Origin: an uncultured Verrucomicrobiae bacterium
GTDB lineage: Bacteria > Verrucomicrobiota > Verrucomicrobiia > Limisphaerales > JAFGQR01
Direction: 5' to 3'
NCBI GenBank assembly: GCA_963788655.1
Contig: CAWBHS010000099.1
Span: forward strand, 32,001-96,000
DNA length: 64,000 nucleotides
Positions 1 through 64,000 of the stretch are shown one piece after another (the first letter of the stretch is position 1; each line of letters opens with the position of its first letter). The notes under the pieces were generated by a model. That model was not told the DNA's origin and ran no database searches. It saw nothing but the letters and a program-made list of their open reading frames with translations. A program made the translations under genes and the position numbers.

Positions 1-1398
1 ACCAATGACGCTTCACTGCTGGCTGCCATGTCCAGCAAGGGAGAGCTCGATTCGGAAACGTTATTCGCCATTCTTAATTCTGGATACCCGTGGGGCGGGC
101 TGACGTTATTCCGTGATATCCGTATCCTAATGCCAGGTTCGTTGCTTGAGTGGCGAGACGGAAAAGCCACAGAAAGACATTATTTCTCTGAGAAGGATGC
201 TCCAACTGTTGCCCCATTTGCTTCGGAGGCTGACGTGCTGGAAGAATTAGACCGGGCTTTGCTCGCCACGAGGTCGCGGCGCAATCGCTGGCTAATTCCA
301 ATGAGCGGCGGCGTGGACTCTCGGTTGATCGCCATTCGAGCGCACCAACTGGGAATTTCCTTCGAAGCCGTCACCATAACTGGAAGGATCGGGAAACAGG
401 CGCGAGGCAGCGATTTCGATATTGCCCAGCGGTTGGCTGAGCGGCTTGGGGTCAAGCACCATCAGTGGGAGTGGTGTTCCGGGGATGTCGATCCGATCGA
501 CAACGTAAAATCGCTCGCGGTGTTATCGGGAGGGATGAACAGCGCACTGTTTACTTACCTCGACGGAATGAATGGCTGGCGCGATGTCGTCGCCAGTTTT
601 GACTGCGCGGTGCGAGGCGACGAGACGTTCGGCTGGGACCAGTTCTCGTGGTCAGCAGCGCACGCGTTGCACGTGTTAAACGTGCATGCTCACGACTGGC
701 TGGGCACATTCACGAATCCGGAAGGCAGTCCATTGTCAAATGCTTCAGCGGCAGACGTGCTGGCAGCAACAACCGGGTTTACCCCGACTCTGCGCGGTCG
801 CAAGGCTGACGCTTGGAAGCAGGCTTTTTATTGGCAAACGCGCATACCCCGGTTCGTATTACCGGTAGCGCGGTGGCAAGCCCTTCATGTTCCCATGGAG
901 TTTCCGTTCCTGGAACGGCGCTTCATTCACCGAATGCACCAGACGGAACCAGCATTACGTGCTGACAAGCGGATCATTCGCGACACGCTAAGGCTAGTGA
1001 GCGAACAGGTTGAGGGGGTGGGGCGGATTCCTTTCTCCACCAGCCGCTCTTTTATGCCTGCAGAGCCATGGCAGAATCTCCTTGTTGGGCATCAGCAAGA
1101 CATTCAGGATATCCTGAGGATCTCGTCGCCATTAGATGCGTTCGTGGACAAAGGCGCCTTGGCGAATGCAATGACGGTCAGTGATCCGCCTCAGTATGAG
1201 GAATGTTCGGCACCCCCTTCCGAGCCATTCTCCCGTCGCCTGAGGCGTCGGTTCAAGGGAGTGGCAAATCTCTTAGGCGTATTCCCGAGAACACACGTTC
1301 CGCTGGCTTTGATTGTCCCCCGCGTTTTGTCGCTGCAATTGTTTTTGTTGCACGCGCCGAAAGACCTCCCGCAGCAGGCAAATTCCCTCAATAGTTGA
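1..1398 (+). CDS. Asparagine synthase-related (PP-loop) protein, 5'-truncated by the window edge
   Basis: The frame is open from base 1. It has the PP-loop IPMSGGVDSRLI, the GATase-to-synthase junction pattern TLFRDIRILMPG, and RGDETFG and FPFLERRF motifs. Confidence 0.75.
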   Translation, partial: TNDASLLAAMSSKGELDSETLFAILNSGYPWGGLTLFRDIRILMPGSLLEWRDGKATERHYFSEKDAPTVAPFASEADVLEELDRALLATRSRRNRWLIPMSGGVDSRLIAIRAHQLGISFEAVTITGRIGKQARGSDFDIAQRLAERLGVKHHQWEWCSGDVDPIDNVKSLAVLSGGMNSALFTYLDGMNGWRDVVASFDCAVRGDETFGWDQFSWSAAHALHVLNVHAHDWLGTFTNPEGSPLSNASAADVLAATTGFTPTLRGRKADAWKQAFYWQTRIPRFVLPVARWQALHVPMEFPFLERRFIHRMHQTEPALRADKRIIRDTLRLVSEQVEGVGRIPFSTSRSFMPAEPWQNLLVGHQQDIQDILRISSPLDAFVDKGALANAMTVSDPPQYEECSAPPSEPFSRRLRRRFKGVANLLGVFPRTHVPLALIVPRVLSLQLFLLHAPKDLPQQANSLNS

Positions 1399-1404
1399 TA
1401 TGCA

Positions 1405-1770
1405 ATGCTAATGAAGTGCTCCGTGAAAGGCGGTTTTGAATGCGCGCTCAGCGATGCGATGTTGCTGGGCCGACCAATCGTGGCGCCGAATGCGGGCAGC
1501 GCGTCGGAACTGGTGCAGCATGGCGAAACCGGCCTCCTCTATGACGCCGGCAAAGCGCACCAACTCGCCAGTCACTTGAATTACCTGCTCGAACATCCGA
1601 CCGAACGTTACCGGTTGGGAGTGAATGCCCGCCGATTGAGCCGCAGATTGTTTGGGGTCAATCAAATGGTGGCACAAACCGAGCAGATCTACCAAGCGCT
1701 GGCGGAGCAAAAGCTCCCGAAGCGAATGATCGAGTTTCCCGTGGCCGAGCCGGTCGCCCGGGCGGCGTAA
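1405..1770 (+). pseudogene. Glycosyltransferase GT4 (GT-B) C-terminal fragment
   Basis: DAMLLGRPIVAPNAGSASELVQHGETGLL matches the GT4 nucleotide-binding half. The ORF is only 121 aa, has no N-terminal domain, and the E-x7-E motif is degenerate. Confidence 0.6.
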
Positions 1771-1829
1771 CGATTGGCAAACGTTGGAGGAATGGAACCA
1801 GCCACACCATTGGAACGGCAGGCCCACCG

Positions 1830-1978
1830 TCGCGCCAGCGTTTGGAGTGCGTCCGGCTTGCCGGCGCTTTCGAATAAAGCATAGGCGGTCAAGTTCTCCC
1901 GGACACCCCCTTGTTGTCGCCCGGTCATTTGCAACCGAAAGCGGGAGCAAGCTCCCCGCACTCCAAACGCTGGCGCGA
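1830..1978. repeat. REP-like inverted doublet, family A (TCGCGCCAGCGTTTGGAGTGCG...GCTTTCG)
   Basis: 43-bp arms at 1830-1872 and 1936-1978 are reverse complements apart from their internal hairpins. Confidence 0.85.
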
Positions 1979-2004
1979 CATTCGCAGTTCATTCGATTCA
2001 CACA

Positions 2005-2459
2005 GGGGAGCGCGCCCGCCTCGGGCGCCGTCAACGGCGCCTCGCCGTTGACTCGAATGGAACCGGGCGAGCGGACCACTCGGCACCCTCCCCGCCATCG
2101 ATCTCCGGTGCGAGGCGCACCGGAGGACAGGCGAGGCGCCTGTGCTACCCAATTCAGACTGGGATGCGCGGTCGCCTCGGGCGCTGTCAACGGCGCCTCG
2201 CCGTTGACTCGAATGGAACCGGGCGAGCGAACCACGCGGCACCCTCCCCGCCATCAATCTCCGGTGCGAGGCGCACCGGAGGACAGGCGAGGCGCCTGTG
2301 CTACCCAATTCAGACTGGGATGCGCGGTCGCCTCGGGCGCCGTCAACGGCGCCTCGCCGTTGACACGGATGGGACGCGGCGTTCGAATTGACGCACGGCT
2401 CACGATTCGAACACCGGTGCGAGGCGCACCGGTGGACGGGCGGGGCGCCCGTCCCACCC
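2005..2459. repeat. Tandem array of three palindromic units with 156-bp period (BIME-like)
   Basis: Units start at 2005, 2161 and 2317. Each carries GCCTCGGGCGCYGTCAACGGCGCCTCGCCGTTGAC and CCGGTGCGAGGCGCACCGG. The third unit has a different spacer. Confidence 0.9.
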
Positions 2460-2468
2460 AACCGCAGT

Positions 2469-4235
2469 TCAAGGGGCGGGCGTCAGCTTGATGGCTTTGA
2501 GGTTGATCGGACTAAATCCGCTCCGGACCGGTTTGACTGCCAACGAAGCTTTTCCCGCCGACGGCAGTTCGACGGTGCCCAATTCGACGGTTTTGAACTG
2601 GGCATAATCCCCCGTCACCGGAGCCGTGCCCGACAGCTTCTGGTTGGCCAACGTGAGTTCAAACTTCCCGGCGCCCATCGCGGCGATGTCGGCGGCCACG
2701 TTGAACTTGCCGGGCTTGGTGACCTTGAACTGCCACTCCACCCATTCATTGGGATCGGTCCAGAAACCAATGTTATCTTTGCCGCCACCGCTTTCGTATT
2801 TCAGGTTGCTTCCGTGCAGAATCGCTTCGGCCGCGGGAAGCTTCAGCAAACCGTTGGCCGCTTGCGTCAGCAGAATGGGCTCGATATTCAAGTCCCCTTT
2901 CACCTTAAGGACCACCGTCGAGGAAATCTTGTCGGGCGCATTTGCCGGCACGTTAACCGTGACGCCTGCGTCATCGGCCTTCGTGGTGAGCTTGGCGCCG
3001 GTGGCCAGCAGTGAGGCGGATTCAACCGTGCTCTTCAAACCCGGCACGAGCAGTTTGCCGTCGTCCGGCCAATTGAAGACGTGCAGGTACAGGGTCGCGC
3101 CATCGGCCTCGAGTTTCTTGGTGCATCGGCCCCAGGGCAGACGTTTGAACGGGCTGGCAGTGGTGTCGTAGATGGCCTCACTGTTGACCTTCATCCAACG
3201 GCCCACGGCTTTGAGGCGTTCGACGGACGGCTCCGGAATCAGCCCTTCGGATGTGGGTCCCACGTTGAGCAGGTAATTGCCGCCTTTGCTGGCGATATCG
3301 ACCAGGTTGCGGATGAGAGTTTCCACCGGTTTCCAATTATTGTCGTAGCTCTTGTAACCCCACGTGTCGTTCATGGTCATGCATGTTTCCCAATCGCGAC
3401 CGGGATAACCCGTGGCCGGGATGTGCTGTTCGGGAGTTTCGGTGTCGCCGCTATATCCGCCGCCAAGGCGGTTGTTGATAATGATGCCGGGTTGCAGCCG
3501 GATGAGCGGCAGCAGCATATCAGCGCGTTCCTTGTTCATCCCGCAGGGCGTGTCCCACCACAGCACGGCGATGGGGCCGTAATGACTGAGGATTTCCTGC
3601 ACCTGCGGCGCGGCGACTTTGGCGATGTATTCATCCATGCTGCCGTCCTGGGCCGGGTCCCAATGCTGGCCGCAGACGCCGCCGCCGGGATTGTTCCAGT
3701 CCTGCGCCTGTGAGTAATAAAACCCGAGCTTGAGGCCGTGACGTTGACAGGCCTCAGCCAGCGGCTTGAGCAAATCCTTGCCGTATGGCGTCGCCTTCAC
3801 GACGTTCCAATCCGAAGCCTTCGAGTCAAAGAGCGCAAAGCCGTCGTGGTGTTTCGAGGTGATGACGATGTATTTCATGCCCGCTTCCTTGGCGAGCTTC
3901 ACCCACTCGTCGGGATTGTATTTGACGGGATTGAATTGCTTGGCAAAGCCCTGGTATTCGGCGCAGGGAATTTTGGCGCGGAACATGATCCACTCACCGA
4001 TGCCGCCCACTTTCTCGCCGTGATACGTGCCGGCGGGCACCGAATAAACGCCCCAGTGGATGAACATCCCGAAGCGCGCCTCGCGCCACCATTTCATGCG
4101 GGCGTCGCGCTGGGCTGGAGTTTCGTTGGCATACGGATTGGCCGAATCGTTGGCAGCCGCCGGAGCTGCCGGGAGGTTGCCGGTAAACATGCCGACTGCC
4201 AGAATCGTGGAGAGGAACAATGATGTCTTTTTCAT
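2469..4235 (-). CDS. Alpha-L-fucosidase (GH29) with C-terminal carbohydrate-binding-like domain
   Basis: Motifs WWREARFGMFIHWG, ITSKHHDGF, LWWDTP, WETCMTMNDTWGY and GGNYLLNVGP. A signal peptide begins at MKKTSLFL (ATG 4235). Confidence 0.93.
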   Translation of the reverse strand: MKKTSLFLSTILAVGMFTGNLPAAPAAANDSANPYANETPAQRDARMKWWREARFGMFIHWGVYSVPAGTYHGEKVGGIGEWIMFRAKIPCAEYQGFAKQFNPVKYNPDEWVKLAKEAGMKYIVITSKHHDGFALFDSKASDWNVVKATPYGKDLLKPLAEACQRHGLKLGFYYSQAQDWNNPGGGVCGQHWDPAQDGSMDEYIAKVAAPQVQEILSHYGPIAVLWWDTPCGMNKERADMLLPLIRLQPGIIINNRLGGGYSGDTETPEQHIPATGYPGRDWETCMTMNDTWGYKSYDNNWKPVETLIRNLVDIASKGGNYLLNVGPTSEGLIPEPSVERLKAVGRWMKVNSEAIYDTTASPFKRLPWGRCTKKLEADGATLYLHVFNWPDDGKLLVPGLKSTVESASLLATGAKLTTKADDAGVTVNVPANAPDKISSTVVLKVKGDLNIEPILLTQAANGLLKLPAAEAILHGSNLKYESGGGKDNIGFWTDPNEWVEWQFKVTKPGKFNVAADIAAMGAGKFELTLANQKLSGTAPVTGDYAQFKTVELGTVELPSAGKASLAVKPVRSGFSPINLKAIKLTPAP

Positions 4236-4751
4236 AGTGTCAGTTGCCAGTTTCCTCCGGCGCAGCCAGAGCACAAGCAAAACCTGCGGCCTTGCGTCTG
4301 GGAAAACGTTTTCCCAATTAATTCAGAAGGCTTCCAGTCAGCCCTTCCCAAGGATGGAAGTAACTTCAAAACCCGGAGTCCAAAGCAAATCGCCCGCATC
4401 CGCCGGCAGACCGAACGCGGTGAGTCGCAGCGAATGGTAGTTGATGGGACGAATGCACCCGCCACATTCGTTCCTGTCAGGGGGAACGTCGGCACCCGGT
4501 TGAAAGTGCGTTCCCGCAGGCACAAAATCCTCCCCTTCCAACCGCCAAAAATTAACACTTGTGAAGTTGATTTTATGCGGGATTCAGGAGATGATTCTTG
4601 ACCTTGCCGATCCCGAACTGCACCGACGGCCTGTGGTTCGCTTCGGCAAGAATTGCACCGGTACAGCCCGTTTTTGTGGCCGGCAAGCTGATCCCTGTGG
4701 TCCGCAAACTCCGGAAATTGGGCGATCGAAACATTGCCGTCACCGCCGACT

Positions 4752-7700
4752 ATGAAGTTAAGAATTGTTGTCAGCCTCTCGCTCCTGGGAATTGTCGCCC
4801 TAATTTATTGGGTTGGCATAGCGCCCCAGGTCGGACCGCTTCCACGTCCGCTTCCGGTACCATCGCCCCCCCAAGCTACTGCGCCCGACCAAGCCGACCA
4901 AGCCCCGCTGCTCAGCCAGTCCGCGGCACCGACACCGACAAGCCCATCCCCTTCCCCGACGGTTGAATCGTCCGTGGTCGGTTCCGCCCCGAACCCGCCC
5001 ACCGCGTGGCAACCGTCGCCCGCCGGCCGCGAGTTCGCCGCCTTCGCCGATTGGGTCGCGCGTTATCGTCAGGCGGCAGCGGGGGCCAAGCCTGCTTTGG
5101 AAGCCGAAGGCAAGGTGGTAGCCCGCGCGCGCCTCACCGCGCTGGCCAACCTGATCCAAACCAATCCAGAACAGGCGCTGCAACAGGCCGTTCCGCAACC
5201 CGTGCGGGAGCTGCTGCCCGACGCCATCCAGCCGCTGCTCGAAGAACCGGTGAACACTCGCGGCGACTTTGAAGTGTATTGTGTGCTGCCGGTGGATGGC
5301 CAACCCGCCACGCCCATGGTGCGCGTGGCCACGATCAACGGTGAGCAATACCGAGTCTTCACCTACGACCAGGGGCTGGAGCAAGTGACCCGGCCTAACG
5401 TGCCCTTGAACGGCATCGCCGTGCCTGCCGCCGCGGCAACCACACCGCCTGCTGCTCCTTCCTCCAATCCAACGCATCTGATGGCCATGGCTCCCAGTCC
5501 GGTGCGCTATCTGAATTCCGACGAACTCGCCGCCTATCTGGCCACGCAAGCCACCGAACCACGGTGTACCGTCACGGGCCAACCCTGTTCGGCCAACGGC
5601 GAACCGGCCGCCCTCCAGTTTGGCGGCACAATCTATCCGTTCAGCAGCCTGGCCCTCGCGACAGAATGGGCCGCCGACACGATCAACGGCGAGGCCTTGG
5701 ACGTGCCCGTGGCGCCGGACAACCTGCCCACCGGCGCGAACACGTACACCGAAGGCCGGAAACGATTCATGGTCTTCCGCGTGGATTTTCCGGACTACGA
5801 AGGTGAAGTGATGACCACTAATGACGCGCTGTCGTTGATGCTCAATTTTAGCAATTTCATGGCGGAGGTGTCGTACGACAATCTCATCGTCGCTCCGGTC
5901 GGCGAAGGTTCCGACATCACCCCGACGATGCGGTTGCCCAACAACGCGGAATCGTACGCCAGCATGGGGACGTTTCTGAATGCCTGTTGGACCGAAGCGA
6001 CCGCCCGGGGCTACGACAAGTCCCAATACGATTTCTGGTTCGTCTGTACTGCGGGCAAACCCAACGCCAGTTTTGCGGGGCTGGGTTACGTGGGCGGGGT
6101 GGGCTTCTGGCTGGCCAACCGGTATTGGAATGTGCGGACCTGCGCGCACGAATACGGTCACAACCTCGGCCTGAGCCACGCCAACTGGTGGAACACCGGC
6201 GGGCACAGCATGCTGGGCGACGGTAGCAGCGAGGAATATGGTGATCCGTTCGACACCATGGGCAGCAGCGGCGGCGGCATCCGGCACTTCAGTTCGTACA
6301 ACAAAAACAAGATCGATTGGATTCCCGACCGCGATTGTCCCACCGTCACGCAAAGCGGACGCTTCCGAATTTACGCGCACGACATGGGCGCGCCGGTCGG
6401 ACTGCGCGGCTTGCGCTTCGACCGGCCCTCGGGCGGCGATTATTGGGTGGAGTTCCGTCAACTATGGACCTCTTACAAGGCGCTGATGAACGGCGTCAGC
6501 CTGCGCTGGGTGGGCGGCAGCACCACGCTGCTGGATTTCACACCCGGCTCGTCGGCGGGCAAGGACGATCACCCGATCACCATCGGGCGCACGTTCACCG
6601 ATACGAATTTGAATTTGAACCTCACCCCGATTGGCACAGGCCACACGCACCCGGAGTCCATGGACGTGGTCGTCAATATCGGCACCTTCCCCGGTAATCG
6701 GCCGCCAACGCTCGTGGCTCACGCGAGCGCCCTCGCCGCCGGTGCCGGTCAAACCCTCACCTTCACCGCCGATGCCGCCGACGCGGACGGGGACACGCTG
6801 GCGTATTTCTGGGACTTCGGAGACGGCGATTACAGCGTCGATAATCAGGCCGCCACCACCCACAGTTTTGGCAGCCAGGGAGAATACGTCGCCCAATGCA
6901 CCGTCAGCGACATGAAGGGCGGCCAGGCCAGCGAATCCGTCATCGTGCGCGTGGATACCCCGACCACTTACAGCATTCACGGCCACGTTCTGCAAACCAA
7001 CGGCCTGCCGCTGGTGGGCATCAAAGTCTCAGTGAACTCCTCGCACTATGCGTTCACGGAAAGCGACGGCAGTTATACCATCACCGGGTTGGGAGCGGGC
7101 AATTATGTGGTCACGCCCATTGAACCGGTCTATGGCCAACTCATCTTTTTGCCCGCGTTCTGGGACAATCCAATCGTGGTGCCGACCTCAATCACCGCGG
7201 ATTTCATCGCCCGCCTGGATTCGTCGGCGGTGTACACGCCGCTCCTCGCCCGAGAGTCCGAATGGAAATACCTCGATGACGGCTCGGATCAAGGCACGAA
7301 CTGGCGGATGCCGGCCTTTGACGATTCGAGTTGGGCCAGTGGCCGCGGGATTTTGGGTTACCCGGCCGACGACGTGCGCACGGAATTGCATTACGGGACC
7401 GATCCCGGCAACAAATTCATCACCTATTATTTCCGCAAGACCATCAACCTGCCGGACGCCGCCACCTATACGAACCTCCTGGCAGAAATCGTCCACGATG
7501 ACGGCGTGATCTTGTATCTGAACGGCATCGAAGCCTATCGCGACAACCTGCCGTCGGGCACGGTGACTGCCAGCACCCTGGCCAACACGGCCATTTCCGG
7601 CGGCGACGAGACCACCTACTTCGCCGCCAACCTCGACGCGTCGCTGCTGGTGCCGGGCACCAATGTGTTGGCCGTGGAAATTCACCAGGCCCAACCGGAC

Positions 7701-10700
7701 AGCAGTGACATTGGTTTCGATCTGGGGTTGAGCGGTCTTAGCATCTCCAATTCCGTGGGCATGAACCTGGCCTACATCACGTATCCGGAAAAGAATCAGA
7801 CCTTCACCACCCCGGTTTCGCGGTTGATCAACGCCACGGCCATCAGCCAAAACAGCCCGGTTACACAGGTGGACTTCTACGACAACAACGTGCTGCTGGG
7901 CACGGATCCGATCGGGCCGGGTACACCTACTTCTGGCGCCTGCCCGCGGAAGGGCCGCATACCCTGCACATTGTGGCGACGCTGGAGAGCGGTCTGCAAC
8001 TGACTTCCCCCCCCGTCAATGTCACGGTCACCACTCCTGCACCACCCCCCATTTCGCAGTCGTTAATCGCCACCAATACGGTGTGGAAATATTTTACCGG
8101 TCCTTCTGGTGCCCCGGCCAACTGGGAGCAACCCGGATTCGACGACGCCATGTGGCCCGCCGGCCCGGCCGAATTGGGCTATGGCGAGCAGGATGAGGCC
8201 ACCGCCGTTCCTTACGGCAACGATCCCAACAACAAATGGATCACCACCTATTTCCGCCGCACCTTCGAGGTCAATGATCCGGCGGCGGTAACCAATCTAG
8301 ACTTCCTGCTCAAGCGCGACGATGGTGCCCGCGTCTATCTCAACGGCCACGAAATCCTCCGGGACGACCTGCCCGAAGGCGACCTTACGCCGGACACCCT
8401 CGCCTCGGAAGCGGTGAGCGACGATGGCAAGAACTTCTATCATTTCACTCTCGATCCGGCGATGCTGGTGAACGGCCCTAATATGCTCGCGGTGGAGATT
8501 CACCAATCCGCTCCCACCACCTCCGACTTAAGTTTCGACGCCGCGCTTGATGCGCTGTTGACGGCCAACCGGACGCCGGGCATCTGGTTTACCGGCCCGG
8601 CACCGGGCAGCACTTTTTCCCTGCCCGGCACGGTCAGCCTGACGGCGGAGGTAACGACCGCGGCTTCGTATGGAATCACCCGCGTCGAGTTCTTTGACCG
8701 CGACACCAAAATTGGCGAAGACACCGCCGGACCGTTCGCTTTCGATTGGTACAATCCACCCGCCGGCTCACACGTGCTCAACGCGGTTGCCACGGACACG
8801 GTCGGGGGCTCGTTCACCAGTGCGCCGGTGAACATCACCGTCACGGCCCCGCCGGTTGGCAGCGCATTGGTTTCTCTCGGAGCCACCTGGAAATATCTCG
8901 ACAACGGATCAGACCCCGGCCCCGAGTGGACGACCGGCGCTTTTTCAGATCAAACGTGGAAATCCGGTCCCGCTCGACTGGGTTACGGAGGTGACGGCGA
9001 AGTTACCACCATCAACGCGGGACCCAGTCCCGAAGAGCGCTACGTCACCGCCTACTTCCGGCGTCAGTTCACGTTGGACAATCCGGCGCTCCTGGACGGT
9101 TTGCTGCTGCGGTTGGTGCGCGACGATGGGGCGGTGATTTACTTGAATGGCACGGAAGTCTTCCGTGACAATCTTCAGGCCGGGCCGGTGAGTTTCAATT
9201 CTCTGGCCACCAGCACCGTCGGGGGCGCCGAGGAAACCACTCCGGTGGAAGTCGTGCTGCCCCTGGACGCAATGGTGCCGGGGATGAACGTCGTGGCCGC
9301 GGAAATTCACCAGGCCAGCATCACCAGCAGCGACACGGGTTTTGACCTCGAATTGACCGGGCTGGCACGCACCAATACGTTCCAGAACGTGTACCTGGTG
9401 TCGCCGCCCAACGGCGCCCATTTCAACACGCCCGCCAACGTGCTGCTCAGCGCCTACGCCCATGCAGTGGCCGGGCCGATTTCCCTGGTGGAATATTTCG
9501 AAGGCGATACGAAACTGGGTGAAGGCACCGATGCGCCGTACCAGGTCGATTGGAACAATCCCGCTTCCGGCAAGCACACCATCACCGCCATCGCCACCTA
9601 CGGGGCCGGACTGCAAATGACCTCGGCGCCCGTGACCATCGGTCTGGATAGCCCACCGGCGCCCATCCAGCCGGTGGCCGCGACGCTGGTTCCCGCCCAA
9701 TCGGAATGGAAGTATTGGGACAACGCCAATCCTGTCGGGCAGGACTGGCAAAAGCCCGGTTTCGACGACCAAACATGGCCCACGGGCCTGGCCCGTTTCG
9801 GCTGGGGATTCGACGGCGAAATGACACCGATCACCGAGGGCCGCGTCACCCATTATTTTCGGCACTGGTTCAACGTGGATGATCCCGCGCGGTTCACGGG
9901 ATTGATCTTTCAACTTGTGCGGGATGACGGCGCGGTGGTCTATCTCAACGGCCAGGAAATCTACCGCAGCAACCTGCCCACCGGCCTCATTCAACCCAAC
10001 ACCACCGCCAGCACCACCGTGAATCCGCCGGATGAAACCACCTACTTCGAAACGATGGTATCCACCATCGGCTCCGGGCTTGTGGCCGGCAGCAACGTCG
10101 TGGCCGTGGAATTGCACCAGGGCAGCGACACCAGTTCGGATGGCGGCTTCGATTTCCAATTGCTGGCCACCGGCACCACCGAAGGTCGCATTTACCTCAC
10201 GCTGCCGGTCGCTCACCTCGAACTCAACGGCACCGCCGTCGCCCGTCTCGAAGCGGCCGCCCTGGCGCCCACCGGAGCCTCGGTGAGCAAAGTTGAGTTC
10301 TTCATTGACGGGGTGAAAGTTGGCGAAAACTCCACGGCGCCTTATCGCCTTAACTGGATCAACGTCTCGTTCGGTCCGCATTACGTGATGGCGCGGATGA
10401 CGGACAGCCGGGGGGGCGTCCTTGAATCGGAGCCGCGCTCCCTCGTCGTCAGCCCGGAACCGCTCAACGCCGTCTTCATCCCCCGCGGCGCCGTCTGGAA
10501 TTACCTCGACACCGGAGCCAACCTGGGCACGGCCTGGAAGGAACCGGGCTACAATGACGGCTCCTGGTCCAGCGGCCCCGCCCAGTTGGGCTATGGCGAT
10601 AACGGCGAAGTGACCACAATCAGCTATGGCTCCGATGGTAATAACAAACACATCACCACCTATTTCCGCCGGACGTTCGTGCAGCCGCCGGGCGCGGTTT

Positions 10701-11209
10701 TCAGCAGCGTGCTGTTTAACTTGTTGCGGGACGACGGCGCGGTGGTCTGGCTGAACGGCGTGGAAGTGTTCCGCAGCAACATGCCGGGCACTACGATCAA
10801 CTACCTTACCCATGCCTCCGATGCCGTGGGCGGAACCGACGAACAAACCTACTTCGGCACGCCGGTGCCGGTCAGCCATTTGGTCGCGGGAACCAATGTG
10901 GTGGCCGTGGAAATCCACCAGGCCAATGCCACCAGTTCCGACTTAAGCTTCGACCTGGAAGTAATTGGCCAGGGCTACGCCGATGTCACCCAAGTGCCCG
11001 CGCTCGCAATGACCATCGACAACGGCCATATCGAGGTTTCGTGGCCGGTCACAACCACCGATTGGCAACTCTATCGGATGGCCGATCCGCTGGCGCCGCC
11101 GTCCACGTGGACGCTAATATCGGATGATCCGGAGACCGTTAACAATCGCCACGTTATCACCGTCCAGCCCAACGGCGCCAAAGGGTTCTTCCGCCTGGTC
11201 GAACCCTGA
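4752..11209 (+). CDS. Large secreted metzincin (peptidase M11-like) with PKD, five repeated beta-sandwich domains and Ig-like domains; frameshift near 7920
   Basis: HEYGHNLGLSH zinc motif plus EYGDPFDTMG Met-turn, and PKD motif YFWDFGDG. ORFs 4734-8003 and 7973-11209 join into one Ig-like domain (GTDPIGP/YTYFWRLPAEGPHTLHIVATLES). Confidence 0.85.
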
Positions 11210-11311
11210 GGGACTTGGGCGGTAACGCGTGTTTTCGGGTCATTGGATTTTAGCCATTCTCTGGTCAATGGTCCTTGGACATTGATCCTTAAGTTGGAAT
11301 TTGGAACCGAA

Positions 11312-12817
11312 TTACCGACCCGTCTGCAGCGGCGGATATGGCCGTCCCGCGATCAGGTTGGTACCATCCGAGAAACCTTCCGGGCGACCAGCCAGGCGGT
11401 GGATCAAGCGAGCGCGCCATGCGTCGAGCGTCGAGCGCCGACTTGGATCCTTGGACAAGTCGTGTTCCTCACGCGCATCGGTGTCGAGATTGAACAGTTG
11501 TTCCGAACCGTCGGTGGGCCGCCAGATATACTTGAAGTGGCCGTCGGTCAGTGCATGAAAGGCCTGGGCCTGGCTGTAACAAGGGGCGTGTTCGAAATGG
11601 AGATAGTCGCGGATTGTGACGTGCTTCCCTCTCAAAACGGGCACCAGGCTGACGCCATCCATAGGATGGGGCACTTTGACTCCGGCCAACTCCAGGAGCG
11701 TGGGCATCACATCCTGCAGACATACGGGTTGCAAGCAGCGTCCACCCGTTTCGAATCCCAAGTCGGGCGATCCAGCGATGATGAAAGGAATGTTAGCGGA
11801 ACCTTCGTAGGGTTCGCACTTGCGGAAGTACCCATGGTCGCCAAGCATCTCTCCGTGGTCCGAGATGACGACGATCACCCAAGGCCGTCGGTTCCTTTGG
11901 CTGCGCGCTTTGAATTCCTGGATCAACGGTGCCAGTTGCTCGTCGAGCTGCGTGATCAGTCCATAGTATCCGGCTTGAGCGTTGCGAAGGAGTTTTCCTT
12001 GTAACAAAACCCGGTGGGCAGCGCTTAGCTTTTTCGGCAAAGGCAGCGACGACCAATCCACCCAGTCCCCGTGGGCCGGCGGCGGTAGCTCTTGCTGCAA
12101 ATAGTCGTCAAAGTATTTTTGCGGCGGAAACAATGGCGGGTGCGGCGAGTAAAACGAAGCCGTCAGGAAAAGGGGCTTGTCCGGCAACGCCTCGGCCACG
12201 ACTTGGCGGGCCCGGCGCGCGATCCAGGCCGTGGGATGCCATTCCTCTTTCAGCGGCCACGGATTGGCTTCCCAGCCGTTGTTCGAAATCCCCAACTTGG
12301 CGACTAACGCCCGGATGCCGCCCGAAGCGGGAGCGACTTGTTTCAGAAAATGGTCGTAATCGTCATTGGCGAGGTAAGTCGAACCCCGAATCAGTTGTTG
12401 ATAACCGTAACCTTCCTCCGCCGGCACTTGGTGCATCACGCGCCCGGTTAGCACGGTCACGTAGCCGGCGCGGCTCAACAGTTGCGGCATGGTGGGTGTG
12501 CTGATGGGTTTGGCTTGGTAGCCCACCACCCCGCTGGTTCGAGGATCCAAGCCGGTCAACAAAGCGTAACGCGCGGGAATGCACGAAGGAACCGGAGAAT
12601 AAGCCCGCCGGAACAGCACGCCCTCGCGGGCGAGCGCATCCAAGTGCGGCGTCTTCACCACCGGATGACCGACAATGGACAGACAATCCCCGCGCATCTG
12701 GTCCGGCATGATCAACAACACGTCGGGCTTGGCAAGGTCACCGGCGACGGCTTGGCCGGATAACCCAGCCAGACAAACCAAGCCGCAGAATCCAAGACGA
12801 AGTTGGCGATGTATCAT
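11312..12817 (-). CDS. Arylsulfatase-family (formylglycine-dependent) sulfatase
   Basis: KPDVLLIMPDQMRGD, CIPARYALLTG (CxPxR), SFYSPHPP and SDHGEMLGDHG. A signal peptide follows MIHRQLRLG (ATG 12817). Confidence 0.92.
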   Translation of the reverse strand: MIHRQLRLGFCGLVCLAGLSGQAVAGDLAKPDVLLIMPDQMRGDCLSIVGHPVVKTPHLDALAREGVLFRRAYSPVPSCIPARYALLTGLDPRTSGVVGYQAKPISTPTMPQLLSRAGYVTVLTGRVMHQVPAEEGYGYQQLIRGSTYLANDDYDHFLKQVAPASGGIRALVAKLGISNNGWEANPWPLKEEWHPTAWIARRARQVVAEALPDKPLFLTASFYSPHPPLFPPQKYFDDYLQQELPPPAHGDWVDWSSLPLPKKLSAAHRVLLQGKLLRNAQAGYYGLITQLDEQLAPLIQEFKARSQRNRRPWVIVVISDHGEMLGDHGYFRKCEPYEGSANIPFIIAGSPDLGFETGGRCLQPVCLQDVMPTLLELAGVKVPHPMDGVSLVPVLRGKHVTIRDYLHFEHAPCYSQAQAFHALTDGHFKYIWRPTDGSEQLFNLDTDAREEHDLSKDPSRRSTLDAWRARLIHRLAGRPEGFSDGTNLIAGRPYPPLQTGR

Positions 12818-13175
12818 CACTGCATGGAACTTGCTGAAATTCCCTGCGTCCAGTCTAACTTTCACCAACGCGGCCGTGGGATTCTCCAAGATGTGGTCGG
12901 CGCATGGCCATTCTGATCCGCCTTCGGTTGACGCCGGGCGGACGGGCAAGAATGTCCGCGTCTGCAAATAACGATTTCGCAATCCTCGATCACGGTGAGA
13001 TGCGCCGACGCGCAGGCTCTTGGGCCAAATGCAGAGTTGACGAAGCCAAGAGATTGTGCATCCATTAAACGGTCCTTGTTGGGCGTGAGCGGTCTATTCC
13101 AACTACGAATCAAACCGGCTTTCTCCCCAACTCCGGCCAATACAACTCAATCAAAAGGTAAAGTCGAATAATGTT

Positions 13176-16100
13176 ATGAAACTCACCAAATTCTCAAAGC
13201 TATGGGCAAGCACTGTCGTGCTGGGCGTGGTGTCGCACCTGAGCGCCTCGAGGGCGAGCGCCGCCACTTTGGAGCACGAATATCCGTTTGACACGGGCGC
13301 CAATGACATCGTCGCGGGCGCCGATGGCACCCTGGAGGGCGGCGCTACGCTCTCGGGCGACGGGGCCGTGATTCTGGACGGGACCAACGGTTACATCAAT
13401 CTACCCAATGACCTGGTTTCCAGTTACACCTCCGCGACCCTCGAAGCGTGGGTTACCAACTCCGGCAGCGACAATTGGGCACGGATTTATGACTTCGGGA
13501 ACGCCACCGCTGGTGAGGATTATCCGGTCGGCACTTCCAGTCAGGGCACCACCTACCTGTTTCTCACGCCCCGCGGCAGCGGCGGCGACATGCGCGGTTC
13601 CTACGCCACCAACGGCAATATCGGTGAGCAAATCGCCAGCGCCGGGGCGGCGATGGTTTCCAATGAACTGACTCACGTGATCTGGACTTCGGATGCCGGG
13701 ACGCACACGGCGAAAATCTACGTGAACGGCCTGCAAGTCGGGGTCAACCATAACGTCACCCTGACGCCGGCCGATTTGGGGCCGAGCGAGAACGACTGGC
13801 TGGGTCGGTCACAGTATTCCAGCGATGCGTTTTTCAACGGCGCCATTGTCGAGTTCCGCATTTACGACGGAGCGCTCAACCCATTGGAAGTGGCCGCCAG
13901 TTATGAATCCGGATCAGACTTCCCCAGCTTCGATCCCGGCACGGTGCAATCGTTGGACCTGCACGTCAATGAGGTCATGCCGCAATGGACGGACCAACAG
14001 GCCAAGGTGCTCGCGTCCGCTTCGTTTTTGTTCATGCTCAATAATATCGACGTCGCCGACGTTCCCGGCATCATTTATCAGTCCAGTGATGAGGGAGTGC
14101 TCACCATCGATTCGAGGGGCCAGATTCAGGCCATTGGCCAGGGAACGTCCACGGTCACCGTGGAATACGGCGGGCAAATGGATTCCAAGACCATCACCGT
14201 GGTGCCGGATGATCAGGCCACGCTCAAGCATCGGTACCGCTTCGCGGAAACCAGCGGCACCACCATTGCTGATTCGCAAGGCAGTGCGGACGGAACCTTG
14301 CTAAATGAAACGAACGCCAGTTTCAGCGGCACCGGCCAGTTGCACCTCGGCGGCGGCGCGCCGGGCGCGTATGTGGATCTGCCCAACGGGATCATTTCCG
14401 CGCTGACCAATGCCACCTTTGAAGCGTGGGTGACCTACAGCAATACGCCGATGTGGGCGCGGGTGTTTTCCTTTGGTGTGAGTGACCTGGGTGATGGCAA
14501 CGCCGGCGTCGGCTCGAACTACATCTTCCTGGCCACGGCCAATCCCGTTCGTTACACTTTTAAAGCTGGCGGCGCGTCGGAAAATCCGGTGCTCGATTAT
14601 CCAGGACCGTTCCCGCAGGACGTGCCGACACACGTGGTTTGCACGTATAACACGGACGTGGGGATCGCCAAATTGTTCCTGAACGGCGAACTGGTCGCCA
14701 CCGGCGTGGCCACCGTGCCGTTGAGCACTTTGAATGATTTGAACAACTGGCTGGGGCGTTCACAATTCGCGAACGATCCCTTCTTCCTGGGCAGCTTCGA
14801 CGAATTCCGCATTTACGAAGGTTCGATGTCCGATGGCGACGTGGCGCTGAGTTATACGGCGGGCCCGGACACCGTGCCGGCCACTGGCACGGGCAACGAA
14901 GTAGCCCTGACGTTGGACTTAAACGCGGACATGACTGATTCCCAGCAAGCCAGGGTGTTGCTCGATTATGAGAACGTGTCGGGCGTCGATATCAGCGTGG
15001 ACCCGGATGTCACGTTTGAAACCAGCGATGCCACCGTGGCCACAGTTTCCGCCAGCGGCCAGGTCATCGGCCATGCCAACGGAACGGCCACCATCACGGC
15101 CAATTACCACGGCCTGACCGACAGCCGCGAGGTGACCGTATTGGTTGGTGGTCCGCCCATGGTTCACCGGTATCCATTCAATGAAACCTCCGGCACGATG
15201 GCGCAAGATGTCATTGGCGGTGCGGACGGCAACTTGCTCGGCGGGGCCAACTTCACCGGCACCGGTGAAGTGAACTTGAATGGTTCTTCCGCTTATGTGG
15301 ACCTGCCCAACGGCATCATTTCCAGCCTGAACGACGCCACCTTTGAGCTCTGGGTGACCTGGCGCGGGGGGAACAATTGGCAACGCATCTTCGACTTCGG
15401 CAGCAGCGTTCAAGGTGAAGGTAATTCCGGGCAAGGCATGACCTATTTCCTGGTGAGCCCGAGCGCGAGCAGCGGCAAGCTGCGCTGCACCATCAGCACC
15501 AATTCCAACGTGGCGGGCGCGGAAACCTACATGGAAGCGCCCACGGCACTACCTACGGACGTCATCAGCCACCTGGTGATCACGTTCAACTTTTCGGCGC
15601 GCACCATGAGCATGTTCCTGAATGGCGCCCGCGTGGCCAGCACCGCCATCACCGTTCCGCTGAGATCATTGGACGACGTCAACAACTGGCTTGGCCGATC
15701 CCAATACAATGATCCGTACCTCGACGGCCTGATCCATGGCTTCCGGATTTACGACCGGGTGCTTTCGGCCGCGGAGATTGCCGCCAGTGGCAACAACGGG
15801 CTAAACGTGCCGGCGATCGATCCGGGCGCAATCACGGACCTGCGCTTGAACGTAACCAACCCCACGCTGGCCGCAGGCAATCCGGTGCCGGCGATGGTTG
15901 AAGCCGACTTTGCCAACGTCAACAACATCGACGTGACCATGGGCCAGGGGGTCGTTTACACCTCCAGCGACACGGCGGTCGCCACGGTGAATGGCCAAGG
16001 CGTCATTCATCCGCTCGCCGCCGGTTCGGCGACCATCACCGCGGACTTCATGGGCTTGTCGGATTCGGTGGCGCTTACGGTAAACGCCGCTCCAATGCTC

Positions 16101-17915
16101 ATCACCGCCGGCGATCTCTTGGTGGACCTGACGCCGGAGAGCATCTCGGCGGACGGCACGACGTGGATGAATCAAGGCACCGTGGCGGGTGATTTTGCTC
16201 GCGAGGGCGGCACGGCGAAGTTGATCAACGACGTCAACGGCACCGGCGTTCCCGGCGTGTTGTTTGACGGCTTCGATGCTTTTAGGGGACCACTGGCTCC
16301 GGCGGGAATCACCGGAGCTGGCGACCGGTCCTTTGAAGTCTGGGTGCTCAATCCGGCGATTGCGGGGGAAGAACCCTTGCTCTCGATTGCCAAACGCGGC
16401 ACCACCGCGCGCAATTGTTCCTTCAATTATGGTAACAACACCGTTTACGGCGCGGCCGGCCAATGGGGAGGGGGTTACGATGTCGGTTGGAACGACGCGG
16501 CCAATGTGCCCGTGGCCAACGCCTGGCATCACATCGTTTATACCTACGATGGCGCCACCACTTGCCGCATTTATGTTGATGGCGCGCTGCGCGTCACCAA
16601 GGCGCTGGATGGCGCTTTGAACACCTGGCCGGATCTGCCCATGCTGATTGGCGCGGAATTGGAAGGGAACGGGGTGAATTTCAATACCGGTTTGTATCTG
16701 ACCGCGTATATCAATTCCGTCCGGGTTCATGATGGCATGCTCAGCGACGCGGATGTCGCCAACAACTATGCGGCCGGACCAGCGTTGATTCCGCAAGGGC
16801 CGGTGGAGATCGGGTTGTCCCCGCGAAACACCCTCGTGGGTGAGGGCGCTCCGGCGGCCTTGCAGGCCACCGCCTACGGGGCGGAGCCCATCTCCTATCA
16901 ATGGTATGCCAACGAGATGCCGATCCCGGACTCCAATGCCAGTGACTACCTGCTGGGCGGCGCCAGTTTGGCCGACGGCGGCGATTATTATGTCGTGGCC
17001 AGTAACTATTTCAACGGCACGGCGTACACGGCGACCAGTTCGGTGGCGACCCTGTCGGTGGTTTCGTCGGCCTACGCGCTGACGCACCGCTATAGTTTCA
17101 ACACGGACGCCGGCGACTCGGTGGGCGGCGCCGACGGGACCCTCATGGGAGCAGCCTCGCTCAGCGGCGGTGAGGTCGTGCTGGACGGAACGAGCGGCAC
17201 TTTTGTGGATCTGCCGAATGATCTGGTCTCCGATTATCCGGCAATCACCATGGAAGCCTGGTTTACGGACAATGGGAGTGGCAACTGGGCGCGCCTCTGG
17301 GATTTTGGGAGCACGGTCCAAGGGGAAGGCAACAGCGGCACCGGCTACAAATACATGTTCTTTGCCGTCAATGGCGGGCCCTATCGCAGCGCCTACAAAA
17401 TCTACGGCCCCGAGCAGGTGGTCAACTACTCGCCAGCCGCCGTGGGCGAACAGCGCCACGTCGTGTGGACTTCCGATGCGGCCTCCCACCGTGGAACGTT
17501 ATACGTGAATGGTGTGCCGGTGTCGGTCAATTTCAACCTCACGTACAGTCCAGCCGCCATTGGCAGTGCCTTCAATGACTGGCTCGGGCGTTCGCAATTC
17601 AACGATCCGTACATGCTCGGATCGATCAACGAGTTCCGCATCTACAACGCCGTGCTGTCGGATGCGCAAGTGGCCGCCAGTTATGCGGCGGGACCGGACG
17701 CGGAATTGCGGCCGGCGTTGAGCATCGTGCAGTCGGGCAGTGACGTCATCCTCTCCTGGCCCACCACGGGGGCCGGTTTCTCCGTGGAATCGAGTCCTGT
17801 CCTTGGGCCGGATGCCGTCTGGAGTTCAGCGGGTACGCCCACATTAGTGGGCGACTACTTCGAATTGACTGTCCCATTGACGAGCATGGCGCAGTACTTC
17901 CGCCTGGTGAAGTAA
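13176..17915 (+). CDS. Secreted LamG-like jelly-roll repeat protein with Ig-like spacers
   Basis: Signal peptide; five LamG-type domains (HRYxF...WARIxDFG...WLGRSQ...EFRIY); Big_2-like spacers (YxSSDxxVxTV); C-terminal YFRLVK. Confidence 0.85.
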   Translation: MKLTKFSKLWASTVVLGVVSHLSASRASAATLEHEYPFDTGANDIVAGADGTLEGGATLSGDGAVILDGTNGYINLPNDLVSSYTSATLEAWVTNSGSDNWARIYDFGNATAGEDYPVGTSSQGTTYLFLTPRGSGGDMRGSYATNGNIGEQIASAGAAMVSNELTHVIWTSDAGTHTAKIYVNGLQVGVNHNVTLTPADLGPSENDWLGRSQYSSDAFFNGAIVEFRIYDGALNPLEVAASYESGSDFPSFDPGTVQSLDLHVNEVMPQWTDQQAKVLASASFLFMLNNIDVADVPGIIYQSSDEGVLTIDSRGQIQAIGQGTSTVTVEYGGQMDSKTITVVPDDQATLKHRYRFAETSGTTIADSQGSADGTLLNETNASFSGTGQLHLGGGAPGAYVDLPNGIISALTNATFEAWVTYSNTPMWARVFSFGVSDLGDGNAGVGSNYIFLATANPVRYTFKAGGASENPVLDYPGPFPQDVPTHVVCTYNTDVGIAKLFLNGELVATGVATVPLSTLNDLNNWLGRSQFANDPFFLGSFDEFRIYEGSMSDGDVALSYTAGPDTVPATGTGNEVALTLDLNADMTDSQQARVLLDYENVSGVDISVDPDVTFETSDATVATVSASGQVIGHANGTATITANYHGLTDSREVTVLVGGPPMVHRYPFNETSGTMAQDVIGGADGNLLGGANFTGTGEVNLNGSSAYVDLPNGIISSLNDATFELWVTWRGGNNWQRIFDFGSSVQGEGNSGQGMTYFLVSPSASSGKLRCTISTNSNVAGAETYMEAPTALPTDVISHLVITFNFSARTMSMFLNGARVASTAITVPLRSLDDVNNWLGRSQYNDPYLDGLIHGFRIYDRVLSAAEIAASGNNGLNVPAIDPGAITDLRLNVTNPTLAAGNPVPAMVEADFANVNNIDVTMGQGVVYTSSDTAVATVNGQGVIHPLAAGSATITADFMGLSDSVALTVNAAPMLITAGDLLVDLTPESISADGTTWMNQGTVAGDFAREGGTAKLINDVNGTGVPGVLFDGFDAFRGPLAPAGITGAGDRSFEVWVLNPAIAGEEPLLSIAKRGTTARNCSFNYGNNTVYGAAGQWGGGYDVGWNDAANVPVANAWHHIVYTYDGATTCRIYVDGALRVTKALDGALNTWPDLPMLIGAELEGNGVNFNTGLYLTAYINSVRVHDGMLSDADVANNYAAGPALIPQGPVEIGLSPRNTLVGEGAPAALQATAYGAEPISYQWYANEMPIPDSNASDYLLGGASLADGGDYYVVASNYFNGTAYTATSSVATLSVVSSAYALTHRYSFNTDAGDSVGGADGTLMGAASLSGGEVVLDGTSGTFVDLPNDLVSDYPAITMEAWFTDNGSGNWARLWDFGSTVQGEGNSGTGYKYMFFAVNGGPYRSAYKIYGPEQVVNYSPAAVGEQRHVVWTSDAASHRGTLYVNGVPVSVNFNLTYSPAAIGSAFNDWLGRSQFNDPYMLGSINEFRIYNAVLSDAQVAASYAAGPDAELRPALSIVQSGSDVILSWPTTGAGFSVESSPVLGPDAVWSSAGTPTLVGDYFELTVPLTSMAQYFRLVK

Positions 17916-18042
17916 CTGTCCGCGACTGAACCTACTCATCCCGGGCGGTGTCAACGGCGGTTCCGCCGTTGGCCCGCACGGGGTGGGCAGGTTTTCCAAT
18001 AAGCAAGCGGCATCGCTAAGGTTTGAAACCATGTGCAGCCCG

Positions 18043-18085
18043 TTGCGCCAGCGTTTGAAATGCATCCGGTTTGCCGGTGCTTTCG
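18043..18085. repeat. Degenerate single arm of REP-like family A
   Basis: TGCGCCAGCGTTTGAAATGCATCCGGTTTGCCGGTGCTTTCG aligns with 1830-1872. Confidence 0.7.
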
Positions 18086-18302
18086 GTGCGAAGAGCGATC
18101 GTCAAACGTAGAGGTTCCCACCGAGCCCCGCGCACGTCGTGCGAGACTGTTTTTCACCTCGGCACTTGGAAATTAATGGGACTGCTTGTAACCTATTAGC
18201 AACAGCGCCTGTGCAAGTTTGCCAGCCGTTCCCGCGGCTTAATCTTGGAAAGCCTTTGGTCGGTCTTCCTGTATCTGCGCGCAAGACATAGTCAGTAACG
18301 AT

Positions 18303-21300
18303 ATGCAATTGAAACGCTTGATCCTTGGTAGCTTGCTGCCTTTGTTGGTGGCAAGCGTCTGCACCCAATCGGCTTCCGCCGCCTTGATCCACCGCTACAG
18401 CTTCACTGCCGACGCCACCGATTCCCAGGGGAGCGCCGACGGAGAACTGATCAACGGGCCGGTCATTAGCGACGGCGCGGTCACCCTGGATGGGGTGGAC
18501 GATTACATCAACCTGCCCAACGGGCTCCTGGCCAGCCTCACCAATATCACCATCGAAATCTGGCTCACGGACAACGGCAGCGGCAACTGGGCCCGCATCT
18601 ACGACTTCGGCAGCAGCAGCGGCGGTGAGGATTTCCCCACCAGCGTCAGTCCGGCCGCCACCGGCACCCAATACATGTTTCTGACCCCACGCAGTAGTGG
18701 CGGCGCCCTGCGGGGCGCTTACACCATCACGGGCAGCGGCGCCGGCGAACAGGTCGTCGAATGGACCGGCAACGCCCTGTCGGGTGGGGTATTGAAACAT
18801 GTCGTGTGGACGTCGGACAACGCGTCGCAAACCGCCAAGCTGTATGTGGACGGCGTGCTGGTCGGCAGCAACGAGGGGGTGACCCTGACTCCCGCCGACA
18901 TCGAGCCCAGTATCAACAACTGGATTGGCCGCTCCCAGTTTAGCGCCGACAATTTTCTGAAGGCCAGCATTACGGAGTTCCGCATCTATGATGCCGCTCT
19001 GAATGCTTTCCAGATTGCCGTGAATGCCGCCGCCGGACCGAACGAACAAATTGGGGATCCGGGTCCGTTGGAAAGCATCACGTTGCACGCGAATGCCGCC
19101 ATGGTGCTGGGTAGTGCGCAGCCAGCCACGGCCACCGGGAACTATGCCGATCTCAGCAATGTCAGCCTGCAAAACCAGCCGGGCGTCAACTATGCATCCA
19201 GCGACACCAACGTCGTCAGCGTTACTGCGGACGGTGTCTTGACGGCTCGTGAGATTGGCCAGGCAGACATTTCCGTGAGCTACCAGGGCTTCACGGATGC
19301 CGTAACCATTCAAGTGAGCGCCCCGCCGCAAACCCTGATCCATCGCTACAGTTTTGATGCGAGCGCCAACGATTCCGAAGGCACCGCCGACGGCACGCTG
19401 GCCGGTGGCGCCACGGTCAACAGCGGCCAGGTGCTGTTAAACGGCAGCAGCGCTTACGTGGACTTGCCGAACAACCTCGTCGCCGACCTGACTTCGCTGA
19501 CGTTCGAAGCCTGGGGAACCGACAACGGCAGCAGCGGGTGGGCGCGGCTCTGGGATATTGGCAACAGCAGCGGTGGCGAAGGGAACCAGGGCGGCGGCAC
19601 CAGTTATATGTTCCTTGCCTGGCCATTGGGTGCTGGCACCGGCATGCGGGGTTGCTATAAACTCGAGGGCCAGCCGGAGCAGATTCTCGACATCAGTCCG
19701 CGGCCAGCCAACAACACGCCCCACCACATTGTGTGGACCCAGGACGGTCCTTCACACACGGCCCGAATTTATGTGGATGGCGTGTTGGCGGGCGAGAACA
19801 CCAGTTTCACCTACACGCCCGCCGCCGTTGGTTCGACCGTCAACGACTGGTTGGGCCGCTCGCAATACAACGACCCGTATTTCAATGGTTCCATCGACGA
19901 GTTCCGCGTTTACAACGCCGCGCTGACGCCGCAGGAAGTCGCCCAGAATTATCAGCTCGGTCCGGATCTGTCCCCACAAAGCGGTCCGGTAACCATTACT
20001 CGGCAACCGCAAAATCTGACCGTGGACGAGCAACACCAGGCAAGTTTCTCGGTCGAATACCGCGGCACCCGCCCGGTCCTTTTCCAATGGTTCAAGAACG
20101 GCAGTGAAATCCCCGATGCCACGAACGCCACGTATCGAATCCCTGCCGCGCAACTGATCGACAACCATGCTGAGTTCACCGTGGCGCTGACCAATTCCAT
20201 AACCAACACCACCTTCTTCGCCGTGAGCGATCCCGCGGTGTTGACCGTCGTCACCGACACCGTTCCCCCGGTGGTGCTGCGCGCGTTCAACATCGGCGAG
20301 ACCTCGGTGGCGGTGGTCTTTTCCGAACCGGTGGAAACCGCCAGCGCGACGACGACGGCCAACTACGTGTTCGTCAGTGGCGCGACCGTCACCGCTGCCC
20401 AACTTGCTGACGATCTCGTCACCGTTACGCTGACCACCACGCCGTTGACTTACGGCAGCGAATACCTCCTCGTGATCAACGCCGTTCGCGACCGCGCCAC
20501 GACGCCGAACACCGTGGCCACGGATACGACGCTGCCCCTCCTGGCGACCCCGTATGCACCGGTCGATATCGGTGGCGCCACGCCGCCAGGAACGCTCGCC
20601 GCGGGCGACAACGGGTATGATGTCGTCGCCTCCGGGGGCGACATCGGAAGCACCGCGGACCAATTTCATTTCGATTACCGGAGGCTCACGGGGGATTTCG
20701 ACGTGCAAGTGCGTCTCGCGGGACTGACCCCCACGGACTTGTGGGCCAAGGCCGGATTGATGGCGCGGGAGACCCTGGATCCGGGCAGCCCCTTTGCCGC
20801 GGTGTTGGCCACGCCGACGCTCGCCGGTTCGTTTTTCGAATACCGTCTGGCGAACGGCGGCAAGGCGGCGACCGTCGGTTCCATGCCGGTGAATTTCCCT
20901 TACCAATACCTCCGGCTCCAGCGGGCGGGCGACCAGTTCAACGGCTACGCCAGTTATGACGGTCAGGTCTGGACGTTGCTCGGAACGGAAACGCTGACGG
21001 TGGGCAATAGCGTCTATTTCGGCATGGCCGCGGCCAGCCACGTCAACGGCACTTCAACCACGGTGCAGTTCCGCGAATTGGTGGACACCACCAGCACAAC
21101 AGTAGGAACCTTGCCTGACGTGGGTGAACCGCTGGGCCCGAGTAGCCGCCGCACCGGGCTGGTGATTTCCGAAATCATGTATCGCCCCGCGACGCGCCTG
21201 GACGCCCGCGATCTCGAGTTCGTCGAAATCTACAACTCCAATCCCTTCTATCATGACATCAGCGGCCATCGGCTTTCCGGCGACATCGATTACACCTTCC

Positions 21301-24300
21301 CCCAGGGAACGATCATCCCGGCGGCAGGCTTTGTAGTCGTGGCGGCCAATCCGGCGGACGTGGAAGCGGTTTATGGTCTGTCGGACGTATTTGGACCGTA
21401 CACCAATCGCTTGGCGGCGTCGGGCACGGTGCGGTTGCGTGACGAACAGGACACCATCCTGCTGGAGGTATCCTATCGCAGCACGAATCCCTGGCCAATG
21501 GGTGCGGACGGCACGGGCCATTCCATCGTATTGGCCCGTCCCAGCTACGGCGAAGCCGATCCGCGCGCCTGGGCCATCAGCGACGTCGTGGGCGGTTCGC
21601 CGGGCGCTTGGGAGACGTATCATCCGAGCCCATTGCGCCGCGTCGTAATCAACGAAGTCCTCGCCAACGCCGGGGCGATGCCGGCCGAGGATTACGTGGA
21701 ACTCTACAACCACAGCAACCAGGAAGTGGACTTGTCCGGCTGCATCCTCAGTGATAATCCGGCCGAGAACAAATTTGTGATTCCCACGAACACCGTGATT
21801 GCCGCCCGCGGTTTCCTCGTCTTCCAGCAAAGCCAGTTGGGCTTTGGATTGAAGTCTTCGGGGGACACGATTTACTTCAAGAACTCGGACGCCAGTCGCG
21901 TGCTCGATGCCGTGCGATTTGACGCGCAGGCCACCGGCATGCCGCTGGGTCGCTGGCCGGATGGCGCGGCGGACCTTTATCCAATGGCGGCGCAATCGCC
22001 CGGCGCGGCCAACGGCGCCTATCTCATGAGCGACATTGTCATCAACGAATTGATGTATCACCCGCTCTCCAATGACAACAACGAACAGTACGTCGAGTTG
22101 TTCAACCAGGGCCTCGGGGCCGTTAATCTGGGCGGCTGGCGCTTTGTTGATGGCATTGACTATCAATTTGCACCCGACACCATCCTGTCCGCCGGGGGGT
22201 ATCTGGTCGTGGCGGAAAACCTGACCAATCTGCTCGCCAAGTATCCGCAATTGAACGCCACCAACGCCGTCGGCAACTTCGGTGGTCGGCTTTCGTTTGC
22301 CGGCGAACGCGTAGCCCTTGCCCGCCCGGAATTCAATTACACCACCAACGCCCTGGGCGCGGTGACCACCAACATTCTTTACGTAACGGTGGACGAAGTC
22401 TCGTACGTCGATGGCGGCCGTTGGGGCGAATGGTCGGACGGCGGCGGCAGCAGTTTGGAATTGATTGATCCGCGCGCCAACCACCGGTTGCCTTCGAATT
22501 GGTCGGACAGCGACGAAACCGCCAAGGCACCGTGGACAACCATTGAGACAACCGGCGTGTTGGATAACGGAGAGAATTACGCCGGCAATCCCATCGGCTA
22601 CGCCCAACTCGGCCAACTGGATGCCGGGGAATGTCTCGTGGATAACGTCGAAGTGCATCAGGGAACGGGCGCGAACATTGTAGCGAATCCCGACTTCGAA
22701 GCCGGTTTGACGAACTGGTCGTTGCAAGGCTGTTTCTCCCGGTCCAGGCGCGAAGCCGATACCGGTGTGGGCGGCAGCGCGGCGTTGCACTTGCGCACGG
22801 CGAACCGGGTCTTCACCGCCGCTAACTCGGCGCAATGCGCCCTGAGCAGTACCTCACTCGGTGCGGGCCAAACCGCCACGCTGCGTTTCCAGGCCCGCTG
22901 GCTGCGCGGGACGCCAGACATTCTCTTCCGATTGAATGGCAACTGGCTCGAAGCCGCCGGTCGCATGACGGTGCCGGCCAATCTCGGCACTCCGGGATTG
23001 CCCAACAGCCGGGCCGTCGCCAATGCGGGTCCGGCGGTGTATGCGGTGATGCACACGCCGTCCATGCCCCTGGCTGGCCAAGCCGCCAGAGTCACCGCGC
23101 GGGTGGACGATCCGGATGGACTTCAGGATTTGACGCTCCAATACCGTCTTGATCCCGCGCCTGATTATACGTCGGTGCCGATGATCGATGATGGCTCCGG
23201 GGGTGATGCTGTTGCGGGCGACGGCGTGTTTAGCGCCATGATTCCTGGTCAGGCTGCGGGCCGGACGGTGGCCTTTCTCGTAACGGCCACGGATCTGGCG
23301 GGAGCCAGCGCTCGCTTTCCGGCGTGGTTGAACAGTGGCGCGCCGGTTCGCGAGTGCATCGTGCGCTTCGGCGAGCCGGATCCGGCCAGCAGCTTCGGCA
23401 TCTATCATTTGTGGCTGACCCAAACCAACGTGGATCGCTGGATCAATCTGCCGGTGCTGAGCAATGAAGACATTGACAGCACCGTGGTGTACGGCCCGCG
23501 CGTCATTTACAATGCGTTTGCGCGCTATGCCGGCAGCCCGTATCACCAGTCGTTCAATTCCCCTTTTGGCAATCCCTGTCATTACAACTGGAGCATGCCG
23601 GACGATGACAAATTGCTCGGACACACCTCGTTCAACAAGATTCACTGGATTGGCAACGACATTCAAGATGACACCCCCACGCAAAACAACAACGACGCCA
23701 CCTTGCAACGGGAGCAGGCGGCGAACACCTTCCTGCGCGGTCTGGGACAGCCGTGGATCTATCGCCGCTATGTGGGCGTTTATGTGAACGGCCACCGGCG
23801 GGGCCAATTGATGGAAGACGCCCTCCGGCCCAGCATCAGCGTGCCGGACGCCTATTTCCCGAACGACAGCGACGGTTTGCTGTATAAGTTCCAGCCGTGG
23901 TTCGAGTGTGGTCCCGAGCCTCAGGCCAATGGTTTCATGCCGTGGGAAAACAAGGAATGGAGCCTGTTCATGCCCTACAAAACCACGGGCGGCGCGTACA
24001 AAAAGGAGCGCTACCGCTGGACATATCAACTGCGGGAGACACCCGATACGTGGAGCAATTACGATTATCTGTTTGATCTCGTCACGGCCGGCAGCGCCTA
24101 CACCGATCCCCATTACGCGGCCAACATGGAAAACCTGGCGGACATGGAAAACTGGATGCGGTTGGTGGCGGCCAACCACGCCGCCGGCAACTGGGATTGC
24201 TGGGGCATCCAGAATGAGCAGAACATTTACGGATACGTGAGTCCCGCCCAGCGCTGGAAACTGTTCATGTTCGATTTCAGTATTGTGCTCGGCAACCGGA

Positions 24301-26973
24301 TTTCCTGGGGGCCGGGACAGAACCTCGAATACATCGTGCCAGGCAATTCCGGCGCCGGCTTTGCCCCGGACATCAACTGGCAGCGCATTTATGCGAATCC
24401 CACCAGCGCCAATCCCGGCAATCCCACCTTCCGCCGCATGTATTGGCGGGCGCTCAAGGAACTGGTGAACGGCGCAATGGCGGCCGATCAGATCGATCCG
24501 TTGCTCGAAGCCAAATACGCGGCGTTCCTCGCCAATGGCCTGACCGCGGCCGATCCCCAGGTGATTGAAACCTGGGTGGCCTCGGCGCGCACCAGCATCG
24601 CCAGTCAAGTGGCCGCATGGGATGCCGCAGACCTGACCCTGACGACCAACTCGCTGACCACCTCCAGCAACCTGATCACACTTTCCGGCACGGCGCCGCT
24701 CGAACGTCAGGCGGCTCACGGTGGACGGCGAATCCTGGACGCCGACGTGGACGAGCACCGTAAACTGGACGGTGCAACTGCCGGTGGAACCGGGCACCAA
24801 CATCCTGACCATTCTCGGTTATAATCGCTTTGGCCAATTGGTGGATGGGGCCAGCAATCAAGTCACCGTCGTCAACGAAGCTGCGCCCGCATCGCCGATT
24901 GGCAACCTCGTCATCAGCGAACTGATGCCCAATCCGGCAATCCCAGACGCCGAGTACGTGGAACTCCACAACCGCTCCGCCACCACGGCGTTCGACCTGT
25001 CGGGCTGGCAGTTCAACGGAATCGATTTCACCTTCCCCTCCGGCTCGATGTTGGCGCCCGATGGTTATCTGGTGCTGGCCAAGAGCCGCATTCTTTTTGC
25101 CAACGCCTACGGGGTGACCACCCCGGTGTTCGGCGAGTTCGGTGGCAATCTCCAACCCGATGGCGAGACGCTCAGTCTGCTGGCGACCAATCCGGTCACC
25201 GGCGAGGAAATCGTGGTGGACCGGGTGCGCTACGAGAGCGCGGCGCCCTGGCCGACGGGGGCAAATGGCACCGGCGCCTCCTTGCAGTTGGTCGATGTAG
25301 CGCAAGACAACGCGCGCGTGAGCAACTGGTCGGATGGGCAAGGTTGGCGGTTCTTCAGCTACACCGGCATCTCCGGCCCCAACAACGGGCAGTTCCTGTT
25401 TTATTTGGATACGGCCGGCAGTGTTTATCTGGACGACATGAGTTTGGTCGAGGGGACCGAGGCGGGGGTTGGCAGTAACTTGCTCACCAACGGGGGATTT
25501 GAACTGCCGCTCCAGGACACCTGGCTGTTCCGCGGCGTTCTGGGTACCAATTCCGACGTCAGCGCCGCGGTCAGTCATTCCGGCAATCAAAGTTTGCACG
25601 TCGTCTTCACCGCTCCCGGCAATGTGGGAAACTACATCTATCATCCGGTGTCGGGGATCGTGCCGACGAGCACGTTACACGTTCAGCTTCTGGTATTTGC
25701 CTTCGACCGACGCCAACAACATGCGCACGCGCTTGGGCTCGCCGTTCCAGCCCATCATCAATCTGCGACCGGGTCCTGGCCACCCCCGGAGCCGCGAACA
25801 GCGTGGCGTCAACCCTCCCGCCGTATCCGCCGTTGTGGTTGAATGAGGTACAGCCGCTCAATCTCACCGGCGTCACCGACAACGCCGGCGACCGCGAGCC
25901 GTGGATTGAACTCTACAATGCGGGCATGGAAGTCGATCTCCCTGGAGTGGCATGATGCTGGCGGACCAATACGCCGACCTTGGCCAATGGGCATTTCCAG
26001 CCAATGCGATGATTGCTCCCGGCCAGTTCCTGGTGGTGTGGGGGACGGCGAACCGGGTGAATCCACCGCCACGGAGTTCCACACGAACTTCCGGCTGGCC
26101 AGCGGGACCGGGTCTGTCGTTTTGTCGCGGGAGCTTGATGGGAAACCTCAAATTCTGGATTACTTGAATTTCGCCGGCGTGCCGGAAGATTGGACTTACG
26201 GCTCGTTGCCGAATGGCCAACCTTTCTACCGGGATAACATGTATTACGCAACTCCTGGTGGCCCCAACAACGCCGCCTCCCCGCCGCTGGTGGTTTATAT
26301 CAACGAATGGATGGCGGCCAACACCAGCGCCAGCGGGTTTGCCGATCCGGCGGACGGCAATTACGACGACTGGTTCGAGCTGTACAATCCCGGTTCCACG
26401 AGCGTGGCATTGGGCGGGTATTACCTGACTGACGATCTGGTCAACCGGTTCAAGTTCCGGATTCCGGAAGGTTATAACATCGCTCCGCAAGGATTCCTGC
26501 TGGTGTGGGCGGATAATGATACCAACCAAAACAGTCCAGTGAATCCCGATCTGCACGCGAACTTCAAGCTGTCCCAGTCGGGAGAAACCATTGGTTTATA
26601 CGCCTCGGACGGTACGATCATTGACGCGGTGGCCTTCGGAACCCAGACCAACAACGTCAGCGAAGGTCATTATCCGGATGGCACGGGACCGCTTTATTTC
26701 ATGACCACGCCGACCCCGCGGGCGGCCAATGAGTTGGCCACGCCAGTCGAACCGCCGCAGGTTAGCGAGGTTAGGCTGTCGCCGGAGGGCATGATTTCGT
26801 TCTCCTTTGACACAGTGGCCGGGGCGACCTATCGCGTCGAATACAAAGATGATTTGAACGATCCGACCTGGCATCCGCTCACGGCTGACCAAGTGGCCGA
26901 TGGCTCCGTGCAGCAGATCACGGATGATGCCAACGTCAATCCGCACCGCTTCTACCGGGTGGTGGTGCAGTGA
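18303..26973 (+). CDS. Giant secreted protein: LamG x2, Ig, ConA-like, multiple lamin-tail domains, CotH kinase-like domain; about five frameshifts between 24700 and 26045
   Basis: Signal peptide; repeated lamin-tail motifs (VISEIMY...EFVEIYN, VINEVLA...YVELYN, YINEWMA...WFELYN); CotH-like core (REQAANTF, YVGVYVNG, NWDCWG..N, FMFDF). The protein reads continuously across ORFs 18303-24824, 24721-25842, 25469-25846, 25952-26167 and 25843-26973. Confidence 0.8.
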
Positions 26974-26986
26974 CCGGCAACGCAAT

Positions 26987-27128
26987 GTGCGGTCGGCGTC
27001 TCGCCGGCAGAAACGAATGGTGGATAAAGGTTCGTTCACTGGTGGCGGCTGGTCAATGCAGCACCCGTTTCAAAATGCCGGCAGCACGCCGGGCAACGTG
27101 GTGTCGGCGTCCCGCCGGCAGAAACGAA
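26987..27128. repeat. Cluster of REP-like family B palindromes (GTGCTGCCGGCRTCYYGCCGGCAG)
   Basis: Copies at 26987-27017 and 27098-27128, with a partial inverted copy at 27075-27088. Confidence 0.75.
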
Positions 27129-27312
27129 CAGGCGGGGTGCGCTCGAACCTCCAACCCACCGCTAGCCAAGCCTGACTCCGTTCCAAGCTGCCGGTAGGAT
27201 GCACGCAGCATGGTGGCGCTAAATTTGATTCTTGAACCATCTCGCCACATGATGTCATTTAATCGCACACCGTAATCTTGAGAAATCGACGGAGATCCCG
27301 TTGGAGGACGCT

Positions 27313-27812
27313 ATGGCAGAACAAGTTTATTTGGGGGTGGACATCGGAGCGGAGAACGGTCGCGTCATGGCGGGACTGTGGGATGGCCAACGCGTGCGGG
27401 TGGCAGAACTGCACCGCTTTCCCAATCAACCTGTCACGCTGGGCACCACGCTGCGTGGTCCGCCCAGGAAGCGCTGCGATCCCAACGCGTCCTCGAAGTC
27501 AATCTCACCAACGAAGGCGGGGTGGACCGCACCTACCGCTTGTTGAAAAACATCATGGGACTCGGGCTCGCCCGACAGCGCAAACTGGCGTTCGAAGACG
27601 GGAGCAAACCACACTCATACGAAACGCTGGAAAGTCTGGCCGCCGAAGCGCCCGCCTTTCGTTCCCTGATCGATCCGGATGACAAACGGATCCTCAACCC
27701 ACCGAACATGCCTTCGGCCATTCGGGATTATTGCCGCGAAACAAGTCAACCGGCACCGGAAACCGAAGGGCAATTCATCCGGTGCATTTATGAAAGCCTG
27801 GCACTGCAAAAC
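27313..27812 (+). pseudogene. rhaB: Rhamnulokinase remnant (internally deleted and 3'-truncated)
   Basis: GGAGG Shine-Dalgarno, then [19 protein letters not shown]...ELHRFPN (N-terminus). The sequence then jumps in another frame to [19 protein letters not shown]...SLIDPDD...IRCIYESLAL (mid-protein). Confidence 0.8.
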
Positions 27813-27973
27813 GCGCAAAGGCCAGGACTAGGCGCCGGTGTTAATTGGGGTTCTGCCGCCCGGAGACTTGGAAACTGACCAAGGGCGGAGGCTCAGTTAT
27901 CATCCTCGTAAGACCGGCAATGTTCGCGAAGACGCGATGACTTCAAGGAAGCTTTCGCTAACCTGCCCCGGGG

Positions 27974-28621
27974 CTATTCCACGCGCGAAACCACCAACTC
28001 ATCAAACCGAATCGGAGTACCGGAAAAGGGATGACCAGAAACCAGTGGGCGGCCGCTGGGCGGTGCCGATTGTTCGTCAAGAACGATCATCCACTGGCGG
28101 GGTTCCGAGGCGCCAGCGGTCCAGACTTTGCCTTCCACTTTCCAGTGGTTTTCGCCCGACTTGCGGACTTGCAGACGCATGATGGTCCATTTGCCGGATT
28201 TCCATTTGCACGGCACGCTCAACACACGTTGCTCGCCTTTGAACAATTCCAGGGCCTGTTTGGCGGGCGCCAGTTGCATTTCGTAACCGCCCAAGCCATT
28301 CAAGCCCACCGCCAGCACCGGATAACGCCGGCCATGGCGCGTGCCAAAAAGACGGCCGGTCACGGCGACGTCCTCTTTCTCGTTGGGACCAAACAGCACA
28401 GCGTAATCATCCACCGGCGCGCCGGGCACTTCCAAAAACTTGTTGCCGCCTTCCTGCTTCACGGTAAATGCGCCGTTGAGTACCATAAAGTCCTCCGGCA
28501 CTTTGCCGACCTCGGCATTTTCAAAATTGTTTTCGTACAGCGGTTTATCTTGAGCCCCAGCCGATAGGACCATACCGCACGCTACGGCTAAACTGGCAAA
28601 CTTCATCTTCATCACCTTCAT
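27974..28621 (-). CDS. Secreted hypothetical protein, probable ConA/DUF1080-like beta-sandwich
   Basis: Signal peptide; LYENNFE start; W..MRLQV...VEGKVW...EP..W; ends IRFDELVV. Confidence 0.65.
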   Translation of the reverse strand: MKVMKMKFASLAVACGMVLSAGAQDKPLYENNFENAEVGKVPEDFMVLNGAFTVKQEGGNKFLEVPGAPVDDYAVLFGPNEKEDVAVTGRLFGTRHGRRYPVLAVGLNGLGGYEMQLAPAKQALELFKGEQRVLSVPCKWKSGKWTIMRLQVRKSGENHWKVEGKVWTAGASEPRQWMIVLDEQSAPPSGRPLVSGHPFSGTPIRFDELVVSRVE

Positions 28622-28794
28622 TCGTAATCAATTACTGGCAGCACATCAAGCCTCAGGGTGTAGTTGGTAAATCTGCGGCGAATCATAAACCGTCCCTGGT
28701 ACCCAGCCAACACTCGCGGGCTGCCCAGACTCGACGAATGCGACATCGAACATTATTGTTTTGGCCCGATGAATAATCTTGTTCCAGATTGCGT

Positions 28795-29100
28795 ATGAAA
28801 CTGCCTGATTATCTGCAGACGCGTCCCGACGGGGTGGTGTTGTTGCTTAAAGTGCAACCACGCGCTTCCAAGAACGAGATCGGCGAACCACTGGGTGGCG
28901 AACTAAAGGTCAAAGTCACCGCGCCCCCCGTAGATGCCGCTGCGAATGAAGCTCTGGTGCGGTTGCTGGCCGAAACGCTCGGTTGCCCGCGGAACGCGGT
29001 GAAGTTGGTCCGGGGCCACACTTCCCGCCACAAGCAAGTGTGGGTGCAAGGAATGCGGACTGAAGATGTCGCCAGCAAACTTACGGCCTCCGCCAAGTAA
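28795..29100 (+). CDS. DUF167 (YggU/UPF0235) family protein
   Basis: KVQPRASKNEI, LKVKVTAPPVDAAANEALVRLLA and GHTSRHK motifs. Confidence 0.9.
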   Translation: MKLPDYLQTRPDGVVLLLKVQPRASKNEIGEPLGGELKVKVTAPPVDAAANEALVRLLAETLGCPRNAVKLVRGHTSRHKQVWVQGMRTEDVASKLTASAK

Positions 29101-29321
29101 GGGATTGACTGGCCCAAACTCACTCCCGAAATGGTGACGCCGATCCGTGCAGCCTCCATATTCGTTTGTGTAAAAAAGTGAGGACCGCTTCCTATTTCAT
29201 TGTTTGATGGCAGAACGGCGAAAGTCATCGCAGCAGAAATCCACCTCATTTCACTTCGAAACCGGAGCGGATTCACGACCTAACCGGACTTGCCTTCCCG
29301 CGGAGGCCGCTTCCGCCGCGT

Positions 29322-30041
29322 CTATTCGCCCAAGTTGCGGTGCAGCAACTCAGCCAACTTGGCGGGATTGAGTACGGTAATGGTTTTCCCTTTCACCTGG
29401 AGCAGTTGTTGTTCGCGCAGCTTGGCCATCGTGCGGGAAAACGTTTCGCTGACGGTTCCCAATTCGGCCGCAAGCACGCGTTTCGCCACCTTAAGTTCCA
29501 GAGCTACCGGTTGCGGGCCAATCGGCAGCGGGCAGCGTTTGAGCAGCCAATTGGCCAACCGCGTTTCCACGTCTTTAAGCGTCAAATCCTCGATCTGCCC
29601 CACCAATACCCGCAAATGTTGGCTCATGCCGCCCAACATGCGCAACGCCAGTTCCGGGCGCCGTTTCAAGAGCGCGATAAACTCCGCCTTGCGGACCAGC
29701 AGGATTTGGGACGATTCCACGGCCCGGGCATCGGCCGGATAGCCCGTTTCCGTGGCCAGGGTCGCTTCGGCCAGTGATTCACCGGCGCGAAAGACATGAA
29801 TCACCTGTTCCTTGCCCGCCGCATTCACCCGATGCACATTAACGGCCCCTTGTTGAACAATGTAAAACCCCTGGGAAAGATCCCTTTCGCGGAACAGGTA
29901 TTGTCCTTTATCGAGCGCTTTGAGCACCGTGATTTCAGCAATGTTCTCTAAATCAGCCTGGGGCAATCCGGCAAATAGCTGGCAACTCCGCAGGGTGTTT
30001 ACAATCGCGATTTGTCTGAATTGAGCGAACGACGGCTTCAT
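29322..30041 (-). CDS. Crp/Fnr family transcriptional regulator
   Basis: cNMP-binding fold (LFRERD...GFYIVQQGAV...GKEQVIHVFRAGESLAE) and C-terminal HTH LAAELGTVSETFSR. Confidence 0.92.
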   Translation of the reverse strand: MKPSFAQFRQIAIVNTLRSCQLFAGLPQADLENIAEITVLKALDKGQYLFRERDLSQGFYIVQQGAVNVHRVNAAGKEQVIHVFRAGESLAEATLATETGYPADARAVESSQILLVRKAEFIALLKRRPELALRMLGGMSQHLRVLVGQIEDLTLKDVETRLANWLLKRCPLPIGPQPVALELKVAKRVLAAELGTVSETFSRTMAKLREQQLLQVKGKTITVLNPAKLAELLHRNLGE

Positions 30042-30298
30042 GTCTGCGACCGATCTTGCTCCGGCTCACGCCAAAAATAAACAATCCATTCGTTGCGCAT
30101 CCCGTGTTCAATGCGCGAACGAAATCCTTCGCTGCCCAACTTCTCGATCAATGGGGATGGCAGAAACGGCGCGATGACAATCAGTCCCTGGTCAGGTGCC
30201 AGCGAGTCCACCCGCGCCCGGATACGACCATAGGGATCGCTGCCCCGGCGGAGAATCGGGCGGACATCGAGACGAACAAAGCGGTTCAGCGGCAGCAT
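30038..30298 (-). CDS. DUF2249-like small protein
   Basis: LDVRPILRRGSDPY...LIVIAPFLPSPLIEKLGSEGF...WIVYF. The stop overlaps the Crp/Fnr start (ATGA). Confidence 0.75.
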   Translation of the reverse strand: MLPLNRFVRLDVRPILRRGSDPYGRIRARVDSLAPDQGLIVIAPFLPSPLIEKLGSEGFRSRIEHGMRNEWIVYFWREPEQDRSQT

Positions 30299-30452
30299 AA
30301 GATTGCGAGTTACCGGGCGGACGGCTGGACGGCACAAAATTCAGCGCGTCACCGCCGCCCGGTTCCCGAGATAATGAGCAGCCATTCCAATACCTTCAGG
30401 GAGAAAATCAAAGTCAATTTCTGCAAATACTTCAACAAGGTTTGCGAAGCCA

Positions 30453-31412
30453 TTGCCCCCAAGCGGACGCAGGATTGCGCTCATAGTGAGAATATTGGAT
30501 GGAGATCCTTCGTCCGAGGTTCCAGCCAAGCGAGCGGCGGCGTTTGGCTCGTCCTCGACCCACAAACCGCCCGACTGCTCGGCCCTGGGCGGTCCGCGGA
30601 TTTTTCCCCAAACGCGTTTTGTCTTCTGCGTCATTTCCCAGCGGGCCCGTGGGTTGATGATCGGTGTGGACCTCTGCCCAAGCAAAACCTGCAATTTTCG
30701 GTGCGTTTATTGTGAAGTGGACCGTTCCCAAGCCGGGACCGAGAGCCAGGCCAATCTGGAGGTGATGTCGGCTGAACTGCAAATGGTTTTGGATCTCGCC
30801 TTCAATAACCAGCTTTGCCGAATCTCGGGATTAGAACACGTTCCCCCCGAATGGCTGCAACTCAAGGAAGTCGCATTGGCTGGCGACGGCGAACCCACCC
30901 TTTGCCCGAATTTCGCGGAAATTGTGCAAGCCGTGGTGCTTGTGCGCGCCCAGGGCCAGTATCCTTTTTTCAAGATTGTCCTGATCACCAATGGCACAGG
31001 ACTTAATCTACCAGAAGTTCAAAAAGGCCTGGCGAAGTTTAATTCGCGCGACGAAATCTGGATCAAATTGGACGCCGGCACGCAAGCGTTCATGCACAAA
31101 ATCAACCGAACGAAGATCCAATTGCCGCGCATTCTGGACAATATTTTGCGCCTCGGCCGCGAGCGGCCGGTGGTCATCCAAAGTCTGTTTCCGCGCTTGC
31201 ACGACGCGGAACCGCCGGAGTGCGAAATCACCGCCTACATCGAGCAGTTGCTACGGCTGCGCGACCAAGGTGCGCAAATCTCCCAGGTCCAGATCTTCTC
31301 GACCCGGAAGATCTCCGAGGTGAACGGTTGCCGCCACCTTCCGCTGCGCAGCCTGTCGCACATCGCCCGGCGCGTCCATGAGGAAACCGGGTTGACCGTG
31401 GATGTGTTTTAA
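30453..31412 (+). CDS. Radical SAM protein (start uncertain)
   Basis: CNFRCVYC (CxxxCxxC), ALAGDGEPTL, LITNGTGL and IKLDAG motifs. Confidence 0.85.
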   Translation: MPPSGRRIALIVRILDGDPSSEVPAKRAAAFGSSSTHKPPDCSALGGPRIFPQTRFVFCVISQRARGLMIGVDLCPSKTCNFRCVYCEVDRSQAGTESQANLEVMSAELQMVLDLAFNNQLCRISGLEHVPPEWLQLKEVALAGDGEPTLCPNFAEIVQAVVLVRAQGQYPFFKIVLITNGTGLNLPEVQKGLAKFNSRDEIWIKLDAGTQAFMHKINRTKIQLPRILDNILRLGRERPVVIQSLFPRLHDAEPPECEITAYIEQLLRLRDQGAQISQVQIFSTRKISEVNGCRHLPLRSLSHIARRVHEETGLTVDVF

Positions 31413-31628
31413 CCAAGCGGCGCTGACGGGTGGGCGCCTCCAGTAATCCTGCGCGCACCAACCGAGGGGGCTACGTCGAGTCTGCTTGATATTGAGAGGA
31501 ACAAGGCCAGCCGTGCTTATGACCAGCTTAGCGTTGCCTGCAATCCTTACCGGGGATGTTGTTCCCGGTTGACATTTCCTGGCGCTCCCCATAATTTGCC
31601 GTCAGCAGTGCAAAATCGGACCCCTAAA

Positions 31629-32529
31629 GTGACAGCACAGCAAACGATAAACGGTCACAAAGACCTGGTCGAAACCTTGGCCAATTCCAAGGTGTATCAG
31701 GACTACGAACGAGCCTTTAATGAGGCCACGGGATTGCCATTATCGTTGCGCCCGGTGGAATCCTGGCAACTCCCCCATCACGGAAAGAAGAACGAGAACG
31801 AGCTTTGCGGGCTGGTTGCCCAAAAAAGCCGGGCCTGTGCCGCCTGTCTCCAAGTCCAACAAAAGCTCTCGGAATCAGCGACCTATGAAGCCCGCACCGT
31901 AGCGTGCTCATTGGGAATGAGCGAAACCGCCGTGCCGGTGCGCTTGGGGTCCGAGTTGATCGGCTTTCTGCAAACCGGGCAGATCTTTCGCCGGACCCCC
32001 AGCGCCGCCCAATTTGAACGGGCCATTCGCCAATTTAAGGCTTGGGGAGTGTCCATTTCGAATGGACAGTTGAAAGACGCCTTGTATGGGACGCGGGTGT
32101 TGTCGTCGCGCCAGTACCGATTCGATGGTCAAGTTGCTGAGCATTTTTGCGCAACACCTGTCGATGGCCAGCAACCAAATCATCATGCAGCAAGAGCATG
32201 CCGAACCTCCGATCATCACCAAGGCCAAGGCGTTTATCCAAGAACATCAGGCCGATGATATTTCGTTGGGAGCGGTGGCCAAATCGGTGAACACCAGCAC
32301 CTTCTATTTCTGCAAGATGTTCAAGAAAGTCACCGGCCTGAACTTCACGAACTACCTCTCACGGGTGCGCATCGAGAAGGCAAAGAATCTGTTGCTGAAT
32401 CCCAACCTACGCATCAGTGAAATCGCCTTCGAGGTCGGCTTCCAGTCGCTTACGCACTTCAACCGCGTTTTCAAGAAAGTCATTGGGCAGTCTCCTACCC
32501 AATACCGTAGTCAGCTTTCGGTCAGTTGA
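31629..32529 (+). CDS. AraC-family regulator with PocR-type sensory domain; frameshift near 32117
   Basis: N-terminal Cys pattern (C...CAAC...CSLGMSETAVPV...GFLQTGQ) and C-terminal AraC HTH (ISEIAFEVGFQSLTHFNRVFKK). Removing one C at 32117-32118 joins the two ORFs. Confidence 0.85.
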
Positions 32530-32535
32530 ATTGCT

Positions 32536-34353
32536 TCAGACGTTGGCCAGACGCTGTCGCAGCGCTTCAAGTTCCTGGCGCAGCCCCGCTGGCAAGGCGT
32601 CGCCGAATTTATCGTAGTAAGCACTGATGTTGTCGGCTTCCTCTTTCCATCCCGCGGCATCCACCGACAACAGATCCTTGACGTCTTCAGGCGACAGGTT
32701 CAATCCCGACAGATCCAGGGCTTCCGGGGTCGGGAGATTCCCGATGGGCGTCACTTGTGCCTGGCCCACACCGGCCACGCGTTCACAAATCCACTTCAGC
32801 ACGCGGCTGTTTTCGCCGTAGCCGGGCCACAACCATTTGCCGCGGTCATTGCGACGGAACCAATTGACAAAAAACACTCGGGGCAACTTGCTCCGGTCGG
32901 TTTTCTCCGGCAACGAAAGCCAATGGGCGAAGTAATGGCCCATGTTGTAGCCGCAGAAGGGCAACATGGCAAACGGATCGCGCCGCATCACACCCGATTG
33001 GCCAATGGCCGCAGCGGTGGTTTCCGAACCGGCTCCAGAGCCCAAGAACACGCCATGTTCCCAGTTGAATGCTTCATTGACCAATGGAACGGTCCCGGCC
33101 CGGCGACCGCCGAAAAGGATCGCGGACAGCGGCACGCCTTCCGGTTTTTCCCAGTCCGGATCAATGACCGGGCACTGGGCCGCGGGCGCGGTAAAGCGGG
33201 AATTGGGATGCGCGGCTTTGCGTCCACAGTCCGGAGTCCATTCGTTGCCCTGCCAATCGACCAGCTTGGGTGGCGCTTCCACGCCCATGTCTTCCCACCA
33301 CACATCGCCTTCGGGCGTGAGCGCCACGTTGGTGAAAATGCTGTTGCGGGCAAACGTGGCGACCGCGTTTGGATTGGACTTGTCGGAAGTGCCGGGCGCC
33401 ACGCCAAAGAAGCCGGCTTCCGGATTGATGGCATACAGCCGGCCATCCTCTCCGAGGCGAATCCAGGCAATGTCGTCGCCCAGGCACTGCACTTTCCAAC
33501 CGGGCAGCGAAGGCTGCATCATGGCGAGATTGGTTTTGCCGCAGGCGCTGGGGAATGCCGCCGAGACATAATATTTTTTTCCCTCCGGTGAAGTCAGCCC
33601 CAGAATGAGCATGTGTTCCGCCAGCCAACCTTCCCGGCGGGCGACCACCGAAGCAATCCGCAACGCCAGACATTTCTTGCCCAACAGGGCATTGCCGCCG
33701 TAGCCGGAGCCGTAAGACCATATCGAAGGATCGTCGGGAAAATGTACGATGTATTTCTTTTCCGGATCCGGTTCGCACGGCCAAGCCACATCCGCTTGTC
33801 CAGGTTGAAGCGGCGCCCCCACCGAGTGCATGCATGGGATGAACGAGCCGTTTCCCAGGACATCCAGCACGCTTTGCCCCATACGGGTCATAATCCGCAT
33901 GTTGCACACCACGTACGGCGAGTCGGTGATTTCGATGCCGATCTTGGCAATGGGCGCATGCAAGGGGCCCATGCTGAAGGGGATGATATACATCGTGCGG
34001 CCCGTCATGGAGCCTTGGAACAGCCCGCGCAGGTGTTTGCGCATTTGTTCCGGTTCGGTCCAATTGTTGGTGGGGCCAGCCTCTTCCGGTGTTCGCGCGC
34101 AAATAAACGTGCGTTTTTCAACCCGCGCGACGTCGCTGGGATGGGAGCGGGCCAGGAAACAGCCAGGACGCAATTCCGGATTGAGACGGGTAAAGGTTCC
34201 GCTCTTCACCATCAAATCGCACAGCCGGTCATATTCTTCTTCGGAGCCATCACACCAATGGACGTTGGCGGGTTGACACAATTGGACCATTTCCTCAACC
34301 CAAGCGAGGAGTTTCGCATTCGTTGTCGGCGCCACAGTTTTGTTTTCGGACAT
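32536..34353 (-). CDS. pckG: Phosphoenolpyruvate carboxykinase (GTP)
   Basis: [39 protein letters not shown] and [13 protein letters not shown] motifs. Confidence 0.97.
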
Positions 34354-34623
34354 ATTGGCTCAGCGTTTACGGGTAAGTGTTCACCATTAAAAGACCGCCG
34401 TGACACAGTGTCCGCCGGCGGTCGCCGATGTGTTCTACCAAGTTGGTATAACTAGGCTTGAAAGAAAGGAGAATTCCGCCTTTTTGGCGAGTAAAAAATT
34501 CGGAAAATCATTTTACCGTTTCCGTCAACGTGCGATTCCCCGCGAATCAACCGTTTTCCAAATGCCGACAAACCGCAAATCGTGAAAATTCGCGAAGTTC
34601 ATTTCTCCGAAACATGCCCCCAA

Positions 34624-36435
34624 TTACTCCTCGGTAGTAGCCGCCGGTTTGCATTGTGATTGGATTTCGCGAATCAGCTCGAAATTGCAAATCCGCACCT
34701 CCGGTTTGCCCAGGGTGCTGAAGACCAGCTCGTTGTCGGGGCCCACGGAGAGCAGCAAATGATCGGGTTTCAGATTCAGATCTTCAACGCCGCTTTCGCC
34801 AAGGCGCCCCGCGGTGCTTCGCAATAATTCAGTTTGGATCGTCTCCGTGATACGTCCCTCCAGCAGGGCCTGTTCAGCATTGATTCCCTGATGGTACTGC
34901 ATGTCCTGCGCGGCCAACAGTTCATCGGGCCCATTCCAGAAACCCCAGATCGTGATGTAATCGTGGTCTTCCCGCAATACCGGTTTGCCATCCGGCGTGA
35001 GCAAATCTCGGAAACGGTCGTACCGATGGTGATCGGATATCTTGCGCACCGCATCCGTCTTATGGCCGGTCATGTAAATCGCCCGCGGATAGACCGTCTT
35101 CAGCTTGCCCTGACCGATCCGAAACGCATACGCGAATTCCTCAAACGGTGTGTTGTACCCGTGTTGATAAATGTGCTGGGCCTGCTCGCTATCGCCCACC
35201 AGCACGGGCGCGTCGCCCATGCGGGAGATTTTCCAGACCAGGTGGATGTTGTCCTTGGTACGGGTGTAAAACACCTGGTTGCTGGGTGAAAGTGAAGTTT
35301 TGCGCGTGCGTCGCCAACGTTCGGGGAGGAAGTAATTGAACAAGTCGGGGTCACGCCCCACCACCCAAAGCAAGCCGCCGGTGCTTTCCGCATGGCCAAA
35401 AATGTAATCCACGCCCGATACCGTGGTTGCCTTCAGATGGGCGGGCAAAGGTTTGCTGGTCAGCGCCTCGAACCGCTTGGCCATGTGCTGCAGATAATGC
35501 CGTCGATGGACCTTGCGCACCGCCTCCTCATGATCGGGCGTGCGCTCCAGCAATTCATAATCCACCACCGCATAGACGAGTTGACCGTGTTTATCGCGCA
35601 CGAACGTGCGATTATCGGCCTTCGTCCGCACGATGATATGGGCCGGTTTCATATCGACCACGCGATACCCCTTTTGTTCCAGTTCATGATTCACCAGGCT
35701 AGTGGTGCTGGCATAGAACTCCTCGCGCTCCTTCGGATCGAGTTGCCAGAGGTCGGCCACATCGACGATGTCCAACCCTTTGACCCAACCGTACAGGACG
35801 ACGTATTGCCGCAGGATGTCCAATTCGACGCCGGGGGATTGCTTGATTTTGGCCGCGATCTTACTCTCGGAACGCCCCGTTTGCCAGAGCTGAAACCGTT
35901 CGGGCGGTACGTAAATCGCCAGGGGCCGCTGCGTGCGAATGCGAATTCCGCGCGGGCCGGTAGCCCCGGAACGTAGTTCCATCAAGAGCGAAAACTCCTC
36001 GAACGGACTGTTAAACTCGGCGTTGATGAATTTGTTGATCGTCAACGTGTCCACCGGCACCTCTTCCCCCACCCGCGACCATTTCACAACCAAGTGCAGT
36101 CGTTTGCCACGGACGCTGCGGGTGGGCACTTTATACACCACACTGGTTCCCACCAAACGCTCGCGTTTCGCTTCGAACCACTCCCGCGCGTACCAGTTTT
36201 CGGGCAGCAAGTGCTCCCAAAACGGAACCCCGAATTGCGTCAGATAAAGATCCCCGCCATCGCCGGTCTGACAATGGACATAGCCGACATCCAGCAAATT
36301 AACGTAGTTGGCGCCCGGGGGATGGGCCGTTCCGGCAGATATAAACGAAGTCTCCGGCACGATTTGGCCGACTTTCTCCGCGTTACCGAGAGCGGACGCG
36401 ACTGGAGTCACGGATGGATCCGTATCTAATCCCAT
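34624..36435 (-). CDS. Hypothetical protein made of two homologous kinase-like domains
   Basis: Internal duplication (LLPENW/FLPERW, HLVVKWSRVG/HLVWKISRMG, NSPFEEF/NTPFEEF). Catalytic-like DMKPAH and VDYE occur in repeat 1. Confidence 0.7.
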   Translation of the reverse strand: MGLDTDPSVTPVASALGNAEKVGQIVPETSFISAGTAHPPGANYVNLLDVGYVHCQTGDGGDLYLTQFGVPFWEHLLPENWYAREWFEAKRERLVGTSVVYKVPTRSVRGKRLHLVVKWSRVGEEVPVDTLTINKFINAEFNSPFEEFSLLMELRSGATGPRGIRIRTQRPLAIYVPPERFQLWQTGRSESKIAAKIKQSPGVELDILRQYVVLYGWVKGLDIVDVADLWQLDPKEREEFYASTTSLVNHELEQKGYRVVDMKPAHIIVRTKADNRTFVRDKHGQLVYAVVDYELLERTPDHEEAVRKVHRRHYLQHMAKRFEALTSKPLPAHLKATTVSGVDYIFGHAESTGGLLWVVGRDPDLFNYFLPERWRRTRKTSLSPSNQVFYTRTKDNIHLVWKISRMGDAPVLVGDSEQAQHIYQHGYNTPFEEFAYAFRIGQGKLKTVYPRAIYMTGHKTDAVRKISDHHRYDRFRDLLTPDGKPVLREDHDYITIWGFWNGPDELLAAQDMQYHQGINAEQALLEGRITETIQTELLRSTAGRLGESGVEDLNLKPDHLLLSVGPDNELVFSTLGKPEVRICNFELIREIQSQCKPAATTEE

Positions 36436-36631
36436 CTCGCCAGTCTAAATACAGCGTCCACCAGCGCAAGCTACAGTTGCACAAAAACGGTAGAAGCAGG
36501 GCTGGGGCAAATCCGCAGGCCGAAATTCGAACGTAATTGCACCCGAGACGCTTTATTGAGCAGCCATTCACGATGAGAACTGCTTTCGGCCTTCGGGTTT
36601 CGGGTTTCTTTCGGATCTCGGACTTCGGATT

Positions 36632-37711
36632 CTATTTCTTGGCGATTGGCGCCTTGGCTTCTACCCACCGGTCGGTGGCTCCCAACAGGACTTGGCGCAA
36701 TCGTGCCTGCACCCCGGTGATCAGGTCACTCGCTTCGGTTACCGTCAAGTTTTCCAGCATGGCGATTTCATCCGCTTCGAAGCCCTCCAAAAAGTGCAAC
36801 TCGAACACGGCGCGCTCTTTGACTGGCCACGAGGCGGTTACTTCGTGCAGGTAATGGACCAAGTCGTGTTCCATGGCAATGGCATCAGGACTCTCCGTTC
36901 GGCGGTCGGCCACCAGATCGGACAATCGCGCTGTCGTCGGTTCAAGGTTTTCCTCGATAATTCCCAACGGATTCTCCGCGTCGTATCCTTCCACGATCTC
37001 GGCCTCGTCGGCAACCGGTTGGGTTTCGTCCAACGGCACCGATTCCTGGCCTTCCACGCGCAATTGGCGGTATCGGCGCGCCAATTCCTGGCGCAGGAGA
37101 TCAAAGAGCCACAGCCGGTAACTCAACTCCGGCGGTTTGGCTTCCGGATCGGCCAAAGCTTGGCGCACCACTTCGTCAACCGCCGCCTCAGCCGTGATGG
37201 CGCCTTTGGGAACCAGACCGGAAAGATGCGCTCGGGAAAGTTGCCGCTGCACATGGTACAGCAACCGGCCATAGTACCGCTGAATCATCGTCGCCAGCGT
37301 ATCCGCGAGCGACTGGGGGCCTTCGGGATGCGGTTCAGCGGCAAACCGAAACGCGTTGTCCACCGGCACCAGCTCCCGCCGCGCCGCAGGCTTCCAATCC
37401 TGTTCGCGGCGCAACTCCGCTTTCAAGCTCCCCAACTCCCGCAGGAGCGCCGCCACCGCCTTGTCAAACGCGGTGATGGGATCCACCGCGGCCTTGTGAG
37501 TGTGCAGGATGTTTGAAGGTAGGCGTAACGTCAGGGCTACGGTGAAATGCTGCCGTTTGGGATGCCGTTCCAGGCTGACCAATAAGTGGACGGCATCCGG
37601 CGGAAAGTGCTGGAGATGCGTCTCCAATTTGGAAATCTTCTGGTGGATTTTCGACAGCAGTTGTTGGCGGGGACTAACACGTTTCGTGATCAGGTTCCAA
37701 GAGAGCGTCAT
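36632..37711 (-). CDS. HPF/RaiA-like domain fused to sigma-70 region 2/region 4-like domains
   Basis: The first ~100 aa have the S30AE pattern (KISKLETHL...FTVALTLRLPSNIL...AFDKAVAALLREL). Then AEAAVDEV...YRLWLF, and ERAVFELHFLEGFEADEIA...ARLRQVL. Confidence 0.75.
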   Translation of the reverse strand: MTLSWNLITKRVSPRQQLLSKIHQKISKLETHLQHFPPDAVHLLVSLERHPKRQHFTVALTLRLPSNILHTHKAAVDPITAFDKAVAALLRELGSLKAELRREQDWKPAARRELVPVDNAFRFAAEPHPEGPQSLADTLATMIQRYYGRLLYHVQRQLSRAHLSGLVPKGAITAEAAVDEVVRQALADPEAKPPELSYRLWLFDLLRQELARRYRQLRVEGQESVPLDETQPVADEAEIVEGYDAENPLGIIEENLEPTTARLSDLVADRRTESPDAIAMEHDLVHYLHEVTASWPVKERAVFELHFLEGFEADEIAMLENLTVTEASDLITGVQARLRQVLLGATDRWVEAKAPIAKK

Positions 37712-38068
37712 AATTTCAATATCACCTTTGCTCGATCCATTTTGCCCGGAGCCCCAGGGTCCGGCACGGCTTCAGGGTGCAACCGAACACCAGCCTCAAT
37801 TTACCCCCGGACCGGTCGGTGTCGTCGGCCCGGCGCTTCGATTGGCAGCCCATTACTCGTCGCATCCTGCTCAGAACGTTCACCAACTATTCGCGATTGT
37901 CCACGATGGATTGAGTGGAAGCCGGTTCCAGACTTCCGACTGAGGTTGTCGCGAAGGTTGCCCGGCTTGGTGGGATTGTGCCGTCAAACAATCGTCAATT
38001 TTTCTGAAGTCCCCAATCGGGTGCTGCCGGCAAGCAGCCGGACGCACGTGGGAATGGGCAACGGTAAA

Positions 38069-38216
38069 TCGCGCCAGCGTTTGGAGCGCGTGGAGCTTGC
38101 TCCCGCTTTCATTGGACGAAGGTGGACCGCAATGAACAGAATCGTTTGCAGGCATCTGGCGGACCTTTTCTCTTCGAAAGCGCCGGCAAGCCGGACGCAC
38201 TCCAAACGCTGCGCGA
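38069..38216. repeat. REP-like inverted doublet, family A (second copy, opposite orientation)
   Basis: Arms at 38069-38110 and 38175-38216 match those at 1830-1978. Confidence 0.85.
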
Positions 38217-38332
38217 GGTGCGGAAACCAACGTGATACGTTCCCCGATACACTCACCGCCTGCCCGTAGAAACGAAGGCGATGAGTGCGCGCGAATATTT
38301 ACCCTCAGTTCGAACGCCAATTGCACGTTCGA

Positions 38333-38358
38333 TCTGCCGGCAGGATGCTGGCAGCACG
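38333..38358. repeat. REP-like family B copy
   Basis: TCTGCCGGCAGGATGCTGGCAGCACG. Confidence 0.7.
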
Positions 38359-38380
38359 CTGTCAGGCCTGCATTTTCCCG

Positions 38381-41300
38381 CTAAAATTCGTAGGCGAACG
38401 AGAGGCCGAGGGTGATGCCCTTGGTGTAAGCGGCATACGTGGCGGAGCCGTTCTTGCCGTAGGTGATTTCGTGTTTCGGATCCAGGAGATTCTTGGCGGA
38501 AAACTTCAACTTCATGTTTCGCCCGAGGCGTTGGGAGATGATGAAGTCCAGGCCGGGAGCCGGTTGCTCGTAGAGGTCCGGGCTGTTTTGGGAGGTAATG
38601 ACCAGCCGCGGCCCGGAGATATTAAACAGGAGCGACGCACTGGTGCCGCTACGCGGATTGTCGTAGCTCAAATCCACATTGGCGATGTAGGGAGATTGGT
38701 CCTCCAACGGGCGGGTGGTGTCATCGATGCGAAATTTGCGCAACGAGTTTTGCTCGTCATCCGGAATGTCTTCCTCCGATTCAATCAGGGTCAGATTGCC
38801 GCCCAAGCTGAAATGACGCAAGCTGCGATGGAGGAATGCCAGTGACTTGCGGGCTTCAAACTCCACCCCATAGACGGTGCCCTTATCGCGGTTCACGTAT
38901 CCAACAAAGTCACCCACCTTGTCCGTGGCGCGCTTTTCAATCAGATCCTTCAGATCCTTGTAGAAAATGCCGACCGAGAATATTTCCCCAGGATTGGGAA
39001 ACCATTCCCAGCGCAAGTCGTAGTTTTTTATTTGCGAGATGCGGAGATCGGCGTTGCCCGTCAGAAACACGTCCAGCACGGGATCGTAACTCTGGATCGG
39101 AGCCAGTTCGCGGAACGAGGGCCGGGCGATGGTTTGGCCATAGTTAAGCCGCAGATTCATATTGGTGCGGAGCGTATAGACCAGCCCGACCGCGGGCAGC
39201 AAATGGGCCTGGTCGAGACTGGAAGGGACATCCTCTCCGCTGGTGCCATTCAAGCCCGGGATGGTACTGCTGGACACCATGTCAATTTGGGTGGTTTCGT
39301 AGCGTGCTCCACCAATGAAACGCAGTCTCCGGCCCACGGGAAGATCCGTCATCAGGTAACCCGCCGTGATGGAGCGATCCCCGCTATAGCGATTGTCGAA
39401 GGGAGCATCCAAATAGGTGTTCCAATCAAACGCATAGGTGGTATTCCGGCTGGTCACGTTGGTCGTGACGGAAGCGATGCCCAAATTGGCGGGGGTCAGA
39501 TACTCGTTCGGATCCGGGTTCGCCAACTTGCTGTCGGGCGATTTATACTGATAGAAACGCTCTTTGAAGTTACGGGTGGATTGGCTGTCAAAGTAACCAA
39601 ACTTGATCTCGCCAGGATTCCAGGACAAGGGACTGAACGGCACCGCCAAGTCGAATTTCAGGTTCAGATTGTTTTCATCCAGGTTACGAAAGAAGCGGCG
39701 GGGAAATTGAGGATCGAGGTTGGCGTCGCCAAAGTTGCCCGAGCGCGCGGCGTAAAAACGCACGTCGGGCTCATCCTGGGTGGTATCGGTCAGGGTGGCC
39801 AGCCAATTGAATTTGACGTTCCTGAAGGGACGGAGTCAGGTCAAACACGTGGCCGCCTTTCAATTGGAACATAGTGAGGTTCCGTTCGATCCACTGCAAC
39901 CGGTCCTCGACCAACTGGTTGCCACCAATCGGATCTCCGGCCGTATGGTCGAAGCCCTGGCGCATGCGGGAACTATCCTCGGCAAATTGATTGTAAAGGA
40001 AGTTGAACCCAATCTCGTGATCATCACTGAGTTGGTAGGCCAGACTGACGGAGCCCGACCAGTTGATCGTCTCCTTGGATTTGGCCTCGGTGTATCCTTT
40101 GATTTGCTCCAGGTCTCCCGGTTCTTTGCTGAAATCGTATTTGTACCGACCGACCTCGCCATTGTCGTAGAACGAATACGAGTGGTTGTAAGGCAGATTG
40201 AAAAAGATGCCCACGGGCCGGCTGAACAGCAGCGCGGTGTCTCCGCCGGACAAAGAAAAGTTATGATTCAGCGGCGACATCGTGGTCGTGGGGCCCAAGG
40301 CCGCCGGACCCAGGATCTTGGTCAAGCGGTCGTTCGCATAATTGTCCTCGAGCAGTCGGGTGCCCTGGGCGGGGTTGGACGTTGTAATCCGAACGGTCTG
40401 CCGGCCGAGGGGAAACCCGATGCGTTTCTCCGCCTCCAGTTCGGGCGGCAATTGTCGGGTGCCATCGTCCATTCCCAGCCAATCGGTGCCCCCGCCCGGA
40501 TAGGTGAGGAAGTTCTTGTTCAGGCTGGCTTGGGTATTATACGAGCCTCCCACCTCGAGGCCAAAGAAGGGCTTTTCGGGAAACGACTTGGTGATGATGT
40601 TGATGTTGCCACCGGTGAAACTGCCCGGTTGATCGGGAGTGAACGTTTTGGTGACTGCCACCCGGTCGATGATCTTGGCGGGAAACATGTCCAGCGACGC
40701 CGAACGCCGGTACGGGTCCGAGGACGGCAGTTCGGCTCCGTTGAGCGTGGCCGCGCTGTAACGGTCGGTCAATCCGCGGATCACCGCATAGCCCTCACTG
40801 GACACCGCGGCGCCGGAGACTTTGCTGACAATCGCCGCGGCATCGGACACGCCCGATTTAGAAATCTGCTCGGAGCTTACCGCTTCCACGCCAGCCGCGG
40901 ACTTGGATCGTTCTTGATATACGGCGGAGATGGTGCTGGGCGGCGGTTTGAAGATGGAGAGCTTCGGCGGCGGAGGGGCGGCGCGCCGGGTGGCTCGTTG
41001 TTCCGTGGTTGGTTTCTTCTCCTGGGCTTCCCCCGACCCGCCTTTGGACTTGCCCCCGGTCTGGCTGCGGGTGTCAGTGAAAAAGGTCTGGCCCACAGCG
41101 GCCGGCGCGTCGGCCGCCACGGCCCGGCGGGTACCGCTGCTGGCTCGCGGGGTGAGGCTTTTGGGCAGTTGGGAACTGGGGGGCGGCGGCGGTGGCGGGC
41201 GCTCCGGTTTCCTGGTGGTTGCCTCTTCAACACGGCGTTTCTTCTCTGAACGTATAAACTTCAGGTAGCGATCCAAAAGTTCCTTACCTTTTTCCGTATG

Positions 41301-41399
41301 CGCCGCCCAGTATAGGACCCCGGCCACCAGAATTACATGAGCCACGATGGAAATGATGATTCCGGTGCGGTCCTTCTTGGATTTCGTCTTACGAGGCAT
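38381..41399 (-). CDS. TonB-dependent receptor with N-terminal TonB-like membrane anchor and Pro-rich spacer; frameshift near 39825
   Basis: Plug motifs IRGLTDRYSAATLNG, LDMFP and KTFTPDQPGSFTGGNINIITK; barrel motifs GGARYE, TIARPSFRELAP, NYDLRWEWFP and KNLLD; terminal AYEF. A one-base shift near 39825 gives NVKFNWLATLTDTTQDEPDVRFY and joins the two ORFs. Confidence 0.9.
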
Positions 41400-41492
41400 T
41401 AAAGCTCCAGATTAGAGGGGCATCTGTCCGATTCGGGAACGGCCAGCATTTCAGTCGGTGGCAAGGCGGGACCGGCATTGGCCCGCCGCGCA

Positions 41493-41912
41493 TCATCGCA
41501 AGGCTCCTCCCGTATCGGTGGCCAAACCGACTTTGTTGATGTTGGCCGAAATCAGCACGTCGAGCACATCCATGATCCGCTGGTAGTTGATGGCGCGGTC
41601 TCCGGCCACCACCACATTCAGATCTTCATCTTGCTTGCGGAACTCGACGAGGGTGCGCAGGAGTTGGTCCAGATTCATTTCCACGCCGTTCAGGAAGATC
41701 TTCCCCTGGTTATCGACCGAGACATAGTTCGCTTTCTTGGTCGGTTCTTCCTTCGGATTGGGGGTAGCGGAGGGAAGGCTGATGTTCACTTCATTCACGG
41801 GGGGCGCCGTCGTGATAATGAAAATGACGAGCAACACAAACGCCAGGTCGAGCAACGGCGTGATGTTCAGCTCGTGCATCGTCCCATGTTTGGAGGCGGA
41901 ATACTTTTTCAT
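41493..41912 (-). CDS. exbD: Biopolymer transport protein ExbD/TolR
   Basis: ELNITPLLDLAFVLLVIFII with the conserved membrane Asp, and VAGDRAINYQRIMDVLD. Confidence 0.92.
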   Translation of the reverse strand: MKKYSASKHGTMHELNITPLLDLAFVLLVIFIITTAPPVNEVNISLPSATPNPKEEPTKKANYVSVDNQGKIFLNGVEMNLDQLLRTLVEFRKQDEDLNVVVAGDRAINYQRIMDVLDVLISANINKVGLATDTGGALR

Positions 41913-41945
41913 AAGCCGGAAAGCAAATCGGGAGCCGGGTGGACC

Positions 41946-42821
41946 TCAGGCGCTGGCAAACGACGATTCGGTTTGGCCCTCCGCCCGCATCTTCTTGAGC
42001 GCGTCGGCAATCTCATCGGCAATCGGGCGATGGTCCACATAGCCGTGTTCGATCGCGGTGGCGTATTCGGCGGTGAAATTGTCCAGTTCCTGGGTGATGG
42101 CGCGGATGGTGGTAATCATGTAGTTATAAGCGAACATGGCGGGGATGGCGACAAACAGGCCGGTGACGGTGGCCAGCAACGCGGCCGCCACGCCCGGCGC
42201 CATGGCCGCCAGGCTGGCCGCCTGCACTTGGGCAATGCCGGAAAAGGTTTCCATGACGCCCCAAACGGTGCCCAGCAGCCCGATGAACGGCCCGCCGGCC
42301 ACAGCGGTGGACAGAATGATCATGCTTTTTTCCAACGAAATGGATTGGGCGCTCACCGCGCGTTCCAGGGCCACCCGAACCGATTCGAAGGAGGCCCCGC
42401 TGATCTTGACGGTGTTGGCTCGCGCAAAGTAATCCGTCTCCGCATGCTTGGCGAGGTCGTCCGGATTCTCGGATTTCACCGCGTCCACCTGGCTCACAAT
42501 CACCGGATTGTTTTTCAGATGGTAGGCCAATTCCTCCGCCCCGGTGAAGTACACTTCGTAAGCCGGTGCCCCGACGAACTCCTGCTCCTTGTTATACAGC
42601 TCCATGGGTTCACGCGTGGCCCGGTAGGCACTGAAAAATTTCCGGGCCATGGTGCTGGCCTTGATCAACTGCCGGCCTTTGCTGATCATCACCGTCCAAC
42701 TGAACAGGGAGAGGAAGATCAGCATGACAATGGTCATTTTGCCTTCGGTGGTCAGCTTGTCCACCGCGAAGGAGACGGCGTTCGCAAACATCGGGATCAG
42801 GTCGTGCGCTTCCATAATCAT
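41946..42821 (-). CDS. exbB: ExbB/TolQ/MotA proton channel protein
   Basis: LSTAVAGGPFIGLLGTVWGVM and GVAAALLATVTGLFVAIPAMFAYN. Confidence 0.92.
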   Translation of the reverse strand: MIMEAHDLIPMFANAVSFAVDKLTTEGKMTIVMLIFLSLFSWTVMISKGRQLIKASTMARKFFSAYRATREPMELYNKEQEFVGAPAYEVYFTGAEELAYHLKNNPVIVSQVDAVKSENPDDLAKHAETDYFARANTVKISGASFESVRVALERAVSAQSISLEKSMIILSTAVAGGPFIGLLGTVWGVMETFSGIAQVQAASLAAMAPGVAAALLATVTGLFVAIPAMFAYNYMITTIRAITQELDNFTAEYATAIEHGYVDHRPIADEIADALKKMRAEGQTESSFASA

Positions 42822-43142
42822 TAATCAGAGGTCACAATTCATTCGGTTCCGGTTTCTGGCCACGCGCACGAACCACCACGCTTGCCCGGGGGGCTTGCGG
42901 CTCGGTCCAAAATTGCGGTGTCCAACACATCGTGAAATTTGAATCCAACTTAAGGATGAGCTGTGGCAAACCCATGGCAGTCCCGTTACTTTTCTGTCAC
43001 GACGAATTGGACGATGGGACGGCCGATATTTGGTATTTAATGCCATCCTTGGCAACACGTTGCCAAGGTGCTACCGCAGGCGTTGGGACGTAGCTTAAGA
43101 CGCTAGCGCTGGCGCCGGCGCGATAGCGTCTTGGAGTGCGGC

Positions 43143-43366
43143 AACGTGCTGCCGGCATCTTGCCGGCAGTTTGGAACGGCGGCTTCAAATAATGACCAAT
43201 GCCCAATGCCCATCACTCCGGCATCCGCCTTTTGATTTCGGTAGGGTCATTGCGGACTTGGCCATTCTCTGGGACTTGGCCATTGGTCAGTGGCACCTCG
43301 GGCGCGCGCATTAGTTCGAGACTTGCTCTTGCACACGCTCTGCCGGCGGGACGCCGGCAGCACGTT
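43143..43366. repeat. REP-like family B inverted doublet enclosing degenerate short repeats
   Basis: AACGTGCTGCCGGCATCTTGCCGGCAG (43143-43169) and CTGCCGGCGGGACGCCGGCAGCACGTT (43340-43366). Confidence 0.8.
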
Positions 43367-43388
43367 GCCGGTCCATACTACACTTCCT

Positions 43389-44342
43389 CTAGTTTGCCGG
43401 AGAAGCCGGCTCGTCGCCCACCGCACAGGGATTGGCGCGGTTGCCCAACCGTTTCCGCCATTCGCTGGGGCTGGTGCCGAACTGCTTTTTGAAGGTGGTG
43501 TTGAAGATGCCGGGATGCCGGTAGCCAACCGCCAACGCGACCGTGGCGATCTTCTCACTGGTTTCCGCCAACATCTGTTTGGCCTTGATCATGCGGATTT
43601 CCGCCTGTTTGGCGCGGAAAGACACGCCGACATTCTGAATGAACAACCGATTGAAGTGCCGCGGGCCACAGTTGCAACGGGCCGCCAATTCGGTGACGGA
43701 ACATTCCAAGATTTCTGCCTCGGGCAGTTGCTGGAGGAGCAGCCGGATACGTTTGTTGGCCGGCATGAACGTTTTGCCGGGCGTGCGCGTCTGCCGGCAT
43801 TCGCGGTCGAAGAATAACGCGGCGATCTGGAGCATCAGACATCGGGCCAGCAGGCCCTGACGTTGTGCCACCTGGGCCTGCAAGCGGAGAAAAGTGTCGG
43901 CGAGCGGATCCCCGGGGCGGAAGCGGCGCGCAACGGGCTTCTTCCGTGAGGGTAACAATTCCAGTTGCCGCAATTCGTCCAGCGTCAGCAGGCCCGGCAA
44001 TAACTCGGGACAAAATAGAAAGAAGCTTAAGGTCGCGTCCCCCAGTTGGCTGGCACGAAATGTCCCGGGCCGGTGCGGTACTACGATCAAGGCATCTCCC
44101 TCATCCAACTCGATCACTTCCCCCGCTCTCAACCAATAGCCGCGACCGGTGCTCAGCCGCAGGAAGCACCAGCACGCAAACTCCGCCTTCCATTCGCCCG
44201 AAGGCGGGAGGTTCTCTTCATACAATGAGAGATGGCTTTGACGATTCACTTTCTTTAGAACCCTGCGAATTTGGCATGGGCAGGTTACACTGCAAGGGCA
44301 GCCCGGCGACATTTCGGCAACAAGCTGGTGACGAAGAGTCAT
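43389..44342 (-). CDS. AraC-family transcriptional regulator (start uncertain)
   Basis: Cupin-like N-terminus and C-terminal SVTELAARC...KIATVALAVGYRHPGIFNTTFKKQFGTSPSEWR. Confidence 0.88.
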   Translation of the reverse strand: MTLRHQLVAEMSPGCPCSVTCPCQIRRVLKKVNRQSHLSLYEENLPPSGEWKAEFACWCFLRLSTGRGYWLRAGEVIELDEGDALIVVPHRPGTFRASQLGDATLSFFLFCPELLPGLLTLDELRQLELLPSRKKPVARRFRPGDPLADTFLRLQAQVAQRQGLLARCLMLQIAALFFDRECRQTRTPGKTFMPANKRIRLLLQQLPEAEILECSVTELAARCNCGPRHFNRLFIQNVGVSFRAKQAEIRMIKAKQMLAETSEKIATVALAVGYRHPGIFNTTFKKQFGTSPSEWRKRLGNRANPCAVGDEPASPAN

Positions 44343-44656
44343 CAGCCGGCCGGCGCGGTTGGCGGTCAGGTTATGAAATAGATGAGGATACGTAATCGGA
44401 CACGGAAATTGGAGTGCAAGCTCAGCGATTGGCCGTGAGGCGGCATCGATTCGTCATCGGGCTGTAACACCGTTTCTGAGTCGTAGGTCAGGAGCAGCGG
44501 CCCAGCGTCGGCGATCGATCCCGGTAGCTTTCAAGGCGCACAAGACCTTGCCTGACAAACGTCTGATGCGGACGGCCCGCCGCCCCAGGCCGTCGTCACC
44601 GCTGACTGCTTCGCGCCAATACCGGGCCGCTTGCGTCCCAGCCTCCAGCGACGAGA

Positions 44657-44717
44657 TTGTCACCAATTTGTCACCTAATTGACCTTTACGTGTAACTTAC
44701 GTTCCCTATGGTGTCAC
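44657..44717 (+). promoter_or_regulatory. Pho-box-like direct repeat array
   Basis: TTGTCAC (44657), TTGTCAC (44668), TTGACCT (44679) and GTGTAAC (44690) are at an exact 11-bp period, plus GTGTCAC at 44711. They lie directly upstream of the porin and pst genes. Confidence 0.75.
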
Positions 44718-44742
44718 CGCGTAACTAATCAATCCTAATACT

Positions 44743-46146
44743 ATGAAGAACACAAAATTCACTTGGGCGGCGCTGGCCGCCGGATCGCTCGCGGCCTTGG
44801 GCAGTGTGACCACGGCATCCGCACAATCATCGGACACCTTGATCGACGTGTTGGTGGACAAAGGGGTGCTCACACTGGATGAAGCCAAACAACTGCGGGC
44901 GGAAGCGGATAAGGATTTTACGCGGGCGTACGCCGCCAAGAGCGGCATGCCCGAATGGGTCACGGCCTTGAAATTCAGCGGCGATTTCCGGGGCCGTTAC
45001 GATGGAATTTATGTGGACAACCCGGCCCAGATTGACCGCCCGCGCTGGCGCTACCGTTTGCGGTTCGGTTTCACCGCGCTGATGTTGGACAACCTGGAAG
45101 TCGGACTCCGGCTGGCTTCGGGGAACGATGATCCGATTTCCCGCAACACAACCCTCAGTGACAATGGCGCGCCCAAACCAATCGGCATCGACCTGGCCTA
45201 CGGGAAGTATTACCTGCTCAACCGACCGACGGTGGGCGGGTCCGTCACCTTCGGCAAGATGAAGAATCCGTTCCATTTTTCTTCGATGGTTTTTGACCAC
45301 GATTACACGCCGGAAGGTGGCGCCATGCAGTACCAGTTCAATTTGAACCAGGATCCGGTCAAAGCCCAAGTCCTCAAGTTGAATCTCGGCGCGTTTGTGC
45401 TGGATGAACTCAAGGCCAGCAGTAGTGACCCGTATCTGCTGGGGGCGCAATTGCGATGGGAAGGCAAATTTGGCGAGGAACTGAAGCCGACCGGGTGGAA
45501 TGTATCAGCGGGCGTGGCGTTTCTGACCATTCAGAATGCCAACCAATTGACCCGGAGCGCGGTGCCGAATGTTGACACCGGGAATACGCGGATCCCAACG
45601 ACCAAGCAAGTCGTGTCACTGGATCCTTCGGTCGGCGTGACCACCAACTCATTAACTTCCTACGAAACCCTGGCCAACAAATTCAATCCCATTGTCGCCG
45701 ATGCCTCGGTTGGTTACACGCTGGAAGACTTCTGGATGTATAACGCACCATTCCCGATTGTGGTCGGGGGCGAGTACATGTACAACCCGGCCGCCGGCAC
45801 GCGCAACACGGGCTGGAACGTCGGCGTCACGTTTGGCAAGGCGGGCAAAAGCCGGCGGTGGGAACTGTCCTACAATTACAAATATTTGGAAAGCGACGCC
45901 TGGTATGAGCAGTTTGTGGACTCGGACTTCGGCGCCTATTATGCGGGCACTTCGCTCAACGGAACCAAGGGCTATGGCGCCGGCACGAATGTGCGTGGCC
46001 ACGTGATCTCCCTCGCGTATTCTCCGTTCAACTCGCTGACCCTGGCCGCCACCGCCTTTGTCACCGAACTGATCGACAAGCCGGCCGTATCCCATAACAA
46101 CAGCGACACCTTGCGCGTGCAGGTGGATGCACAATGGAAGTTCTGA
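44743..46146 (+). CDS. Putative porin (outer-membrane beta-barrel, likely phosphate-starvation induced)
   Basis: Signal peptide; LIDVLVDKGVLTLDEA helical N-terminus; LKFSGDFRGRYD...RYRLRFG; terminal QWKF. Confidence 0.85.
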   Translation: MKNTKFTWAALAAGSLAALGSVTTASAQSSDTLIDVLVDKGVLTLDEAKQLRAEADKDFTRAYAAKSGMPEWVTALKFSGDFRGRYDGIYVDNPAQIDRPRWRYRLRFGFTALMLDNLEVGLRLASGNDDPISRNTTLSDNGAPKPIGIDLAYGKYYLLNRPTVGGSVTFGKMKNPFHFSSMVFDHDYTPEGGAMQYQFNLNQDPVKAQVLKLNLGAFVLDELKASSSDPYLLGAQLRWEGKFGEELKPTGWNVSAGVAFLTIQNANQLTRSAVPNVDTGNTRIPTTKQVVSLDPSVGVTTNSLTSYETLANKFNPIVADASVGYTLEDFWMYNAPFPIVVGGEYMYNPAAGTRNTGWNVGVTFGKAGKSRRWELSYNYKYLESDAWYEQFVDSDFGAYYAGTSLNGTKGYGAGTNVRGHVISLAYSPFNSLTLAATAFVTELIDKPAVSHNNSDTLRVQVDAQWKF

Positions 46147-46209
46147 TTTCCGCGATCTGGTTGCCAAATTAGCGGAGCGCGCGACCTCCTGCGACCTCCG
46201 TTGCCGTTG

Positions 46210-46249
46210 CAAGCCGGGACTGGTTTAGTCCCGGCTTGTTTGTTTTTTT
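46210..46249 (+). terminator. Rho-independent terminator after the porin gene
   Basis: CAAGCCGGGACT-GGTTT-AGTCCCGGCTTG followed by TTTGTTTTTTT. Confidence 0.85.
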
Positions 46250-46513
46250 GAGGAGGGCATTGGAGGCTTGGTCCAATTGTTCCAGTGTTCCCTCACCGGC
46301 GCGGCTTTGATTGGAGGGCATCGCCGAACCGAGCCACCAACGTGGGCGGGCGCAATGACCTTTTTGGGAACCAAGGCGCGGATGCTTGTTTCCGATCGTG
46401 CCGTCAAACATTGGTCAAGTTCACACAATCGTCACCTGCCCGCCATGGGGAGTTTTCATTCGCGTACATCATTAGGAGTAACAAATCGCAGCGAACAATA
46501 AATGCAACACACT

Positions 46514-47365
46514 ATGAGAACAATACAACACATCTTGCTGCTGGCCGCCCTGACCGCTGGAGTAGGTACGGCAGCCGCCGCGGACAGTATTACCATCAAA
46601 GGTTCGGACACCATTGTCATCCTCGCGCAGAAATGGGCGGAAGCGTACATGAAGCTACACCCGGACGTGAAGATCGAAGTCACGGGCGGGGGGAGCGGTA
46701 TTGGCCTGGCCGCGCTGCAAAACCAGAGCACGGACATCGCCGATGCCTCGCGCCGGATGAAACCCAAGGAGATCGCCAATTGCGTGAAAGTGTTTGGGCG
46801 CCGGCCCACCGAGTACAAGGTCTGTCTCGACGGACTTTCCGTTTATGTGAATGAACACAATCCGCTCAACGAAGTGACGATCTTCCAATTGGAACGGGTG
46901 TTCACCGGCAAATACAAAAACTGGAAGGAATTGGGCGGCGCCGATGAGCGCATCAATGTGTATGGCCGGGAAAACAGTTCGGGCACCTACGAGTTCTTCA
47001 AGGAACACGTGCTGGAAGGCCAGGATTACACCGCACGCACCCAAACCATGCCAGGCACCGCCGCCGTGATTCAGGCGGTGGCCAAGGACAAGAACGGCAT
47101 CGGCTACGGCGGGGTCGCTTACGGCAAAGGCACCAAGATTCTCAAAGTCAAACAGTATGACAATTCTCCCGCCATTGCGCCCACCGAGGAAACGGTGCTG
47201 AACAAGACCTACCCCATTTGGCGCTACTGCTACAATTACGTGAATCCGGCACTCGATCGCGGGATTGTGGCCGATTATCTGCGTTGGATTCGTACTGACG
47301 AAGGCCAAAAGATCGTCAAAGAGGTCGGCTATTTCCCGTTGCCGCCTCACATGCGGATCAAGTAA
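46514..47365 (+). CDS. pstS: Phosphate ABC transporter substrate-binding protein
   Basis: ITIKGSDT, GGGSGIG, DASRRMK and GRENSSGTYEFF motifs. Confidence 0.95.
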   Translation: MRTIQHILLLAALTAGVGTAAAADSITIKGSDTIVILAQKWAEAYMKLHPDVKIEVTGGGSGIGLAALQNQSTDIADASRRMKPKEIANCVKVFGRRPTEYKVCLDGLSVYVNEHNPLNEVTIFQLERVFTGKYKNWKELGGADERINVYGRENSSGTYEFFKEHVLEGQDYTARTQTMPGTAAVIQAVAKDKNGIGYGGVAYGKGTKILKVKQYDNSPAIAPTEETVLNKTYPIWRYCYNYVNPALDRGIVADYLRWIRTDEGQKIVKEVGYFPLPPHMRIK

Positions 47366-47476
47366 TCGTAATGGAGGACAATGGGCCCCGGCTGCTACGC
47401 GGCCACTTCCGGAGCGAAAGCGAATTCCAAAACCTGGCCTGTTCCCGCGCCCGCAATTAACCCAATCGTGAATCCT

Positions 47477-48655
47477 ATGTCCATTGCTGCCCAATCACCC
47501 AAACGCACCGCCGACTGGAGCGCCATTCAACGCGGCGTCAAATCCCGGCCGGGTGAATGGCTGACGGAGAAGGGCATCCTGCTGGTGGCGCTCACCGCCA
47601 TCCTGATGGTGTTCCTGATCTTCCTGTTCGTCGGCCGGGAAGCACTGCCGGTGGCGTTGAGGAAAATGAACACCGCGCACAATCAGGAAATCATTCCGGT
47701 GGCGGATATGGACCAAGTGGCGCCGGAGAAGTTGTGCGCCTATCTGGATTTGAAACCGCAAGAACTCGCCTCCATGGATCCACAAACCTTGCGCATTCTC
47801 ATGGAGGTCAAGGCCGAGGAATTGCAAGCCCGACCGGACGACAAGGATGCCCGGCTCAATACTGCCCGTTGGCAGTATATCCTTCATCCGCACCAGTGGA
47901 CCGGTTACGATAAACCCGAATACATCTGGCAACCGGTTTCCAAGATTCCCAAGTTCAACATTATCCCGCTCATCATCGGCAGCCTCAAAGCCACGCTCGT
48001 GGCGCTGTTTTTTGCGGTGCCGTTGTCCCTCGGGGCCGCGATCTATGTCTCGCAATTGGCCCCTCCGAAATGGAAAGAATACTTGAAGCCCGCCATCGAA
48101 ATGCTCTCCGGCATTCCGTCGGTAGTGCTGGGTTTCTTTGCGCTGATCGTCATGGCCTCGGTCCTCCAGGCCATCTTCGGTTCCCAGTATCGGCTGAATG
48201 CCCTGGTCGCCGGTATTGCCCTGGGCTTCGCCGTCATTCCCGTGGTGTTTTCCATCTCCGAGGATGCCCTGACCAGTGTGCCGCGTAGCTACGTGCATGC
48301 GGCCCTGGCGCTGGGTTCCTCCCGGTGGCATACGGCTTGGCGCATCGTGTTGCCCGCGGCCATGCCGGGGGTGTTCGCCGCCGTAGTGCTGGGCTTCGGA
48401 CGCGCCATTGGAGAAACGATGATCGTGTTGATGGCCAGCGGCAATGCCAGCATCGTTTCCTGGAACATCTTTGAATCAACCCGGACCATGACCGCCACCA
48501 TCGCGGCGGAGTTGGCCGAAACCGTGGTGGGCGGCACGCATTACCGCATGCTCTTCCTGATCGGCGCGCTGTTGTTCATCGTGACGTTCCTTGCGAACAT
48601 GATCGGGGATCTCGTCATGCACCGGTTGAAGAGCAGACTGGAGGGCGCCAAGTGA
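47477..48655 (+). CDS. pstC: Phosphate ABC transporter permease PstC
   Basis: KPAIEMLSGIPSVVLG and GFGRAIGETMIVLMASGN motifs. Confidence 0.93.
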   Translation: MSIAAQSPKRTADWSAIQRGVKSRPGEWLTEKGILLVALTAILMVFLIFLFVGREALPVALRKMNTAHNQEIIPVADMDQVAPEKLCAYLDLKPQELASMDPQTLRILMEVKAEELQARPDDKDARLNTARWQYILHPHQWTGYDKPEYIWQPVSKIPKFNIIPLIIGSLKATLVALFFAVPLSLGAAIYVSQLAPPKWKEYLKPAIEMLSGIPSVVLGFFALIVMASVLQAIFGSQYRLNALVAGIALGFAVIPVVFSISEDALTSVPRSYVHAALALGSSRWHTAWRIVLPAAMPGVFAAVVLGFGRAIGETMIVLMASGNASIVSWNIFESTRTMTATIAAELAETVVGGTHYRMLFLIGALLFIVTFLANMIGDLVMHRLKSRLEGAK

Positions 48656-49677
48656 GCAAAGTTAAAATCCGTCCTGAATCGTTCGACACCCGGCTCCACA
48701 AGCGGCGCCGCTGGCAACGGATGCTGCTTAAGGATGAGCATCTGTCGTGGGACATCCGCCGTTCCGGGGCGAATATGCCCTCCACATTCTTCACCGGTCT
48801 GACGGGCGCGGCCACCGCGCTTATTCTGAGCATCCTGGCGTTTATCATCATCAACGTTGTCTGGAACGGTCTGGATGGACTTTCCTGGCATTTCATCTTC
48901 TCCGGTTCGGCCAACATGTTTGACGTAAACCAGGCCGGCGTGTTCCCGATGATCTTCGGCACGGCCGCCCGCGTAATTCTCATGACCATTTTCGTCATTC
49001 CCATCGGGGTCATCACCGCCATTTACCTGACCGAATACGCCGCCACCACCTCACCGATCACCCGCATTATTCGTGGCGCAGTCAACAACCTGGCCGGTGT
49101 GCCGTCCATCGTGTTCGGTTTGTTCGGCCTGGGTTTCTTCATCAGTTTCGTCGGGGGCGGCCTGGACCAACTGTTTTCGCCGGACAATCCGGAGCCCGTA
49201 TGGGGCAAGCCGGCCATCATCTGGGCCTCGCTGACGATGGCGGTCATGACGCTGCCGGTGGTGATTGTAGCCACCGAAGAATCGCTGCGGGCGATTGCGC
49301 CGGGATTGCGCGAAGGCAGTCTGGCCTTGGGTGCCACGAAACTCCAAACGATCCGGCGCGTGGTCCTGCCGCAAGCGCTGCCCGGAATTCTGACCGGCGG
49401 CATTCTGGCGGTGAGCCGTGCGGCCGGTGAAGTGGCGCCCATTCTGTTCACCGGCGCTGCCTATTACATGGCCCACCTGCCCAAGTCGCTCACCGACCAG
49501 TTCATGGATTTGGGCTACCATGTGTTTGTGCTTTCCACCCAATCGCCCAACATTGATCAAACGCGTCCCATCCTCTACGCCACCGTGGTCGTGCTGCTGC
49601 TGCTGACCTTTGCCTTGAACGTGGTCGCCATTTTCGTGCGGGCGCAAGTGCGCCGCCGCCTGCGGGCCATGCAATAA
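48652..49677 (+). CDS. pstA: Phosphate ABC transporter permease PstA
   Basis: [23 protein letters not shown] and [13 protein letters not shown] motifs. Confidence 0.93.
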
Positions 49678-49679
49678 TT

Positions 49680-50525
49680 GTGAACCTCAATTCTATGACG
49701 GCAACCCCAACCCATCTCGTTAAATTGGATTCCAAATTGACGGTCGCTCCGGCGGCGGACACCTCCGCCCACGCGCCCTTGATCGACGTGAAGAACCTCT
49801 CCTTGTGGTACGGAAAGGACCAGGCGCTCAAGGACATTACCTTGTTCATCCGGGAACACGTCGTCAGCGCTTTTATCGGTCCGTCCGGCTGCGGCAAATC
49901 CACGTTTCTGCGCTGCTTCAACCGGATGAACGACCTGATCGACCACGTGCGGATGGATGGCGACATCCACATTGCCAGCCAGAACATCTACGGCCACGAA
50001 GTGGATGTCATCGAACTACGGAAGCGCATTGGCATGGTGTTCCAGAAATCCAATCCGTTCCCGAAATCCATCTACGACAACATCGCCTATGCGCTGCGGC
50101 TCCATGGCGTCAAGGCCAAGTCCGAACTGGACGGGCTCATCGAGCAAAGTCTCCGCGACGCCGCCCTGTGGGATGAAGTCAAGGACCGCCTCCAAGCCAG
50201 TGCCATGGGATTATCCGGCGGTCAGCAACAACGCCTGTGCATCGCGCGGGCGATTGCCATCCGCCCGGAAATCATTCTGATGGACGAACCCGCTTCGGCG
50301 CTCGACCCGGTGGCCACCGCGCGGATCGAAGATCTCATCCTGGAATTGAAAAAGGAATTCACCATCGTGATTGTGACCCACAATATGCAACAGGCGGCGC
50401 GCATCTCGGATTTTACCGCCTTCTTTTACCTGGGCGAATTGGTCGAATACGACACCACCGCAAAGATCTTTACCAATCCGGCCAAGAAACAAACGGAAGA
50501 CTATGTTACGGGACGATTTGGATGA
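49680..50525 (+). CDS. pstB: Phosphate ABC transporter ATP-binding protein
   Basis: [33 protein letters not shown] and [10 protein letters not shown] motifs. Confidence 0.97.
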
Positions 50526-50681
50526 GCAACGGGGGAATGGGATGCCGGATGCCAGATACCTGACGCTGGGCACCAGATACTGAATACTGGCTACTGATTA
50601 CTGATTACTGGCTACCGAATGTGCGATGCGCTATAGATGATTTGTGATGGCTAATGACTAACCTCTCACCTTGCTACTGTT

Positions 50682-51356
50682 ATGATTCACTTTGAACAAG
50701 AACTCGATACCCTGAAAGAAAAGCTCCTGAGCATGGCGGTCGCCGCCGAAACCGCCGTCACCCGCGCCATGAAGGCCTTGGTAGAGCGCAACGACTCCTT
50801 GGCGGCGCGCATCAAGGAAGAAGACAAAATCCTTGACCAATTCGAGATGGAGATCGACGAACTGGCGATTGACCTGCTGACCAAGGCCCCGCTGGCCTCG
50901 CACCTGCGGTTGATTACTGTGGCCATGAAAGCCTCGCACGACCTCGAGCGCGTGGGCGATGAAGCCACTACCATCGCCCGGCGGGCTCTGGAATTAAACG
51001 CCGAACCGCAGCTCAAGCCCTACGTCGATATTCCCCGTATGGCCACGCTCGCGCTGGAAATGCTCAAGGACGCCATGCAAAGCTTTGTCGATCGCGATCC
51101 GATCAAGGCGCGCACTGTGATCCCGCGCGACAAACAGGTGGATGCGCTCAACAAGCAATTGTACCGTGAACTGGCCAGTTTCATGGTCGAAAAACCCAGC
51201 AGCATTTCCCGGTGCCTGCACATCATGGTGGTATCGAAGAGCCTCGAACGCATCGCCGATCACGCCACCAATATTGCCGAAGAAGTGGTTTATCTCTGCG
51301 AGGCCAAGGACATCCGCCACGACCCGGAAATCAAACGCGGCAAGCCGGCCTCGTAA
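50682..51356 (+). CDS. phoU: Phosphate signalling protein PhoU
   Basis: DLERVGDEA and LERIADHATNIAEEV motifs; last gene of the pst operon. Confidence 0.95.
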   Translation: MIHFEQELDTLKEKLLSMAVAAETAVTRAMKALVERNDSLAARIKEEDKILDQFEMEIDELAIDLLTKAPLASHLRLITVAMKASHDLERVGDEATTIARRALELNAEPQLKPYVDIPRMATLALEMLKDAMQSFVDRDPIKARTVIPRDKQVDALNKQLYRELASFMVEKPSSISRCLHIMVVSKSLERIADHATNIAEEVVYLCEAKDIRHDPEIKRGKPAS

Positions 51357-51363
51357 GCAACGC

Positions 51364-52356
51364 TCACGGGCCGCCGAGGGGAATGTTCACGTAGCCGCCA
51401 AACCAGAATTTCCCGTCGCTGTTGGCCCCGTCCACCACCGTGCGGCTGTAGAATCCAAACTGCCATTTCCGTTTGGAGGTGGTGTAATTGAAGCCTGCCT
51501 CAATCGCATCGCGGTTTTCACGCACCGCCACCGGATAATTGATGTACCGCGTGGCCGGATCGAAGCTGATGTCGTCCCCCGAGGTCGTTCCCAGGTGCCG
51601 GTAGCCCGCCTGCAGTTCCCACCCTTTGATCTGTTGGAACAAGCCGGCCGCCACAATGTACTGGTCGTTGGACGTGGTGCGGTTCCAGCGAAACAGCGCG
51701 TCACCATAAGCCCCCAATCCCGTCCAGCCGAAATGTTTTCGGGTCAGCACTTCGGGCGCGATCGCCACCGAGCGGAGGCCGGGCGCAAACGGAAATCCCT
51801 GGCTGTAGGTGCCGGGCAGGACGGCCCCGGCGCGGAATGTCAACGTGGGGATCCATTTGGATTGGGAGCTCGCCTCATTGTGAATCTGGTAGCGCACGCC
51901 GAACGCCGTGTCCATCAGGCCACCGGTGGAGCGGGAATAACCATTGGGATTGTTGTCGTTCGAGAAATACCGCCACCCAACGGTGGTATAGCCGAGCGCG
52001 AAATCCGCCGCCCACCGTTCGGTGATACCGTATTGGAGCGTCAGGTAACCCTGGATGGTGTCAACGCCATAACGCTCCCCGTTTCGATGCCAGGTCACAT
52101 CCTGGTATTCGTTTTTGACCCAGATGTGGTAGGCCTCGGATTCCTGGTAGAACGCCCCGACGACAAACTGACGGCGTTGCGGCACGTCCGCCCATTGGGC
52201 AAATGGTGCGTGCGGGACGTTCTCACTGGCCCCAAGCGATGGGGCTAGCACCAGGCAGATCATTCCCGCCAGCCCTAGGAACCAGCGTCGCCCAGCCCGG
52301 CTCGTTGGCCGGGATAGTTTTCCGATTTCCGTTTTGACTCGTTTGTTCTGCTTCAT
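51364..52356 (-). CDS. Putative outer-membrane beta-barrel transporter-like protein
   Basis: Signal-like segment; amphipathic strands (LQYGITERWAAD, GLMDTAFGVRYQI, PTLTFRAG) resembling the SphA/MetA-pathway barrel family. Confidence 0.6.
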   Translation of the reverse strand: MKQNKRVKTEIGKLSRPTSRAGRRWFLGLAGMICLVLAPSLGASENVPHAPFAQWADVPQRRQFVVGAFYQESEAYHIWVKNEYQDVTWHRNGERYGVDTIQGYLTLQYGITERWAADFALGYTTVGWRYFSNDNNPNGYSRSTGGLMDTAFGVRYQIHNEASSQSKWIPTLTFRAGAVLPGTYSQGFPFAPGLRSVAIAPEVLTRKHFGWTGLGAYGDALFRWNRTTSNDQYIVAAGLFQQIKGWELQAGYRHLGTTSGDDISFDPATRYINYPVAVRENRDAIEAGFNYTTSKRKWQFGFYSRTVVDGANSDGKFWFGGYVNIPLGGP

Positions 52357-52951
52357 GATTTCTGACGGGTTGTTTCATTCGCCATCCAACGAACGTCCGC
52401 CCATGCCCCCCGGCACCAATGCCGTTTCGAATATTCGGTTCCAATGGCCACCTAGTGGAGCCGGGACGAAGCTGTATCCACGCCACGGCAGATTTCAACC
52501 AAAGAAGAGTTGAAGCATGAAGGGGTGAAACGTCGAAGAGTCGAGGTGGAGGAAAGGGGTAATTCCTGGGAGCGCGGATGCTTTTATTTGCGCGAAGGAC
52601 CGTCAGGAGTGATGCCGACTTTCAATTTGTTCTAACACGGAGTTGCACTCTGCCCGGGCGTTGAAGGCTCCCAACGCCGCTGCCGGTACGGGCTAGGAGA
52701 TGCGTGATAGTCTTGCTCACACGTCGAGATTCTTTACAGAGTTTGAAATTGTTCAAATCCTTTTGGATAACTATGAAAACAGCCGCTGAACTGGCCATTT
52801 GCGTGGTTTTAGAGTTGGAATAGCTTACAGTTTTAGTCGGAAGGCTATTTCTTGAAATAGAAGTAAGGCGACATCAGTATGATTTTAAATGATTGATGAC
52901 AAGCGGCTTGAACACATTTAGAACGACGACAATTCAGGCTTGCATCGATAC

Positions 52952-52967
52952 TGGCACGCACTTAGCT
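52952..52967 (+). promoter_or_regulatory. Sigma54 (-24/-12) promoter
   Basis: TGGCACGCACTTAGCT has exact GG-N10-GC spacing and ends about 33 bp before the ATG at 53001. Confidence 0.75.
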
Positions 52968-53000
52968 ATAAAAACCATCCTATTGCAACAAAACTTGGCT

Positions 53001-53763
53001 ATGAAACAACATCATTCACTATTCAACTCATTGATTCTCGTTGGCGTTTCGGCGTTGACTGCATCGGCAGTAACCGTCACTGTACTTCCCAGTGACCCTA
53101 ACTGGGGCAATCCGGCAGGCGAAAACGGAGGCGGCGGATTCCAGCGCCATCACCGGATCGGCTCCGCGCTCCGGCAATGGCTCGTTGGAATTAACGGGCG
53201 ATCGCACCCGATTCTTTGGTCTAGGCAATCCGTATGATTCCACAAGCAATCTCGGATTGTTGAGTGACCTGACTGACTTCAGGTTCGATTGGTCGGTCGC
53301 AGTCGGAAGCTCGCAGGGCACGACTCCCAATTACTCGCCGGCGTTGAGGCTGCACATTTGGGACGGAGCCCAACGCAGTGAGCTCATTTGGGAAAACGCG
53401 TATAATGGTCCAACTACGGTGGTCCAAGGCATGTGGTACTCCACCGGCACCGATGACAATTTCTCGCAGTATGTGGCGGGAGTTGGCGACAGCCTGATTT
53501 ACAACCGGTCAATATCGGATTGGAGTTCGCTCGGTTACAGTGCAAACGCATATATTGCCGGCGTCAGTATCGGGGTTGGCTCTTCCGCGGGATCCACCTA
53601 TCATGCCTTTGCCGACGATCTAGTATTAAGTTTCGGGGTAAATTCCACCACCTACAACTTCGAAGCCTCCGCTGCTTCGGTGCCGGATGGTGGGGCGACG
53701 CTGCTTCTATTCGGAAGTGCCTTGGCGGGATTTGCAGCATTGCGTCGGAAGTGGCGGGCCTAG
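53001..53763 (+). CDS. VPDSG-CTERM (PEP-CTERM variant) exosortase-target surface protein; frameshift near 53139
   Basis: Signal peptide MKQHHSLFNSLILVGVSALTASA and C-terminal VPDGGATLLLFGSALAGFAALRRKWRA. Confidence 0.85.
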
Positions 53764-53789
53764 CCGGCTCCAACCAAGAAACACAATTC

Positions 53790-53814
53790 GGGCCGGAGCA
53801 ATCCGGTCCTTTTT
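53790..53814 (+). terminator. Rho-independent terminator
   Basis: GGGCCGGA-GCAA-TCCGGTCC followed by a T tract. Confidence 0.75.
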
Positions 53815-53906
53815 GTTTTAACCATGGCGTGTTAACAATCGGGTATCCAGAATCGGGCATCCGGCATCTTCACCGGTCGCATCGGCCCACTTCAACGCTT
53901 CACCCC

Positions 53907-55376
53907 TCACTGCCCGGTCCCAGTTGCCTTTGCCGGCGCATTCGTGCCGGTGGCTGAAGGAGCCGGCAAGTTCAACTTCGTGCGCAGACGAGCTTTGAAT
54001 TCCGGGGCCAGCCGGCTGTCCGGCGCCAACAAGCGGTTAAGCACGTCTTTCTTCATGTCCTCGAAGGGCGGCAAGCCCAGGCGCTGTTCCTGGCCCTTGG
54101 CTTTATCCCGGCAATAATTCCAAAACTTCAGCGCCATGGCCATCATCCCGGCGGCGCGGTCATCGTTATCGATGGCCATGGCGAGGTAGGCGTCGCCGAT
54201 AAAGCCTTCCAGCACGGTCATGGATTTGTCATAGCTCATCGTCCCAATGTCCTCCACGTGCCGTTGGAACACGTATTCTTCCAACGTGTCTTTGGCCGGG
54301 ATGGCATCGGGGTATTTCTGGCGCACGTAATCGAACCAATACTTGGCTTCGGTCTCACGGTTGTGGGTGTAGAGCATGTAAACGATGGTGCGCAGGAAAT
54401 TCTTGTGCGCCCGTTCGATGGGCACCTTGTTCTGCTGTTCATCCTGGATCAGCTTCTCCCAGTTGGCATTCACCCGTCCGATCTTATCGAGGTCCGGTCC
54501 CGTAATGATGTACCCGTTCTTGGGCAGACGCACCACGCGTCCGGCGAAGACCGACATTTGTTGCGAGGAATAAATCACCCGCCGCAGGAAGACGAGATTG
54601 CTGTTGCTGGAATTGCGCAATCCCACGCAGGCCCAGTAAATGGCGTGCGCTTCGGGCAGGCGCCATTCCAGGGGGCCGTATTCCGTGTCCACCTCCTTCA
54701 TGATTTCCGGGTCCATCTTGTATTTGTTGCGCAGCAACTCCGCGCGTTTCCGCTCATCAGCGGTGGTCGGATGGATCAATTCGGCGAAGTTCGGGCGCGG
54801 ACCATCGAAGAGCGCGGTCATCTGGCGCGCCCACTCGGTCTTGTAATAGCGATGGGCGTCATCGAGGTCTTGCCCCATCTTGTGCTGGAAGAACCAGGCC
54901 AATTCCCGATAGACCATCGCCTGCGTGGGATTGTAGCGAATGGCGTCATCACGCAACAACTCGATGCCCCGCTGCACCCAGCGCCAGCGGTCCGCCGGGT
55001 CGGTGAACTTGACCGAAATGTTGTAGGCCATGTTCCAGGCCTGCACGAGCCAGACCTGCACGAAGGTGGGTTCGAGTTTGGTGATCCAATCGGCGAGCTG
55101 GACCATTTCAAAATACTTGCCTTCGTCCTGGAGATCGGTGGCGCGAATCCACAGCGCGTTGGCGATCAATCCCCGGAAACTGCCCAACGCCACGGTCACA
55201 AAGGTCAGCATGGGTGGGGCGCCCGCGGTATCCAATTGCGTGAAATAGCTCAGGCCCAGTTTCGGATCGCGGCGCTGTCCGTTGAGCTGGTGCTGGAAGA
55301 AACCGGCCAGCGCCAGCAACACCGCTGCGCTCAGGGCGAGCAGCGGTTTGTAGAAGCGATGGCGGTCAGTGGTCAT
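53907..55376 (-). CDS. Membrane-anchored alpha-helical (TPR-like) hypothetical protein
   Basis: N-terminal TM segment and LGSFRGLIANALWIRA...ITKLEPTF..VW..QAWNMAYNIS. The start overlaps the upstream stop (ATGA). Confidence 0.7.
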   Translation of the reverse strand: MTTDRHRFYKPLLALSAAVLLALAGFFQHQLNGQRRDPKLGLSYFTQLDTAGAPPMLTFVTVALGSFRGLIANALWIRATDLQDEGKYFEMVQLADWITKLEPTFVQVWLVQAWNMAYNISVKFTDPADRWRWVQRGIELLRDDAIRYNPTQAMVYRELAWFFQHKMGQDLDDAHRYYKTEWARQMTALFDGPRPNFAELIHPTTADERKRAELLRNKYKMDPEIMKEVDTEYGPLEWRLPEAHAIYWACVGLRNSSNSNLVFLRRVIYSSQQMSVFAGRVVRLPKNGYIITGPDLDKIGRVNANWEKLIQDEQQNKVPIERAHKNFLRTIVYMLYTHNRETEAKYWFDYVRQKYPDAIPAKDTLEEYVFQRHVEDIGTMSYDKSMTVLEGFIGDAYLAMAIDNDDRAAGMMAMALKFWNYCRDKAKGQEQRLGLPPFEDMKKDVLNRLLAPDSRLAPEFKARLRTKLNLPAPSATGTNAPAKATGTGQ

Positions 55377-56749
55377 GTGGTGCTTTGGGCGGTCGCCAAT
55401 TCGCGCCGCGTGAAAATGATGATACCGACCACCGCAAAAATGCCGCCCAGGAGCAGGACCACCTGGGCAAAGGCAATTCCCAAGGTGCCCCACGTGATAC
55501 TTCTCCCGGTGCTCAACGCGTCCACCGGCGAAAAAACCCGCACGAGGTTGACGATCCGCAACAACACTTTGAAAAACGGAACCATGATCACGTCCACCCA
55601 ACTGCCCCCGCTGACACCGGTTTCATGGTCGGCACCCACTACGGTGCCTTCCTCGACCACGGTGGAGAGCGTACCCGTGGACAACGACACCACCAACAGA
55701 CTGAGGGAGAAAAACGCGGCTACCGGGAAGGATAACAGACTCGCCGATGCCAGTCCCAGCGCCGCCAACAACGCCATCCAAAAAAGAATGATCATCAGAC
55801 CGCGGGCGAAGTTCAGGGCAAATCCGCCTTCGCGGTAAAGCACTTCGAAACCATCCTCCAACGGGAACAGGAGCGCGGTGGGGTTGCGGTTGATAAAGGA
55901 GACGGTGAGCACCCCATTCTCGTCGAACAAATTGGGCGGAATGGCAAACTCATGAAACGTGTTCGCCGACATGCTTTGCCGGTCCACCACCACCTGGGTT
56001 TTGCCCGGCACGCCGATTTGCCATTCGCCCTGATACAAACCGCTCTCATTGGTCTGGGCGACGTGGAAATTCGCCCGAAGGTAGAGGGGGTCGTTGTGCA
56101 ATGAATTCTTGCGCAGCCCCAGCGGGAGCGTCCACACCCGTTGGAAACCGGGCGGTACAATCTGAAAACCGGCCTTGACCTGTTCGGTCAGTTGTTTGCG
56201 CAACAGGGGATATTGGTCGGGCGGCACCTCGGTTTCCTGGATGCGCTTCTGGAACACAGCGTCCACGTATTTGTCGATGTCCGGCATGGGCTCCTTCAAC
56301 GCGCCCCGCGCCACGAAAATCTCATGGTGCAAAATGGCCTGTTGGTCCGCGGGCAACCGGCTGGCCCGCCATTGCAGGAGCAAATACACGCTGCCGCCGG
56401 TTAGGGCCAACAACGCGGCGTCCAGCAGCACAATGCCGAGCCATTTGCCCAGCCAGATTTGCCAGCGGGCAATGGGTTTCACGGCGATCATTTGCATCTG
56501 GCAGTCTTCGATGTCACGCGCCAGAGTGCCGCAGGACAACCAGAGCGTGGCCAGGCCCAGCAGCATGGTGATGACACTCAAGTTGTAGGTCAGCACCAGT
56601 TGCACAAACCCGCGCGCCGTTTGGTCGCTCTTGAGAATGAGCGGCAGCCCGATCACCGACCCGAGCAACAGCACCGCCAGCACCCAAAACAGCCGAAACC
56701 GGAAGGCGGCTTTCCAGGTGAGCTTGGCGATGGCCCAAATCCGTTGCAT
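55373..56749 (-). CDS. ABC-2 type transporter permease with periplasmic insert
   Basis: IWAIAKLTWKAAFR, KPIARWQIWLGKWLG and terminal IFTRRELA; multiple TM segments. Confidence 0.85.
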   Translation of the reverse strand: MQRIWAIAKLTWKAAFRFRLFWVLAVLLLGSVIGLPLILKSDQTARGFVQLVLTYNLSVITMLLGLATLWLSCGTLARDIEDCQMQMIAVKPIARWQIWLGKWLGIVLLDAALLALTGGSVYLLLQWRASRLPADQQAILHHEIFVARGALKEPMPDIDKYVDAVFQKRIQETEVPPDQYPLLRKQLTEQVKAGFQIVPPGFQRVWTLPLGLRKNSLHNDPLYLRANFHVAQTNESGLYQGEWQIGVPGKTQVVVDRQSMSANTFHEFAIPPNLFDENGVLTVSFINRNPTALLFPLEDGFEVLYREGGFALNFARGLMIILFWMALLAALGLASASLLSFPVAAFFSLSLLVVSLSTGTLSTVVEEGTVVGADHETGVSGGSWVDVIMVPFFKVLLRIVNLVRVFSPVDALSTGRSITWGTLGIAFAQVVLLLGGIFAVVGIIIFTRRELATAQSTT

Positions 56750-56799
56750 GCGATGCTAAGCTGGAACTTGAAGGTTCCGAAACGGTGAGGGTGAGGGAT

Positions 56800-58053
56800 T
56801 CATTTCGGTTTTTGCAGCAGTGAGGACAATTTCTCGTTGGCCTTTTCCAATTCGGCCGGTCGCGGCTTTTCCGTGGGCTTATCGGTGGCGGGCGCTTTGG
56901 ATTCTGGCACGGGCGCGGGCTGGGCTTCCGGTTGGGCCAGCGCGGCCAACTTCGATTGGTCGATGGGAGCGGCGGCCACGGGTTCGGGCGGTTTCGTTTC
57001 CTCGCGAGGCGCCGCCGCGGCTACGGTCAACCGCTCCAGAAAACGATCGGGAGCGGCTTGGGTTTCCGCTTCGCCCCGTAAATATGCCGCCACCCGGCCA
57101 CCGGATGTGGCGCCGGACGTTGCCGTGGCGGACTGCCGCGCTTTTTGGACCACATCCAGGAAGTAACTCTCCAGGTTCTTCGTCGGCGTGTCCACGCGGA
57201 CTTTGTCCGGATCCACATCCTTCCGGAGAATGGCCAGCACCTGTTCCATATCTTCGCGCGGCACCGGCGGCATGGTGATCCGCACGACGTCCGGCCGGGC
57301 CAGCAGTTCCTGCAACGGGCCCTGGGCTTGAATGCGTCCCCCGTAAAGAATCAAGACGCGGTCGCACACGTCTTCAACGTCCGCCAGCAAATGGCTGCTG
57401 AGAATCACGGTCTTGCCGCGTTGGGCCAGCGCGAGGATCAGATCCTTGATCTCCCGGCAGCCAATGGGGTCCAGGCCCGAAGTCGGTTCGTCGAGAATCA
57501 CCAGGTCCGGATCATTGATCAGCGCCTGCGCCAGCCCGATGCGCCGTTGCATGCCTTTGGAAAACTCCCCAATCGTCCGCGTCCGCGTCTGGGTCAAGCC
57601 GACCATCTCGAGCAATTGCTCGGTGCGTTTTTTCCGTTCGCCACTGGGCAAGTGAAACAGATCGCCAAAGAACTCCAGGGTTTCGCGCGAATCGAGGTAG
57701 CGATACAAATACGATTCCTCGGGCAGGTAACCGATGCGTTCCTTGGTGGCCACATGCCGGGGCGAATGGCCGAACACTTCGATGTGTCCCTTGGTGGGAT
57801 ACAAAAGGCCCAACAGCATTTTCACTGTGGTGGATTTTCCGGAGCCGTTGGGACCCAGCAGGCCAAACACTTCGCCGCGCCGCACCTCGAAATCGATGTT
57901 ATCGACCGCGCGGGCCTTGGGCCGGCCCCAGAAATCCTTGAAGATCTTGGTCAAGCCGCGCACAGCCACGACCGCGCTTCCATCCGTGAATTGCGGTTTG
58001 CTGGCGCTGGCTTCCGCGTTGGCTTCAGTAACGGTCATTAGGTCAGTGCTCAT
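56800..58053 (-). CDS. ABC transporter ATP-binding protein with low-complexity C-terminal extension
   Basis: GPNGSGKST, FSKGMQRRIGLAQAL, ILDEPTSGLD and SSH motifs. Confidence 0.93.
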   Translation of the reverse strand: MSTDLMTVTEANAEASASKPQFTDGSAVVAVRGLTKIFKDFWGRPKARAVDNIDFEVRRGEVFGLLGPNGSGKSTTVKMLLGLLYPTKGHIEVFGHSPRHVATKERIGYLPEESYLYRYLDSRETLEFFGDLFHLPSGERKKRTEQLLEMVGLTQTRTRTIGEFSKGMQRRIGLAQALINDPDLVILDEPTSGLDPIGCREIKDLILALAQRGKTVILSSHLLADVEDVCDRVLILYGGRIQAQGPLQELLARPDVVRITMPPVPREDMEQVLAILRKDVDPDKVRVDTPTKNLESYFLDVVQKARQSATATSGATSGGRVAAYLRGEAETQAAPDRFLERLTVAAAAPREETKPPEPVAAAPIDQSKLAALAQPEAQPAPVPESKAPATDKPTEKPRPAELEKANEKLSSLLQKPK

Positions 58054-58205
58054 GGCGTGAGACGGGTGGTGCGGGAAAATATTCCCGTCGAATCAACTTT
58101 TTCGTTCGTTTTGCCATGGCAGTAATCGTGGGACCGAAGCCGGGACCGGCTCGGCCAGTGACGAAACTGCCATTTTGGCCACAACTGCTCAGCGCGCATC
58201 CAGGC

Positions 58206-58234
58206 ATCCTAACAACGGGATTAGCCGAGGGCAA
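58206..58234 (-). promoter_or_regulatory. Putative sigma70 promoter of the ABC operon
   Basis: Minus strand reads TTGCCC-N17-TAGGAT with a TG extended -10. Confidence 0.5.
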
Positions 58235-58398
58235 GGTTGTGCGGTTGAACTGCTGAGCGGTATCAATTCGGCAACAAACCACCAATAACCACGAATGGAA
58301 CCGGACTTCGACACAGTTGCCGACACAGTTTTTGGAAGTGGGCTTCAATCAAGCTCGGCTGGGTAGTGTATGACTCTCCCCGGCATGGCTCCGAACAC

Positions 58399-58515
58399 GT
58401 AGGACGGGCGTCTCGCCCGTCCCGAACGTCTGAGGGCGAACGCTCTCTGCAAGACGTTCGCTGTCCCAGGAGCGATGCGGGTGTATTCGGAACAGCCGGG
58501 ACGGGTGGCCTGCCG
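58399..58515. repeat. GTAG-type REP-like palindrome with degenerate inverted partner
   Basis: GTAGGACGGGCGTCTCGCCCGTCC at 58399 and a partial partner ACAGCCGGGACGGGTGGCCTGCC near 58492. Confidence 0.55.
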
Positions 58516-58517
58516 GT

Positions 58518-59570
58518 TCAGCCTTCGAGCAACTCGCGCTGCCAGTTCATCAACTCTTTGGAGTTCACGTCCCAGTTGTGGGCCAGTTGCACAAGGGTGG
58601 CGCGACTGGCAATAAGACTGGGATCCAGGCCCAGGTCCGTTGCGTGCTGGTTGCGCCGGCGCTCCAGTTCGCGGAGCCGTTTCTTTTCCGCTTCCGTTTG
58701 CCGGCGCCCGCGAGGTTTGTAAATCCGCGGCAATTCCTTGGAAGCCAAGCCGCTGGTAATGGCCTCGGTGACTCCCTGTCGCCGGCGGTTGGTCAGATGG
58801 CGCGGAATGATTTCTTCCACCGGCGAACCATCCGCCGCCGCCGTGGCCAGGCTCACCATGGTTTCCGGCTGCAGAATGAAGTATGGCGGTTTATTGGCAT
58901 GCACGGCCTCCATTTCGCGCCAGCGCCAGATCTCGCGCACGACCGCCAACGCCGCCGGAGCCAGGCGGCTGCTGCCTTTGACGCGCCATTGTTGATCCGG
59001 GTCCACTTCCCGCAACTGGGCGCATTCGTTGATCAACCGGGCACAGCTCTCCCGGTGCCAGTGCAGCCGACCTTGCTCCTTCAACTCCGCGCGGAGAATG
59101 TCGGCCAGCGATTTGAGGTGATGCGTATCGTTCCGGGCATAGGCCTCCATCCGCGGCGTGAGCGGACGACGCGCCCAATTGGCTTTTTGCGGCCCCTTTT
59201 CCAAGGTCACTCCCAAATATTTGGACACCAGGCTGTCCAGGCCGAAATGACGTTGGCCCAGCAACCGGCTGGCAATCATGGTGTCAAAGATGGCCTTGGG
59301 CACAAAGTTGCAGTGCCGCTGCAACAACCGCAGATCGTAATCGGCGCCGTGCAGGATCAATTCGTGCCGGCGCAATTCCTTGAGCACGGGGGTGAGATCC
59401 GCCCCGGCCAGGGGGTCCAAGAGCACATCGTGTTGTTCAAAACTGACCTGGATCAGGCAAAGCTTTTCGGGATAGGCGTGCAAACTGTCCGCCTCGGTGT
59501 CCAGTGCGATCCACTGGGCTTCCCGGAGGCGGGGCACGAAATCGGTCAGTTTCTGTTGCGTATCAATCAC
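58518..59570 (-). CDS. rnd: Ribonuclease D (DEDD exonuclease with HRDC domain)
   Basis: IALDTEADSLHAY, LHGADYDL, FDTMIA, NWARRPL...YARND and WRWREMEA motifs. Confidence 0.9.
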   Translation of the reverse strand: MIDTQQKLTDFVPRLREAQWIALDTEADSLHAYPEKLCLIQVSFEQHDVLLDPLAGADLTPVLKELRRHELILHGADYDLRLLQRHCNFVPKAIFDTMIASRLLGQRHFGLDSLVSKYLGVTLEKGPQKANWARRPLTPRMEAYARNDTHHLKSLADILRAELKEQGRLHWHRESCARLINECAQLREVDPDQQWRVKGSSRLAPAALAVVREIWRWREMEAVHANKPPYFILQPETMVSLATAAADGSPVEEIIPRHLTNRRRQGVTEAITSGLASKELPRIYKPRGRRQTEAEKKRLRELERRRNQHATDLGLDPSLIASRATLVQLAHNWDVNSKELMNWQRELLEG

Positions 59571-59693
59571 GCGGCGGAACTATAGTGAAGGCGAAAACCA
59601 GAAAAAGGCAAAACCAATTTCACCGGCGGTCTATTTAAAACCAGCCTGATGAAAGGAGCTTTCAAAATACGGGCGAGCCGGTATAACCACCCC

Positions 59694-61208
59694 ATGAATC
59701 TCGCAACGGCATTTTGCGTTTCCGCCCGGAAACATGCGCCGAAGCCTGCCATTTTCTGGGGGGAACGGCAGTTTCCCTACGAGTTGCTGTGGCAACAGAC
59801 CGAGCGATTGACCAACCACCTGCGCGCGCACTGCGGCCTGCGGCCGGGGGATCGGGTTGCCCTTTGGCTGAAAAACTGCCCCGAATTCATTCCCGCCCTG
59901 TTTGGCATTTTACACGCCGGCGGAGTCGTCGTGCCGATCAACAATTTCCTCAAACCGGATGAAGTCAGTTTCATTTTGGCGGATGCCGGGATTGATTTGG
60001 TCATTACCGATGCGTCCATGGAGGAGCATTTTGCGAAGCTGACGCAGGCCCGGCCGCAATTGAAATTCTGGACGGTGGAAGAGTTTAATGCCCCCTCGTT
60101 CCAGACCCAGCCGCCGGTCCGTTCCGGTTTTCGCCCTCCGCGCGAATCGGATTTGGCGTTGATCATTTACACCTCGGGCACCACGGGGCATCCCAAGGGC
60201 GCCATGCTTTCCCATGGCAATCTGCTGCACAACGTCGAGAGCTGCCGCCTGGTGCTGTCCGCGATGGATGTGGACCGGTTTGTGGTGGTGTTGCCGATGT
60301 TTCACAGTTTCATGCTTACCGTGGGGGTGTTGCTCCCGTTACTGGTGGGCGGATCCTTGGTGCTGATCAAGTCCCTGCACCCACCGAAAAACATCATCCA
60401 GGAAATCATCCAACACGGCGGCACCATCCTGCCATGCATTCCCCAGTTCTTCCGGACGTTGGCGCACGCGAATTTGCCCTGCCCACTGCCACTGCGATTG
60501 TGCATCAGCGGCGGCGCCCCGTTGCCGGGGGAAATCCTGCGCGAGTTCAACGCCCGGATGCCCATGCCATTGATCGAAGGCTACGGTTTGAGCGAAGCCA
60601 GTCCGGTGGTGAGTTTGAATCCGGTGGCGGGCCCCTGGAAAGCCGGATCCGTCGGCGTGCCGATTCCCGGCGTGGAAATTGGCGTGTGCAACGAAGCCGG
60701 GGAATTCCTGGCGCCGCACCAGACCGGCGAAATCTGCGTCCGCGGCGGCAACGTGATGCGCGGTTATTGGAACCAACCGGAGGCAAGCGCCCAATGCCTC
60801 CGGCATGGCTGGCTGCTGACCGGCGACGTCGGGTATCGCGATGGTGAAGGTTATTATTACATCACGGATCGCAAGAAGGATATGCTGCTGGTGAACGGCC
60901 TCAACGTCTATCCCCGCGAAATCGAGGAAGTGCTCTACCAATTTCCCGGCGTGCGGGAAGCCGCCGTGATTGGTGTTTCGGACGCGCGCAAGGGGGAGCA
61001 CCCGGTGGCCTTTGTGGCGCTCCAGGAGGGCCAAGCCACCGATGCCAAGGCCTTGCTCGCGTTCGCCCGCGAGCGTTTGGCCGATTACAAAGTGCCCCGG
61101 CAAATCAACTTTCTGCCCGCGCTCCCGCGCAACGCCACCGGCAAAGTATTGAAGACCGCTCTCCGGCAACAAGCCGGGCCACCCGTTGGCCAAGCCGAAG
61201 GTCTTTAA
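59694..61208 (+). CDS. fadD: Long-chain-fatty-acid--CoA ligase
   Basis: YTSGTTGHPKG, EGYGLSE, TGDVG, DRKKDM and LPRNATGK motifs. Confidence 0.88.
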   Translation: MNLATAFCVSARKHAPKPAIFWGERQFPYELLWQQTERLTNHLRAHCGLRPGDRVALWLKNCPEFIPALFGILHAGGVVVPINNFLKPDEVSFILADAGIDLVITDASMEEHFAKLTQARPQLKFWTVEEFNAPSFQTQPPVRSGFRPPRESDLALIIYTSGTTGHPKGAMLSHGNLLHNVESCRLVLSAMDVDRFVVVLPMFHSFMLTVGVLLPLLVGGSLVLIKSLHPPKNIIQEIIQHGGTILPCIPQFFRTLAHANLPCPLPLRLCISGGAPLPGEILREFNARMPMPLIEGYGLSEASPVVSLNPVAGPWKAGSVGVPIPGVEIGVCNEAGEFLAPHQTGEICVRGGNVMRGYWNQPEASAQCLRHGWLLTGDVGYRDGEGYYYITDRKKDMLLVNGLNVYPREIEEVLYQFPGVREAAVIGVSDARKGEHPVAFVALQEGQATDAKALLAFARERLADYKVPRQINFLPALPRNATGKVLKTALRQQAGPPVGQAEGL

Positions 61209-61645
61209 CGCCAGTCAGCGCACCGGGTGCAACCCCATGTCGGGCACGGGGAAGCCTTTGATCCTCGAACGCCGTAGGATTCCCGCGCCAACGCGGCCGG
61301 GAATGCGGAAACGATGCGGAAATATCAGCGCTCGACGGAGTCTCACCTTACCCGCCGCCGGCAACACCGTGGTAACGGTTGAGGGTTGAGGGCTGAAGGT
61401 CGTCGGGAGCGGCAAATGACCAATGACCAAGGTCCAGAGAATGACCGATTCCCAAGGACCGGGGCTCCGGCGGGAGGCCCCTTACTTTTGTTTGGAATTT
61501 GAGATTTGGAGATTCTCTGGAGCTTGGTCATTGGTCATTGGACTTTTGCCACCATCAACCATCTCGGTAATGGAGCGCTCTTGTCGGTCCTCGAAATTTC
61601 ATGGGTTGACATTCCGGGGAGAACAACGGAAAACGAGCGCCGATT

Positions 61646-62389
61646 ATGGGACTTTTAAATGATCGGATTGCGGTGGTGACCGGTGCCGGGCGCGGGATTG
61701 GCCAGGCGATTGCCTTGAAATTGGCCGGTGAAGGTGCCGACGTTGTGTGCGTCGATCTGCAGGCGGACTTTGTGAGCGAAACCGTGGGCAAAGTTCAAAA
61801 ACTCGGGCGTAAAGCCTGGGCCGTGGCCGCCAATGTGGCTGACGCCGCCAGTGTGGATGCGGCGGCGGGACAAATACTTAAGGAGCCCGGTCGCGTGGAT
61901 ATCCTGGTGAATAATGCCGGCATCACGCGCGACACCTTGTTGATGCGCATGAGCGAAGCGGACTGGGATGCCGTACTGAACATCAATTTGAAGGGCACCT
62001 TCCTGATGACCAAGGCCTTCGCGCGCGCGTTCCTAAAGCAGAAATCCGGGCGCATCGTGAATATTGCCTCGGTCATTGGCTTGATTGGCAACGCCGGCCA
62101 GTGCAACTACGCGGCCAGCAAAGCCGGGGTCATCGGCTTGACCAAGTCCGTGGCCCGGGAACTGGCCTCGCGCGGCATTACGGCCAACGCCATCGCTCCC
62201 GGTTTCATCGAAACCCGGATGACGGAAGCCCTGAACGAAGAGATGCGAAATGCCTTGCTCAAGCAGATTCCATTGGCCAGTTTGGGGCAACCCGAAGACG
62301 TGGCCAACGCGGTTCTGTTTTTCGCCAGCCCGGCGGCACGTTATGTAACCGGCCAGGTGCTGGCGGTGGATGGCGGGATGGTCATGTGA
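61646..62389 (+). CDS. fabG: 3-oxoacyl-ACP reductase
   Basis: TGAGRGIG, NNAGITRD and NYAASKAG motifs; upstream of acpP. Confidence 0.96.
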   Translation: MGLLNDRIAVVTGAGRGIGQAIALKLAGEGADVVCVDLQADFVSETVGKVQKLGRKAWAVAANVADAASVDAAAGQILKEPGRVDILVNNAGITRDTLLMRMSEADWDAVLNINLKGTFLMTKAFARAFLKQKSGRIVNIASVIGLIGNAGQCNYAASKAGVIGLTKSVARELASRGITANAIAPGFIETRMTEALNEEMRNALLKQIPLASLGQPEDVANAVLFFASPAARYVTGQVLAVDGGMVM

Positions 62390-62408
62390 AAATTACGAAA
62401 ATTCACAC

Positions 62409-62538
62409 TGGACAGGGCGCGGCCCGCTCGCTAGACAAAGCGGCGATTTAAGAATTACAACCGTTAGGCAAGCAAACAATCGAAACCAAATCATTTCGCG
62501 ATTCAGGGCTTGACGCCTGTTGGACCGTGACATAGACA
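62409..62538 (+). promoter_or_regulatory. Two tandem sigma70-like promoters upstream of acpP
   Basis: TGGACA-N17-TAGACA (62409-62437) and TTGACG-N17-TAGACA (62510-62538). Confidence 0.55.
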
Positions 62539-62563
62539 GACCACAAGATAACCGGAGTATACC

Positions 62564-62809
62564 ATGGCAGAAAAATCAGTAGAGCAACGAGTCAGAGAGA
62601 TTATCGTCGAACAAATGGACGTTAATCCCGATCAAGTGACGCTCGACGCCAAGTTTATCGAAGACCTCGGCGCCGATTCCCTGGATGTCGTGGAACTGGT
62701 CATGGCGCTGGAAGAAGAGTTTGACCATGAAATTCCCGACGAAGAAGCCGAGAAACTTCTGAGCGTGGGCGACGTCGTCAAATACATCGAAGACCTTCGG
62801 TCAAAATAG
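62564..62809 (+). CDS. acpP: Acyl carrier protein
   Basis: [20 protein letters not shown]. Confidence 0.98.
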
Positions 62810-62828
62810 GCCTGTTGTGATCCCTACC

Positions 62829-62878
62829 CGGGGCAGCTCCGGCTGGCGTCAGCCCAGGCTGCCCCGTTTGTTTTCTTT
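62829..62878 (+). terminator. Hairpin plus T tract between acpP and fabF
   Basis: CGGGGCAGC...GCTGCCCCG stem with an inner GGCTG/CAGCC stem, followed by TTTGTTTTCTTT. Confidence 0.65.
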
Positions 62879-64000
62879 ATGCCACGTCATTGGACAGAGC
62901 GACGGGTGGTCGTGACCGGTTTGGGCACTGTCACGCCCCTCGGTAACCATATCAACGACTTGTGGGCCAATCTGCTCGCCGGCCACTCCGGCATCGGGCG
63001 CATCACGCGGTTTGATCCGACAGAGTATGACACCCAAATTGCCGCCGAAGTGAAGGATTTCACTCCGGGCGATTCCTTTCCTTCCCCCAAAGATGCCCGG
63101 CGCGCCGATCGCTACGCACTCTACGCCGTCAATGCCGCTTACCAAGCCCTCCAGGATTCGGGCATGAATCTTGACGCTTTGAATCGGGATGAGATCGGCG
63201 TCTTCGTCGGTTCGGGCATTGGCGGACTGCGCACCACGGAAGAACAACACTTGGTCTTGTTGAATAAAGGACCGGGTCGCATGTCACCGTTCGTCATTCC
63301 CATGCTCATTCTGAACATGGCCTCCGGCCTGATCTCGATGTTCTACAAACTGCGCGGCCCCAACCTCGCCACCTGCACCGCCTGCGCCACCGCCTCCCAC
63401 GCTTTGGGCGAAGCCTGGCGGACCATCGTCATGGGAGACGCCCAAGTCATGCTGGCCGGGGGCAGCGAAGCCACCGTCACCGAATTCGGGATCGGCGGCT
63501 TCTGTGCCATGAAAGCCATGAGCACGCGCAATGACGAACCGGAAAAGGCTTCGCGGCCATTCGACATCGACCGCGATGGCTTCGTCATGGGTGAAGGTGC
63601 TGGCGTGCTCGTCCTTGAGGAACTGGAGCATGCCAAAGCCCGGAGCGCAAAAATCTATTGTGAACTGACCGGCTACGGCAATTCAGCCGACGCCAATCAC
63701 ATGACCGCGCCCGATCCGGAAGGTGATGGCGCCGCGCGCTGCATGCAGATGGCACTGCGCAATGCCCGGCTGAATCCGGAGGACATTCAATACATCAACG
63801 CTCACGGCACCTCGACCCCGCTCGGCGACGTGGCCGAAAGCAGGGCCGTCAAACGGGTCTTCGGACCGCACGCATCCAAGGTGGCGGTCAGTTCCACCAA
63901 GAGTGCCACAGGGCACATGTTGGGCGCCGCCGGGGCAGTTGAAATGGCCATTTGCTGCAAGGTCATTGAAAACCAAGTGGTACCGCCCACGCTGAATCTT
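62879..64000 (+). CDS. fabF: 3-oxoacyl-ACP synthase II, 3'-truncated by the window edge (absent from the ORF track)
   Basis: Translated by hand: MPRHWTERRVVVTGLG, GSGIGG, TACAT, SRPFDIDRDGFVMGEG, YINAHGTST and STKSATGHMLGAAG. Confidence 0.96.
   Translation, partial: MPRHWTERRVVVTGLGTVTPLGNHINDLWANLLAGHSGIGRITRFDPTEYDTQIAAEVKDFTPGDSFPSPKDARRADRYALYAVNAAYQALQDSGMNLDALNRDEIGVFVGSGIGGLRTTEEQHLVLLNKGPGRMSPFVIPMLILNMASGLISMFYKLRGPNLATCTACATASHALGEAWRTIVMGDAQVMLAGGSEATVTEFGIGGFCAMKAMSTRNDEPEKASRPFDIDRDGFVMGEGAGVLVLEELEHAKARSAKIYCELTGYGNSADANHMTAPDPEGDGAARCMQMALRNARLNPEDIQYINAHGTSTPLGDVAESRAVKRVFGPHASKVAVSSTKSATGHMLGAAGAVEMAICCKVIENQVVPPTLNL

Follow-up and report, generated by a model that had tools for sequence, protein, structure and literature searches.

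A putative TonB-anchored outer-membrane transporter encoded beside exbB-exbD in Limisphaerales

The window analysed here is a 64,000-nucleotide stretch of the draft genome of an uncultured Verrucomicrobiae bacterium. Between positions 38381 and 42821 its minus strand encodes an ExbB-ExbD-type motor and, directly downstream, a gene whose product joins the membrane anchor and spacer of a TonB to the plug and barrel of a TonB-dependent transporter (TBDT). The features are as follows.

41946-42821, minus strand: exbB, operon gene 1, 291 residues, proton-channel subunit of the MotA/TolQ/ExbB family (PF01618, E = 1.8e-29).
41493-41912, minus strand: exbD, 139 residues, TolR/ExbD-family subunit with transmembrane Asp D22 (PF02472, E = 8.1e-27).
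38381-41399, minus strand: the fused gene (tonB-N::TBDT), about 1000 residues with a frameshift read through (open reading frames and orthologue alignment).
41301-41399, minus strand: residues 1-33, basic cytoplasmic tail and TonB/TolA-type transmembrane anchor with S17xxxH21 (alignment, profile, model).
41235-41300, minus strand: residues 34-55, juxtamembrane segment (...DRYLKFIRSEKK), located where TonB has its D-box (alignment).
40938-41234, minus strand: residues 56-154, Pro/Lys-rich, then Gly/Ala/Pro-rich, periplasmic spacer (sequence).
41067-41132, minus strand: residues 90-111, conserved spacer motif T-RRAVAADAPAAVGQTFFTDTR, with which the TonB-derived part ends (alignment).
40908-40937, minus strand: residues 155-164, plug lead-in helix STISAVYQER (alignments, model).
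40644-40907, minus strand: residues 165-252, Plug domain (PF07715, E = 1.4e-8).
39830-40643, minus strand: opening portion of the beta-barrel, read in the start-codon frame (orthologue alignment, model strands).
39815-39840, minus strand: +1 frameshift, near 39823 (three-frame translation).
38381-39829, minus strand: rest of the beta-barrel, read in the +1 frame as far as ...FAYEF and a stop codon (PF00593, E = 1.1e-31).

The gene order exbB-exbD-fused gene, proposed in an earlier sequence-only reading, is borne out by Pfam and the open reading frames: the two motor genes immediately precede the fused gene on its own strand, 93 nt separating exbD from the fused gene and 33 nt separating exbB from exbD. 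The exbB product is 58-78% identical to that of the gene upstream of every fused relative, and every ExbD compared from fused operons (18/18) has D22 and the C-terminal L130-A131-T132. The TolQ and TolR models of NCBIfam outscore those for ExbB and ExbD, all below their equivalog cut-offs: the exbB product scores 140 bits against TolQ (cut-off 221) and 104 against ExbB (206), the exbD product 94.6 bits against TolR (cut-off 127) and 77.6 against ExbD (216).

The fused product begins MPRKTKSKKDRTGIIISIVAHVILVAGVLYW, with S17 and H21 as first read, at the start of the minus-strand frame 39771-41399. Its cytoplasmic tail has six Lys/Arg within 13 residues. H21 is present in 18/18 fused N-termini and position 17 is Ser in 13 and Ala in five; an SxxxH of this kind marks the TonB anchor (S16/H20 in E. 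coli). The window anchor also gives a weak NCBIfam match to the TolA N-terminus family (E = 1.3e-3). In the AlphaFold model of a same-genus orthologue (pLDDT 81.5; a helix, disorder, then plug and barrel) the anchor helix spans residues 12-34. Alignment and inspection reveal a helix of ~20 residues homologous to TonB anchors rather than a cleavable Sec signal peptide, and by eye no small-x-small or Ala-x-Ala site is conserved after it in the alignments of fused N-termini. The juxtamembrane segment, helical at residues 36-50 in the orthologue model, lines up, in free-standing TonBs of Verrucomicrobia, with IAVTMVAKEK / LSVALVPKEK. The D-box of TonB is described, in the sections of PMC10907165 available to us, as a Pro-flanked, seven-position hydrophobic/hydrophilic pattern after the anchor; the fused proteins keep only the last five of these seven positions at the aligned place (LKFIR in the window).

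As had been proposed, the Pro/Lys-rich stretch continues without a frame break into STISAVYQER, reached at nt 40937 (residue 155). The spacer is Lys-rich, holds PERPPPPPPP and APPPPK, covers roughly 130 residues from anchor to plug and is predicted to be disordered (residues 47-154 of the orthologue model, pLDDT <50). Its motif is strongly conserved (A98, F107 and R111 in 18/18; T90 and P99 in 17/18) and aligns with AP..A..F.F.DG.K, which directly precedes the TonB_2 head in free-standing TonBs. The suspected absence of a TonB C-terminal domain held, with no TonB_C or TonB_2 match by Pfam (E <= 1) in the window reading frames or in four orthologues; plug and barrel occupy the position of the head. 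The STN signalling domain, mark of FecA-type transducers, likewise gave no Pfam match in the window frame or the four orthologues.

A profile built from the first 165 residues and searched among 1.84 billion representatives returned 130 matches. From these, 42 of 202-299 residues lacking a Plug domain were chosen and scanned with Pfam; 40 have a C-terminal TonB_2 or TonB_C domain, with profile E-values down to 7e-13. The Pro/Lys-rich composition could inflate such scores, but the matches start at the anchor and nearly all are true TonBs. Fused and free-standing proteins are collinear through anchor, juxtamembrane segment, spacer and an FF.D.R motif. Judged from these alignments, the N-terminus of the fused gene is of TonB ancestry. 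A close counterpart is the free-standing TonB_2-type TonB of Limisphaerales (P0052; a 223-residue gene in L095), homologous and collinear over its first ~113 residues. These TonBs sit in exbB-exbD-tonB-exbD2 operons whose ExbB and ExbD are 58-62% and 49-57% identical to those of the window. They end in a TonB_2 head of ~85 residues, followed by the second exbD, whereas the fused gene has linker, plug and barrel in place of the head and no second exbD.

The distribution was sampled in 251 genomes of the same order (Limisphaerales in the record titles) and 300 from elsewhere in the phylum. The fusion, taken as an N-terminus matching the full 164-position profile, occurs in 33 of the 251 and in none of the 300. 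In 30 of the 33 it is an open frame of 936-1160 residues, including a closed, one-contig genome; in one relative (L036, identical with record G472) an in-frame TAG interrupts the gene after residue 49. The carriers are a group of Verrucomicrobia from soil and fresh water. Flanking sequence is available for 21 loci of relatives (18 distinct fused loci and three further ones), and in every one exbB-exbD lies directly upstream. The search for homologues with the order anchor-spacer-plug-barrel beside exbBD thus succeeded in many genomes, with single frames of ~1000 residues, and these intact copies, that of the closed genome among them, rule out an assembly chimera or a private deletion; the earlier interpretation thus withstood those of its own refuting conditions that sequence data could address. 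With 33 of the 251 genomes sharing the architecture, chance is excluded as its origin. Another 54 genomes have only a free-standing TonB (220-310 residues, matching profile positions 1 to about 100-117), and a TonB of this type (E <= 1e-5) accompanies the fusion in just two of the 33. Public records give the fused genes no annotation beyond ‘TonB-dependent receptor’, which hides the feature from users of current databases. On this comparative evidence, the gene is a natural fusion, real and conserved, of a TonB anchor and spacer with a TBDT plug and barrel.

The other half has the transporter fold. The Plug domain scores 35.6 bits (PF07715 cut-off 23.9), the best Foldseek matches of the orthologue model are PhuR, FecA and Cir (E about 1e-25), and the lead-in helix (residues 159-168 of that model) is conserved across alignments of the fused proteins with the consensus PSTIxxLLxER. 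Non-fused paralogues of ~1000 residues occur in Verrucomicrobiota, Bacteroidota, Ignavibacteriota, Rhodothermota and others, in exbB-exbD(-exbD)-tonB-TPR-TBDT operons. Their plug and barrel are 36-49% identical to the fused forms and have the same lead-in helix, in which ..ILxER.. aligns with STISAVYQER downstream of their TonB box. They carry a cleavable-looking signal peptide, a carboxypeptidase-regulatory-like N-terminal domain and a TonB-box-like strand, all three missing from the fused proteins. Their TonB is a separate protein of a different type, and their motor is distantly related (ExbD only 24-30% identical). On the barrel tree fused and non-fused forms interleave; barrels of one kind change back and forth between a fused and a free N-terminus, which suggests that the two wirings may be functionally interchangeable.

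The box-like strand of the paralogues, E(Y/F)EV(T/I)A, lies about 12 residues before the lead-in helix. At this position the fused proteins retain only a semi-conserved Phe/Leu flanked by prolines. The contention that no TonB box is visible is thus right only in part: a degenerate hydrophobic remnant (LSIFK between prolines in the window) persists, and a free TonB may still engage the receptor. Similarly, the operon has no separate tonB, as was claimed, but the genome holds a TolA-type gene, in a tolQ-tolR-tolA-tolB cluster, and a weak TonB_C match adjoining another exbD on contig C60.

We propose that a TonB energy-coupling module (basic tail, SxxxH transmembrane anchor, juxtamembrane segment and Pro/Lys-rich spacer, up to the pre-head motif) replaced the signal peptide, carboxypeptidase-regulatory-like domain and canonical TonB box of a large TBDT. 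The helix would stay uncleaved, sit in the inner membrane as a type II anchor and dock on the ExbB-ExbD motor encoded upstream; the spacer of roughly 130 residues would cross the periplasm, and the C-terminal Phe signal would direct assembly of the barrel into the outer membrane. Proton-driven movement of the motor would then travel along the covalent link to the plug's N-terminus, and the non-covalent grip of a TonB head on a TonB box would not be used. We infer the uncleaved N-terminus, a mature protein spanning both membranes, docking on ExbB-ExbD and pulling via the covalent link; what this transporter carries, and in which direction, we can likewise only infer. Taken as a whole, fusion with covalent pulling of the plug by the motor is our best explanation, with a probability of roughly 0.6. 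That the transporter is permanently wired to its own ExbB-ExbD, its plug receiving force with neither TonB head nor TonB-box handshake, we rate slightly above even odds. Several points weigh against the proposal: the frameshift, which taken at face value breaks the window copy, the in-frame TAG of L036, the partial and predicted helical D-box, the box remnant, the TolQ/TolR-leaning motor and the need for a barrel to fold with a tether to the inner membrane, for which we know of no precedent. No RNA run covers the locus.

The TonB-derived N-terminus might instead serve only for export, acting as a signal-anchor until signal peptidase or some other protease cuts within the spacer. The ordinary transporter released in this way would draw energy from a free TonB-like protein by way of the box remnant, or would not be energised at all. 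Outer-membrane barrels normally cross the periplasm free, the hydrophobic remnant and the second TonB-like gene beside exbD on contig C60 fit such a route, and the conserved T90, A98, P99, F107 and R111 could mark a processing or recognition site. However, the same motif is found in free-standing TonBs, which are not processed receptors, and the alignments, read by eye, offer no conserved small-x-small site after the helix. The transmembrane His (18/18), the TonB-type juxtamembrane segment and spacer and the linkage to exbB-exbD (21/21) would be unneeded for export alone, and the rarity of genomes with both fusion and free-standing TonB (2/33) fits replacement better than mere export. We regard cleavage of this kind as unlikely.

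Slightly less likely again is a motor-driven tether between the two membranes that is not a nutrient importer, working either as a protein exporter or as a TolA-like envelope tether. The Oar transporter of Myxococcus is reported, in the part of PMC6434023 available to us, to export protein, and the nearest non-fused paralogues share the Oar-type architecture as given there (~1000 residues with a carboxypeptidase-regulatory-like domain); their operons read exbB-exbD-tonB-TPR. The motor's best scores against TolQ and TolR point the same way, as does the absence, beside the operon, of conserved genes for substrate processing or periplasmic binding. Against this, the genome has a separate and complete tolQ-tolR-tolA-tolB cluster, plug and barrel are intact and conserved as in working transporters, and nothing at the locus ties it to a secreted cargo.

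The window copy is itself interrupted. TBDT barrels are C-terminal, 22-stranded and end in an aromatic residue; the full barrel ending in Phe that had been described has its terminal Phe, but it is not continuous, a +1 frameshift splitting the gene into two open reading frames (39771-41399 and 38381-39763). Frame 1 stops at 39771-39773, reading ...GGHVFDLTPSLQ, and frame 2 continues NVKFNWLATLTDTTQDEPD, with homology in the +1 frame from about 39829; relative to the same-genus orthologue the site holds 10 extra bases, equal to three codons and one base. Otherwise the gene aligns over its full length with intact orthologues of 979-1003 residues, the C-terminus of the second frame with their ends YDF or YEF, and the remaining fused genes, unless cut by a contig end or TAG, are single frames. 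Faulty assembly is the most likely cause of the frameshift: in this draft genome rpoB and rpoC, too, are broken up across several frames. A decaying pseudogene, or a fusion produced by an error-prone assembly, is very improbable despite the shift, the many indels and the lack of coverage of junction and frameshift in the public runs examined: the anchor-spacer-plug junction is collinear with 30 uninterrupted orthologues (among them the same-genus one, 70% identical, and that of the closed genome), both halves are open and conserved through the terminal Phe bar this one shift, and a break of a kind that also affects essential genes says nothing about decay. The intact copies of the relatives contradict the artefact reading of the fusion.

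If the covalent fusion, found conserved in many families of a single order, works as proposed, a peptide bond can stand in for the contact between TonB head and box, and ligand-gated recruitment of TonB is dispensable. There is still debate over how the Ton motor acts on a plug at a distance of 20 nm; a natural, minimal one-to-one Ton machine would allow pulling and rotation models to be tested, and its fixed 1:1 motor-to-receptor stoichiometry would suit structural and single-molecule force studies. It would also mean that a barrel can be assembled while the substrate is still tethered to the inner membrane, posing for outer-membrane biogenesis the question of how a barrel folds with its N-terminus kept there. 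Our literature search found no report of a covalent TonB-anchor/receptor fusion or of direct covalent pulling across the envelope, and the fusion appears new to the literature, built on known parts of the Ton system.

Close analogues are the inner-membrane-tethered vWA ‘force transducers’ whose genes adjoin TolQ/TolR-like ones in bacteria of the PVC group (Mol Biol Evol 2025, PMC12204202). From the portions of that paper available to us, these too use a TonB/TolA-type anchor or motor to drive a different periplasmic or outer-membrane end-piece, also in Verrucomicrobia, but unlike the fused receptor they carry a soluble vWA head; the same portions describe no replacement of the head by a whole outer-membrane transporter.

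With the canonical Ton system (E. coli TonB with FepA, BtuB or FecA) the fused locus shares an ExbB/ExbD motor with the transmembrane Asp of ExbD, an SxxxH anchor, a Pro-rich periplasmic spacer and a plug within a TBDT-type barrel ending in Phe. It differs in that both partners form one polypeptide, from which the TonB head, the signal peptide of the receptor and the canonical TonB box are gone. To our knowledge all studied Ton systems rely on a transient contact between TonB head and TonB box, shared among many receptors; a receptor built as one polypeptide with its anchor could therefore neither share its TonB with others nor engage TonB only when loaded.

The gene that joins a TonB-type anchor to a receptor belongs to an operon on the minus strand of the window, with the following features:

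41946-42821, minus strand: exbB, 291 aa (PF01618, E = 1.8e-29)
41493-41912, minus strand: exbD, 139 aa (PF02472, E = 8.1e-27)
From 41399, minus strand: start of the fused gene, third after exbB and exbD
From 40937 (residue 155), minus strand: lead-in STISAVYQER, in frame with the spacer
Residues 165-252 of the fused gene, minus strand: Plug domain (PF07715, E = 1.4e-8)

The N-terminus of the fused gene product, MPRKTKSKKDRTGIIISIVAHVILVAGVLYW, opens with a basic tail, behind which lies a helix (about 20 residues) carrying S17 and H21; the spacer behind it is Pro/Lys-rich first and Gly/Ala/Pro-rich after. As far as the Plug domain, the sequence-only reading had described the anchor (S17/H21), the spacer and the in-frame junction with the plug near 40937 exactly. 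Its missing TonB C-terminal domain is borne out by Pfam, which finds no TonB_C, TonB_2 or STN in the fused gene. The full barrel that it had also described is not continuous in the window copy, where the first frame terminates at 39771 and the part of the barrel still to come (PF00593, E = 1.1e-31; C-terminus FAYEF) lies in the +1 frame.

The fusion is real. The first ORF, compared with 61 related genomes, gives matches from query residues 1-6 that lie in open frames of ~1000 aa, and anchor, spacer motifs, plug and barrel are conserved end to end in the alignment of these relatives. A profile of 18 fused N-termini (A3; 165 residues), whose reach is this lineage's TonB type only, has a full-profile match in 33 of 251 genomes sampled from the order. 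The matching frames are open over 936-1160 aa in 30 of the 33, a count that includes one closed one-contig genome (G449) and also G472, whose frame is interrupted by a TAG after residue 49; two of the other three are cut by contig ends and the third is the frameshifted copy of the window. The TAG (L036:2581-2730, the same record as G472:C40) comes directly behind anchor and juxtamembrane segment, and spacer, plug and barrel follow in the resumed frame; an error, a nonsense mutation and a natural split could each account for it. The matching contigs belong to Verrucomicrobiota and Limisphaerales draft genomes. Among 300 genomes from elsewhere in the phylum none matches A3 at E <= 1e-5, in a search whose sensitivity is limited by scoring at most 12 first-look candidates per genome. 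In 18 of 18 distinct loci and in three further loci with upstream flank, the fused gene lies behind exbB and exbD in the same orientation. The anchor His and the ExbD Asp are both invariant in the fused family. The homologues with the order anchor-spacer-plug-barrel beside exbBD, for which a search had been proposed from the sequence alone, thus exist as single frames of ~1000 aa with exbB-exbD upstream. In public databases these proteins go by no more specific name than 'TonB-dependent receptor' or 'hypothetical protein'.

At the shift in the window copy, frame 1 has ...GGHVFDLTPSLQ and the reading resumes in frame 2 as NVKFNWLATLTDTTQDEPD; the same-genus orthologue crosses the site in a single frame (GGHLFPSLKDLKFDWLATLTDTTQDEPD), and the window DNA has 10 bases more than it at this point. 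The window's own genome assembly is a 115-contig draft, 86% complete. Outside the window (contig C45:51013-58956) its rpoB is in three pieces in two frames; its rpoC falls into five or more pieces, one of them interrupted by an in-frame TGA, and a TonB-like gene on contig C60 likewise appears frameshifted. Because essential rpoB and rpoC are also frame-split in this assembly, as the C60 gene appears to be, an assembly indel is the likeliest cause, and the frameshift says little on whether the window gene works. With indels so frequent, any frameshift of this genome is therefore to be read cautiously. A programmed frameshift is rejected, since the shift occurs in no relative and housekeeping genes of the same assembly are broken likewise. 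Two soil-metagenome contig sets, and no RNA set, match window words (9% and 7% of sampled words); within 39500-41600 their contigs span only 40236-40560, bits up to 40710, 40752-40902 and ~41178-41198, and not 39815-39840 or 40903-41000.

Profile searches and a joint alignment show that residues 1 to ~113 of the fused protein are of TonB ancestry. Against 1.84 billion representative proteins the A3 profile has 130 matches. Full-length fused clusters of 964-1031 aa make up 11 of them, and the rest consists of numerous fragments and a sizeable group of proteins of ~200-300 aa. Pfam places TonB_2 or TonB_C at the C-terminus of 40 of 42 chosen matches of 202-299 aa, a choice that leaves aside four scanned matches of similar length (two fused fragments with Plug and two without family). 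Profile E-values of the short TonB matches go down to 7e-13, and the match starts at the anchor. Fused and free-standing TonBs are collinear through the basic tail, the S/A-xxx-H helix, a W-A-A-K-T/S-G turn and a juxtamembrane segment, which is IAVTMVAKEKP or LSVALVPKEKEP in free TonBs and LKFIRSEKK or FNLVPTKKPEP in fused proteins. The collinearity extends over the Pro/Lys/Glu spacer up to the motif AP..A....F(F).D.(R/K), found in free TonBs directly before the TonB_2 head. T90-R111 of the window protein is the best-conserved spacer part of the fused family (A98, F107 and R111 each in 18 of 18) and marks where the TonB-derived part ends.

The free-standing relatives are encoded in exbB-exbD-tonB-exbD2 operons, whose ExbB and ExbD are 58-62% and 49-57% identical, respectively, to those of the window. 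Of the 33 genomes with the fusion, only 2 also have a free TonB of the same type. It therefore seems that the fused gene sits in the tonB slot of an exbB-exbD-tonB-exbD2 operon. Origin by simple deletion in an exbB-exbD-tonB-TPR-TBDT operon is rejected, because the TonB of that operon lacks the SxxxH anchor, its ExbD is only 24-30% identical, and the fused operon resembles the exbB-exbD-tonB-exbD2 type in both motor and anchor. Among order relatives with free-standing TonB operons, a second, diverged exbD follows tonB in L095, L096, L097 and L098; a 900-1000-aa protein without assigned kind is encoded just upstream of exbB in L093, L094, L096 and L097. The window's genome holds just two Plug-bearing genes and four exbD genes, and its only strong TonB_2/TonB_C match comes from the TolA encoded in a tolQ-tolR-tolA-tolB cluster (L090:287-3257, contig C14), a 283-aa protein whose anchor reads SAGMH; the next gene encodes a TolB-like beta-propeller. 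The TonB-like gene on contig C60 (L002:447-1713) lies beside exbB/exbD and is seemingly split over two frames, with a SILIH anchor in one and a Pro-rich part and weak TonB_C in another.

Modelling shows a transporter fold for the receptor part. The AlphaFold model of the same-genus orthologue, made from a 38-sequence alignment (pLDDT 81.5, pTM 0.77), has helices 12-34 and 36-50, disorder over 47-154, a short helix 159-168 (PSTIxxLLxER), the plug and a large barrel; its Foldseek neighbours are TBDTs of solved structure (PhuR, FecA, Cir and PiuA, E ~1e-25). The nearest non-fused paralogues, from Verrucomicrobiota and several other phyla, share the lead-in helix with the fused proteins. They start with a signal peptide and an N-terminal domain of the carboxypeptidase-regulatory-like kind, carry a TonB-box-like E(Y/F)EV(T/I)A ~12 residues before that helix, and sit in exbB-exbD(-exbD)-tonB-TPR-TBDT operons whose TonB is of another type. 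The absence of a TonB box claimed from the sequence stands in so far as E(Y/F)EV(T/I)A is missing, although a Phe or Leu between prolines, all that is left at this position in fused proteins, remains.

In plug and barrel trees fused and non-fused forms interleave, with five state changes, at least four of them forced by well-supported branches. A single fused clade is rejected by the AU test (delta lnL 294, p = 5e-13) under LG+G4 with a quick search, for a group fixed after sight of a first FastTree in which three truncated or stop-interrupted rows were wrongly labelled non-fused. Either N-terminal modules may have been swapped repeatedly or barrel segments may have recombined between paralogues; either way, near-related barrels would operate with either kind of N-terminus. 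Since close barrels carry both kinds, the data fit a covalent TonB module that functionally replaces 'signal peptide + N-terminal domain + TonB box + free TonB'.

Among 18 flanking ORFs at eight loci, no gene for catabolism or for a binding protein is conserved beside the fused operons; AraC, Porin_5 and CHAD genes are merely scattered there, and the neighbours thus point to no substrate. In the window an AraC-family regulator (43389-44342, minus strand) lies directly upstream of exbB, and a Porin_5 outer-membrane porin (44743-46146, plus strand) is divergently oriented. In relatives the fused operon is likewise flanked by AraC (L027 and, weakly, L032), Porin_5 (L045) or CHAD-domain genes (L025 and L026). 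These neighbours may be regulators or partners. Immediately after the receptor, a 359-aa ORF (36632-37711, minus strand) has an S30AE/HPF ribosome-hibernation domain (E = 4e-7) and a weak match to sigma-70 region 4 (E = 5e-4, below cut-off), an unusual pairing. A 603-aa ORF without a Pfam family (34624-36435, minus strand) separates it from a GTP-dependent PEP carboxykinase (32536-34353).

In the mechanism that we propose, the helix would remain uncleaved in the inner membrane, because its tail is positive-inside and fused N-termini have no conserved small-x-small site, and would dock on ExbB like that of TonB. The spacer would cross the periplasm, the barrel would insert from its C-terminal signal while still tethered, and movement of the motor would unfold or displace the plug via the peptide link. 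The main rival is that proteolysis frees an ordinary receptor from the anchor; it sits less easily with the lack of a conserved small-x-small site. The second rival is a tether kept for a role other than import. A pseudogene or artefact is a weak explanation of a gene found in open frames across relatives, even with the window copy broken. A complex prediction of two copies of ExbD 40-139 with fused residues 28-130, made from family alignments, scored 0.01 (mark 0.32), which counts neither for nor against the docking.

Among the papers listed by full-text literature searches, none describes a TonB-receptor fusion in its title or abstract; the supplements of PMC12204202 could hold such architectures. 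The fusion could make the question of force transmission directly testable with a one-to-one machine. The closest published idea found is that of the inner-membrane-tethered vWA 'force transducers' of the PVC group (PMC12204202). Measured against the D-box pattern published for TonB (PMC10907165), the free-standing relatives keep the pattern well, whereas the fused proteins retain only its last five positions.
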